Assembly: GCF_023055435.1 (NCBI RefSeq)
Contig: NW_025964001.1
Coordinates: 186,001-250,000 of the forward strand
Length of the DNA stretch: 64,000 nt
Direction: 5' to 3'
Origin: Haliotis rufescens
Taxonomy: Eukaryota
Under the pieces are notes generated by a model. It ran no database searches and was not told where the DNA came from. It was given only the letters and a program-made list of their open reading frames with translations. Below, piece by piece: positions 1-64,000 of the stretch. Each line of letters begins with the position of its first letter. The first letter of the stretch is position 1. Made by a program: the position numbers and the translations under genes.

Positions 1-320
1 TAGGGGTAGACGCAGTACTGGGGGCGCATCACAGTGGGGGAAGGCGCAGTACTGGGGGTGCATCACAGTAGGGGTAGACGCAGTACTGGGGGTGCATCAC
101 AGTAGGGGTAGACGCAGTACTGGGTGGGGCGCATCACAGTGGAGTAGACACAGTACTGGGTGGGGCGCATTACAGTGGAGTAGACACAGTACTGGGTGGG
201 GTGCATCACAGTAGGGGTAGACGCAGTACTGGGGGCGCATCACAGTGGAGGTAGACGCAGTACTGAGGGTGCATAACAGTGGAGGTAGACGCAGTACTGG
301 GGGGCGCATCACAGTGGGTG
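1..320. repeat. Minisatellite, ~34-37 bp unit (TAGGGGTAGACGCAGTACTGGGGGCGCATCACAG), ~9 copies, runs off the window start
   Basis: Direct tandem repetition; explains ORF 97..369. Confidence 0.95.
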
Positions 321-1236
321 TACTTGAGTGAGGATAAGTTTCATTCCACACAATGGAACCATAGCACATCTACTTTAGTGTGTAGACGACGTACATTAAT
401 ACCTGCTTCCTGAATTGTTGACTGCATGTCAGTGAAGTGAGCGCTATCGTCACGTGGCCCCATTAGGACTTTATTGAATCTTGGGGGAATTCGTAATTTT
501 AATGAATGTTCAATGTACGTCTGTTGATTCCCTTTGTGGGTTGGCAAATAATTCCAATAAGACATTGATCCTTGTTTGCTGATAGGATGTTTAGATATTT
601 TATATGTTATTATTCATAAGAATTGGTAATTAATTCACATAGAAACAAATTCAACCCATTTAAACATAACACAAACATACGCAGGTCCCCTGGCGTGACA
701 CAGGCTGGCGGGCAATGAAGCATATGCGGTAAACTGTGAGGTGAGGAAAGCTTGTGCCTTTATTAAACCAGATTAAAGATGCTATCCTGTTTCAAAAATA
801 GGAAAAGGTGAGAAACAGCTGCGGCAAATGAGGAAATAAAATCAGCACGACAACATATGTGCAAGGAAATATTAAGACGCGTGTGTGACAGTCGCTGTTG
901 GCGGGGAAGCGGAGGGCTGACAATGCTAATGCAAAATGGCTTATACCACATGTACCCTCGTGTCGATTTCAACAAGTCACGGAGGCGCTCTAATTAGATC
1001 CACTAGACTGCAATTACGCCAGTCACATTTGAAATAATTGTCACAACCAAGGTTTATGAATGCCATTTTTTAACATGGACGCAAATGTTTCGGGGCGTGT
1101 TCGTACTGTTTCAACTCTTCCAACCAACGTTTTTTAATGCAAGCAATTAGCATTACATGAATGATCCATGGTACGATGACTGTTTTAACATGTCCTCTTT
1201 ACATGCATGTTCTTTAATGTATTTTGTTCTCGGTCA

Positions 1237-3686
1237 TACAGACACGTGGTCATCATTGGTGATGGTGGGGGAGGGGGTGGGGGGCGGGGGCACCATCCTT
1301 CAAACACATGGTCATCAATGGTGAGGGGGGCACGATCCTACAGACACATGGTCATCATTGGTGTGGGGGGCACGATCCTACAGACATCTGGTCATCGTTG
1401 GTGTGGGGACACGATCCTACAGACATCTGGTCATCATTGGTGAGGGGGGCACGATCCTACAGACACATGGTCATCACTGGTGAGGGAGGCACGATCCTAC
1501 AGACATCTGGTCATCGTTGGTGAGGGGGGCTCGATCCTACAGACACATGGTCATCACTGGTGAGGGGGGCTCGATCCTACAGACACATGGTCATCACTGG
1601 TGTGGGGGGCACGATCCTACAGACACATGGTCATCACTGGTGAGGGGGGCTCGATCCTTCAAACACATGGTCATCAATGGTGAGGGGGGCACGATCCTAC
1701 AGACACATGGTCATCACTGGTGAGTGGGGCTCGATCCTACAGACACATGGTCATCACTGGTGAGGGGGGCACGATCCTACAGACACATGGTCATCACTGG
1801 TGAGGGGGTTCGATCCTACAGACACATGGTCATCATTGGTGTGGGGGGCACGATCCTACAGACATCTGGTCATCATTGGTGAGGGGGGCACCATCCTACA
1901 GACACATGGTCATCACTGGTGAGGGGGGCTCGATCCTACAGACACATGGTCATCACTGGTGAGGGGGGCACGATCCTACAGACACATGGTCATCACTGGT
2001 GTGGGGGGCACGATCCTACAGACACATGGTCATCACTGGTGTGGGGGGCACGATCCTACAGACACATGGTCATCACTGGTCAGGGGGGCACGATCCTACA
2101 GACATCTGGTCATCGTTGGTGAGGGGGGCTCGATCCTACAGACACATGGTCATCATTGGTGTGGGGGGCACGATCCTACAGACATCTGGTCATCGTTGGT
2201 GAGGGGGGGCTCGATCCTACAGACACAGGTCATCATTAGTGTGGGGGGCACGATCCTACAGACACATGGTCATCACTGGTGAGGGGGGCACGATCCTACA
2301 GACACATGGTCATCACTGGTGAGGGGGCACGATCCTACAGACACATGGTCATCACTGGTGAGGGGGGCTCGATCCTACAGACACATGGTCATCATTGGTG
2401 AGGGGGGCACGATCCTACAGACACATGGTCATCATTGGTGTGGGGGGCACGATCCTACAGACACATGGTCATCATTGGTGTGGGGGGCACGATCCTACAG
2501 ACACATGGTCATCACTGGTGAGGGGGGCTCGATCCTACAGACACATGGTCATCATTGGTGTGGGGGCACGATCCTACAGACACATGGTCATCATTTGTGT
2601 GGGAGCACGATCCTACAGACACATGGTCATCATTAGTGTGGGGGGCTCGATCCTACAGACACATGGTCATCATTAGTGTGGGGGCACGATCCTACAGACA
2701 CATGGTCATCATTAGTGTGGGGGGCTCGATCCTACAGACACATGGTCATCACTGGTCAGGGGGGCACGATCCTACAGACACATGGTCATCACTGGTGAGG
2801 GGGGCTCGATCCTACAGACACATGGTCATCATTGGTGTGGGGGGCACGATCCTACAGACATCTGGTCATCATTGGTGAGGGGGGCACGATCCTACAGACA
2901 CATGGTCATCATTAGTGTGGGGGGCACGATCCTACAGACACATGGTCATCACTGGTGAGGGGGGCACGATCCTACAGACACATGGTCATCACTGGTGAGG
3001 GGGGCTCGATCCTACAGACACATGGTCATCACTGGTGAGGGGGGCACGATCCTACAGACATCTGGTCATCATTGGTGTGGGGGGCACGGTCCTACAGACA
3101 CATGGTCATCACTGGTGAGGGGGGCTCGATCCTACAGACACATGGTCATCACTGGTAAGGGGGGCACGATCCTACAGACACATGGTCATCACTGGTGAGG
3201 GGGGCTCGATCCTACAGACACATGGTCATCATTGGTGTGGGGGGCTCGATCCTACAGACACATGGTCATCATTAGTGTGGGGGGCACGATCCTACAGACA
3301 CATGGTCATCACTGGTGAGGGGGGCACGATCCTACAGACACATGGTCATCACTGGTGAGGGGGGCTCGATCCTACAGACACATGGTCATCATTGGTGTGG
3401 GGGCGCGATCCTATAGACACATGGTCATCACTGGTGAGGGGGGCACGATCCTACAGACACATGGTCATCATTAGTGTGGGGGGCACGATCCTACAGACAC
3501 ATGGTCATCATTAGTGTGGGGGGCACGATCCTACAGACACATGGTCATCATTGGTGAGGGGGGCACAATCCTACAGACACATGGTCATCACTGGTGAGGG
3601 GGGCTCGATCCTACAGACACATGGTCATCATTAGTGTGGGGGGCACGATCCTACAGACACAGGTCATCGTTGGTGAGGAGGGCACG
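1237..3686. repeat. Minisatellite, 40 bp unit (GGTGAGGGGGGCACGATCCTACAGACACATGGTCATCACT), ~60 copies with interspersed variants
   Basis: Direct tandem repetition; produces all the repetitive ORFs from 1207 to ~3690. Confidence 0.97.
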
Positions 3687-3961
3687 GGTGGCCCAGCTGT
3701 CAATGGCGCCACGATTCGCTGTGCAGAGTTGTGGCCATGGGCACACCAGAAACCAATGAGAGTGGGTTTGAATCCCGGTTCGCCCCGTTTATGTTTCTAG
3801 GTTTCTCAGCACCATACCCGTGCTCGTGGGTTTCACCGAAGTTGTAAACGTCTGAGACCTGCATCACTTCGGGCTTTCCTTCAACATCAAGCTGACACGC
3901 CGTGATATAACTGGAATACTGTTAAAAGCGGCGTTAAACCAAATTCACTCACTGAGTCACT
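3680..3961 (+). mobile_element. tRNA-headed SINE, family C, copy 1
   Basis: B-box-like GGTTTGAATCCC; body ATGTTTCTAGGTTTCTCAGCACCATACC shared with the inverted copy at 38793-39031; 3' tail GCCGTGATATAACTGGAATACTG...GCGGCGTTAAAC plus (ACTC)n. Confidence 0.8.
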
Positions 3962-3974
3962 CATCGGTGAGTGA

Positions 3975-4281
3975 GGTGAGGTGAGGTGAAATGGGGTTTA
4001 ACGTAGCGTCCAAGATTATGGCTGCTTGTACTAGTCCGGACTGATGCCGATTTATAGTGCTAGTTCACTGAGATACCATGCCGCAGTTTAACGGGAATAC
4101 CCCACTCAGACACAGTATACTGACTCCGAGCCGACCAGACCTTGTTTTAGCCCCTTAATGCCGAGCGCCAGACAGTGTAACAACAAGTACCATCGTCTTT
4201 TGGTATGACGCGGCCGGGGATCGAACCCCGGGCCTTCCGCTCTCCGGGCGGACGCTCTACCACTAGACCACGGAGGCGGTC
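3975..4281 (-). mobile_element. tRNA-derived SINE, family A (MetaSINE/MESC-like core), copy 1, with a small internal deletion
   Basis: Minus strand: A box TGGTCTAGTGG, B box GGTTCGATCC, (CCTCA)n tail; near-identical to 6127-6472 and 7582-7936; degenerate TSD CATnnGTGAGTGA. Meta-like assignment is from recalled consensus. Confidence 0.88.
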
Positions 4282-5296
4282 CATTAGTGAGTGAAATGAG
4301 TGATGGTTTGTTTTACTCCATTCTTAGTAATATTGGCAGTGGGGAATGGAAACCGTGGTGTGACAATCAAGCTACCGGGATCACTGGAAACTACAGCCAC
4401 AAGCAGAGACTTCCCCTTGCAGCACTCAGCCACTTGTTAATAACCTCGTGATGATCGTCTTTATGTCAGTACACCAAAATTGAACTGACCCAAAGAATGG
4501 TTTTAGGGTTTTGTATGCTTATGAACTAAAAAAAGTTAATCCAAACAACATTTCTTACATCACACACGCTATCTTCCCTTCTCAAGCTCTGATGAGAAAC
4601 CCATAGATGTGGATTGGTAAGAAGCTTAACGAAGAACGCCTTGACACCCGTACACACGGTGACAACTGAAACAACATGCTTGCTCCTTCTGAAGCTGTTC
4701 TGGCAGTCATACATCAGTGCATCTGCATATATTCCCACTCAGCGAACGGGACGACGCAGATCTACTGACCCGTGGACGCTGAAGAAGCGTGGACGATGTA
4801 GCCGCAACGTGGGTGTAGAAAACATAATGAACCAAACACACACTCATGGGGAAATGATTATCAGGAATAAACGCTGTGTTGTCTGTCTTTATGGAATATC
4901 TATCTCAATCATCTTAGCATGGTAAATGCTTTTCGAGTGCCTATCTTGCATTTCGGTGAGAACCGAGGTTTGTTTTGGCAACACGGTGAGCTTTGGCATT
5001 AATAACACAGGTTTTTCGTCAGCTTCGTTGCAGCATGAAGATAGAGCAGCCATACTCCCGTCATATCATAACAAGAATGTTTTAAGCATGTTCATCCATA
5101 CGGTAGATACAGATAAATTTGTTATTTCTTTTCAGTTCACAGTGATGGTGTATATGCTGCACTGGCGTGGGTCGAGACTTGTGTTAACATGACAGGGTGA
5201 TACCAGCCCGGGGGTAGTCCAGACGTCCCCACCATCACAACGAGAGCCCCTAGATGAGTCATTAACCTGCAGATCCCCCCCATCTCCACCTGACGA

Positions 5297-5496
5297 TAGG
5301 CTGTCTAACAGACCCTGATACAAATATATATCAAATACAGCCCATGCAAGTCTATAATGTTTGGCAAGTCTAGATCACTGCAGTATGAAAATGAAGAGAG
5401 TCACTGGGCTCCTTTTTATTATATTTTTATTAAGATAACTGAACAACTGTTTTTTTATGTACGATATGTTCATTTCAGAGACTAGATGTTAGTCTA
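5297..5496 (+). mobile_element. Non-autonomous TAG...CTA DNA element, family 1 (AcademH-like MITE)
   Basis: Perfect 10-bp TSD CACCTGACGA (5287-5296, 5497-5506); TAG and CTA termini with hairpins; homologous to 9601-9806 and 42719-42906. Confidence 0.8.
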
Positions 5497-6126
5497 CACC
5501 TGACGACTGTATAGTGTGTTAGAGTCTCCATCCTCCTATTACCATAGGCACGATTGTGTTGGGATAATAAAAGCGACAAAGCCCTTTCCATAATCAAAAG
5601 GAGTCTCTGCTACAAGCAGAGTCCACGCTACGATTCCCACTATACCATCAGCATGTGCCTTTGAATCACATATAACGGATCAATTGAACCACTGATGTGC
5701 AAACTGTATGAATCCACGTGGATTCAAACAAAACTTTGTACGGCAAGAGGCGCAACTGCAACTGTTCCGAATCAGAACAAATAGGTCAGGGAGAAGGCGG
5801 CCGTTTCAAATGACATGGCCAGTAACCGCCAGGTTCAAACATTTGTTTTCTGAGAACTGGAAGATAGAGTTGGAAAATGAGTTGGAAATGAAATTCGATG
5901 GCATGAAATTTGTGGAACTTAGATTGTACGATGCCGGTGTTTGTGCAGTGCGTGGGGAAGACAGCAATATTGTTTTGTTGTTGGTGTGTTTGATACCCCA
6001 AAAAAACACTAAATATTACTAGTCCTGTTAACTTCTTGATGATACAGGTGACAGAAAGATGTTTCACTCGACTGCTATAATCAGTGGAATTCCCGACATT
6101 CCGTACGGCGGCGTATGTAGTGATGA

Positions 6127-6472
6127 GGTGAGGTGAAATTGGGTTTAACGTCGCGTCCAAGATTATTGCACTTATATAGCGACGTGCATGCACGTGTGTG
6201 TGTGTGGCTGCTTGTACTAGTCCGGACTGATGCCGATTTATAGTGCTAGCTCACTGAGATTCCATGCCGCAGTTAACATGAATACCCCACTCAGACACAG
6301 TTTACTGACTCCGAGCCGACCAGTCCTTGTTTTAGCCCCTTAAGGGCGAGCGCCAGACAGGGTAACAACAAGAACCATCTTTTAACGTCTTTTGGTATGA
6401 CGCGGCCGGGAATCAAACCCCGGACCTTCCGCTCTCCGGGCGGACGCTCTACCACTAGACCACGGAGGCGGT
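6127..6472 (-). mobile_element. SINE family A, copy 2 (full length)
   Basis: A/B boxes; perfect 16-bp TSD GCGTATGTAGTGATGA (6111-6126, 6473-6488). Confidence 0.93.
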
Positions 6473-7214
6473 GCGTATGTAGTGATGAAAGTAGTCCGTT
6501 GGCGTGGCTTGTATTTTATATGTATTGGGAAATGAGTGCATTAACTCGTGACGTATTCACCTGACCAGAATGCAGGAATTACAAGGAACACAACGAAATT
6601 TTAATATCAAATAGTGATCATACGAGGTGTTTGCAAAATGGGAGCGTATCTCACCGGTTGTCCCCGTTACAAACACATGCAAAGGCACGTCAATAGTTCA
6701 CTTGAAACATACACGTCAAGTCAAAATAAGGAATTGCATCAGACATCAGTTTGTCTCTGATGCGTCAATTTTTGAAATGTCCTTCACATGTCTACATAAC
6801 AACAGAAACAAAAAGGTTTTCGTCGCTGTGTATTTACTAACGCCTTGAGTGTTGTAACCCTGATCAAGCAACTTTTGAGCATGAGTCATATGCTGTTATT
6901 TTAATTCTTCATAGAAAGAGCATATGCTCGACTGTACCTTCAAAATTGTGAAATGCATGCACCAAAGGCTGGAGTATATTGCACGGCGTAAAGGGCAGGC
7001 TGAAGTCATCCTTGTGGTCTCTTGTCATACAGACATAAGCACAACCAAACACTAGCGTTGGGTGCACTATACTCTGAGAGCATAAAGACACAAGGGGTAT
7101 GTTTGCTTTCCTGAGTGATTTCTCAGATTCAGATTCTATGTCAAGTGCCGTCGACATTGAGATCACTCCATCTGGCTGCTGAGTGCGGTGGGGCCCAATG
7201 CATGCATTCAGTAA

Positions 7215-8130
7215 CGGGATAGGTGTCTATCTGTGCATGCCCATTCTTCATTTCGGGTGGAACAAGTTCAAACGTAGAGGTTCGATATTTCCAGGCCACG
7301 TTTGCTTGTCTAGATTTCAGGTTAAGCAATTAAGAAGGACGTTTCCACGCGCTTCCACAGCCCAGACTTCAGCTTCATCATCGTGTTTCAGACAAAAAGC
7401 ATGAGATGTCGTTGTTGGTGGACACACCAGTCATCAATTGCGAATATTGAGTTTAAGCTATTGCGTCACAAGATTTTCTGTACAATCACTTGATTGTCTG
7501 GTTTGACGACAGGCCGCCATCGCCAGGCAGGAGTACTGCTGTTTGGCAACTTACACATACTGTTTATTGTAAATTGTGAGGTGAGGTGAGGTGAAATTTG
7601 GTTTAACGTCGCGTCCAAGATTATTGCACTTATATAGCGACGTGCATGCACGTGTATGTGTGTGTGTGGCTGCTTGTACTAGTCCGGACTGATGCCGATT
7701 TATAGTGCTAGCTCACTGAGATACCATGCCGCAGTTTAACATGAATACCCCACTCAGACACAGTATACTGACTCCGAGCCGACCAGTCCTTGTTTTAGCC
7801 CCTTAATGCCGAGCGCCAGACAGGGTAACAACAAGTACAATCTTTTAACGTCTTTTTGTATGACGCGGCCCGGGATCGAACCCTGGACCTTCCGCTCTCC
7901 GGGCGGACGCTCTACCACAAGACCACGGAGGCGGTCTTGTAAATTGTGAGGGGCGGGTGCTGCCGGTAGAGCAGGACATGATTATCCTTCTCACGAACAC
8001 CTGGTGTCATCACTCAAGTTTAATGATCCATTCATATAATTTTCGCTGCTACTTTGCCTTTAAGCCCAATGGAATCTGCTTCGGCCAATAATTGAGAGTT
8101 TTTATCATCTGGCGCTGACGTTATATATTA
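7215..8130 (+). mobile_element. Degenerate 3' part of a probable Penelope-like retroelement, interrupted by SINE A copy 3
   Basis: Frame-broken peptide GVY...NKFKRRG...RLL...FQVKQLRRTF resembles the C-terminal RT thumb of Penelope-like elements; 8021-8130 recurs at 57281-57390 and ~7970-8015 recurs inverted at ~61090-61135. Confidence 0.45.
7582..7936 (-). mobile_element. SINE family A, copy 3 (full length)
   Basis: A/B boxes; perfect 15-bp TSD TTGTAAATTGTGAGG (7567-7581, 7937-7951). Confidence 0.93.
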
Positions 8131-8219
8131 AGTTTGATTGCATTAATCAAAGTAGCTAACGGAAGCACGCCGGTATTTTAAGTCACTTAGTCATCTTTAA
8201 TACTTCGACTTTCTCCCCT

Positions 8220-8470
8220 GACCCGTGAAGATCCGGGGTAGAATAGCTCTACAGCAACCCATGCTTGCCGTTAAAGGCGACGGTGCTTGTCATGTCGTAA
8301 GAGGCGACTAACGGGATCGGGTGGTGAGGCTCGCGGACCAATTACGTCGATAGATGCTCATGATATCAATCACTGGATTGTCTGGTCCTTACTCGATTTT
8401 TTACAGACCGCCGTCATATAGCTGGAATATTGCTGAGTGCGGCGTAAAACAACAAACCAATCAACTAACC
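8220..8470 (+). mobile_element. Short retroposon family B (no tRNA head; GTCGTAAGAGGCGAC hairpin), copy 1
   Basis: Starts GACCCGTGAAGATCC; 3' tail ATATAGCTGGAATATTGCTGAGTGCGGCG; TSD TTCTCCCCT (8211-8219, 8471-8479); about seven other copies in the window. Confidence 0.88.
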
Positions 8471-8562
8471 TTCTCCCCTACAGTTATTGCTCACATATTA
8501 ACTATACCAGATCATAGCACAGAGACACACAGTATGTACTGTATGTTCTTGCAAAGAGTATG

Positions 8563-8985
8563 GTGAGGTAATATAACTCATATTACTACGAGTTAGAACG
8601 TCGCTTGAGGCGATCTGTGAGGTGTTCTCATACATATTACTACGAGTAAGGGCGGCCGGGTAGCCTAGTGGTGAAAGCGTTGGCTCGTCACGCCGAAGAC
8701 CCGGGTTCGATTCCCGACATGGGTACCACTTCTGGTGTCCCCCGCCGTGATATTGATTGAATATTGCTTAAAGCGGCGTAAAACCATACTCACTCACTCA
8801 CTTACTACGAGTAAGCACATCATTTGAAGCGATAAGGGAGGCGTTACCGCATATTTTACCATGAGTAAGCACATTATCTGAGGCGTTCTAGCTGTGACGT
8901 ATTATCACAGATTTTACTTAGAATAAGCCCATCATTTCAGAGACATTGTGTAACAAATGTTATCACACGTTTTACGGTAAGCCTA
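8563..8985. repeat. Old degenerate ~55-bp tandem repeat interrupted by SINE D copy 1
   Basis: Recurring TTACTACGAGTAAGCAC...TGAGGCG...GTGAGG-like units. Confidence 0.55.
8651..8801 (+). mobile_element. Short tRNA(Asp)-like SINE, family D, copy 1
   Basis: A box TAGCCTAGTGG, GTC anticodon-like loop, B box GGTTCGATTCC, shared tail plus (ACTC)n; 14-bp TSD TTACTACGAGTAAG (8637-8650, 8802-8815). Confidence 0.92.
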
Positions 8986-9600
8986 CCAATCATTTGGTCT
9001 ATCAGATTACATAAAGTGTAACATAAAGACTACATACCTCAATGTCACACACTTGGTACAAGAAGTATGAAATAATGCATCTATCATTTTTTGTTGGTTA
9101 ATCAACGTGTTTGAATGTTTATGCTTTTCTACCGCATCCTTGTATACATAATATTTATTGAATGTATTGATACAATATAACCGATTGACCCCGGTCAACT
9201 AGATTTTATTGGCTTGATATCATATGACATTATAGCGTTTATTCCACCTGGATGGTCACATTGAGTCGTCAATAACACCACGTAAAGATTACAATAGCTC
9301 GTGTTTAACTGCACTCCCTCAGCAGGGAGCGGCACCTGGCCTAAATAGCGATAAACCTGTCCTCCTAATTATAAAATCGAAGTCCTTTCACGTGATACCA
9401 CAGTATGCTATTTGGACACAATGGGGATGAAAATAGCCCTTATTGTCTACAAGCGTTCTACTTGGAACGGCTAATAAAACATTACTCCTCATCGGTTTAT
9501 TCTCCAAATACTGAATAATTGTGATGGCGACTTGTTCCTAGATTCGGAACATTGGTGACCGATACTTGTCATTTGGCAAAATTGACCATGTGCAGCGGGC

Positions 9601-9806
9601 CAGACTAACATCTAGTCTCTGAAATGAACATAATTTTCAGAAAAAAAGACCGTTGTTAAATTATAGGTATAAAATATAATTAAAAGGAGCCCAGAGACTT
9701 TCTTCATTTTCAGACCTGATATTGCAGTAATCAAGACTTGCCAAACATTATAGACTTGTATGGGCTGTATTGGATATGTTTGTTTCAGGGTCTCTATGAC
9801 AGACTA
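9601..9806 (-). mobile_element. AcademH-like MITE family 1, inverted copy
   Basis: Reverse complement of 5297-5496; perfect 9-bp TSD GCAGCGGGC (9592-9600, 9807-9815). Confidence 0.8.
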
Positions 9807-9843
9807 GCAGCGGGCCAACGCAAGTGTATCTGTTCCTGTACAG

Positions 9844-9899
9844 AAACGTGAATGGTGCTACGGGACGTTCCCCCACAGTATCCAGCACATCATCGTGAC
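9844..9899 (+). other. Candidate isolated exon (KREWCYGTFPHSIQHIIV in its only open frame)
   Basis: Acceptor TCTGTTCCTGTACAG and donor GTAAGT; no partner exon found. Confidence 0.2.
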
Positions 9900-10228
9900 G
9901 TAAGTACCGAAGGTGCCAGGGCAGAGTGCCATACAAAATTATATAAAATAAGGTGGGTTAAAGAGAAAACGGTTCAAGTAGAAAATTAGGCAATGAATAA
10001 ATATAATATAGTGTGACGGAAAACATAGCTACAAGTTATAATCAAAGTCAAAACGGTTGCAGAAGTGACACAGTCGTTCTTCTTCGTCTTCCTGTTTCGA
10101 TCATTAAGTTCTGACAGCCACAGCCGAATCTGATAAATGTCTACGCATATATCGTCACTTGGCCAATGGTATACACATGCATAGGACCACCTGTTAGAAT
10201 AAAGAAAACTACACATATATGGACAATG

Positions 10229-12720
10229 ACACCGTGTATACAGTGCCTGTGGCCCATAGAAGACCGGCCCATGAGCGTCGTGTATACATTGCCTGTTGTC
10301 AATAGAAGGCCGCCAATAATACTGCGCCGTGTATACAGTGCCTGTGGTATATAGAAGGCCGCCAATAATACTGCGCCGTGTATACAGTGCCTGTGGTATA
10401 TAGAAGGCCGCCAATAATACTGCGCCGTGTATACAGTGCCTGTGGTATATAGAAGGCCGCCAATAACACTGAGCCGTGTATACAGTGCCTGTGGTATATA
10501 GAAGGCCGCCAATAACACTGCGCCGTGTATACAGTGCCTGTGGTATATAGAAGGCCGCCAATAATACTGCGCCGTGTATACAGTGTCCTTGGTATATAGA
10601 AGACCGGCCCATGAGCGTCGTGTTTACAGTGCCTGTGGTATATAGAAGGCCGCCAATAATACTGCGCCGTGTATACAGTGCCTGTGGTATATAGAAGGCC
10701 GCCAATAACACTGAGCCGTGTATACAGTGCCTGTGGTATATAGAAGGCCGCCAATAACACTGCGCCGTGTATACAGTGCCTGTGGTATATAGAAGGCCGC
10801 CAATGACACTGCGTCGTGTATACAGTGCCTGTGGCCCATAGAAGACCGGCCCATGAGTGTCTACAGTGTCCTTGGTATATAGAAGACCGGCCCATGAGCG
10901 TCGTGTTTACATTGCCTGTGGTATATAGAAGGCCGCCAATAATACTGCGCCGTGTATACAGTGCCTGTGGTATATAGAAGGCCGCCAATAACACTGCGCC
11001 GTGTATACAGTGCCTGTGGTATATAGAAGGCCGCCAATAACACTGCGCCGTGTATACAGTGCCTGTGGTATATAGAAGGCCGCCAATGACACTGCGTCGT
11101 GTATACAGTGCCTGTGGCCCATAGAAGACCGGCCCATGAGTGTCTACAGTGTCCTTGGTATATAGAAGACCGGCCCATGAGCGTCGTGTTTACATTGCCT
11201 GTGGTATATAGAAGACCGGTTTATGACAGTGCGTCGTGTATACAGTGCATGTGGTCCATAGAAGGCCGCCAATAATACTGCGCCGTGTATACAGTGCCTG
11301 TGGTATATAGAAGGCCGCCCATGACCGGCCCCATGAGCGTCGTGTATACATTGCCTGTTGTCAATAGAAGGCCGCCAATAATACTGCGCCGTGTATACAG
11401 TGCCTGTGGTATATAGAAGGCCGCCAATAATACTGCGCCGTGTATACAGTGCCTGTGGTATATAGAAGGCCGCCAATAATACTGCGCCGTGTATACAGTG
11501 CCTGTGGTATATAGAAGGCCGCCAATAACACTGAGCCGTGTATACAGTGCCTGTGGTATATAGAAGGCCGCCAATAACACTGCGCCGTGTATACAGTGCC
11601 TGTGGTATATAGAAGGCCGCCAATAATACTGCGCCGTGTATACAGTGTCCTTGGTATATAGAAGACCGGCCCATGAGCGTCGTGTTTACAGTGCCTGTGG
11701 TATATAGAAGGCCGCCAATAATACTGCGCCGTGTATACAGTGCCTGTGGTATATAGAAGGCCGCCAATAACACTGAGCCGTGTATACAGTGCCTGTGGTA
11801 TATAGAAGGCCGCCAATAACACTGCGCCGTGTATACAGTGCCTGTGGTATATAGAAGGCCGCCAATGACACTGCGTCGTGTATACAGTGCCTGTGGCCCA
11901 TAGAAGACCGGCCCATGAGTGTCTACAGTGTCCTTGGTATATAGAAGACCGGCCCATGAGCGTCGTGTTTACATTGCCTGTGGTATATAGAAGGCCGCCA
12001 ATAATACTGCGCCGTGTATACAGTGCCTGTGGTATATAGAAGGCCGCCAATAACACTGCGCCGTGTATACAGTGCCTGTGGTATATAGAAGGCCGCCAAT
12101 AACACTGCGCCGTGTATACAGTGCCTGTGGTATATAGAAGGCCGCCAATGACACTGCGTCGTGTATACAGTGCCTGTGGCCCATAGAAGACCGGCCCATG
12201 AGTGTCTACAGTGTCCTTGGTATATAGAAGACCGGCCCATGAGCGTCGTGTTTACATTGCCTGTGGTATATAGAAGACCGGTTTATGACAGTGCGTCGTG
12301 TATACAGTGCATGTGGTCCATAGAAGACCGGCCCATGAGTGTCTACAGTGTCCTTGGTTTATAGAAGACCGGCCCATGAGCGTCGTGTTTACATTGCCTG
12401 TGGTATATAGAAGACCGGTTTATGACAGTGCGTCGTGTATACAGTGCATGTGGTCCATAGAAGACCGGCCCATGAGCGTCGTGTTTACAGTGCCTGTGGT
12501 ATATAGAAGACCGGCTTATGACAGTGCGTCGTGTATACAGTGCCTATGGTATATAGAAGGCCGCCAATAACACTGCGCCGTGTATACAGTGCCTGTGGTC
12601 CATAGAAAACCGGCCCATGAGTGTCGTGTATGTATTATACAGTGTCTGTGGTCTAAAGAAGGCCGCCAAAAGATACTGCTTCGTGCATGCAGTGCCTGTG
12701 GAATATAGAAGGCCGACCAA
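10229..12720. repeat. Minisatellite, 49 bp unit (GTGTATACAGTGCCTGTGGTATATAGAAGGCCGCCAATAATACTGCGCC) with higher-order structure
   Basis: Tandem units of two subtypes; identical or near-identical ORFs recur at offsets of 283 and 1062 bp. Confidence 0.96.
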
Positions 12721-13295
12721 TGATCGAACTGCGGCGTACCTATGGTTAATACTGACACAGAACCTTTTTGTACTCTTGTATCTCTTTATATGCATCATGA
12801 ATGTTTAATTTCGGAGTAAATACTACTGCATTCTAGCGTTTCCTTATTAAATGTCACCAGCCTATAAACCGGTTTTGTCTTGTTAAACCACGCGGTATCT
12901 CTTACCAGTAGCGCATTGTTAACATATATGTGGTATGAATATATCCGGACGCTGCAAGTCAATAAACTGAAGTCTGATAATTCCAAAATTTGCCAAACTA
13001 GAATGAGGAATGTCAATCTTTAAAAGCTAGTGAGAGAACGGGTGTTGGAAGCATATTGGGGTCTGGGGCTAACGACCCGTAGTCAGTGTCGAGTTTATGA
13101 GCGCCATCTGGGGACTTTGTTAAATCGTGGTCATCTGTAGATCTGTTGAGATGTTGTACCTACAAGAAAAGTTTCCACCTCTCATTTCCATACCCAAACC
13201 CTAGCCGTGGCCGAATTTACAGAGTGAAATCCAGTGTCTTTTCATAACCGATAACTTCTCAAGTGTTGTATCAGATTCATTCAGTGGTAAACCTC

Positions 13296-13301
<6 letters not shown>

Positions 13302-13362
<61 letters not shown>

Positions 13363-13391
13363 GCGTGTGCGTGCGTGTGTATGTGCGTGTG
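13302..13391. repeat. (TG)n microsatellite grading into (TGCGTG)n
   Basis: Direct. Confidence 0.98.
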
Positions 13392-13764
13392 AACCTTCGC
13401 TCATTACATCTGCCTCAACAAGGCTCCATCATTATGTAGGACCGCCGTTGTGTAGTTGTGACATTGCTGACTTGGCATTAAACAGCATCCACTCATTTCT
13501 TCAAGTGCCGGGGTATTGCAGTGTTATTGGTTAACATACAGACCTACAAACATTCCTGTCTTCAAAGTAAAACAAACAGATATTCACAGATTAAACTTTT
13601 ATTCACAGTAAGAAAATCTCATCTCTTTCAGTCGCGTCCGTGCACTCGCCCTCCTTCTTCGATACAGTATACAGAACCTTCGCCTCCCGTCAATACAATA
13701 GACAGAACCTAGTTTGAAACATTTCAAATGGGACTCCCATCGTGTCTTCCCAAACAGCACTCAC

Positions 13765-13897
13765 AACCTCTCTCGCGATCCACTCTCTGAATGCACGTGC
13801 AAGACGTGAACATGGGCATTACACAACGTTGTACATGTCCATAAAACCAAGTGTACAGACTCTCTCCAAAAATATCGACTCGTACAAGAACTACCAT
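13765..13897 (-). other. Candidate first exon of a leftward gene (5' UTR or coding; MVVLVRVDIFGESLYTWFYGHVQRCV... is open up to the donor)
   Basis: Donor GTGAGT at 13764 on the minus strand; CpG-rich; just downstream of paired X-boxes. Confidence 0.3.
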
Positions 13898-13939
13898 GAA
13901 CAGTTGTATTCATAGTAATTATCAACACAAAAAGTTTTA

Positions 13940-13976
13940 GTTGCCATGGGAACGTTATCATTGGTTCCCTGGCAAC
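13940..13976. promoter_or_regulatory. Two tandem RFX X-box motifs
   Basis: GTTGCCATGGGAAC (13940-13953) and GTTCCCTGGCAAC (13964-13976), each with a perfect GTTGCC/GGCAAC half-site, in a CpG-rich segment. Confidence 0.6.
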
Positions 13977-16900
13977 CATTATAACATCATCAAGTGTCAA
14001 CAAAACACTGGTGTTCTGTTGACGCCAAGAGGTAGTACGATGAGTGATGCATAAAAAAATCTGTCAAATAATTCTCAAGTACTCCCGTATACAGATAAGG
14101 CAAGTTTCGTCCTTCTACAGATTGGACAAGGTTACACTGGAAGAAACATGAGGGAAATTGTGCAAGGGGAACTGTGCCTGGAGCCTATGGAAGTGCTAGT
14201 TTAAACATTTTACAGGAACATTTCCAATAATGGTACAGGTTGGATCAACAACAGCATCAACAGAATTAAACTGGCAGTTGATACACGAGGGATAGGGAAA
14301 CAATATAGTTAAGCCAGGACCATAAATGGGTACCCGGTAGTCAGGGGCAATTATAGCAAACACATTGGTCCACTGACCACATCCACTCACACCACCAGTA
14401 AGTTTAATCTACATACCATGGGACTAACAATAGTTTCCGAACCAAAAATCCAGCATGGCCAGGAATCAATAAAAACATCTCCTCACCAGGAAGTAATCAC
14501 CTTTAAAAAAAACGTCATAAAAATCAATGTGGCACTGGCTGCCAATGTTACATGATGAAAGTAAAAACACAGGCATTGAGAATATCAATCTTTTCACCTC
14601 AACACCGATCCACAGTGGACTGGCACTGGTAAATTGGGAAATACAAGGAGTAACTGCTTGCCCTTGGGCAACAAAAATGGGCAAAAATAAATTATTTTGA
14701 ATGGCGCAAAGATGAATATTGATTGTGTGTTACCTCCAGGTTACTTGCCTTAACAGACCAAGTTTCTTTCAATATAATTGCCTACCTATTGTCAGAGACC
14801 ACCAGCTGTAATGGTTCCTTGCCATCATTTTGATCACAGAAACACGATTCCATCACATTTCCTTCAAACTAGATCCTTTGTTCAAAATTCACCCTGACTT
14901 AATCATCAAGTCTAAGATCATGACGATCAAGATGCAACCTAGTTACTGAATTCAGAAACACAGTAGATTTTTTCTTGAATTTCAACTTGGAGTAAAAGCA
15001 TGAATTATATAGCAGAATGTGCTGCTGCTTCCTTAGCCGGAAGGGAGGAGGTGGCTTACCACACTGAGATCACACATACCTGAGGACCGAGGTATCAAGA
15101 AATATGAGGTCAGACATTAGTTCAGCAGCAAGACAAAGAGCCTGGAGGACATTCAGAGACTGAAGCCATGTTGGACATTACATCTTGGTAGATTCAGTGG
15201 CCAAGATGAGTCTTCAGAAAAGATACATAACCTTACATTGCCACAAAATTAAACTGGTTTGAGTAATCTGATTTATATTTTTCTGAATTGGCAATATTTG
15301 TATCTGTTTCTGAAACAATGTGAGGTGGGCCAATTTAAACATGGCCAAACAACCCAAGATGAAGAGGTCCACTCAAGACCCCTGACTTATGTTTGGAATA
15401 CATTATCACAGATTTAGTGAGGAACCTGAGGGAATCCAGTCTCTGGTGAACTTGTAGTACTAGCGCTACCTATGTCACACTGGACTATTGCCGCCATTTG
15501 ATAGTCATGTGACTGAAAGTAACCATGGCACCTCCAAATGCCAAAAAATAGTTCAAGAAATTTGCTAACAAATTGCCCTGAAATGATCTCAAAATCAAAT
15601 TGAGCCTGTGAAAAGCACATGTTGAAAGTTGCCTGGCATCACTCCCTGTTTTACAAAACATTGCCACTTCCATATGCTTCATAAAGACGAAATTATTAGT
15701 CAGATTTATAACAAAAATACTGACAGGTCAAACACTCATATCTTGCTGAAACAATTATGTGAAGTTATTCATGACAAATTCAAAACATTGGTACACAAAC
15801 AAACTGCTTTCAGAAACTGCTCTTCTTTAACATGTGTATTTCAAAATATGAAATAAATATTTTCCAAGCACAACCTTTTTGTTGTGAAACACTGTGATCA
15901 CATATATTGTCAAATTGCTTGTTTATCTTAAGAAACAGTTTCTGAATAAATCATACTAGTTCATGTTAAATGCACTGAATGAGACACAGAAAGATTCCCA
16001 CATAAATATCAAACATTCAAATAAACCATCCATTAACGTTACACATTTCAGGGTAGTATTTCAGGATAGTATTTCCCATATTGAGTAACTCTGGCAAGTG
16101 AAGGTTAAGCCACACTGTGCTCCATTGCCAAGGGCCATTTCCAGTGGGTAGTGTCACTGCAATCAGTGTTATGTGTCAAACTGAAACACTGTATCTGTGT
16201 GGTCTTAAGGTAATAATTAATGCCCCCATTGATAATAAGATGTGAATTTGCAACATGGGATTTGAATGATTTGAATCAACTTGTGAAGACTGCAAATTGG
16301 CCCAAGGGTAGGAGGCTCCTCGTTAAGATAGGTACTATTATGAATACATTAGCACAATCTTAATGACTTTGTAAAGCCAATATGAGGACTGATCATAGTG
16401 TTAATGATACAATGTTAACAAACACGATTTCCTGGTGTGCAAACATTGTAGACAGTGCAAATCTTTAGAGGTAGGTGAGCTGCAAGGTCTGCCCCACAAG
16501 GGACGTCCAAATTGTTCACGATCTTACAAATATAAAATATCTACATCCCCTGAAATTGAGGCTTTTTTCAAGGATAGGTCTGTCATGCTGCAAAATGCTT
16601 CACCTAACTCAAATAAAAGCAGTAAGTGTTCAGTATGTCAGCGTCGTGACCATAAAATTGATTTGGTGGCCATAAAAACACGGGTTCTATATAAAGGTTG
16701 TCTTGAAATTGATTCTGTCTGATCACGTACGTTCATATGCATCAAGGTGACGCCCAAGGTGCATATTTCCTATAAACAATTTACATTAGATGTACCATAA
16801 ATTAGACAGCTTGTCATGCTTAACAAAAGCTAACGTGGAAATAGAGAAACAAATTTGCAGCATCTGTTCTCCTATCATAACAGGATTTCAACACTTACGC

Positions 16901-17950
16901 CTCCACTCGCCCACCTTAGCTTTACCAAAATCTGAATAACAACTGTAAATTCTTCAATCAAAACAATTCATTACATAGTCTATTTTTGTATACATAAAAA
17001 ATATCATAACAGTGTTTGTCCAAAATGCATATTCATATATCCTAAAAAAGACTCCACAGCTGAAGAATAGATCACTGAAAATCTACATACCATAATAGTA
17101 CATGTACATGATCATGTCATCAATAACAAGTGGTCGGGAAAAGAGATTCAAGGGAACGTTCATCCAAAAATGTAAGCAAGCAAGCTGAAATCATTTTTGA
17201 GATGGCCATAAAAAGTAAAAAATTAATAGTGACCAAAAATAATGACGTAATTTATTACAATGTCTTCAAACCATGGGGAGAGTGATGAATTTTTTATTTT
17301 TTTTTAAGGGGTACCAAAATTACTAGGAGAGTTATTCTTAAAGTACAGCCCTAAGTATAATATATCTTGTCTATTCACCCCCACCCCTCCCCTCAAACAG
17401 ATTAAAATAAACTTCACTGATTGATAAGTCAATTACCCCACAAAGAACTCAGTATTTGCCAATAAATTAATCAAAATTATTTCAAACATAAATAGCCAAT
17501 TCATCACTGTCAAATATTCTATGGCAGTAGGAACAAAGTAGCTGATCCTATGGCTTTGAAAAGAGCAAACCAATAGAATCAATTCTGGCTGTACATTGAA
17601 TGTGGTAATAAAACTGTAGTTTAACAATGTTTTACTCAACAGCTGTGGTCCTATACATAATGAAGCCCTTCAATAGCTTCTTGCCATTTTGTGTAGTGCA
17701 AGCTGCCATTCTGCCAAGCGACATAGTGTAGTGGAAGTAGGATTACAGTTGAATCTTCAATGTACTAACAGGACACATGATCAACAGCTGCCAGGAAGAA
17801 CATCTCTGTACACAGGAGAGCACAAGTACACTGTAGTTCATGTAGCTGCTGTAGTGATGATGTTGATGCTGTTACAGCTGCAGCTGCAATATTACCTGCT
17901 CAGGCTAACCTATTGCCGCAGTATGCTGTATGGTAAAGGTGTAACCATGG

Positions 17951-18195
17951 TGTGATGCATGATGGGACATCTGCTGGGGTGATGCATGATGGGATATCTA
18001 GTAGGGTGATGCATGATGGGACATCTACTGGGGTGATGCATGATGGGATATATACTAGGGGGATGCATGATGGGATATCTACTAGGGTGATGCATGATGG
18101 GATATCTACTAGGGTGATGCATGATGGGATATGTACTGGGGTGATGCATGATGGGATATATAATAGGGTAATGCATGATGGGACACCTACTGGTA
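17951..18195. repeat. Minisatellite, 27 bp unit (GTGATGCATGATGGGATATCTACTAGG), ~9 copies
   Basis: Direct; explains the 9-aa periodic ORFs. Confidence 0.95.
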
Positions 18196-19398
18196 ACATG
18201 TATTGCTTGCTAGTACATCAATCTTGCAAAACAAAGCATATGTTACAGAACAGTCTTTCGATAATATTCAGTGAGGGTTCACCTTCTACCATGATATATG
18301 TTTGATGAAATGATAATAACATTTGTCTGTCACATATCTGCACAATCTGGTTTTGTTGTTCTGATGTCCATGAGCAGCATGTTTTGCAAAGTCCGAACCA
18401 TCCAAGAAGCTGATGCCTCCACTGGCTCCCATCTCTGGCAGTTATTCGAACATGGTCACAGACTCCCAAAGTCATCATGTCTTTCCCTGACCTTACTCCA
18501 TGCTAGCCATATATCTTCATATCAGCAGTTGTAGCCATAGTCCTGTGGACCTGTTCACAGCATGGAGTAGGCATGCACAGACAGACCTCCGGCCACATGT
18601 AGTGTCACTTAGCCACTGAGCGTAAACAAGATGCTAACCAAGCATGCCTCAGCTCCAAAACATCAAGCATGCAAACTTTTCAAAAAATGGGAAAAATATA
18701 GAAAAATGTCTGTGGAAAAAAACCAGCCTGTACACATCCTCAGTAATAATGATGACAAAATGTATATATGCCTGCCTGAGTAAGCGTTGAGTGTTGAAGC
18801 AAGCGAGTTCATCAATCGGCCATGTGAGTCGGCACCACTGGGCTATCTATCTCCACAGTCGCTACTTCTAGCATTAAATATATAGTCTATAATGTAAACA
18901 GTCTTCAATAGATAAAAAATCACAATATTGATTGACTTATGATAAATGGCTGACTGAATGCTGAACAAGCCGACGTGCACTACTAATGATACACAACAGC
19001 TTCAAGGTCAACTGAATGAATGCAGTAGGCAGATGCTTGTTTCTACAGTATAAGTTAATGGTATAGATGCATGTCCTAGTTGCCATCAGGCTTCGTCTGT
19101 GCGTACATACATGCGTAGATCTCCATTAAGCACTGAGGGCCTCCATATACAATCTCCACCTTCAACCACTGGGACTCACTCCTACAGCACAAAGTCATCA
19201 GTTTTCTCTGAACACAATACTCCAATGATGGAAGTCTTCAGCACCTCTATTGACCTCCCCATAATCTAGAAGCCTCGTCCGCAGATTAGGGGAGATAATC
19301 AGTTCTGTCCCCTCGGGGTCACTTCTTTGGCCAAAAAGAAGAACAGTGGCATAACTGAAGCTCAACGTTACAATTATCACGTGATACTGGTAACTTCT

Positions 19399-19521
19399 TC
19401 AGTATGCGCATGATGGTTCTTCCACTGGCGTCAGGGGAGAGAACCCACTGCTGATAGATCGGAAGGAGAAGACAGCAGGATCTGATAAACACTTCGGTCC
19501 TCTGCTATTTCCATTGATCGT
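19399..19521 (-). CDS. Candidate terminal coding exon, TINGNSRGPKCLSDPAVFSFRSISSGFSPLTPVEEPSCAY*, protein unidentified
   Basis: Strong acceptor GTGTTTCTTCATTTCAG; phase 0 open for 40 codons to TGA; in frame with exon 54788-54850. Confidence 0.55.
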   Translation of the reverse strand, partial: TINGNSRGPKCLSDPAVFSFRSISSGFSPLTPVEEPSCAY

Positions 19522-21052
19522 CTGAAATGAAGAAACACAATCATTAATGGAAGGGAAATGCAACAGTGTTAAAGACAGTCACACTCAAATATTCTGTTAT
19601 AATTTTGGTTTGATTACAACAACACTACGGTGCCAATGAAGTTATGTATTTAACAAAGAATATAAGTGGAAAGTACTGTTTTCTCAATCATTCAAATGTC
19701 TGTTTTAGAACAGTTATCATCCAAAACTGGCTCAGAAGGAGATATGGCTTGGGTGAGATCAAGCGATGTCTACATTGTAGATATTGCTGCAATGAAATTG
19801 CATCACAATGCTTTGCAGAAGTTTGAAGAATGATGTTTGATGATTAATAGAATCTCACCCTCGTGTCTGTTGATATCAAATATATCAACACACATCAATA
19901 AAAGTGGAAAAACTCCTTGGCAAGCCTCAGAGTTTTTCCACTTTTATTCACTCATGTTGATATATTTAATATCAAAAGACACTTGGGTGAGATTCTCTAT
20001 ATATCATCCAGTTGAATTATTGAATATTAGATTTAGCTGGACATAGGACACATAAAACAAAGAGCAAAGGATATCATTTGATAACTGCCGGCTCCTATTT
20101 TATTCACACCATGTAACCCGAAGATAATGGAATACCATCAGACCATGTGATAACAGCAATATACCCCATCACACAATACCAAGATTCTTATCTAACTTCA
20201 ATTTCATCCCCTTTCAATCCCAGCCCAAGTTCCCTGACAACAAGTGACATTATCAGTGTTGAAGGACTATCTCATTACAACTGGCCATCACAATATAGAA
20301 AACAATTTCAAACCATTTGGTTGAAAAAACAGGTATTTTATTAATGGCTTAGAAAGCCTGATATACAGACAACCGCTATCCATTTTCCTACAGTATTGAT
20401 AGCAACAAGCTTCAATCTCACAAAGTTGGCGAAAGGCCAAGTATTATAAAAAACTGAGCTGATATGCTGCCTAAGAGAAGAGAGGGAGAGGTGATGTATT
20501 TATCCTTCATCTTCAACTGTTGGTAAAAACCCATAGTGTAGCATCCATGTATTTTTGCAAGGAACCTATACATAGAAACTTTTCATTGTATAGCCGTGAG
20601 AACTCAGAGCCGTGCCAGTAAATCTCTTCTACCGCTTCGTGGCTTTTGGCGCCATCTGGCAAGTAAAGAGGTAATGCTGCCAAAAATCTGTCTTTTACGT
20701 GCATCCAAGAGCTGCATCCTTGTGAAGACTGCATGCCCATCAAATCAATTTACATCATTCTTGGAACCTGCAGAGCCATGGGAAATTTGTTTTCGCCTTT
20801 TTATTTTTTGAAATTCTGGAGCCATTTTGCAAAAGTAACAGATTTAAGAAACAAATGATGAAGAACTCTGAACACCTTGTGTTCCTTAAACTTTGATATC
20901 TTCCAAGAAAATACAGGGGGGTCCAATTAAGAGTACAGGTAATCACCCAGATTCATGACTCTTCCACAACAGAATCAGGATTCTGTCCTTTTTTGCAGTT
21001 GTGAACGGCAAATACTTGTCAGTCGAAGAACAGGATAAGAATTAGGATTGGC

Positions 21053-21662
21053 GTAAGACATGAGTCTCGTAAGACATGAGTCTCGTAAGACAAGAGCCTC
21101 GTAAGACAAGAGCCCCGTAAGTCATGAGCCTCGTAAGACATGAGCCCCGTAAGACATAAGCCCAATAAGTCATGAGCCTCGTAAAACATGAGCCTCATAA
21201 GACATGAGCCCCATAAGTCACGAGCCTCGTAAGACATGAGCCCCGTAAGACATAAGCCCAATAAGTCATGAGCCTCGTAAAACATGAGCTTTGTAAGACA
21301 TGAGCCCCGTAAGACATAAGCCCAATAAGTCATGAGCCTCGTAAAACATAAGCCCAATAAGTCATGAGCCTCGTAAAACATGAGCCTCGTAAGACGTGAG
21401 CCCCGTAAGACATAAGCGCAATAAGTCATGAGCCTCCTAAAACATGAGCCTCGTAAGACATAAGCCTAATAAGACATGAGCCTCGTAAAACATGAGCCTC
21501 GTAAGACATAAGCCCAATAAGTCATGAGCCTCGTAAAACATGAGCCTCGTAAGACATGAGCCTCGTAAGACATGAGCCTCGTAAAACATGAGCCTCGTGA
21601 GACATGAGCCTCGTAAGACATAAGCCTCATAAGACATAAGCCTCATAAGACATGAGCCTCGT
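21053..21662. repeat. Minisatellite, 16 bp unit (GTAAGACATGAGCCTC), ~38 copies
   Basis: Direct. Confidence 0.96.
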
Positions 21663-21915
21663 CATCATTCCTCTATTGAACAAACAAGCCAGGACAAGTT
21701 ATTTTTTCCATTTTTGAAAGACAAGGAATCTTGACCAGGATAAAAAAACAAAAGGAAGAGAGTTTTATCAAAAATGCAAGTGGAGATTCACCCCAGGATT
21801 GGGCCTATGGACGCAGTCTATTGTGTGGAGATTATGACATCACCATCATCATCATCATCATGACATGTTTATCACAAGCTACATTATGAATGCCGTCTTC
21901 ATCATCAACATCATC

Positions 21916-22337
21916 ATACCTGTGTTTGATGTGACCTAGATACCTGTGTTTGATGTGGTCTAGATACAGGTGTTTGATGTGACATTGATACAGGTGTTTG
22001 ATGTGGCCTAGATACCTGAGCTTGATGAGGCCTAGATACAGACGTTTGATGTGGCCTTCATACAGGCATTTGATGTGGCCTTGATACAGGTGTTTGATGT
22101 GGACTTGATACAGGCATTTGATGTGGCCTTGATACAAGTGTTTGATGTGACCTAGATACACATGCTTGATGTGACCTAGATACACATGCTTGATGTGACC
22201 TAGATACACATGCTTGATGTGACCTTGATACACATGCTTGATGTAGCCTAGATACACATGCTTGATGTGACCTTGATACACATGCTTGATGTGACCTAGA
22301 TACACATGCTTGATGTGACCTAGATACACATGCTTGA
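21916..22337. repeat. Minisatellite, 24 bp unit (GATACACATGCTTGATGTGACCTA), ~17 copies
   Basis: Direct; explains the HIKHVYLG-repeat ORF 21832..22359. Confidence 0.95.
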
Positions 22338-23956
22338 CTGCAACTGCATCTTTACCCACAGCTGCAGCACAATCTGATACAATCTACCCCATCAACTCCC
22401 ACAGCAGGAAGTGCTTCACCTCTCTTCCTGCCTCTCTCTCCACTCACTTCATCTCCTCTGTACACGCTAACACCTACATGCTCATTTATGAACTAGTCCT
22501 AGTGGCTATAAATGTTTGGAGCAATTAGCTTTCAAAGCTTTGAAAAATATGCTATCAACAATTAATTTGATATTTAAATGTTTATGTCAGCAAGCATAGG
22601 TAACTGGGTATCCTTTCTTATTTGAAACCTTTCTCCAATTACCAAATAAAAACAAACAAATGTCCTTTTGATCTCTTACTTGAAAAAATGTTCCCATGAA
22701 ATCTTCTCATTTATTTTTATGCAGGGCATTTTTCTTTTAATGAGTACTGAAAGCATGGCTTATCATAAAGTAATGTGCTTTCAACCTGCAAAATGGCAAA
22801 ATCCATTGTTTAACAGCTATTGCTTCAATAATTTATCCACGTAACATATGACATCTCCTAATGCCTCCTGTATTTACAGCAATCATCAGCACCTGACTAC
22901 AACCACCATCTGAATCCAATCTACCAAACAGCCACATGGCGGCCACATGTTGACCATTGACCTTCACTGACCAGGTCTCCTGAACGTGACTAAACTCACC
23001 TGTCTTTGATCTGCTTAACGATATCTATTGTTACCTGACAGGTACACAGGCACTGACACACCTGATATGTATGTGGCATTCCTCTCTGTGACAGCCCTGA
23101 CAAGGGACATGATACAGGGTGCCGGAGTCTGCATCTAGGCCTCTTGCCATGGCCAACTCTTGTACTACAGTGTGTAACGATGAGGAAATCTAGGCAAACT
23201 GTCTTCAACAAATATCTTTGACAAATGGAGCATGCTTGTACATTCTGTAGTTTTCTTGTATGTAATGTACTACACATATTTACAAGCTTTTCCTACATGA
23301 ATTTCCGCTTAACCTTTGAAGCATGTCTGCTTTAACACATCCAACATGCCACCTTTTCAAATATTTTTGGCACTGGCATCAAAGTCATTAATTCCCCCAA
23401 ACACTAAGGCAGAATGTTAAACCAGGGCTCCTGAATGCTTTTGGCAAGTCTAACTTCTCATTTACATCATATGGGAAAATACACCAACAAAAACATATTA
23501 TTTGTTTCTGGAAACATGATCCTTGTGGAATACAGTACAAACTATTTCGATACTAATCAGTACAGTGTGTAGAATGCCAGGATGTTACCTGTAGTTAGAT
23601 CACATGACCTGATTTGGAAGGGGGGGGAGTGAGAGAGATAGAGACAAGATAGGTGACCTACAGGAGAGGTAGAAGATAGCCATCTAAGATTGGCACAGAC
23701 ATGGAGAGGATCAATGTGGACTTTAAGAGTTGCTTTTACCCATATAAGTTGTTGGACCAGCTTCAACCTAAACAATCAGTCTTGTTATAATTTGCAATGT
23801 GTGTCTGATGCCTACTTCAAAGGCATAACTAAATATGTGTAAACATTTGTCTGGAATATAGTGTCAAGTATCACCTCAAACTGCCCATTCTGTGGTGGGC
23901 TTTTAAGATAGCTCTACACTTAACAACATAGTAACTGTTATTGTTGCTTGGGCAAC

Positions 23957-24327
23957 TTTCTTTACACTATCCACAGTGGAGGAGCACCAACAGACTTTTC
24001 CTTACACTATCCACAGTGGAGGATGACTAACAGACTTTTTCTTACACTATCCACAGTGGAGGAACACTAACAGACTTTTATTTACACTATCCACAGTGGA
24101 GGAGCACTAACAGACTTTTCCTTACACTATCCACAGTGGAGGAGCACTAACAGCCTTTTCTTTACACTATCCACAGTGGAGGAGCACTAACAGACTTTTC
24201 CTTACACTATCCACAGTGGAGGAGCACTAACAGACCTTTCCTTACACTATCCACAGTGGAGGAGCACTAACAGACTTTTCCTTACACTATCCACAGTGGA
24301 GGAGCACTAACAGACTTTTCTTTACAG
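23957..24327. repeat. Minisatellite, 40 bp unit (TTACACTATCCACAGTGGAGGAGCACTAACAGACTTTTCC), ~9 copies
   Basis: Direct. Confidence 0.96.
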
Positions 24328-27300
24328 TATTCTTGGACTCTTCCCAGCTCAGAGTCAGGTGTTGGAACATATTCCTGGATATACTTTAAAGGGGATTTCA
24401 GGCATATTACTCCAAGCAAGTCTGTTACAACCTCAGGCTGGTTTAGTACAAAACATTTTTGATAATGTCAATAATGGGCAAATGAATTTTACATATTTAG
24501 TTGACACAATGCACAATGGAAATAAAAACATAATAAATAGTGCTGATCAGGTAATGATCGATATCAAGCTGTATCACAATCAGAAGAGGTGGCGATAGCA
24601 TTTGTAAAGACAACCATCTTTCATTGTACTACTTGACAGCCATGTGACGGGTGGCAGCTTTGGGCCTGTATACATTCACCTATTCACAAGCACCTGCTAC
24701 CATGATGATGTGATACCAATTCATAAACACATGCTAAAGATATAGTCAGAGACATACAATGGACTCTGCTTTTAGCAGAGGATTCTTATGATTATGGAAA
24801 AAGGTTTTGTTGCTTATATTCTGAAGTCTTCAAAGGTTCTTTAGTAATGTTATCAAACATATTTCAAGATGATTAACAACATGATTGCCATAGCATCAAT
24901 ATTTGTATATCCAAAATGACAAAATCAGAATTGACTCATGAATGTTGCAAGGACCATACAGATCACAGACATTTAATGCATATTACCCTTTAAGACAAAA
25001 CTACCTTCCCTCAATACCATTCTTGCTCAGCTGCTTCTACAAGACAATAGTACATGACCATGAGTTATTGCACAGCCTGATTTATGATGCCAGTCTCTGT
25101 ATAGGTAATAAGGACCATCATAAAACCCGAAAAATAGTCCACAGTAATATAATATTTTTGCTCCTTTTTGTGCAGATGAACAATGACATTCTCCAAAGCA
25201 CAAAATGGCTCTAGCAATTATTGGCCAGTGTACAGGTAGGTTACTTCCTGGTCACGCATGGATCAATAATCGACAGCTGAAGTGGAACACAGCCATTATC
25301 AGATGAAAGAATCAATGAATCCTTGGAGCCTTATATCACCTCATGTACACATCCTTTATTCCACACATGGCGGAGCTGAACCAGTATAAACACCGTGGAT
25401 ATTAACAGAAAGAGGGAAACGCCTATTTTTAGCAGGTAGTTGTTAAAAATGAACATTGGTTCTATTTGTTGTTGCAGCTGTGTTCAGAGAAAATGACGGT
25501 GTTATCAATATATCATGCTTCATGGTCTGCTGGGTAATTGACAATTTCATCCTGATAGATACAAACCCTGTACTTGAGGCCATTAGAACTAAACTACCTG
25601 TGGGGCCAACTGTGTCACATCCCTGTCATGCTCTGCCTATCTTTAACAATGCAATATTGCCACTCTCTCAGGAAACTCCAACTTGCCAGGCAATTAAGTT
25701 TTATTATCAATATCAATTTTGTAGTCACTATGGCCATAAGTCATACAGTTTCAATATCATTAATTTCTTGCCTAAGACAGAAGTATGTACTCCATTCTAA
25801 ACTGATTATTTCAACAATTCAATGATTTCCCCAAGGTTTTGCTTGATGTTTTCATGGCAGATGTTACAATCTGCCATCAATCATGTTTATCTTAAATCTC
25901 AGTAGAAAAATAATAATTAATCCCAATGACCGATTCAGACCTACCATTGTGAGCATGTTAATAAAAGGTCCACACAGATGTTCAGGTTAATTTGTTTGTG
26001 TTTGTTATTGGTATGTTTGATTAATAATCTGCCCGAACTGGTTGAACTGGTGTCATGGTGCGAGCCCACTGCACTGCCCAGAGAAGCAACAGATGTGGTC
26101 TAGATGTAAACCTTCAGGGACAGGGGTCAAGCAGCAATCAGGCTATTTATTGATAGGCATCTAATGAGTGTTTCATAAATGGACTTTAAATCATTTACAC
26201 ATTTAGAGAGAAGGTGTTCTAATCTGGCCATCTGAAGCAGTAACTCTCCCCTCCAAGGATAATGATATGAAGCAGGCCTCGCCCACATATTATCACCATA
26301 TCTGCTTTATGGGACCTGTGATTGTGAAGATTATGGCAATCTGGAAACCGTTACAGCCAACATACACAGGCCAGGTTGTTTACCATAAACACACTGCATA
26401 CAGGATGTGGGATCAGAGTTGACAATGAAAAAGTCCTTCTCACTTTTACTAGCCTGCTATCCCAGTTTACTGCCCTTGGGATAAGATGAGTGAGTGAGTG
26501 GGAAAGTTTAATGCCGAGCCATATTTCAGATATATCACAACGTGAAGCTAATGGTGCACAGCCCTTTCTGGCATGATAAGGTGCAGCAGTTCACATGGTC
26601 TGCACATGGAAAGATAACCATTTACTTCTTTCTAGTTCAACGCAGCTAATTAAAACTGAAATATTAAAAAGGCGACAAACACTTTACACATGCTTGTACA
26701 GTCAACACCGAATATAACTGATATTTCAATAGCTCCCTTATGAGAAACATACTACTCTCCTAAAAACAACTAAATATTAGAACTGTTTTGGTTTGTTGTA
26801 TCTGACAGTCATAATAACAGGACTTCATTGACTGTTATTTTGAATGAATGAAAAATATGTAGAATAACAACACATATTGTCGTATGATAACAAATATATT
26901 GATTTTTGTTGGGGTGCCTTACAGGATCTACCCCCTCTCCCCATCACATCCGTGTGTGAGGAGGATTAGGGATGAAATGTAGGAGGCAAGTAACTAACAG
27001 CTAACTGCTTCCCTGCTTCCATTTCAGGCTGCTTATTGAGATCTAACGTCCCTCATAAACTGATAGTGGCCTACCTGTACAAAGTTGGGGGATCCCACGG
27101 TCATTACTACATACTCTCCCACGGTCATTACTACATACTCAGGTTATAACCTAATTACACCACACGTAACTGTATCATCTGTTATACCTCATCTGATAAC
27201 CATAAGCAACTGGGGAAACATCGTATTTACATTCTTCTCCAAATTACCAAACTTGCTGAAATATAACAGGTTGAGGTTAATTGATGGGGATTTATACAGT

Positions 27301-28407
27301 TATAGCTGTCTTTCACTGATTTGTAGCAAGAGCAAAAATACCTATCTCAATAATTAAACAATTACTTCTTCAGAATTAGTTGCCTTTTTCAAGTTTAACA
27401 TTGTTTATTAACATCACACACTTTAAAGAATACCTCCACCTGACAGGTGCTAAAATGAAGGAACTGAAACAAACCATTGCCAATCTGTGCAACTCAAAAA
27501 TGTTAAAGACCACCCGATTCTTTTATATCAACATAATCTGTCACGGTCCTTAACTTTTTTTAGGAGTAATAAACCGTAAACATCTGAAAATCAATTACTG
27601 GAAGCAAAATATGTCTAACGAGAGAGGCCCTTGAGTACTTGTGTCATCATATTCAAAGTAAACAAAAGACCCTATGAGTCAAAAATACAGCCCCTATAAC
27701 TTTGATATATGTCTGAGCTTTCCATCTTCAACATCTAAAGATTCCTATCCTGATTTAAAGAAACTGTTTCAAAGGCTGTGCCAGTCATATCTTACATCTT
27801 TGATGCTTCCAGCTCAAAGAACAGGGAACAAAAGCAGGATACAACTGACTTTCCAGATAGCGCTTTGCAACCTCATACATGCTACATACAGGATATATAT
27901 TACTCCAGGGAAGTTAAAGTACACCCAGTTTTTCACATGACTAAAATTAATCTTGTCATGGCATTTACTATAGTCTTATGAAAAAACATACATGATACAT
28001 GCTATATACAATTTAGACAATGTTAAACATAATTTCATCAGTGATTAGTGCTTGACAAAAGAAATGGTGTCCATAAAATAGAAATAAAGGAACACATCAC
28101 CTTGCTTCGTAACAAGAAGTAAGACGCAAAGGTAATATACATTAAACCTATGTTCCAAAGTGAGAATCACCATTTGGCTCCAAAAGCAAACAACACATCT
28201 TACACCAGGCTTCAGTGATGAAATCAGAAAATATAACCTTAAAAAATGGGATCAATTTTCTACTAAAACTTGTCAAATTGACTGAACAATCCACTATTAT
28301 AAATGGCACGAGTTAGACACAGCTACAAAAACAAACAGTCCATGGGTATAATTCTGCCTACTTCCACAATGACACATGTGTTGGAGTGACTTATGCAACC
28401 AGTCAAC

Positions 28408-28588
28408 TAGACCTGCACAAGTCTCTAAGGCAATAATTATTAGTTTAAATCATAATTTCTAGATTATGTAAATGATAAGAATAAGTTGTCCCTTAGTACT
28501 CTCCACATATCTAGACTTGCCTATAAGGGAGATAGAATTACTACACAAACATGGACTTTTCTTTCACTACAGCCTTGGAGCAAGGCTA
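28408..28588 (-). mobile_element. AcademH-like MITE family 2
   Basis: TAG...CTA termini with hairpins; 9-bp TSD CCAG(T/G)CAAC (28399-28407, 28589-28597); inverted homolog at 37109-37295. Confidence 0.78.
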
Positions 28589-29418
28589 CCAGGCAACAGA
28601 CTAAATTCCATGCAGGACACAGGGAGCACCTGCTCTGAAGTGTATAATGCTCACTGCTGGTGCCTCCGCCTTACATATTTATGACACCTTCCTGTAATGA
28701 CCTCATTAATAATTCATTTTCAACAAAACATGCTGAATATATTGTTCATTATATATGAAGTTTGTGTTTTGGTTTATCCTCCATATAACAATCCAATCCA
28801 ATCTCAATAGACATGTTGTTTGTCTTCCATTACCCTGGAGCAAGCGAGGAACAAGACGGTTTCAATATCTGTAGCAAGCAGTGATTCGGGGACATGGATA
28901 CAAGTCTCTGTATAGATTCCTACTTGGGGAATATAGGTAACACTGAGTACTGAAACCTCATCCTGGTCTTGGATCAACATCCCCATTCCCCCTTCAGGTA
29001 TATAGGTAATTCACAACTCGGGGCCCTTTCCCCAAGTGGGATCAACATCGGTGATTGAACCACTGTTTCTATCCTGGGTTGTGGTGATAGTTTCCGCGTG
29101 TTGCGGAGAACAAAGAAAGTGTAATGTTAACGGGTCTCCTTGTAGAGGCAAGTCTTCAGTTGGATGTGCATGTGAGTTTGATTTGATTTGCAAAAACTGA
29201 AACATTTCGGAACATCAAAGAGCTTAAATGGAGACTGTGTAGGCTGAACACATTAACATTGTTAGACGATTCTGGCAGCCAGGGCGATGTCCTTGCGGAC
29301 TGGCAAATTACAGCCCAAATACATAGAGATTATTAGCCGAGTGTGTTCTTATGTTGTAGATAAAATTGTATTATGAGAACCTTTAGAGAGCAAAATACAT
29401 ATTTTTTATACCTAAGAG

Positions 29419-29728
29419 AGGTGAGGTGAAGGTGAGGTGAAGGTGAGGTTAAGGTGAGACTAAGGTGAGGGGAAGGTGAGGGGAAGGTGAGGGGAAGGTG
29501 AGGTGAAACGGGTCTTAACATCGCGTCCAAGATCATAGCACTTCTATATTATTCTTGAACTAGTCCGGACTAATGCTGATTTTATAAAAAGTGGTAGCTC
29601 ACTGAGATACAATGCCGCAGTTTTACATGAATACCCCACTCAGACACAGTATAGTGAGTCCTTATTTTAGCCCTTTAATGCCGAGTGCCAGGCAGAGAAA
29701 CAACAAGTGCCATCTTTTAACGTCTTGG
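29419..29728 (-). mobile_element. SINE family A, copy 4, 5'-truncated, with tail expanded into an 11-bp repeat
   Basis: Matches the body of copies 1-3, lacks the tRNA head; (GAAGGTGAGG[T/G])n at 29419-29505. Confidence 0.85.
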
Positions 29729-30300
29729 AATGAGCGTTATGCAAAGATGTTTAGCAGGATGGCATCGCAGCTTTCTAAAGGGTTTTGTTAAAAATAGAAA
29801 CGGATAGATGACCTCATTTGCATTTTTATTGAATCACGATACCAAGTTTATTGGACTGGCTCATCGCATCGATAACACTATCCATTATATGATAAAGCTC
29901 TTCATCTCTACGATTGTTAACAACAGACACAAGATGCATTTTTATCTCACACATTCTCATTTATAAGAAGTGCCATGATGGAGCAACTGTTGGATTAAAA
30001 TACATTTCATAAATTATGTTTTTGTAATGGGCAGGCAATAAGGTAAAGCGCTGAGTCAGAAAGAAACCCAGAGCCCAATACAATCCATGTGTAGTCACCC
30101 CTACAGACCCTGAAACAAACATACCTGTACCATACCTCAAGCAAGTCTGCAATACTTTAGCAACACAATCCTACTTCGGTCTCAGGTAAAGGAAGATGGC
30201 ATGTATTACATATTGCCTGTATTACATATCAATCTGTAATATTGACATTAAAAAAAAAAGAGTTGTGTTTGTGTGTGCTTACAGGTATGTATGTAATCAT

Positions 30301-30377
30301 AATGTTTTGTCATTTAAAAGATTGCATCTGTTCCGTAATGGAATGCTTTCTGCAATAAATATTATCTTATCTTATCT
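30301..30377 (+). mobile_element. 3' end of a truncated LINE-like element (AATAAA plus (TCTTA)n tail)
   Basis: Inverted homolog at 40314-40388. Confidence 0.65.
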
Positions 30378-31601
30378 ATCTCAAGGGTTGCAGAAAAAAA
30401 TTGAAATATGTTCATTTCAGAGACTAAAAATAGGTTAGCCTGAGCCTATGTGCTGTGTGTCATGCCTCTCAAGAATATCCTCAAATATGTAAATGTGACT
30501 TTTCCACACAACCTGGCCATGAAAAACTCATAAATCTTGACCACAAATCATCTCACCTGTACCCATTCTCTGAAGCTCACAAATGTCTTTCAAGAAAAAC
30601 TACCACCTTTAGAAATGGCCGTATTCTAATGCATTATTCCTGTGAATGTACATACCAAGATACTCTTTTAACATGCAACAAAGGTGACTCCTTAATAACA
30701 CACAGCTCTAATCAGATGTGTCGATGGACAGTGCTGGCCTGAGTCAGGGCTAGAACGGACTTCAAGCCTATGAACAGCTAATGAAGCCTACTTGATGTGT
30801 TAAAGGCCCGAGTCTGGCCAAATCTCAGGTGCTAGTTAGGTGGTGAAAAATAAGCTGTTTTGCTAAAGAGGAATAGAGGAAAACATCAAACGTTTAAACA
30901 TGCTGAAGACAGAATCTTGTAGGTTTGATTGGAAAAAGAGAACCAGTGCCCATTTGTACTTGTAGACTGTTATTTGGCTGTGATGATGGGCTAGTGCACT
31001 AGAAGTGTTGAAGGATACACCTGGCCTCTCAATAGGAAGAGGCACAAAATATATCCACTGAGAGAGCATAAAGGGTGAAAATATTTTCATTTCCTATGCA
31101 GTTTAAATGTGGCTTCTGGTGTGATATATTACAGAAATTTATTTTGCTGTATCCCATTACGCTGATGTGAACTCAGTGCAAGGGACGCGTCTTGATAGAA
31201 CACTTTTCCTAAACAACCCAAAAAATACATCCTGCATACCTTAACTATAGCTTATCTCCAGTTTGAAGGGTTGAGAGATGTTTCACTAAGTCTTGGCAAA
31301 AAAATGGAAATAAATTCTATGCCATCCTGTTCTAGAAACATGATTACTACTGCAGTTAAAAAATATGAAGAGATAAGAATGTTGGCAAAATTTCTTTAAG
31401 AAAGTGCATTCCTTCATTTTCATTTTTATCGGAATAATGCCATGAAATGATCGGAGATCAAAAACAACACGCTACTCAATTAACAATAAGGATCGCAGGT
31501 TATTCATAATTTCAATTTCTTTCTTTTCTTTTCCAGCTACATAATTTTAAACAATCTGATAATCTTTCATAGAGAATATTTAGAACTATTACCAGTATTT
31601 C

Positions 31602-31866
31602 GTTTGTTTGTTTGTTGTTTAACGTCTCACTCAGCAACATTCCAGCTATATGACGGAAGTCTGTATATAATCGAGTCTGGACCAGACAATCCAGTGATTG
31701 ACATCATGAGCATCAATCCACCCAATTAAGATACGATGACATGCATCAACCAAGTCAGCAAGTCTGACCACCCGATCCCGTTGGTCACCTTTTGCGACAA
31801 GGATAGTCGCCTTTTACGGCAAGCATGGGTTGCTGAAGACCTATTCTACCCGGGATCTCCACGGGT
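31602..31866 (-). mobile_element. Retroposon family B, copy 2, flanked by a 51-bp direct duplication
   Basis: Reverse complement of family B; flanks 31551-31601 and 31893-31943 differ at one base. Confidence 0.9.
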
Positions 31867-33414
31867 AACCTGTCTCAAGGAGAGTGGCAAGTACAATCTG
31901 ATAATCTTTCATAGAGAATATTTAGGACTATTACCAGTATTTCAAAGGTCTGGCAAAATTCTCGTCTTATATGCATTTTCTTGTTCAATAATCTGCAAAA
32001 GGCAAATGACTAAAACTAAGATGGTTTTTTTTGTTGATTTGAGGTCAATGTCCTCACAAAGTTTCCATGAAAACAATATTTCAAACATACCAACAGAAGA
32101 ACTATAAAAATCAACCCCTAACAATCATGTATCTTAAAACGGTTTTAATAAAACCTAATATTTCTACCAACCATCATCATATACATTCACAGCAACATCA
32201 TTAGCCTGGTCATCCATTACCTCTTTTCAAAACATTGTCCTTCTCTTGGTTACATGCATTGGAGACACATAATGGATGACATTGTTAGCACAGAGACAAT
32301 GAATACGTGTATGAACTGTTAGGCTTAGCTAGCGATCCAGCCCAATCCAACGTCATGCCTACAGAATACAACAGCTTACAATAACAATGCAACCTCCGGA
32401 ATAACTGGCTTCACCTTTACACCTTCTACACAGATACTTTCCCTCGGCTAATAAACACCTTAATAACGTAATTCAGTTGTCATAAAGACCTGTAACAAGG
32501 CTGAAGTTACTGCCACCATTCAGCGATATCGTCAAAAGACTTATTATGATACAAATTACCTATTAATTACAGAGAGTGGCCATGTTGGCGACTGGCTGCA
32601 AGACTGACAGGGTAATTACACTGTAGCTATTTGTGTGAACTTAACAATGGTGTCAGACGACTGGGTCTATTACTGTCAGTTGGGACACAAGGTGTTATCA
32701 CCTGGCGCAAGATGCTGTGGATGTGGACTCAACTCGGGGCACACAGCAGGTGCTCCAGCAGCCTCTACTCAGCCACCGAAAACACTCCAGGTTTACAAAA
32801 TAATGAACAAGTTTCAAATTATCACCTCTGCTTCAAATAACAACTCTAGAGAAAAAAATGATCACTACAACGATGCATACTAATGACACCCATAATATGT
32901 AATTCTTCTACTTTATCTGCACCATTGTCAGAGTCGGGTGTATCTGACATCCAGTACAACCTTGTATTCATGTCGAGCCCAAAAGTGCCATTTACTTGGT
33001 TATGAATGTTAATGGGATTTTGATCAAATTACCCAGAAATCTAATCAGTTTTATTCTACAATGTATCCCAATTTCAAACACCATTATATCGGTGACCAAT
33101 GTTCATTAGATCAATGAAATTCAATACCCATACCATTAATTCATGTAATAAATTTGAACACTTTTCCTACCAAGCATGTAATGATTGTATATTGTTACAT
33201 AAAATCCTGTTATGACATCCAGTGCAAGTAACTACCTTTTCCATCTGCCACAGTATAAATTTTTAGGTAATAATAACACACCACTCAATAAAAATAGGAC
33301 GACTCTTACATATGTGATAAGTGTTGTTTCCAGGCATTGTATCCCACGTAAATGCCAGCGTTATTTGTCTGCTCATGTACAGAGGCGCAGCCACATGTGC
33401 AGCTCATCAGCATC

Positions 33415-33651
33415 TGCTAGTTACTGCACCGACCGTACATCCAGTGCAAAGAGCCATGGTGAAGCAGAACACCCTAAGGTGAATTATCGACGAACTTATA
33501 CGATGTGTTTCCCAATACTGCATCGTTGCACATGTGCTAGTTACTGCACCAACTGTACATCTAGTGCAAAGAGGCATGGTGAAGCAGAACACCCTGAGGT
33601 GAATTATCAACAAACTTATACAATGCGTATCCCAATACCGCATCATTGCAC
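33415..33651. repeat. Two-copy tandem duplication, 120 bp period
   Basis: TGCTAGTTACTGCACC...GGTGAAGCAGAACACCCT...TTGCACA at 33415 and 33535. Confidence 0.9.
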
Positions 33652-33799
33652 AAAATAGATATGGAAGAATGTGAATGTAGTGGTACACATATGCTAAAGT
33701 AATGACTTATTGCTACACTGTTTGTTTGATGGTTAACCCCTTAAACATTGTACCCACACAGCCTTGATCGTTGCTCATATTATCAATCACTTGTTAATC

Positions 33800-34105
33800 C
33801 AATCAATCATTAACACTGCACCATCATGATTGAGCCTGGACCAGATTAACCAGTCATAGATAACATGAGCAACGATCCATGCTGTTGGGGTACAATGACA
33901 CACAACCAAGTCACCAAGCCTGACCACTCAATCCATTATGTAGCCTCTTACGACGAGGATGGGTTGCTGGGTACCTTTTCTAACCTAGAATATCCCCGTT
34001 GAGACACCAGAAATGGGCTTCACGCATTGTACCCATGTGGGGAAATGAACCCGGGCCATCAGTGTGAGAAGCAAACGTTTTAACCACTAGGCTACCCCAC
34101 TGCCC
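33800..34105 (-). mobile_element. Decayed family B copy (~33800-33999) abutting a family D head (34001-34105)
   Basis: GCCTCTTACGAC...GGGTTGCTG (B); CACCAGAAATGGGCTTCA...AACCACTAGGCTACCCC (D). Confidence 0.75.
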
Positions 34106-35217
34106 TTATTACAAAATAGTATTTATGGCGTTGTTAACTCAGTAAAATTGGTAATTTCAAACCTATTTCTGTCCTTGTATTCTTTCACGTAGGCAGAATA
34201 ACTATAAAAGAGGGTTCTGAACAAGACAAATATTCCCAAAGTGTCGTCTTCATAACTAACAATGTTATAATGAGTTGCTTTCAACTGAGCAGTTCCCACA
34301 CTCCAGGCCTAGTGTAAGGTAGGTCTCTGGTAAGCCCATCAGGCAATGTATATGGGTTTATCTTATCCCGTGTGTTCAGGTCATCTCCACCACCATAAGG
34401 GGGAGTGGCTGCGGAGGTGGATTCCTAGTGCTGCTACATCACTAATTATACCCAAGCAAAGCACAACACAATGCTACTGAAGCCTGTGCCAAGTTCAGTG
34501 TCAGATCATATCAGCTTCATGCTGTCGGAATCATCACTCTGCCACCGGTTAATGCAGCTGTTAGTGTCATTATCAAAGACAAAAAATATGACTTGCCTAA
34601 TTATTAAAAAAATAATAATGAAAGATAGCTAAGATGATCTTGAAAGAGAAATGTCAGCACTTAAAATGATGTGAATGGAATGTGATGGGTGCCATGGCTT
34701 GTCTACAAAGTGATCATTTCAAATTGTATCTGAAGGACTACATACAACGGCACTATGTTCCTACTGTCATCAGAGAGGGCATCTGTTGCACCTAATCGTG
34801 ACATCATACAAGCACCTGTTTCAGGAATCAGGCCTACAGGGCCTCCATTAGTGACATCTAGGGCTCCATCGGACAACTTATAGATGCCCTGATGAGCTGT
34901 CTGCTAAAAGGGGCACTGTGAAATCCCATTGAAACCCTGGAGGACTCTCTCTGTTATGGGTCATCCTTGTCACCCCGTAGGGCTGTCCCAATACTGAAGC
35001 TATCACAAACCCATGAATCCAACAGAGACTTGACCGGCAACCTGTTACAATAGTGACTACCTTCTATAGCACCAACCGATGGCTACATACAATAGAGACA
35101 ACCCCCTCAGAATACCCACTCAGTGTTATTGATACACACACAGACCATATAGCTCCATATCAGTACCACAGGGCTGCAGTTACTACAGAATCTACGTTAG
35201 AATAAATGTCTTACAAA

Positions 35218-35376
35218 GTGAGTATTGATTTACGCCACATTTAGCAATATTCCAGCAATATCAAGGCGCGGGGACACCAGAAATGGGCTTCACACATTGT
35301 ACCCATGTCGGGAATCAAACCCGGGTCTTCGGCATGACGAGCGAATGCTTTAACCACTAGGCCACCAGACCGCCCC
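35218..35376 (-). mobile_element. SINE family D copy
   Basis: Reverse complement of 8651-8801, with A/B boxes and tail. Confidence 0.88.
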
Positions 35377-37108
35377 TCATCAAGTGGAAATGTTGAAGGG
35401 ATTGAATAGTGAGCCGAGTGGAATCCCCGAAGGGCTATCTCCAACTCATCTTCTCTACCTGTCAAACCTGCTGGGACAGATACACCTAATATTCCAACAC
35501 CAAAGAAGACATAAAAAATTGTTGCTTGTTTCATGAATTACTGAAATCTTTCATCATATCACAATATAACTCATTGACACATGTAATGTCTGTATATTAA
35601 ATATATTCCAAAGGTCAACAGAGATATAATATTCATGGAAAGATTCAATATTGTTTACGAGCTTCTAAATCAGATCTGTATCAAAACCAAACAGAAACTT
35701 CAGTCTTACTTCCAAGACCTACAGTTATCTGAAGCTAGCAATAGATATGATATGCCTGCAGACAGATAAATAGCTGACTCCATGAGAAACAGTAGTGTGC
35801 TGAGTTTCCCACACAAAAAAACAAGTAATTAATGCCCATGATGTCATCCCCTGTGAAACATCTTAAACGTTCCCTTGCTTTTAAACGTCGTTATCTGACA
35901 AGAAGTATCACCATTTCAGAGCAAATGATTCCATTAAGTTGAACATCGCAGAGATGAGCTTGTTTTTACAGCATTACTGTCTTTGCAAGAAGCACCTTAG
36001 CTCATCGGAATATCCTCCTGCCATGGGAAGAGGGTGAACTCAGCGCTGCATGGCATGGGAAAATGAACATTTTCTGTTTTTCCACCAAATGTGTGCTACT
36101 CATCTCCTTGAAGGTGCCACATCCTCATATAACTATGGCACCACCAGCACCAGCAGATCATGAAGCAATCTGTGCTGCCTGGATCACAGACAGCAAACAG
36201 TCCATTCACAATAACTCAGGTTACAAATCTAAATAATTTGAGATGTTCCCTGCCAATACAATTACATGTATTACTTTTTTCAAGCACAAAATCTAGGTTA
36301 TCACCTGTCATGAGTGAGTGAGTGAGTGAGTGAGTGATTTGAGTTTGTTGCTTCTTTAACCAGTATTTCAGACACATCAGGGCATGTTCATGGGGACGGA
36401 AAGCCATAAATGATCACTTACAGGTCCTGACAAACTAAGAATCGTAATAAAGAGCTACTCTGATATTCAAACCAGATATCAATTGGTCAAGGGACTTTCA
36501 AGGATCACAAACCCATACAAGAAATTGAAACTTCTGAAACCACTGGATTTGCAATGTTGAAATAAGTAAGAACATAGGCAGGTCATTAGAAAAAAATAAC
36601 AAAATGTGTTTTCTTTTCTTATCAACATTCCTCCAAAAGACAAAACTTTATGAATTATTAATCATAATGTCCCTAGAACATATTCACTTAAGTATTAGTA
36701 AATATTTCAGTAGATGTGCAGTGAAACAAAAATTTGATCCTGGAGATTTGGGGTAATTGGGTTTAGAGATAGGACACTTTACATCAATAATGAAAATTTA
36801 ATGTTACCACTGCTTTCATGGAATGCATACCTGGTTCTATTTGCTGAAAACTGTTATGGTCAATATTCAAGGTTCACAAACATTTTTCATCAGAAAATCT
36901 CAGAAATGTTTACCAACATTATAAATGCTGATTTTATATCTCACATATATTTTTCTATGTATATCAATAGCTCTCTCTACATCATATGTCTTTCAATTGT
37001 CTGTCTACAAATCTATTACAGGTAATATATTTATCTACATTGTATAAGTATTCCCCTGAAAACAATTCTGTACCAAATTCTTTTCAAGTTTTATCTGTTC
37101 TATTGAAT

Positions 37109-37295
37109 TAGCCTTGCTCCAAGGCTGTCATAAAGAAAAGTCCATGGAATTCTATCCTCCTAATAGGCAATTCTAGGTATGTGGACAGTACAAGACTCAA
37201 GACTCTTATAGGGACAACTTGTTTTTATTATTTACATAATCTAGAACTTGTGACTTAGACTAATAATTATTGCCTAAGAGACTTATGCAAGTCTA
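37109..37295 (+). mobile_element. AcademH-like MITE family 2
   Basis: Left end TAGCCTTG-CTC-CAAGGCT hairpin; right end AGACTTATGCAAGTCTA; 9-bp TSD CTATTGAAT/CCATTCAAT (7/9). Confidence 0.75.
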
Positions 37296-38490
37296 CCATT
37301 CAATGGACCTCTCTGAAGTATAGGCCTCTGTATCAATGAACAATGAGTGGGCAGCGTGCCCTGGGGGTAACAGTATCTTGTGGGGGCGGCAGTATCAACA
37401 ACCAGGAACACTTGTGGGACCATGTGGTTCTGATGTACCAAGGACATGGGTATCCAGCAGTGGTCCCTCTGAACGTATAGTCCAATGCATGAACTGGTCT
37501 CATAAAAGCGGCAGGCTTTTGGCACCAAAATTCAAAGATTACCCGGACGTATCATGGGTTTCATCAAGGGGCAAGAAAGGTGAATTAACATTCCCCTCGC
37601 ACCCCTGCACATAATACAATGAGGGAAATATGTAGATGTGATAGAGAAATGGGGATGTGGAAGTACAGCACATGGAACCCATGTGGTCATCACAGCAGAT
37701 AAACAAAATACCAGGTTTCGATGCATGTTGATTTAGGTTTCACACGGCAAGGAACTGTTTTCTGGCTAAAACAGCTTCAACAAGACAATACGGTTACATA
37801 CATATTGTTTCAGGAGGGGGACATGAACCTCAAGATGGACACCGGTATGGATTTGTGGCGAAACTGAATTACCAGATTTGTAGAATTGTTGAGGAGTGCG
37901 CTTCTTTCCTCCCCAATCCCCCCTCCCCTATGACAAGTGGCTTGCCTCACCTCAACGAGGGAATACACCAGGACCATAAACTGAAGGCACAAGGAGCATT
38001 GCGTTAGAGAAGTTCACCTCTGAGAGCGTGGGAAACCCGCTCGCAAACCCAACTACTGGGTAAAAACGGCTCACCGACAGCTGTTTTGTATTTGTAGACA
38101 TAAGCAACTTTATGCCTATTAGTAAGAGACAAGACCTTGGGTGCTATTTGTTTACTGTGCAGGGATGTTGGCGATGAGGCGGGAAGTTGGAGATGATGCT
38201 GGCGATGATCCTGATAAATCTACTTTGGCAAACTTTTTTTTGATTAAGTTTTACTGGTACACAATTAGGTAGCACTTGTTCTTGGCCCTACATGATTACT
38301 AGGTAAACGTTACATATTAGTAGAAACATGTCTCTTATGGAATCTCCGTACCATATACTCATGGAAGAAAGTAAGTACATGGTTTGAAAGAAAGCAAGTG
38401 TTTGTATTCACCTGTCAGATAAATAACTTTTTGGTGATATAGTGAACACACTAGATATAGAGACAATTCTCTCAGTGACTTCTTATAGAC

Positions 38491-38770
38491 AGAAGAAGAA
38501 GAAGAATATTTATTGTACATAAACATCCACAGGGGGCAGGGTACAAAAAAACAATTAACATGACTAATTAAACATTGACATACACAATAGAATACAAATA
38601 TTGCTATGATTATATTGCTAGGGAGGAGAGGCACATTTTCTTTGCATGGACATGGAGAATTTATTGTATACAACCATATATGATACTCGACAATGTTTAT
38701 GGCTTATATACATTTTTAATAATAATGGCTTCATATCTATTTCCAACTCTATTGATCAAGGTACAGTCGG
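38491..38770 (-). mobile_element. Decayed 3' end of a LINE (CR1/L2-type), AATAAA plus (TTC)n tail
   Basis: Poly(A) signal directly before a simple-repeat tail; residual ...CPCKENVPLLP... resembles the Cys-containing C-terminus of such LINEs. Confidence 0.5.
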
Positions 38771-38792
38771 TGTACTATCGCTACATTGATGA

Positions 38793-39031
38793 GTGAGCTG
38801 GGCTTAACGTAGCTTTCAAAAGTAGTCCCGTTATCTCATGGACTGTCAGCTTAAAGTGGGAAGAAAGCCAGAAGTGATGTAGGTTACCACTTTGGTGAAA
38901 CCCACGGGTATCGGTATGGTGCTGACAAGCCTAGAAACATAATCCGGCAACTGGGATTCAAACCAACAATCCTAGGTGTTTCACAGTGAATTGCTGTGAC
39001 TAAGACGACTGAGGTACCCATGGCCCCTGTC
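38793..39031 (-). mobile_element. SINE family C, copy 2
   Basis: Homologous to 3680-3961; 10-bp TSD ACATTGATGA (38783-38792, 39032-39041). Confidence 0.82.
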
Positions 39032-39483
39032 ACATTGATGATACAATTATGCATGTAACATTTCAAACACACGTTCCAGTCCCCGAAATATATGATCAGA
39101 GTTAATGTCTGTGTGGTGTCACTATATTAACCAACCTGTATCCAATGCAATTTCTAATAATTGAAACAACACATGGTGCGGGTTACTTTTGCTGTATTGA
39201 CTAGAAATAAAAAATTTCATTACAAAATGTAATGATGACAATAAGGATTAGCATAACCTGGGTCTATAGTCGGTGCGTTCTGCTCTGGGCTGTGCCGGGT
39301 GTTCCTGTCTTGGGTGGACCCATCTGTGCCGTGCGCTACCAAGCCAAATCGGCGCGTCTCATTTCAAATGGAGTTTGATTCAGGCCCACCAGGTAATGTG
39401 GTAATAACGTTAGTGTATGCTTTTACCCTATCACAAGGAGTATTATCGATAACAACTTCTTTATTGTATAAAGTGATTCTGTA

Positions 39484-39957
39484 ATAGTGGTGGCAGTGGT
39501 TCTGTTATAATGGTTCTGTCATAGTGGTTTCAGTGGTTCTGTCAAAGTGGTGGCAGTGGTTCTGTCATAGTGGTGGCAGTGGTCCTGTCATAGTGGTGGC
39601 AGTGGTCCTGTCATAGTGGTGGCAGTGGTTCTGTCATAGTGGTGGCAGTGGTTCTGTCATAGTGGTGGCAGTGGTTCTGTCATAGTGGTGGCAGTGGTTC
39701 TGTCATAGTGGTGGCAGTGGTTCTGTCATTGTGATTTCAGTGGTTCTGTCAAAGTGGCGGCAGTGGTTCTGTCATAGTGGCGGCAGTGGTTCTGACATAG
39801 TGGTTGCAGTGGTCCTGTCAAAGTGGTGGCAGTGGTTCTGTCAAAGTGGTGGCAGTGGTCCTGTCATAGTGGTTGCAGTGGTTCTGTCAAAGTGGTGGCA
39901 GTGGTCCTGTCATAGTGGTGGCAGTGGTTCTGTCATAGTGGTTGCATAGTTCTGACA
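39484..39957. repeat. Minisatellite, 23 bp unit (ATAGTGGTGGCAGTGGTTCTGTC), ~20 copies
   Basis: Direct. Confidence 0.96.
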
Positions 39958-40313
39958 TAACTTGAGGCAGGCAATGCCTAGCCGTGACAAGGACAAGCTA
40001 TAAGGGCGCAGTGGTCCTGCCTGAGAGCTACAGTATGCGTCCTGGCCGACTAGCGGCATGTGATTGCTATCAGTGCCAGTGTCAGCCTACCGTTACCAGT
40101 GAGGAGTCTTTGGTAATGAAGCCAGCCACACAATAACTCACAAAACATCCTTATCAGTGCCATGTGGGGGCTACTGTTACTCTGCTCACACTGGGGCCAA
40201 TGTTTGAATTGTTTCAACTGGCTCAAAGTGGGCATGTATAATATACAATATAACTCTTATTATTTTACCAACAAAACAATTAACTTCCATCTGCTGTGAA
40301 ATTCCATGAGACA

Positions 40314-40388
40314 AGATAAGATAAGATAATATTTATTGCAGAAAGAACAAGAACAGTACAGATGCAATCTTTTAAATGACAAAACATT
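40314..40388 (-). mobile_element. 3' end of a truncated LINE-like element, same family as 30301-30377
   Basis: Reverse-complement match including the (TCTTA)n tail. Confidence 0.65.
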
Positions 40389-40880
40389 TTGATCCATCCA
40401 TCCATCCATCCATACAGTGAACACAAAGAAATGCGAAATGACCAAATACAGGCTTCTTTTTAAGAAGACATTTCTCACCATAATGCACATAACATTATCT
40501 TTCTTATCAAGTTAGCCCACCATGTTGAAGACCCTGGTTTAAAAAATCCCAAGTGGGAATGTGTGAAGCCCATTTCTGGTGTCTCTTCCCTCCCCCCCCA
40601 TTGGTATAGTTGGAAATTGGAGTCGTAAAACCCAACACACTCAGTCTGCCTGGGCATCAACCAAACACCTGTGAGTATGAATGGTTAACCAGATGCTTAT
40701 ATGTCACCCTAACTATCACCAACATGGACTCAAGCAATTATCTGAAGTATATGGAATAAGAACGATGTTTTTATGATCCATGAAATCCAACTCCAGGTAA
40801 TAACTGGCCACTTTTCCCCTTGAGCATGGCCTGCAATCACAGAACCGGGCAATACGCATGTATAACCACCAAACACACTT

Positions 40881-40961
40881 TCAGTCATCTTCGGTATGTT
40901 CATCACCTTCCAGAGAAGAACTCTTGAGATAGCCAGCATCAATTCCAGCAACAATACCACC
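40881..40961 (-). CDS. Weak candidate alternative terminal exon, GGIVAGIDAGYLKSSSLEGDEHTEDD*
   Basis: Acceptor CCCATTTCTCAG; phase 0 open for 26 codons. Confidence 0.2.
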   Translation of the reverse strand, partial: GGIVAGIDAGYLKSSSLEGDEHTEDD

Positions 40962-42718
40962 CTGAGAAATGGGTTATCGGCTAGGTAGAGTAGCTGTAAA
41001 TGTCGCTTCCTATTTCATAATGGGGATGAGAAGCCGGCACATTTTAACAAGATGCCTACATCAACTCGCTGAGAGATGTTATCAATATGTCAGTATATAA
41101 TAAATATTTACTCTAAGCATATTTCCCCCTCATAGACCACAGGCATATAACTTCTTGAAAAAATACACCACTGCTCATTAAAGAACAGAAGACCAACACT
41201 CTGGTCAATATTACAGGCGAAATAACAAACGTTATCATCTCCAAAAATATACAATTATTTCTCCTGCTGTCTGAACCTGACGAGAAGAGACTGACTATGA
41301 TGGTGGATGAAAGGTCAAGCAGCGACACCCATACATCGACAACCATACATCGTTTACCTTCCATATCATGGCGCTTTCTGTTTTTGGCCTCACAAGTCCT
41401 GATACTATCAAACTTAAATGAGAAAGTTGTCATCTAGAACAAATGCCAATAAATACTAAAACAGCTTTCTAGAGCTTGCACTCTTACATTATTTATCGAA
41501 CAGCTTTCTATAGCTCGCACTATACATTATTTATCCAACATTCTTCCAGGTTATAACAGAAATAAATACCAGTAATTAATCACTTATGTATGTTCATTTT
41601 GAGGTGCATTGTAAATTCATCTCACAATGTAGCATCGTGCTTTTGAAAATTCACAAGAAAAAACAGTGTTAAAATATTTACAGTATCATATGAGAAATAC
41701 CAGCTGTATTATCAGAATTACCTACTGTTGATTCATTGACATGTTTGGATTAAGTTTATTGCTTTTGTCAAGAAGGTTTCTCACCAACACCGATGCCATA
41801 TATAAGTTGATATCAAATATCACAGCTGACAGAGGGTGGGTGGTTGTTACGAGGGTGTATTCCCTCATTATGTCGTATTTTTCAATGCTGGCAGTAACAG
41901 CAAATTAGCACCAAATTACCGAAAATGTCCAGGAATACTGCCCTATAAATAAGCCAACTCCGGAAATGTTACACTAGAGCAACATGCTTCCATCTTTCCA
42001 GAGCAAAGCAGCACAGAGCTCATTCTGCCAAAGGTGTATCTGTTCTGATACTGGGCTAACTCAGCAGATAGATTTTATCCAGTTGTTGGCTGAATGCCAA
42101 TATAAACTGACCAATTAGTGTTGATGGATGATTGTCCCACAACAAATATGATAAAAGACAAAGATTACAGCGGTGTTAAACTTATCACCATCATTCCAAT
42201 GGGTCAACCTTGCCAGCGGGGGCGATCACCCTGCCTCCCCTCTCTCCCACAAGTGCCATTAGCCCCAAGCCCCCCCCCTCCCCAATACTCAGAAGCTGTT
42301 AAAGGTATCCATAGAATCAATCCCAAACAACAGTCACCTCCTTGACAATGTGCTGCAACTAATGCTTCAATAAAACTGTGTGCCAATTTGACAAAGGCAT
42401 TTATAGCCCAAAGCCATGGGTCATGTTACTTGTAACATAAGCCAATAATCGATCACAATCAATTATCACCTGAAACTATTTATTAATGTTTATGTGTATG
42501 CAGCATGCCATCTACATGTCATCTAAATATGACATCTTAACCTTCCTTGATGAAGAAGTAACGTGTTTTCTACCATGGACTTGTAGTTGTTTTGTTGGTT
42601 AACACTGTGCTCAGCAATATTCCAGCTTTATCAACACAGCATGTAAATAATCAAGTATGTAACCAGACAACCTGATCCATTTGGTCGCCTCTTACAGCCA
42701 GCATGGGAATTCCCACAC

Positions 42719-42906
42719 TAGTCTGTCATACAGACCGTGACACACATATACCCAATACAGCCCATAATGTTTGGCAAGTCTAGATTACTGCAGTATCTGA
42801 AAATGAAGAGAGTCTCTAAGATCCTTTTCATTATATTTTTATTAAGATAATTACAACTGTTTTTTTCTGTAAGATATGTTCCTTTAAGAGACTAGATGTA
42901 GGTCTA
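42719..42906 (+). mobile_element. AcademH-like MITE family 1, third copy, next to a family B fragment (~42580-42710)
   Basis: TAGTCTG-TCATA-CAGAC ... GAGACTAGATGTAGGTCTA; TSD not recognisable. Confidence 0.72.
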
Positions 42907-43646
42907 TCCTCATCCCATATGGGACCATGGATTTGACATCCTCCTCCAAGATACATACCGGTAGTTATTTTTACACCTTCATGCAGATAGTTTCGAACCT
43001 CAGTTTTGAACCAATACATTTCATGAACTACTGAAGCCTGATTATCGTACGGCATTCCACAGATGACATTTCAATAGTACATTACGTTCCTGAATTGAAA
43101 TTATCTTATCTTTTGCACTTAATAAATACAACATAAACTAACATTTAAGTTCAGGTCAGAAATAGATATTTCATAAGATGAAGAAAGAATGGCTTCCGTT
43201 CCACCAAGCCACCACATGAATAAGAGAAAGAAATGGAAATGTCAGTCCTGTAGCATCATAACAAGTACTGCAGGTCACCAGGTTCACATTAAAACAAAGT
43301 ACTGCACACAGAGAAGGTATTATTACACTGGCTTCCAGATAAGCTTACGTTTGGTCATGGTCGGTGTAATAGCCCTGGTCACGTTTCACCTAATAGGTCA
43401 GCTTGAAGGCGGGTAGGATTGGGTAGGATCGGTTTTCAAGGTCCTGGGTCCAGCCTGTTGGGGGCAGCTAGTGCTAAAGTGACCAGGAGACCTTAAGTCT
43501 TTGTCAGGCTTTGCTCACCCATGACAGATAAGGTAAACATACAGCAACCATCTCAAGTTGGGGATCATTCAAATGTTTCCTCCAGTAGATGCCATTGTAC
43601 AAATATTATATGCCGAAGGAAAGAAACAAAGGAATACGCAAATTGC

Positions 43647-44103
43647 GGCACTGTCATGACATCAGATGTAATCCTATACCTCAACATAGATGTTTCTAGG
43701 CTGTTGTCTCTATACACCTGATAAAATGGGGGGCACTGTTGTGACATCAGGCATAGTACTATACCTCAACATAGATATTTCTAAGCTGTTGTCTCTATAC
43801 ACCTGATAAAATGGGGGGGGGGGGGGCACTGTCATGACATCAGATGTAATCCTATACCTCAACATAGATGTTTAGATGTTTCTAGGCTGTTGTCTCTATA
43901 CACCTGATAAAATGGGGGGGGGGGGGCACTGTCATGACATCAGATGTAATCCTATACCTCAACATAGATGTTTAGATGTTTCTAGGCTGTTGTCTCTATA
44001 CACCTGATAAAATGGGGGGGGGGGGGGGGGCACTGTCATGACATCAGATGTAATCCTATACCTCAACATAGATGTTTCTAGGCTGTTGTCTCTATACACC
44101 TGA
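43647..44103. repeat. Tandem repeat, ~85-105 bp unit with a variable poly-G tract, ~5 copies
   Basis: Direct; G runs of 6, 14, 13 and 17. Confidence 0.93.
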
Positions 44104-44804
44104 CATATTACCACTGCTGTGACATCACACACGTACTCCTATATCTACACTCCTATACTCCCATAGATGTTTCAACACTCTCCATACATCTGTTAGGTAT
44201 CAATTTCCAAGTCATATTTCAAAATGTTTTTCAGAGAGTGCTACTACCACAGCCTTAACATACTGTTTAAAGCTTTCTCCAAAATGTTCATCTATAATTG
44301 CAAATTCAGAGCACAACATGTCTTAACTGAACATGCCTGGCCCCAGGCGTCTCTGGTGTATACATAAAATTAAACCATTTTATCTTAGACTTACAGCAGA
44401 CAAAGTGCTGACATGTTTCGTACACGTGGGCCCTGATAGTTGAAGACATGAAGTAAGGAACAGCATAAGTTACACAATGTTGTCAAGGTTACACCATACA
44501 GTCTTTACAGTGGACTTGGATGATTGTTGCTGTAGACAATGAAGAAATCAACTTTCATTCTATACTATTCAACATTTGCCGAGGACCAAAATAGTCATCT
44601 TAAGTCAAAGGTGTGGTCCTTAGCAAATGTTGAGGAGTATAAAAGACTTGTAGTTTTGCAAGAACAAGTCTATGATGAATGTTTCCTGTTTTCCTCAACC
44701 ACATTCACTGCTAACACTGTCGGTGATAGATCACATATCACCCTGGAGAATTATCAAGTTTACCCATGCAAACAGACTATTCCTTCTTATCCTCATACGG
44801 CAAC

Positions 44805-45296
44805 AAAGGAAGGCTATATATATCCCAAAACAACTATGCAATAAAGGAAGGCTATATATATCCCAAAACAACTATGCAATAAAGGCAGGCTATATATATC
44901 CCAAAACAACTATGCAATAAAGGAAGGCTATATATGTCCCAAAACAACTATGCAATAAAGGAAGGCTATATATATCCCAAAACAACTATGCAATAAAGGA
45001 AGGCTATATATATCCCAAAACAACTATGCAATAAAGGGAGGCTATATATATCCCAAAACAACTGTGCAATAAAGGAAGGTTATATATATCCCAAAACAAC
45101 TATGCAATAAAGGAAGACTATATATATCCCAAAATAACTATGCAATAAAGGAAGGTTATATATATCTCAAAACAACTATGCAATAAAGGAAGGCTATATT
45201 TATCCCAAAACAACTATGCAATAAAGGAAGGCTATATATATCCCAAAACATCTATGCAATAAAGGAAGGCTATATATATCCCAAAACAACTATGCC
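44805..45296. repeat. Minisatellite, 38 bp unit (AAAGGAAGGCTATATATATCCCAAAACAACTATGCAAT), ~13 copies
   Basis: Direct. Confidence 0.96.
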
Positions 45297-47056
45297 TATC
45301 AACCATGAATGACGCTTTGTTAAGAAATTCATGTAATTACAAATTTAATTCTCTCTCACACACTCGGTCTACACAGAACACACCGGCAAGGTGAAGGTCA
45401 TTAGACAGAAATAATACTGGCATTTACTCGCCAGTGGCAGCGGGAACTCATCATGCAGTGCTAAGCACACACAGCCCAGAGTGAAATCACACCCCACACA
45501 TTGTCAGCTTAAAGGTTCAATATTTTGTTGTCAATATCAAATGTGTTCACAAAAGGAAAATTTCATCACTTTGTTAATGCTTTTGTAAATGATTCTCCTT
45601 TCAAAAATATTTTCCTGCCTTTAATATTGGATGTTTACCAAGGCTGCAAAACAGCTTAGCAACATCGTCAACAGACAGTGTGATTTAGGAAGACAGAGAG
45701 AATATTAATTATAATCTATCTACCCACGATCTTGCCTCTGTCACAATGACTACTGAACATGTCACATACACGCAAACTTTTAAGCCAAAAAACTCGACAC
45801 CTATTTCCAGCAAAATGCCCTTGACTGAGATTACTATGGCAGGGGCTGTTTTGTAAGGTACAAAAGCAACATTAAAAGAAATTCCTGAATGATTTCTTGG
45901 CAGCTACATTAGGTGCAATAAAAAATTAATGGACTGTTTCAGGTACCAAAATGCAGTCTTAAGTCTTCTCTGCCAACAAAGCAAATACCACTCAGTGCTG
46001 TGTTAACTGATGTGTGTGGTGAAGGCAAGGTCACTTCGAGGAAGAGGAGGAGGAGGAGGAGGCTGCTGTTTTGCATCCTTATGTCAAATAAGTTAACTTC
46101 CAAGCATACAAACATAAAATTCATTAGGAATAATTTATGAATACCAGTCTGACAGTTAACAGTAGGCTTTTGGTTTGAAGCAGCTCACTATCATCAAATG
46201 AAATAATAACCTTTTTAATACCATCCTGGCAAATCCTCTCATTATCCAGTCTCATAAATGATACAATGTAATAAAACACCAAGAGTCAACATGAACAAAC
46301 CTTGGTATCAAATCTCTAGAGACCGTAAACTGACCAATATCAAAGATAAATGGTATTTTTGTGATGTTTGGTATGAGGATGTCAACTTTATTTGGAAATA
46401 AACACTACTTTACAACTGTTTATCAGTGAATATATCTGCATATATCCATAAAGTCAAATTCACCCAAAAGAGACTAAGTGCTAGCTGTTTATTCTAATAA
46501 GGAGGTTTACCCCATCCCACCTGATAAAGAGGTCGAGTATGTTTTATTGGCAGAGCGTTATTGAGAGAAAAATAAATCTATAAAGCCATATTTCCTATGA
46601 TTGTGAAAAGTTGCTATGGTGAGGAAATGCGACGACCTGAAAATTGGGTCAACTCAAAGGGGCTGTAAATACAATGAGCTCTTGGCAATCCACAGGTCAT
46701 CTATTCAGACAACTTATGCACAGTACGCTAAAACCACTTTCAAGATCTGGAACACTTTTCAAAAAGGAACTGTTCTTGGGTTGTTGAATCAAACAAAGAG
46801 CTTGGTCGCCCTTGGCCTTCCACGTGACATAAATCTGCTGAAGTTACAACATCCCTCACAACTGATCATACTGCACTCCAACATGTGCAGAATAGTACCT
46901 AGGCCTCCATATGTTAAATACCAGTATAAACAATTCATGAAGGTATTGTTGATGTCAACAAACAACTTAAACCACTGTAACTTGAGCACTCACCCACGCA
47001 CTGGTGGATTCAACTACTCATGTCTTATAAATCATACATATAATTAACACTGACAC

Positions 47057-47464
47057 ACAAGAAACCAAACTTACCGATTCCTTTTTTTTATAATTAGTAC
47101 CAAGGAAAGTAATGAGGCTTCTCCACAAGGAACCAAACTTACCGATTCCTTTTCTTTGTAATTAGTACCAAGGAAAGTCATGATACTTTTCCACAAGAAA
47201 CCAAACTTACCGATTCCTTTTCTTTATAATTAGTACCAAGTAAAGTTGTGAGGCTTCTCCACAAGGGAACAAAATTACCGATTCCTTTTCTATATAATTA
47301 GTACCAAGGAAAGTCATGATACTTTTCCACAAGGAACCAAACTTACTGATGCCTTTTCCTATATAATTAGTACCAAGGAAAGCCATGATACTTTTCCACA
47401 AGGAACCAAACTTACTGATGCCTTTCCCTATATAATTAGTACCAAACAAAGTAATGAGGCTTCT
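47057..47464. repeat. Tandem repeat, 68 bp unit, ~6 copies
   Basis: CACAAGGAACCAAACTTACCGATTCC...ATAATTAGTACCAAGGAAAGT recurring every 68 bp. Confidence 0.94.
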
Positions 47465-50400
47465 CAAGACCAATTTCAGGCTGAAGGTAAGTTTAATGGC
47501 CACAGGACAGTGGAGAGTTCCTCCTCTGGACTTGGCCAACATCCGGGGGATGACTACGGAGCAGGGAAGTGGGTGGGAGCTTTGTCCCACACTGACTCCA
47601 GCCACTGGGACAATCAAGGCAATGAACCTCCCGTGTCCATCAGGGTGAATCCAGGACCTTTTGCTGATCAATTGGACATGAAATTACTTGGGGCATTGGC
47701 TTGCTGAGATTTTTAGACCCTCTGGCCTTGTCTCTTGTGAGGAGGATTTCATCCTATTATGTTGTCCGATCTAATTTAAATTATGACTATCCAACAACAG
47801 TCGTGTCAAGCTCTACCGCTTCTGTTGTCATCCCACCAACTGTCGCGGGTAAAATAATGCACTTAAAACATCTCATTAAAGAGACAAGACTGTACTTATG
47901 AATTTCAAATTATTTAGGTATGTTTGAGGTTTTGAAAGACTGACTGGAAAATATTCAACACATCAATAAACCCTTTCAACAAGTACAACATTCATGAAAT
48001 CATTATCCTCCACAAAATCCCAGTTGTTCCGGGGTTAAAATGTCTGATAGTTGAAGCTGAAAAGTAAAATGTGACATGCCACTGCTGTTTTCATTGAACA
48101 AAATATCTGGTGATACAAGCAAGTCGATCTAAATTATACATGCTTGAGAAGCTTCATTGCCACCCAAACACATAAAGGACGGTCTATTGTAAGACATATA
48201 CAAATGTGATACTTCATGGACAAGCAAAACATATAGTGGGCCAGAAAAGATTGCTGTCCATGAATATCATGATGCTGCAAAAGATATTTCAAATCAGCAT
48301 ATTTGGGACGTCAATAAAATTATAACACTATAACCAGATACTCCCCTACTTGAAATATTTCCTTAACTGAAAACGACATTAATAAATATGGCGGTAATTT
48401 ATCGCAGTATTCAATGATGCTCGAGATTCCCATTTGATACTCGCAATAGCTGACATAGATATTACATGGCCGTCACTCCATCACAGCCCTGACAAGAGAT
48501 GTGAATACAACCGGTACTATGTTGACAGTATTGATTATGGTGCAATTCGCCGACATGCTCAGAGAAAAAAACCTGAAAAACATGTTGAAGGTGGGACCCA
48601 CGCATTTAAGCAAATGTCCAGAGAACAGGTGTTACTGGAAATCAGTTACGAAGAATTGACCGGAGTTATCATATTCTGGTTGAGTCACGGTGCTTCAAGG
48701 GCATAAGGAAACCTACACATGCCACAGGCCTCTGTTGCATATGCATAATTACATACAAAAAGAGGTTTTAAATAATGAATATTGATTCTAAAAATATTGA
48801 ATAAAAAAAGTTAGGGATCGTGACTATTTTGGGGGATATTTTTATGAAATTGTATGCTCATTCTTCAATCAATCCCCAAAAATATTTATTCCCTAACTTT
48901 TCTGTTCAGTATATATGTTGGTAAAGATTATAAAAAAATATGTGTGTAAAAACAATATCTCATTTTGACAAATGTGCTCTTTGAGAATAAACAGACTATA
49001 GGTAAACTGATAAGTACAAACACTTGCCATATTGCAAATAGCTGCAGGCACGACATAAAGAACTACCCTTCAAAATCGGCAGTGCCGAACACAAAAAGAA
49101 GGCACTTGTTGTAGCAAGACATTTATCTCAGAAACATTTGAACATGTTCCAGATACATATTCTCGTGCTTCAACATTTAGCTTGCATAAAATGGTGCACA
49201 ATGGAAGCCTGCACATTTATACAGACAGCCAGGTTGTCAGACATAGACTTAAAAAACGTATGTAACCAACATATTAGCTAATCTTGGTTGATTAAAAATC
49301 TTTGCGAATTTGATCAAGTTTTTATTTGACATTGTTTGGGCCATGACTGCATTTAGCAGCTGAAGGCATAGTATATTTCCATTAGTTTCTATTCCTCTTC
49401 ATCTCATCCCAGGAAGGATACTAATAAATTCTAAATTTTCATTTACTATCTTGTCAGTGAGTTTTCTCTTGGGGCCAGTCATCCTTTAACAATATTTTTT
49501 AAAGTATCACCAGAGTTTCCAAGCTCCATGGGACTGTTCAATCTGCCATATTAAAGAGCTAAATCCTCCCGCTTGGACACACTGACATCCAGCCTGATTC
49601 GCATTCAGCCGTGGACCCTAACTTGGTGCCACTATCCAGACAACTCATAGCAGACTGGGGTTCTCTGAGAAGCCACTTAAATAACTACATGTGAGTCAAA
49701 ATGTCAACAATGAGATTACAAACTCCATACAAATTTCTTCGTTAAAAAAAACTTTTTTTAAACCTTCCCATCTTTGATAAAAATGTTCAAATATTTACAA
49801 GGAAAAAATACAAAAAAAAACATTTTTTCTTTTTACAGGAAGCAGCTAAATGCTGACACCGATGCATGCATGCATGTATGTGTAGGTTTTCCTGATCACA
49901 TCTGGAACCCACCATGAGCTGGGCAGTGGAGGTTACATTAAGAACACCTCACACTAAATACTACTCCTGCAATGGAGGTTACCCTGAGATACAAGAAACA
50001 AGATTATATTCATCTATACATTCCAAGTAGAAACAGTGGCAACATTCTATAAACTATATAAACAGATACATAAGTCAGGATAACAACACAAAGTATCAAT
50101 ACAAAATAGTATGTTATGACCTTGGGTTATCTATAATAAGTACTTCAGATTCATTTGAAGCTGTATATACTTCTTTCCCTGCTTAATGCTTACTTTCATA
50201 TTTGACATTCACGCCAAATTAAACTTATTGTCATGCTTCTGAAATGATAACAACAACGTATTGAAAGAAGCGTGTCTGATTAGGGTATATGCACACGCAC
50301 ACACACAAAGACACGCACACACATTCATTCTGACATTTCCACACAAATCCATACATACCTCCTTAATAAGACCCTAGGAAGGAAGACATACACAACTACT

Positions 50401-50654
50401 GTGTACTTTCATTAGATGTCAAGAAAAGGCTGACTTTTCTACAATTAGTTCCACGGTTATTGCTTTTTCTTCAAGGATATTAGCTTCTTATGTTCATCAT
50501 GACGTCCCTTAGGGTGGTGGGTATATTGCTTAGGATGGTGGGTATATTGCTTAGGGGTGGATGTGGCTTAGGGGGTGGATGTGGCTTAAGGGGTGTAATG
50601 GGGGATAATGTAAAGATAGTTAATGATAGGAGGGTCCCACCCTAGAAGTGTAGG

Positions 50655-50787
50655 AGACCGGGTTTTCAAGAAATGAGTGATCTTAGCACTGCGACGATAT
50701 TAGCACTGCGACTATCGTAAGCCTGTGTTAAAGTATTGGAGATACGATCAACATAGCGCTAAGAACACTTTGTGCACGTGGGCCCAG
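50655..50787. mobile_element. Decayed palindromic MITE
   Basis: Inverted repeat AGTGATCTTAGCACT / AGCGCTAAGAACACT (13/15); GGGCCCAG terminus. Confidence 0.55.
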
Positions 50788-51588
50788 ATCTTGAAGGGTG
50801 TTATATTGCTTCTAGCAAACAATGCAGGCACATCTGGCAAGTTAACCTCACAAACTGTACCTGAGGAGAGACAAGCAACTACACTACCCACTTAGTTATC
50901 GCCTTACCCCGTAAAAAATGAAGACATGGGTAAGGAGAATGGGTGAATCTGATGCAGAATGCATCGTAAACAGTCATGTTAGTAACTGCACAAATTCTCA
51001 TAACACAAAAATAGATACTCTTTAGATATGTTTTAATTGCATAGCTTTGTGCCTATTAGAAGATAATCACACATAGAACAGAAAATATTATTTGTATAAC
51101 TTTAAATAATATTGCACATTTTCAAGACACAATTGAGGCTTTCTTGGAAGGCTTTTGTCCAATCGGGTAGTGATTGGCAAGACACACTGGCCCAGCCCAG
51201 CAATGCCATGTTGAGTCTGGGCTGCGCCTTCCATAACTAGTATGTACCAGAAACTCCTCTTGGGGTCAGGAACCCACCATCGTCCTTCACGTGGCAGTAA
51301 TCACCATGTCAACACAGCCTTTTATTTTGCCAATACGTTTCTCATCAAGCCAATCAACAAACATTAGACCTATAGCCCAAAATACACCCTCAAAGACTTG
51401 TAATAGACTCAGTCCATGCACCTAGACTCATTGTGACCGGTGGACATGCTGTCATTTCCAAGATGGCTGCTTGATTTGGAAGAGAGACCTCACAGCAAAC
51501 AAGGAGCCAAAGTCAACATAACAAAGGGCTCCGGGGTGGTGCACATGTGATTTGCTTGGCACAATATTTCCGCTTTCTTGAGCTGGGT

Positions 51589-51711
51589 TCATGGCACAGT
51601 ACTTGTGTCTGTACTATCATGCAACTGTGAAGCGACCTCCAGCAATTCCAACCATATTTGGTGCATGTTTGTCATGATACAATCATTACTGATTGTTTGT
51701 AAATCTGCTGT
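51589..51711 (-). CDS. Candidate alternative terminal exon, TADLQTISNDCIMTNMHQIWLELLEVASQLHDSTDTSTVP*
   Basis: Acceptor TCTTGCTGTTTTCAG; phase 0 open for 40 codons; in frame with exon 54788-54850. Confidence 0.4.
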   Translation of the reverse strand, partial: TADLQTISNDCIMTNMHQIWLELLEVASQLHDSTDTSTVP

Positions 51712-54067
51712 CTGAAAACAGCAAGATTGGATATGGAAGTCCTCTGATCCTGGGGCAAACACTCACCCAATGTCCTTATCATCACTACGCCTTGTAAAGT
51801 CACCAGCTTTCATGGTTTACTTAAAAGAAAAAAATATCAAATATTCCCCAAGATAACAAAACAAAAAAGCGACAGCAACAAGTTGTATTTCCCCATATTT
51901 CTATTAATTCCAACCTGAAAGCTTTATCATCTCTTCTGCCCCAATGGGTGGTCGTTTCAATCACTCAGGTTTATGCTTATTAAAGGTTTAAAGTATAAAG
52001 ACCGATTCTCAATACTTGTAATTCCAAACCATTGAGTATCAGCTGCCGGTGTAAACGTGTATAGCATCTACCCTCGTACAGAGGGCCATTACCATAACAT
52101 TAGCCCTGACAACTTAAAGTGCAGTGACGGAATGGAGAGGCGGACTGCCCTCCTGACAGCCATGGAAAACCTTGCATTTCAACACATAACACAAGCTCCC
52201 TTCTATATCACCTCCCCATAAACTTAATTTTTAAAAAGTGGGTTTGATGGAGACAGAAACTTGAATAGAGGGTACGGCAGCTGGTACGATGGGCCAGCCA
52301 TGTGTCTATTACATTAGGAGTGTGGTTGCAGCCCATTCATTCTCCCCTTTGAAGCTGGCACACTAGGGGGCGCTGAAACCACGTAACAGAATATTACCCC
52401 AGTATGCAAGCCCGAGAGCTTTAATTAGCTACTTTCTATCCTCAGCTTTACCTTACACAATAAGAAGTCTTGGCTAAACACCTCCATGAAAACACCGATG
52501 CAATGGTGTTTGATGAGGACGCCCCCATCAGTCATGAATAGGGACAGTGTCCTTTCAATATTCCAAACTCAGGCAGCACATCAGTATGAAAGAGCTGGGA
52601 GTTTATGGCCGACAACCTCTTTGTGGGAGAAATGGTCCACCGTCCAACCTTGTTAGGCTGATGAAACGTTTGTCCCCCATGTGCACAGCAAGAGCACCGG
52701 AATGGATTATTTTCAAATTACATCCTCCAGTAAACCACTATCAAACACTACGAATAATACCTGTAAAATTTACTCTCCAAATCAGTAAAATCTGTGTTCA
52801 TAATTGTACAATTCAAACACAAGGGATGTCTTAACTTTGTAATGGAATCTCGTTGTGAATCCATCCTATACATTACAAAGAAAGAAAATATGACATTGTT
52901 GATTTTAAAAATTGTGATTTTGAACAACCAGCGACCACCAAGCACTGTCTCAAACTATTTGTGTTCCGATGTTAAGGGATAACTGACCTTGGCACAGTGC
53001 CAGTATTTGACGCTGCAGCATCAACAGCACTAAATCCATATGAATTGAGGCGACACCTGGCTCAGCGCCAACAGTTACAATCGCAGATCACTGCGGAATC
53101 AATTATCGGTGATGTTACATGACAAAACAGGCAACTAGCGTGTAAATCATTCCAGGTCTTGCTACGTTAAGGGAGAAAGCAAACATAGAGTCACTACCTG
53201 TAACTATAGTACAGCTACCTAAATATTGATGACCAAATTCTTCAGCTACAAATCCAGAATAACAATCTTTATTGAAGCTGCTTGAATGGAGAATTCATTA
53301 GCAGCATCGTAAGATACTTTCTATGGAAAGTAATTTCCTAATTCAAAAATAATTGATTCTTGACTGATCCTAACATTGAGTTAAACTTAGCCACATCACA
53401 CAGTTAAAAAAAGTTCACAAATTGATCTGATATTGCATATCTAATTATTTAATGGATTAGATGATATGAAGAAACTTTCACCTGTTTATCTCAAAATAAT
53501 ACCGCCAGGGACAGAAAAGTGTTTGTTTTCGAATGCGCACTCACACAATGTCTAGGTTTGCAACCTAAATACTAGTGATCTATCTTACAACTCAGTGAAT
53601 GTCATTTCGCCATGAGCTACATAATAAGTGGTTTCAATGTAGAAAGTCTGTCTTCTTACTTTTCATTGAGACCCTTTACATCCTGTTCAGTTTCTCATCT
53701 CCAGGTGTACTTTATGAATCCACAGTGCACTACTCTGATATATTTATAAACTAATCTCCAATGTTTGCACAGATTACTTTTGCAAGAGAACATTTATCAC
53801 CAGCTCTGTATAATGTATATCATTACAAGGTATTTTTCTAAAAAAGATATGATTTAAGAGTGCCCTTCAAACACCAGAACTATTTTAACTGCCTTTACGA
53901 CTTTGAAAGCCAACTGGCGCTCTACTACAAGGAATTACAAACTCTTTTACTTACATGTGAGCTCAGAGGAATTGCTTTTATTTAAAAATTAAAATATGAG
54001 CTCAGAGGAATTTCTTTTATTCAAATATAGTTACAAACTCCTACACTCCAGTATCAGCTCTGTATGT

Positions 54068-54132
54068 ATGGCAACTGTAACATGGCAACTGTAACATGGC
54101 AACTGTAACATGGCAACTGTAACATGGCAACT
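54068..54132. repeat. 14 bp tandem repeat (ATGGCAACTGTAAC), ~4.5 copies
   Basis: Direct. Confidence 0.92.
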
Positions 54133-54787
54133 GATACTACTGCCCTACAGCAGAACAACGATGAAACAGGAATGTTGTGTATGGTGCGGAGTTTCATTTC
54201 ACATCAAGTCAGAGTGTAACATCAACAATGACTACAATGACTCTGGAGCTGTTTATATAATGGCCACCTGGCCACTAGTTATTTTCTATGAATAATGGGA
54301 AAGCGTCACAAAGGATGCCATCCTATTTTCAAGGGCTAGCTTCGCTGCCATGAGTGTACAGATACCATATTTGTTTGATCGGGATCAAGACAACAACAAA
54401 ATGTTGACATTTAACATGGAACAATAAATCTTTCACCACACAACCAAAAAATACCACAGGGAAAACAGGCCCCTAAAATCGACAACCATCTGAGCAGGAC
54501 AAAAATTCACCATGACAATTGGAACAATTATATTCATATTCCAGCGGATCTTCAGAAAGCGTTTACCTGAAGCGTCTTCAGCATTTGAGAATCTCCCAAG
54601 CAGGACTCGGCATGTACAAAACATGCTTTGCATGCCCGCGCCCACTGCTGTCATCAAAAGGCTAACGCAGTGTCGAGCCTAGACAGATGAGACAGTATGT
54701 CCAATATGGTCGATCAAGGTCACAACCTTTGTACTGGAGGACCAGCTACATCACAAACTCCTCTACGTTACAACATCGTACACTTAC

Positions 54788-54850
54788 CCGTATCTTCACT
54801 AGTTTGGGCCGGCTCAAACTATGGACACATGGCTTCTTCACAGATGTTTT
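54788..54850 (-). CDS. Internal 63-nt exon (phase 0/0), KTSVKKPCVHSLSRPKLVKIR, protein unidentified
   Basis: Acceptor ATTTTCAATTTTTTTCAG, donor GTAAGT, length a multiple of 3, only frame 0 is open. Confidence 0.7.
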
Positions 54851-55278
54851 CTGAAAAAAATTGAAAATATGACTTTGCTGTTTCACGTTGAAATGTGTAG
54901 GCTAGGCTAAGAAAGTTGCATATTTGGGGATTATTGATTTGTGACTAAAATCTTTCATATAAAACATCAATGCCAGAGAAAATCAGTGTCAATTATCTGC
55001 CTAAACAGATTCCACTGGGCCTTAAAGGCAAAACTGTGATGAAAAGATTGTGAATGGATCACTGAAAACCAGTGATGACTCTAGGTCTTCACCAAAAGGG
55101 TGAGCATGTGTTGTCCTTCCAGTAGCACCTACCACTCACACATTTTAAGTGTTTGTTGCCTGTTGCCGCACAGCAGTACTCATATCTCATATCCAATATG
55201 CCAAGAGATATGTTGCAAAAAAATATATAATCTTGTCTAGATTTTTAGAAGATAATATGGTTATTTACTCAAAAAAAT

Positions 55279-55545
55279 TTGTTTGTTGTTTGTTGCTTAA
55301 TGCTGCACTCAGCAATATTCCAACCATATGACGGGGGTCTGTAAATAATCGAGTCTGGACCAGACAATCCAGTGATTGACATCATAAGCATCGATCCATG
55401 CAATTAGGATACGATGACATGCATCAACCAAGTCAGTGAGCCTGGCCACCCGATCATGTTAAGCGCCTCTTACGACAAGCATAGTCGTCATTTACAAAAA
55501 GCATGGGTTGCTGAAGACCTTTTCTAACCCAGATCCTCACGGGTT
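55279..55545 (-). mobile_element. Retroposon family B, full-length copy
   Basis: Reverse complement of family B from tail to the ACCCGTGA head. Confidence 0.88.
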
Positions 55546-56574
55546 TTATTTTTATCAAAAGATGAAACTCTTGAAATAAAAGATTCACAAAAAAATATTA
55601 AAGAAAGACCTACTTTAAACAAACACTTATAATATATATTATAATTTATTGTTTCTTTAGAGTAATCAGATAACAGAAAGGCCTGGACTTAAACTCTAAA
55701 TAAATCATATTAGTCATTAGAGGACTACCAGGCCAACATTTTTGATTAGGTTCTACAGTGTCTTGAAGCAGAATTCAATCATTAAACCTGTCTTGTTAAG
55801 GAAAATATCAGTGCATGTATTGGAATCACAAATCAATAACATAATAACAAGGCAAATGAATAAGTTACCTGATTGGTCAGTACAAGACAATCTCAGAATA
55901 TTGGAGAAGATTTACTATCTATTTATCCAGGCTGTAATCTTCTAAATGGCCAAATATTTGGTATATGGATCGGTCAGTAACTGCAATAAACTCCTGCTTC
56001 TGCCGACTGATCAGAAGACGAATATTTATCTCTAAGCATTTAATAAGACATGCCGGAATCAAATTTGTAGTATTTCCCTGTGCTGTTTGTTTATTGCATT
56101 AAGCCACAGTGTTCACTTATGTCAATCATAATAAGAGGCAATTATGGCCTTGGTAGTAATGTAGCTTTCCATCCAAATCCTACTCAAATACTGAACAAGT
56201 ATTCATAAATAATGTTCCCATTTACAAGCTTGCCAAAGAGGGACCAAAACTCCATCAGAATCAGTTAGCCTGATTTCCAGTACTGCTGGTTTATAGGGCC
56301 ATAATGAACAGGTCAAGAATTCCCCACAATCTCCCCGCTCCCCATCAGAAGCAGACCTCTGTCCCATCTCGTTAGCTCTGTCAGCTTCATTGCCACCCAG
56401 CATTTACAGTCTCTGATATCTAAAGCTTGTAGTACATGTACTACCTTCTCTGTAGGTGGCATCAGCCTGGGTTACAGTGCCACTATCACAAGTTTGTGTA
56501 GAGTTCCGTTCCGTAGGCTGCAAATGCCCTGTGTCACAGTCCACTAGACTCAGTCACAGTGTGACAGATTTAGA

Positions 56575-56745
56575 GAGAACACACTGTGGTATAAGCAGTA
56601 TAAACAACAGTAACAGTGTAACGGATTCTGAGTATTCAGTACACACTGTGGTATAAGTGGTATATTCAACAGTAACAGAGTAACAGATTCAGAGACTAAT
56701 CAGTACACACTGTGGTATAAGTGGTATATTCAACAGTCACAGTGT
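56575..56745. repeat. ~63 bp tandem repeat, ~3 copies
   Basis: CACACTGTGGTATAAG at 56580, 56642 and 56706. Confidence 0.85.
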
Positions 56746-57821
56746 CCTGCATGCTCTGTGGACTAGTCTGGGAAGTCCCCTCCCTCCCCCCTCCCTCTTG
56801 GCAAGCGGCATTGTTGTGTCCCGCTTATAAGTAGCTGGTGACAAAAACAAGGCTCTCCACCATGGAACAGGACAACACACATTACACATCAACTTGTGTC
56901 GCTCTCCTGGCAAGCAGCCAACTTAAACTGTTTCACAAAGACTCACGTACAAAGATCAAATGTAAAATCTTTACAACAGACAGGAATAACATTTTAACAG
57001 AATTACCACACTGGTGTAACTTGACTTCCTTGTGTTGTTGTTAAAAGCATATTCCCTTGCTTGTTTAATAAGAAAGAAAATCTAAAACGTGCTCCGATTC
57101 GAGGGATTGTGACCAGATTTGTTTGTGCTTTGTTGCTAAAAAGATATAAAAGTGTCATATTTCTGGGTTTTTTTTGTTTAGTTGACAAAGCTTTAGGAAT
57201 TATGTTGCCAAATGAAAGGATAGAATCTTCCTTGTATTCATAAAAATCAAGATTCTTCAAATAACTTTACCCTTGATTTTCAGTGATTCATTCATGTAAT
57301 TTTCACTGCAGTTTGGTCTTTTACGCCCAATGGAATCTGTTTCGGCAGATAATCGAGACTGATTATTCCCTGGCGATGACATTATATATTTCTACAAGTT
57401 ACTGACATTCATTCTAATAAAAAAAGAAATTCAAACAATCAGTCCTTGAAACATTTTATACATACAAAAAAAATTACAAATCAGATAAACTAGTCCAACT
57501 TTCTATATTTAGCTCAATTGCTCACCATAGGAATTGTACATGTAAATATCATCTATTCATCTTCAAATGGTTGTCGTAATAGCCTCATAAAAGTCAAACA
57601 TTTTATTCCATTTCATAAATATTTATATGTCGTACTGGTTGTCATTTGAAATTCTGTCAATTTGGATGAAACCGCCATCGAGATGCAGAAATACTGCTAC
57701 AGCAAAGATAAACATAAAATCCTTCATTTTGAAAAATTCAATATTGATCCAATTCTAATATTAGATTAACTTAGGACCTAAGGAGTTGGCATGGTCTAGA
57801 TTTCAAGCCTTCAAGATTTCT

Positions 57822-57998
57822 TGTTTGTGTTCAGCAATATTCCAGCAATATGACGGTGGTCTGTAAATAATCGAATCTGGGCTATTCAATCCTTGAGCAT
57901 CATGAGATTGACATCATGAGCATCGATCTATGAATTGGGATATGATGACATGCATCAACCAAGTCAGTGAGTCTGACCACCCCCATCCTGTTAATCGC
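57822..57998 (-). mobile_element. Retroposon family B, 5'-truncated copy
   Basis: Body and tail match, head absent. Confidence 0.8.
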
Positions 57999-58919
57999 AA
58001 GAGAAATTAAAGAAATGAACAATTTCTGTTCCAAACATTAAATATACCCATAATACTCTTCTGTTCAAAGATTTTCTCAGACATGAAAATGATGCAGCAT
58101 ACACTGTGTGTCTTGTACAATTCCATCAAATGGTTTCATGTTGGGATGCTGGTGATTATTTCTTCAAGAAAGTTCTGTAGCATAGATACCCTCAAAAATT
58201 CTGATGGGGTCCATGCAGGTAGCAGAGGTGCCGGAAGTCCCCATTGTTCCTTGTATGGTGGCCTAACTTTGGTTGCTGGTGATCTACAGCCCGTTTTAAT
58301 AATGTATTGTTATGTTTAGTGATTTCTCTTTATGGTTACGTGCTAGTTTTAAATAAAATTCTGTGATAATCTTGTTGTTTTATAGATTGTAAATGTATTC
58401 ATTATTATTACTAGTTACCATATGGCTGACATGCTGCCGATGTTACTAAATCACAACTCACTCACTCACATTTACTAAGTAACAAAAAAGGATAATATTT
58501 GGGGGCATTTATCTGAACATATGGGCCTCCCAGACTACAGAGCTGCTGTCGAACCCATGATTAGTGAACACTTAGACCACTGGGCTACTCAATAACCTAC
58601 AAGGCCCTCCCAAAAAGTAATGACAACAGTGTAAGAACCCGAAGACACCTGTATCTGCATAAGACATTGCTTTTGACATTGATGCAGCGATGAAACCCAG
58701 CATTTGATCCCAACCTCTTAACACAGAGATTAGCTTTACCATCAAGAGAAGTCCACAAACATTGGGGTGTTGACCAAGATGGCCAGCAGTGACCTATCAG
58801 TGGTAATTATCACCCCAGGGGCAGCATAATTGAAAGGACCAAACAGCCAGCAGAAAGTCCACCATCAGACCCTGTCACACACAATGGGTCATCTCGTCAT
58901 TGTCACAGATAGTCTCATT

Positions 58920-59140
58920 GGCCATCTATTCCTTGTCACCAGTAGGCCATCTTTTCATATCTACTGAAAGGCCATCTATTCATTGTCACCAAAAGGCCAT
59001 CTTTTCATATTTACCGATAGGCCATCTATTCATTGTCACCAATAGATCATCTTTTCATATCTACTGAAAGGCCATCTATTCCTTGTCACCAGTAGGCCAT
59101 CTTTTCATATCTACTGAAAGGCCATCTCTTCATTGTCAAA
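58920..59140. repeat. 50 bp tandem repeat made of two related 25-bp subunits (GGCCATCT...), ~4.5 copies
   Basis: Direct. Confidence 0.92.
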
Positions 59141-59700
59141 GATGGCCTATATACAGAAACAGTCAGTTATTCCATACATATTTGGTAGTGGATGTCAAAA
59201 CTCATTTTGATGAATAGGCTGATCTACTTTTATTACAATGAAGGGCAAATAGCACCTATTTTTAGCAAAGGGCTGTTCTACCCTACATTGAAGGAAGGAG
59301 CTGTTCTACCCTCTAACAAAGGACAGGCATGTTGTACAATATAATGAAACAAGGGCCGGTCTAACCTTTTTTCCAGAAATTGTCTGGGAGCCTTCCACAT
59401 GTTTGATTCAACTAAACTGTGACCGAGGCCCAAGTTGTCCCCTAATCCTAGCGGGTTAACAAAGCTGTTGTTACGGCTAGAAACAGAGTCCATTCAAATG
59501 TAGGGTTTTGTTTGTATGCAGATCCGCAGTGTGTGAAAATGACCTTCGCCAACATGTCAATATTTTCCTGTTCTGACCACTAAAGGGCCTGGTATGTTAT
59601 TTGTCCACTCAGTGGTTAGCTATCTTGGTCTGACGAGAAAATAAACCTAAACGCAGGACCATCATGCAACACTTACTGTTTCTTTTCAAAGACGCTCTAT

Positions 59701-59922
59701 ACCTGTGAAGATCCGGGTAACAATTGGTCTTCAGCAATACATGCTTGTCACAAGACCCGACTTACGTGATCAGGTGGTCAGGCTCATGCATGTCATTGTA
59801 TCCCAATTGCGTTGATCAATGCTCATAATGCCAATCTCTGGATCGTCTAGTCTAGATTCAAATATTTACAGACTGCTGTCATATAGCTGGAACATTGCTT
59901 AGTGTGGCGTTAGACCACAAAC
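59701..59922 (+). mobile_element. Retroposon family B, older single-hairpin copy
   Basis: ACCTGTGAAGATCCGGGT head; many CpG-to-TpG/CpA changes. Confidence 0.82.
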
Positions 59923-60009
59923 AGTCACTCGATACAAATGAGGGCTCATCTAACATATCACAGAAGTATTACATTCACTATACATAGAAGTTATTAGCAT
60001 TGTGTTTTA

Positions 60010-60284
60010 GTTTTGGTTTGGTTTGGTTTGTTGTTTAACGCTGCACTCAGCAATATTCCAGCTATATGACGGCGGTCTGTAAATAATCGAGTCTGGACCA
60101 GACAATCAAGTGATTAATATCATGAGCATCGATCCATGCAATTGGGATACGATGACATGCATCAACCAAGTCAGCAAGTCTGACCACCCGATCCCGTAAG
60201 TCGCCTTTTACGACAAGCATAGTCACCTTTTACGGCAAGCATGGGTTGCTGAAGACTTATTCTACCCCGGAATCTTCAGGGGTC
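60010..60284 (-). mobile_element. Retroposon family B, full-length young copy
   Basis: Perfect 13-bp TSD GCATTGTGTTTTA (59997-60009, 60285-60297). Confidence 0.92.
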
Positions 60285-60870
60285 GCATTGTGTTTTAAAG
60301 CAATATGGGCCCTGCTACTTACATCTTGCTAGCTGAAAGTTCATCTGAAGCCGACACTGGATCATGATATCATGATAACCGTTGGTGACCTTTACAAGTA
60401 TACTTAAAAGCACAGTACACATAAATGTATGAAACATTAATTGAGATCTGTCTGCCAATATATACACATATACAGACATACTTGTACACACAAAGAAATC
60501 ACTTTTCTTATCAGTATTACAGATTTGATGATATACATAAAATGTCATAGGTTGATTGAGATCAATGCGTGTTTATTGCTTGAAATTATACACATGGAAA
60601 CATATGCAGCTGATGTCGATGGCTTCATTATTTGAGAGAATGTAGCGAAATAATTTGCTTTTGTGATTGTCGACATTTACATTTTGTGAGGGTAGGTTTC
60701 CCAAAGAGTATTTGTTTCTTGAGTGTGTTTGGTACAGGGAAGTAGGTGGTATTTTTCATCATCAATGGCTGAAAGTGTCCCTGATGTAGTTGGGTGGATG
60801 GCTTCCTATCTCTTCCAAGTGTGTTTAGGAATCACTATCACATAAATAGTTATATTTATTTCCATATGTA

Positions 60871-60996
60871 TACTACTCAAAAGAAGTTAAGAAACACCTG
60901 ATTTTTTCATATGACTGTACTTAATCCATGGCCATGTCAGATTATCTATGTCATGAGAAAAAAAATCAGGAATTCTTTAACTTCTTTTGAGTAGTA
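60871..60996. mobile_element. Tc1/mariner-type MITE, 126 bp
   Basis: Perfect 20-bp TIR TACTACTCAAAAGAAGTTAA; TA TSD; inserted in a 26-bp tandem duplication. Confidence 0.85.
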
Positions 60997-61792
60997 TAGA
61001 TAGTTATATTTATTCCCATATGTAGATAGTTTGTACTCTGCCCTAAGAGGGTGATCTGTACAATAACAATTCTTGAATCTTGATTCTATAATAGTGATAA
61101 TACAGGGTGATCACGAGAAGATGACCGTATCCTGCCGGTAATGTTTGAACAATTTGAATTTAATTTCCCAGGAGTGCCAGTTGGTCAAGGCCTAGTCCCT
61201 CTTTCAAATCAGTGGGTATACAAGCCACCTTCGCAAAGCCCCTAGCCCTACGAGACATGATCTGCTCCTTTGCACCCTCTGCCGCCCACGCAAATGGAGC
61301 CTGTCTCATACCCAGCATTCCTTGCAGCTCTTCCTGTTTGCTGAATGTTGACCACGTATGGCATGTGATGACTATCTGCCTCTTGCTGACCAGTGGAGAC
61401 AAAGGTGAATGAAGGCTCAGATTGACAAATGTGAGCCCCTATGAATATTAAAGGAGACTCAACCAAATATTTTCAGACTTGGAATTTGCGATGAACCTGC
61501 GCTTTAAATTATTAGCTACCTAAGTCTATGGCATAGGATTGAATCTACAGGCAAATATTTGACAACTGACTAATACTAGATTGTAGTCAATCTGGCAAAA
61601 CTTACAAGACAAAATGGCCAAAATTAAGAACAGTACTTACTACTTATAAAGAGAAATTAAGAGGTTAAACAGTGACATGGTTACTTAAATGTTTGATGCT
61701 GCCTGTCAAAACATTTTGAGAAAAATATTTTTACAAAAATGGTTTGGGTCTATTTGATGTTTACAAGAAATGTTTTTTCTTATAAATGATAT

Positions 61793-61976
61793 ATTTGGGA
61801 TAATGCTTTCTTAGTAAAGTACAGATTCTAGTACTTTTTGGGGTTGAGTCCCATCCGGGATTCGAACCCACACCATTAGGTGCCTCACTCTGGCAATGTG
61901 GGTTCGAATCCCGTATGGGACTCAACCCAAAAAAGTACTAGAATCTGTACTTTACATCAAAAGTGTTATCCCAAAT
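61793..61976. mobile_element. Foldback element, ~80-bp inverted arms each carrying a Pol III B-box
   Basis: Arms 61793-61872 and 61897-61976; inner 59 bp have 2 mismatches; GGTTCGAATCCC on both strands. Confidence 0.8.
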
Positions 61977-63720
61977 GACATTTGTTACATTTGACCACTT
62001 TCTAAATGTCATTGTGTGTTCATGTTGTTTGATATGTTTATTCTTGAGTTTACATTAGAGTGAGTGAGTTAATATTTAACGTCACATCCGCAATATTTCA
62101 GCAATATCGTGACTAGAGTTTACAAGAGAGAATTATGCAGACCTTAACATGGTCATCAACTGGACATGAGGAATATTTCGATGTGGGCCGGCAGGATACC
62201 AATAAAAAATATTTTAAGGCCAAACACCACTGTAAGTGTTGAGTTCCAAGATCATCCAAAAAGGAAATTGGGAGAGTTAGTTTGAAGAAAAACAGTTAAG
62301 ATGGTTGCAATGGAATGGTGCCGATCAAGAATCGGTCTTGGCAGGGTATTTCAAGGACAAGGCAGTACTATAAGCTGTAGTTATTTCTGCTGGTGCGAGA
62401 TGGAGAGGCAGAGAGGCATCGTGGCTGGACTGGTCAGTCTATCTGACCACATGGAGGTGATCAATCCTCCAGCCCAGCCCTGTCTGGCATGCTCCAGACA
62501 CTCAGCAATTACCTATCACTAACATTACCTTCTATATCAACAAAAGATATGCCAAAGCAATGATGAGCTCTTTCAGATAGCTTCAATGCCCACTTGATAA
62601 ATCTTTTAAAGAGAGGAACAAATGGTGGCTGTGCATGGGGAAGAGGCACAGGAATAATATCCCCAAGCCCTGACATTTGGATGCTTGTTTTACAAGGTCT
62701 GTTAGTCCTGCACCATGGCTGGAATTTATATTTTATAATTATACAATTACACAATAATCTTCTCAACTCTAAAATTAAACAAATAATTTTCCCCGATGCT
62801 AATGTAATATTGGAATAGAGTTAGCTAGAGCTGGCTAGACTTGCTTTTGTATACATATCTAGATTGTTTTTTTTTCGCAAAATAAATATATTCCACAGTC
62901 ATAGTGCAGGACTATAAAAGCCTAGGCAAGTCTAGATAAAACTAAACCAAGTCTAGTTTCTTTGATTCCACATATGAAAAAGGGGGAGAGGAGAAAATAT
63001 TTTACAATTATTTTAGAGAAATGTTTTCATGGACTACGTTTTGTCCAAAGGTTTGTGTGTAACATGTAGCATGGCTGGTACTGAGTGTTTGTCTCCCCTA
63101 ATATCAGAACACTAGTTATCCAGCGTTTGAAATTCCTTGAACCAGGGTGACAATGTCATGGTTAAGGTGGCACAGTCAACAGTTCCTCTTTCTTGAAGGG
63201 CACATTTAAAAGTTACATTAAATGACAAACTCTTGCGATGATTTATGCGGTAAGTTTTTTTCTCAAAAGTGTTCTGGGTAAACGTGTAAAATAAACATAC
63301 AAACATGCACTGATCATTAATAAAATAAACCTAGGGATTCAGGAATTGAATGTCATGGTTAACAATCTCAACAAAGTAAAAGAAACAAACTATCTAAATC
63401 CTATCCATTTGTTATCTATCTCGTGGTGAAATGACCTTCACCAGGCATGCGGGTGGGGTAAAAGTAGTCTTGTTGTTGGTACTTTCAAGGGCATTAAATA
63501 TGAACATGAGTTTTGTAATAATGCTTAATGTTTAAAACTAAAATAACTGATAGAAGCTGGTAGTTTCATACATTATACATTATATATATATTAATAAATA
63601 AGGTATTAAAATAAAATAGCACTGCAGTGTTTTAAATATTAAACCATAAATACATTGCAAGGCTATTTTATTTTAATACCTTATATATAATGCCTATGAT
63701 AGTACGCTAAAATTCCAAAG

Positions 63721-63875
63721 GGGCAGTCGGGTAACCTAATGGAATAACTCGCTCGTCACACCGAAAACCCGGGTTCGATATGAGTACAATGTGTGAAGGC
63801 CTTTTCTGGTGTTCCCCGTCGTGATATTACTGGAATATTGCTAAAAGTGGCATAAAATCAAACTCACTCAGCCAC
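63721..63875 (+). mobile_element. SINE family D copy
   Basis: Head GGGCAGTCGGGTAACCTAATGG...CCGGGTTCGAT, shared tail; TCCAAAGGG on both sides. Confidence 0.82.
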
Positions 63876-64000
63876 TCCAAAGGGCACACTAAACATCTAA
63901 ACACACTTGAAAACTTACACTTCTTATACTGTTATCAGACTCCTACTATTCCACTAACGAAAGGTTTGTGTTCATTAAACTAGTAAGCATTCTACTACAC

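Follow-up and report, generated by a model that had tools for sequence, protein, structure and literature searches.

The first 70-90 bases, approximately, of family B, a short retroposon of Haliotis rufescens, constitute a conserved RNA fold made up of an H-type pseudoknot, the linker AGAATA and a hairpin enclosed by a further stem (S3). The evidence laid out below points, with a probability that we put at about 45%, to this head fold acting as an xrRNA-like roadblock to 5'-3' exoribonucleases that would trim read-through transcripts to the first base of the element. More tentatively, this head, which has been described as the LP head, may represent a new class of xrRNA that moves between animal retrotransposons and RNA viruses and fixes the 5' ends of LINEs and SINEs by nuclease trimming.

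Family B is an abundant SINE with a fixed start

Family B was examined in a window of 64 kb (the whole stretch of DNA analyzed), which contains eight copies, five full-length and three partial (Table 1), matching the initial annotation's count of about eight copies with five sharing a start. Allowing up to two mismatches, the start pattern matched the window six times, against 0.79 matches expected, and none of 100 shuffles scored as high; the sixth match, at 50787, is not a B copy and was rejected. As the annotation had also reported, a TSD exactly abuts base 1 in two of the five full-length copies (9 bp in the 8220 copy and 13 bp in the 60284 copy), and no A box or B box was found in the family. 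An Rfam scan of the window at gathering thresholds returned no match other than three tRNA-like heads of other SINEs.

Table 1. Family B copies in the 64-kb window and features of the copy starting at 60284.
Feature	Positions	Strand	Basis
Full-length family B copy (60284 copy), LP-SINE type, double-hairpin form	60010..60284	-	Sequence and window copy search
TSD of 60284 copy, upstream repeat, 13 bp, abutting base 1	60285..60297	-	
TSD of 60284 copy, downstream repeat	59997..60009	-	
Pseudoknot stem S1 of 60284 copy (60282-60279 with 60268-60265), enclosing the S2 5' strand (60278-60271)	60265..60282	-	Covariation
A-rich linker AGAATA (pseudoknot loop 3), 60284 copy	60258..60263	-	AGAAT invariant in 22/22 alignment rows; AGAAT also a search anchor
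Pseudoknot stem S2, 3' strand, 60284 copy, 8/8 pairs	60250..60257	-	Covariation
Two tandem 22-nt units, each with a GTCG-N7-CGAC hairpin, the second (60214-60200) being the intact one	60199..60242	-	
Stem S3 of 60284 copy, CCC (60245-60243) with GGG (60195-60193), closing the hairpin region	60193..60245	-	
Body of 60284 copy, origin unassigned; matches fetched LINEs only via B copies inserted near them	60063..60192	-	
Tail of 60284 copy, common to 3' ends of the genome's LINEs and the tRNA-headed SINE at 8654	60034..60062	-	
Terminal (CAAA/CCAAA)n repeat, 60284 copy	60010..60033	-	
Full-length B copy, 9-bp TSD abutting base 1, S2 6/8 pairs	8220..8470	+	
Full-length B copy	31598..31867	-	
Full-length B copy	55278..55545	-	
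Diverged B copy of full length with one hairpin, in tail-to-tail orientation to the 60284 copy	59700..59922	+	
B copy with 5' truncation	57831..57998	-	
Partial, diverged B-like copy	33826..34004	-	
Partial, diverged B-like copy	42587..42742	-	

Genome-wide, family B is a TSD-flanked SINE of approximately 250 nt, with no tRNA head and a fixed start, that measures 251 nt up to its terminal repeat with a 22-nt duplication included. A first look at the genome (G000, 1.33 Gb) yielded 3,771 candidates, and a sample of forty 10-kb stretches (400 kb) taken at round coordinates of large contigs contained 19 full-length and 46 partial copies, plus 6 matches to the tail alone, a density that extrapolates, in rough terms, to 60,000 full-length copies. 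For start mapping, 60 copies were retrieved with a query restricted to the body, since the head must not bias their selection. The head was reached in 41 of these, all of which share a single start point within unrelated flanks, while the other 19 are truncated or deleted. Among the 21 full-length copies in which a TSD was called, nine TSDs end at base 1, nine enter the element by microhomology and three end 1-4 bases short, with 18 agreeing with a start at base 1 or 2. The first base is G in 33 of the 41 copies, T in four, C in three and A in one, and hence a purine in 34. The hairpin is present twice in 29 copies, owing to a 22-nt tandem duplication, once in 11 and not at all in one.

The initial annotation had contemplated a longer tRNA-headed parent from which these copies might merely be truncated. 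No such parent was found, nor any upstream sequence common to the 41 full-length copies. A tRNA-like match lies upstream of the body in three of the 60 copies (L463, L479 and L458); the one in L463 belongs to a neighboring SINE with its own tail, and the one in L479 is 20 nt long. Small-RNA reads from runs labelled as another species map to B in antisense only, with no sense pile-up at base 1, and are uninformative on the 5' end. A single 31-nt antisense small RNA with U as its first base (L460:1579-1609, minus strand) dominates the B reads in two runs (63 and 9 molecules) and is piRNA-like.

Several other features of the window were recorded. The 59700 and 60284 copies are separated by 87 bp, and a long double-stranded RNA could arise from them. 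At 31550-31907 (minus strand), a 15-bp exact duplication is located 25 nt upstream of a B start and approximately 36 nt past the tail, which is a possible case of flank transduction or nested insertion. A short tRNA-headed SINE at 8654-8790 (plus strand) shares its LINE-type tail with B and also has (CTCA)n repeats, and two LINE loci (L440 and L447) end in a tail matching this SINE, which may be either an adjacent SINE copy or its donor. Two copies of another tRNA-headed SINE of approximately 330 nt (4206-4277 and 6398-6469, minus strand) terminate in (CACCT)n, a feature reported for Haliotis MESC SINEs, and tandem-repeat arrays at 9986-12251, 21832-22383 and 47207-47707 give long stop-free frames that are probably satellites, not genes.

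The head forms a pseudoknot supported by covariation

The layout of the fold was obtained from a descriptor fit to the head families. It comprises a stem S1 (3-6 bp), an 8-9-nt loop whose first base is U, a variable spacer with AGAATA at its end and a stem S2 formed by 7-8 bp with the loop, followed by a linker, the first strand of S3, GCN, the hairpin GTCG-N7-CGAC, TAA and the second strand of S3. The 5' CCCG pairs with CGGG in the loop, and a downstream CCC pairs with the GGG that follows the hairpin, S3 being short in family B compared to the 4-6 bp seen in most other families. The spacing between the start and AGAATA varies widely from family to family.

Covariation was assessed on two alignments. 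The first used a sequence-only register of 22 of 23 family representatives, in which the pattern dropped the B representative and a few mis-registered rows were kept. Paired cells in S2 amounted to 130/176, compared to 98.5±5.5 in permuted alignments, with none of 20,000 permutations as high; those in S1, a stem that is partly built into the register pattern, amounted to 82/88 compared to 69.8 (1/20,000), and S3 obtained a score of 243 compared to 190.6±10.1 (0/3,000). The second was an unfitted MAFFT alignment of 22 rows, B included, in which 89% of cells pair, against 24-51% in slid controls, and two-sided changes occur in 47 cells, against 15.5 in shuffled alignments (0/500); the number of pairs with a double change was within the shuffle range (59/500). 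These results support stems S1, S2 and S3 by covariation over 22 families, some of which are related, so that alignment cells are not independent events. The stem of the hairpin is nearly invariant and is therefore silent on pairing, and this invariance is in part a product of the search. Structural support was taken from covariation and not from folding energy because the nested folding energy of three B heads is ordinary (z-scores of -0.17 to -0.80). A 19-nt hairpin pattern matched at least 120 metagenome stretches and 9 viral stretches, and the metagenome matches, among those listed, read as animal repeats of several families. Tandem heads lie within one repeat at L047:1369-1521.

Two of the four pairings proposed in the initial annotation hold. 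The stem GAAGATC/GGTCTTC and the GTCG hairpin within GTCGT-AAGAG-GCGAC were correctly drawn. The other two fail, with an outer stem ACCCGT/ACGGG scoring 179 against 177.3 in permuted alignments (1,288/3,000 as high) and a pseudoknot between a GGGT loop and downstream ACCC scoring 212 against 211.8 (1,538/3,000), the partners having been swapped. The broader proposition of a pseudoknotted RNA at the head of an element with a fixed 5' end is borne out by covariation and by the one start of all head-bearing, body-selected copies. The T-A pair noted in the 60284 copy, at the end of a stem where others have C-G, is present but is a single-copy change, as 142 heads show C-G in 104 cases, T-G in 31 and T-A in one.

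The T-G cases reflect a common subfamily change, C14T, that retains the pair as U-G. This speaks against the fold working only in the parent LINE and being a passenger in B, with a start inherited from one or a few master copies endowed with a local promoter, an explanation that we hold to be highly improbable. The 22-nt duplication does disturb S3, and conservation of the B head does not exceed that of the body (0.90-0.94 versus 0.96), as might be seen in a passenger, but these conservation figures are expected either way and are uninformative because dead copies decay evenly. Furthermore, unrelated short families start at the same offset.

Elements start at a fixed distance from the pseudoknot

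To map starts, families were aligned on the U that opens the pseudoknot loop, and the boundary was placed where conservation drops to background. It falls at position -6 from this U in family B (n=71), in two metagenome families (n=16 each) and in a head-led LINE (n=3), even though the base at that position is, respectively, G (82%), A (81%), G (100%) and T (3/3). In a fifth family (n=6), the boundary is blurred at -4/-5. These data suggest that the end is set by distance from the structure and not by sequence, a behavior more in keeping with a steric halt than with a Pol II start or a catalytic site.

They also bear on the published LP hypothesis (Matetovici 2016), according to which the head would be an internal Pol II promoter starting at base 1, perhaps with a second role as RNA like that of Pr77 in L1Tc, and which we regard as unlikely and place second among the alternatives. 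Elements that insert at random often have internal promoters, and Pr77 is described as both promoter and ribozyme (PMC3383444); the purine start of most B copies and the high copy number seen in the 400-kb sample would likewise be accommodated. However, one LINE family begins with T, the distance from the start to AGAATA is far from constant between families and compensatory changes call for an explanation at the RNA level. In addition, transcripts begun at -6 would lack the HDV-like leader, which most partner LINEs keep (see below), and the fold is present in RNA viruses, which have no DNA stage.

Partner LINEs keep an HDV-like leader in front of the head

The head and the tail of B, whose copies carry TSDs, find counterparts in LINEs of this genome with coding capacity for APE, RT and RNase H domains, in line with the initial annotation's view of B as a LINE-derived 5'+3' element. 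These LINEs were reached through a match in a prokaryote assembly (L404), which is a LINE in which the head precedes a gag-like ORF, and its ORF1, used as a query against G000, gave 147 scored matches. In all 25 LINE loci fetched, the head is located upstream of ORF1, in the 5' UTR, at 520-670 nt from the ORF1 match in 24 loci and at 1439 nt in L417. The hairpin and AGAATA are near-invariant also in these LINEs, which were retrieved by protein search. All three ORF2 domains were detected in both copies checked, and a zf-CCHC match in one of the two ORF1s checked; these features suggest that the partner LINEs are Nimb-like. The LINE 3' ends match the tail of B, as does the tRNA-headed SINE at 8654. 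An autonomous LINE with the same 5' end, which the annotation had recommended looking for, exists in terms of the fold, but the exact B head joined to a coding body, or an exact donor of the B head and body, was not found among the 30 of 66 pattern matches examined.

A fixed leader of approximately 60 nt precedes the head in 21 of the 25 LINEs. It is predicted to parse as a minimal HDV-like ribozyme that nearly lacks P4, consisting of P1 with a G1-U wobble, P2, P3, L3, P1.1 and CNAA in J4/2, with the element start as G1, and it matches Rfam family RF02682 at 28.5 bits (E 0.0018), under the gathering score of 44. At least the 3' half of the leader is present in L414, and in L405, L406 and L412 the element begins at the head, without leader. 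A TSD abuts the leader G1 in the full-length LINE copies with both ends seen, and the last stem of the leader ends where head-led elements begin. The leader is kept across LINE subfamilies that differ in ORF1 length and tail, and a search for it in front of a B head gave 0 matches. As the first module of many intact Nimb-like LINEs (L407-L429 and L431-L449, G000 LINE 5' ends), it is a candidate ribozyme of its own. At L446:410-583, a LINE has inserted into a B copy, leaving a B head, an HDV-like leader and a LINE head in a row.

The arrangement of the two modules has consequences for the mechanism proposed in the initial annotation, in which the head would be a novel type of self-cleaving ribozyme with its cut site ahead of base 1, possibly slow or regulated in its action. 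A compact pseudoknot, invariant unpaired bases and a sharp 5' end would all suit such a ribozyme, and ribozymes are known in retroelements and linear RNA viruses (PMC6765202, PMC13725137). Nonetheless, the head is unlikely to be the cutter because an HDV-like leader directly in front of it already marks the 5' end in 21/25 LINEs, and if cutting at the edge of the head were efficient, or if transcription mainly began there, this leader would be shed in each cycle, yet it is kept. The base at the supposed cut is not conserved between families, and a search of a B copy (L015) found no Rfam ribozyme at E<=10, which agrees with the annotation's failure to fit the head to known ribozyme classes. Moreover, in viruses the fold lies between the coding region and the 3' end, a place in which efficient cleavage would presumably do harm, and the genomes scanned yielded no copy that is clearly prokaryotic. 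We thus consider self-cleavage of the head improbable.

The fold recurs in the 3' UTR of RNA-virus-like contigs

The fold was identified in the 3' UTR of seven viral contigs, corresponding to six distinct sequences (L151, L152/L157, L154, L156, L158 and L561). It is separated from the last stop by 6, 10, 10, 23, 75 and 100 nt, and by approximately 123 and 198 nt for the two L561 copies, with the gap being 6-23 nt in four contigs and 75-123 nt in three, and all viral 3' UTR copies end 14-119 nt from the contig end. Upstream proteins present Pfam matches to RdRP_4, RdRP_3, nodavirus capsid, peptidase A21 and S-domain coat, the last of which does not by itself prove an RNA genome, and L151 gave no Pfam match and is RdRp-like by motifs. 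Tandem copies of the fold occur in L151 and L561, and L561, which was found after the covariance model was built, carries a new S3 pair. The presence of the fold in RNA-virus-like 3' UTRs indicates that in viruses it functions without a DNA stage. A lone fold (L153:1458-1535), whose S2 5' strand is nearly identical to that of B, was also observed between two same-strand genes in a 212-kb DNA virus contig.

Among 150 anchor sites, good fits were confined to the known viral copies and three 'prokaryote' loci, and the search with the covariance model added L561, L395 and L398. Covariance scores near 26 bits and below, including L155 and L159, reflect the search anchor and were rejected, as were phage record matches, which are chance only, and loose viral patterns, which are mostly chance matches. 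A scan of 185,579 prokaryote genomes returned 10 matches, none of them clearly prokaryotic, whereas the majority of small ribozyme classes are represented in bacteria or phages. Three were rejected as prokaryotic copies: L404, a LINE with a gag-like ORF, L402, which runs into simple repeats, and L396, which is located within the first 200 nt of a contig, in eukaryote-like DNA; all three read as animal DNA. Together with L395 and L398, these loci probably represent animal retroelement-like DNA in bacterial assemblies (contamination or chimeric contig ends).

The viral location is relevant to a further alternative, in which the head binds a translation factor or the ribosome, acting as a 3'-CITE-like element in uncapped viruses and as a 5' element in ribozyme-cut LINE RNAs. 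The SINE would thereby reach new ORF2 protein, and its fixed end would reflect the footprint left by that factor or cleavage by a host nuclease. We deem this alternative unlikely, even though it ranks first among those considered. In its favor, the head directly follows the HDV-like leader and precedes the ORF1 match by 520-670 nt in nearly all LINEs, the fold lies near the 3' end of viral contigs, the near-invariance of the hairpin and AGAATA is recognition-site-like and retroelement ribozyme leaders have been reported to support cap-independent translation (PMC6765202). However, a translation element alone leaves the -6 start in four families unexplained, and no known CITE was matched in Rfam. 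Translation and an exonuclease roadblock are compatible and not mutually exclusive.

A proposed exonuclease roadblock as the best explanation

The exonuclease roadblock is favored because of the covariation in S2 and S3, the viral 3' UTR location and the -6 start in four families, and also because of the HDV-like leader kept in 21/25 LINEs, the lack of a clearly prokaryotic copy in the scan and the existence of an analogous fold in coremin xrRNAs. Under this model, B would be transcribed from upstream host promoters and the precursor would be opened by decapping or cleavage, after which Xrn1 or Xrn2 would stall six bases before the loop U, with a bound protein as an optional component, and the trimmed RNA would be copied in trans by the partner LINEs via the common tail. 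In LINE RNA, the HDV-like leader would give a 5'-OH end, which is a poor Xrn substrate and might thus account for LINEs keeping both modules. In viruses, the same fold may leave a short 3'-UTR RNA, or shield it.

Some observations weigh against this model. The nearness of viral copies to contig ends suits a 3'-end translation or replication element equally well, three viral contigs show gaps of 75-123 nt, and the G at base 1 of 33/41 B copies could also stem from a cap-derived G or from transcription initiation by Pol II. Neither the coremin sequence nor the class 1 or class 3 layout is present in the head, and the boundary of the fifth family is blurred. In published work on coremin xrRNAs, ordinary pseudoknots do not halt Xrn1, even when a second hairpin is present (PMC10321173).

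If correct, the roadblock would constitute a third route to 5' ends beside internal promoters and ribozymes, and it would amount to a cellular xrRNA in tens of thousands of genomic copies. According to a 2021 review (PMC8374639), characterized xrRNAs came exclusively from viruses, and eukaryotic genomes are expected to hold some. The module of approximately 75 nt is a candidate eukaryotic xrRNA for which compensatory variants exist in nature and a halt site can be predicted at -6 relative to the loop U. A roadblock would explain the exact 5' end of retroelements that have no promoter or ribozyme, as well as why otherwise dissimilar LINEs have just their first ~70 bases in common, a question that Matetovici 2016 (PMC4758252) did not resolve. 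Even as a translation element, the head would define a fold common to retrotransposons and RNA viruses that was not found in the open-access literature.

Comparison with known systems

The SINE type to which B belongs is already published. LP-SINEs with a head of approximately 70 bp, presumed to be a promoter, have been described in Haliotis, Ostrea, Saccostrea and Littorina, and their head resembles the 5' ends of Nimb-17_LMi, I-3_DR and RTE-9_CPB (Matetovici 2016, PMC4758252). The scallop SINE head labelled 'Nimb-17 homology' in that study (Suppl. Fig. S2) shows the same stems, linker and hairpin as B, which for this reason is assigned to the LP type. B is probably the relative of Hdi_LP/Hmi_LP, with which it shares a LINE-derived ~70-bp head, TSDs, terminal repeats and the absence of a tRNA head; the Hdi_LP consensus measures 255 bp, compared to 251 nt up to the terminal repeat in B, and the polyA-like hexamers AATATA and ACTAAA reported for LP-SINEs are not exact in B. 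In contrast to the present analysis, that paper proposes a promoter and contains no structure, virus link or partner LINE. Searches of the open-access literature yielded no account of the head structure, its virus link or the HDV-like leader, and neither the head motif sequence nor a connection between the LP head and a structure.

The HDV-like ribozymes of R2, L1Tc/NARTc (Pr77) and RTE are, like the head, short 5' modules common to unlike LINEs and their non-autonomous partners. The head differs from them in strand order and has no HDV core, the nested double pseudoknot P1-P2-P3-L3-P1.1-P4-J4/2 with a G1 wobble being absent from the B head (no Rfam match at E<=10), and it gave no Rfam match to hammerhead, twister, twister-sister, pistol or hatchet ribozymes, whose typical cores do not appear in the head alignment. 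The s2m element is also a small RNA element common to unrelated RNA viruses and animal genomes (bioRxiv 10.1101/2020.06.29.177030), but the head has no sequence or Rfam match to it, contains a pseudoknot and is tied to retroelement 5' ends.

The closest structural parallels are with xrRNAs. The class 1 layout does not fit the head. Class 3 xrRNAs of plant viruses (ST9a; PMC12397905) resemble it in having a long loop-to-3' pseudoknot of 8-9 bp in the 3' UTR, but the P1/P2 stack and the L2B T-loop hairpin described for that class are not in the head alignment. The Watson-Crick coremin xrRNA (xrRNA-WCC), an H-type pseudoknot with a required second hairpin, lies 8 nt past the last ORF of an invertebrate-derived virus (PMC10321173). 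Like the head, coremin xrRNA-WCCs consist of an H-type pseudoknot whose S1 is short, together with an A-rich linker and a hairpin further downstream. They are found just past the last ORF of RNA viruses (PMC10321173, PMC6546385), a position that the head approaches in four of the seven viral contigs (gaps of 6-23 nt, against 75-123 nt in the other three). S2, however, spans 7-8 bp in the head compared to approximately 3 in xrRNA-WCC, and the 20-nt coremin sequence with its YGAD loop and conserved spacer (PMC6546385) is not in the head, whose loop is 8-9 nt long and fully paired. The second hairpin is the conserved part of the head, and its near-invariance is atypical for coremin RNAs as described (PMC6546385), although our searches selected for this hairpin. 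Because the coremin sequence and the class 3 layout are both lacking, the head is not filed as a member of a known xrRNA class. Unlike coremin xrRNAs, it occurs at the 5' ends of retroelements, with Xrn1 resistance as a putative property, and it places its pseudoknot, as xrRNAs do, at the 5' edge of the RNA that would be protected.
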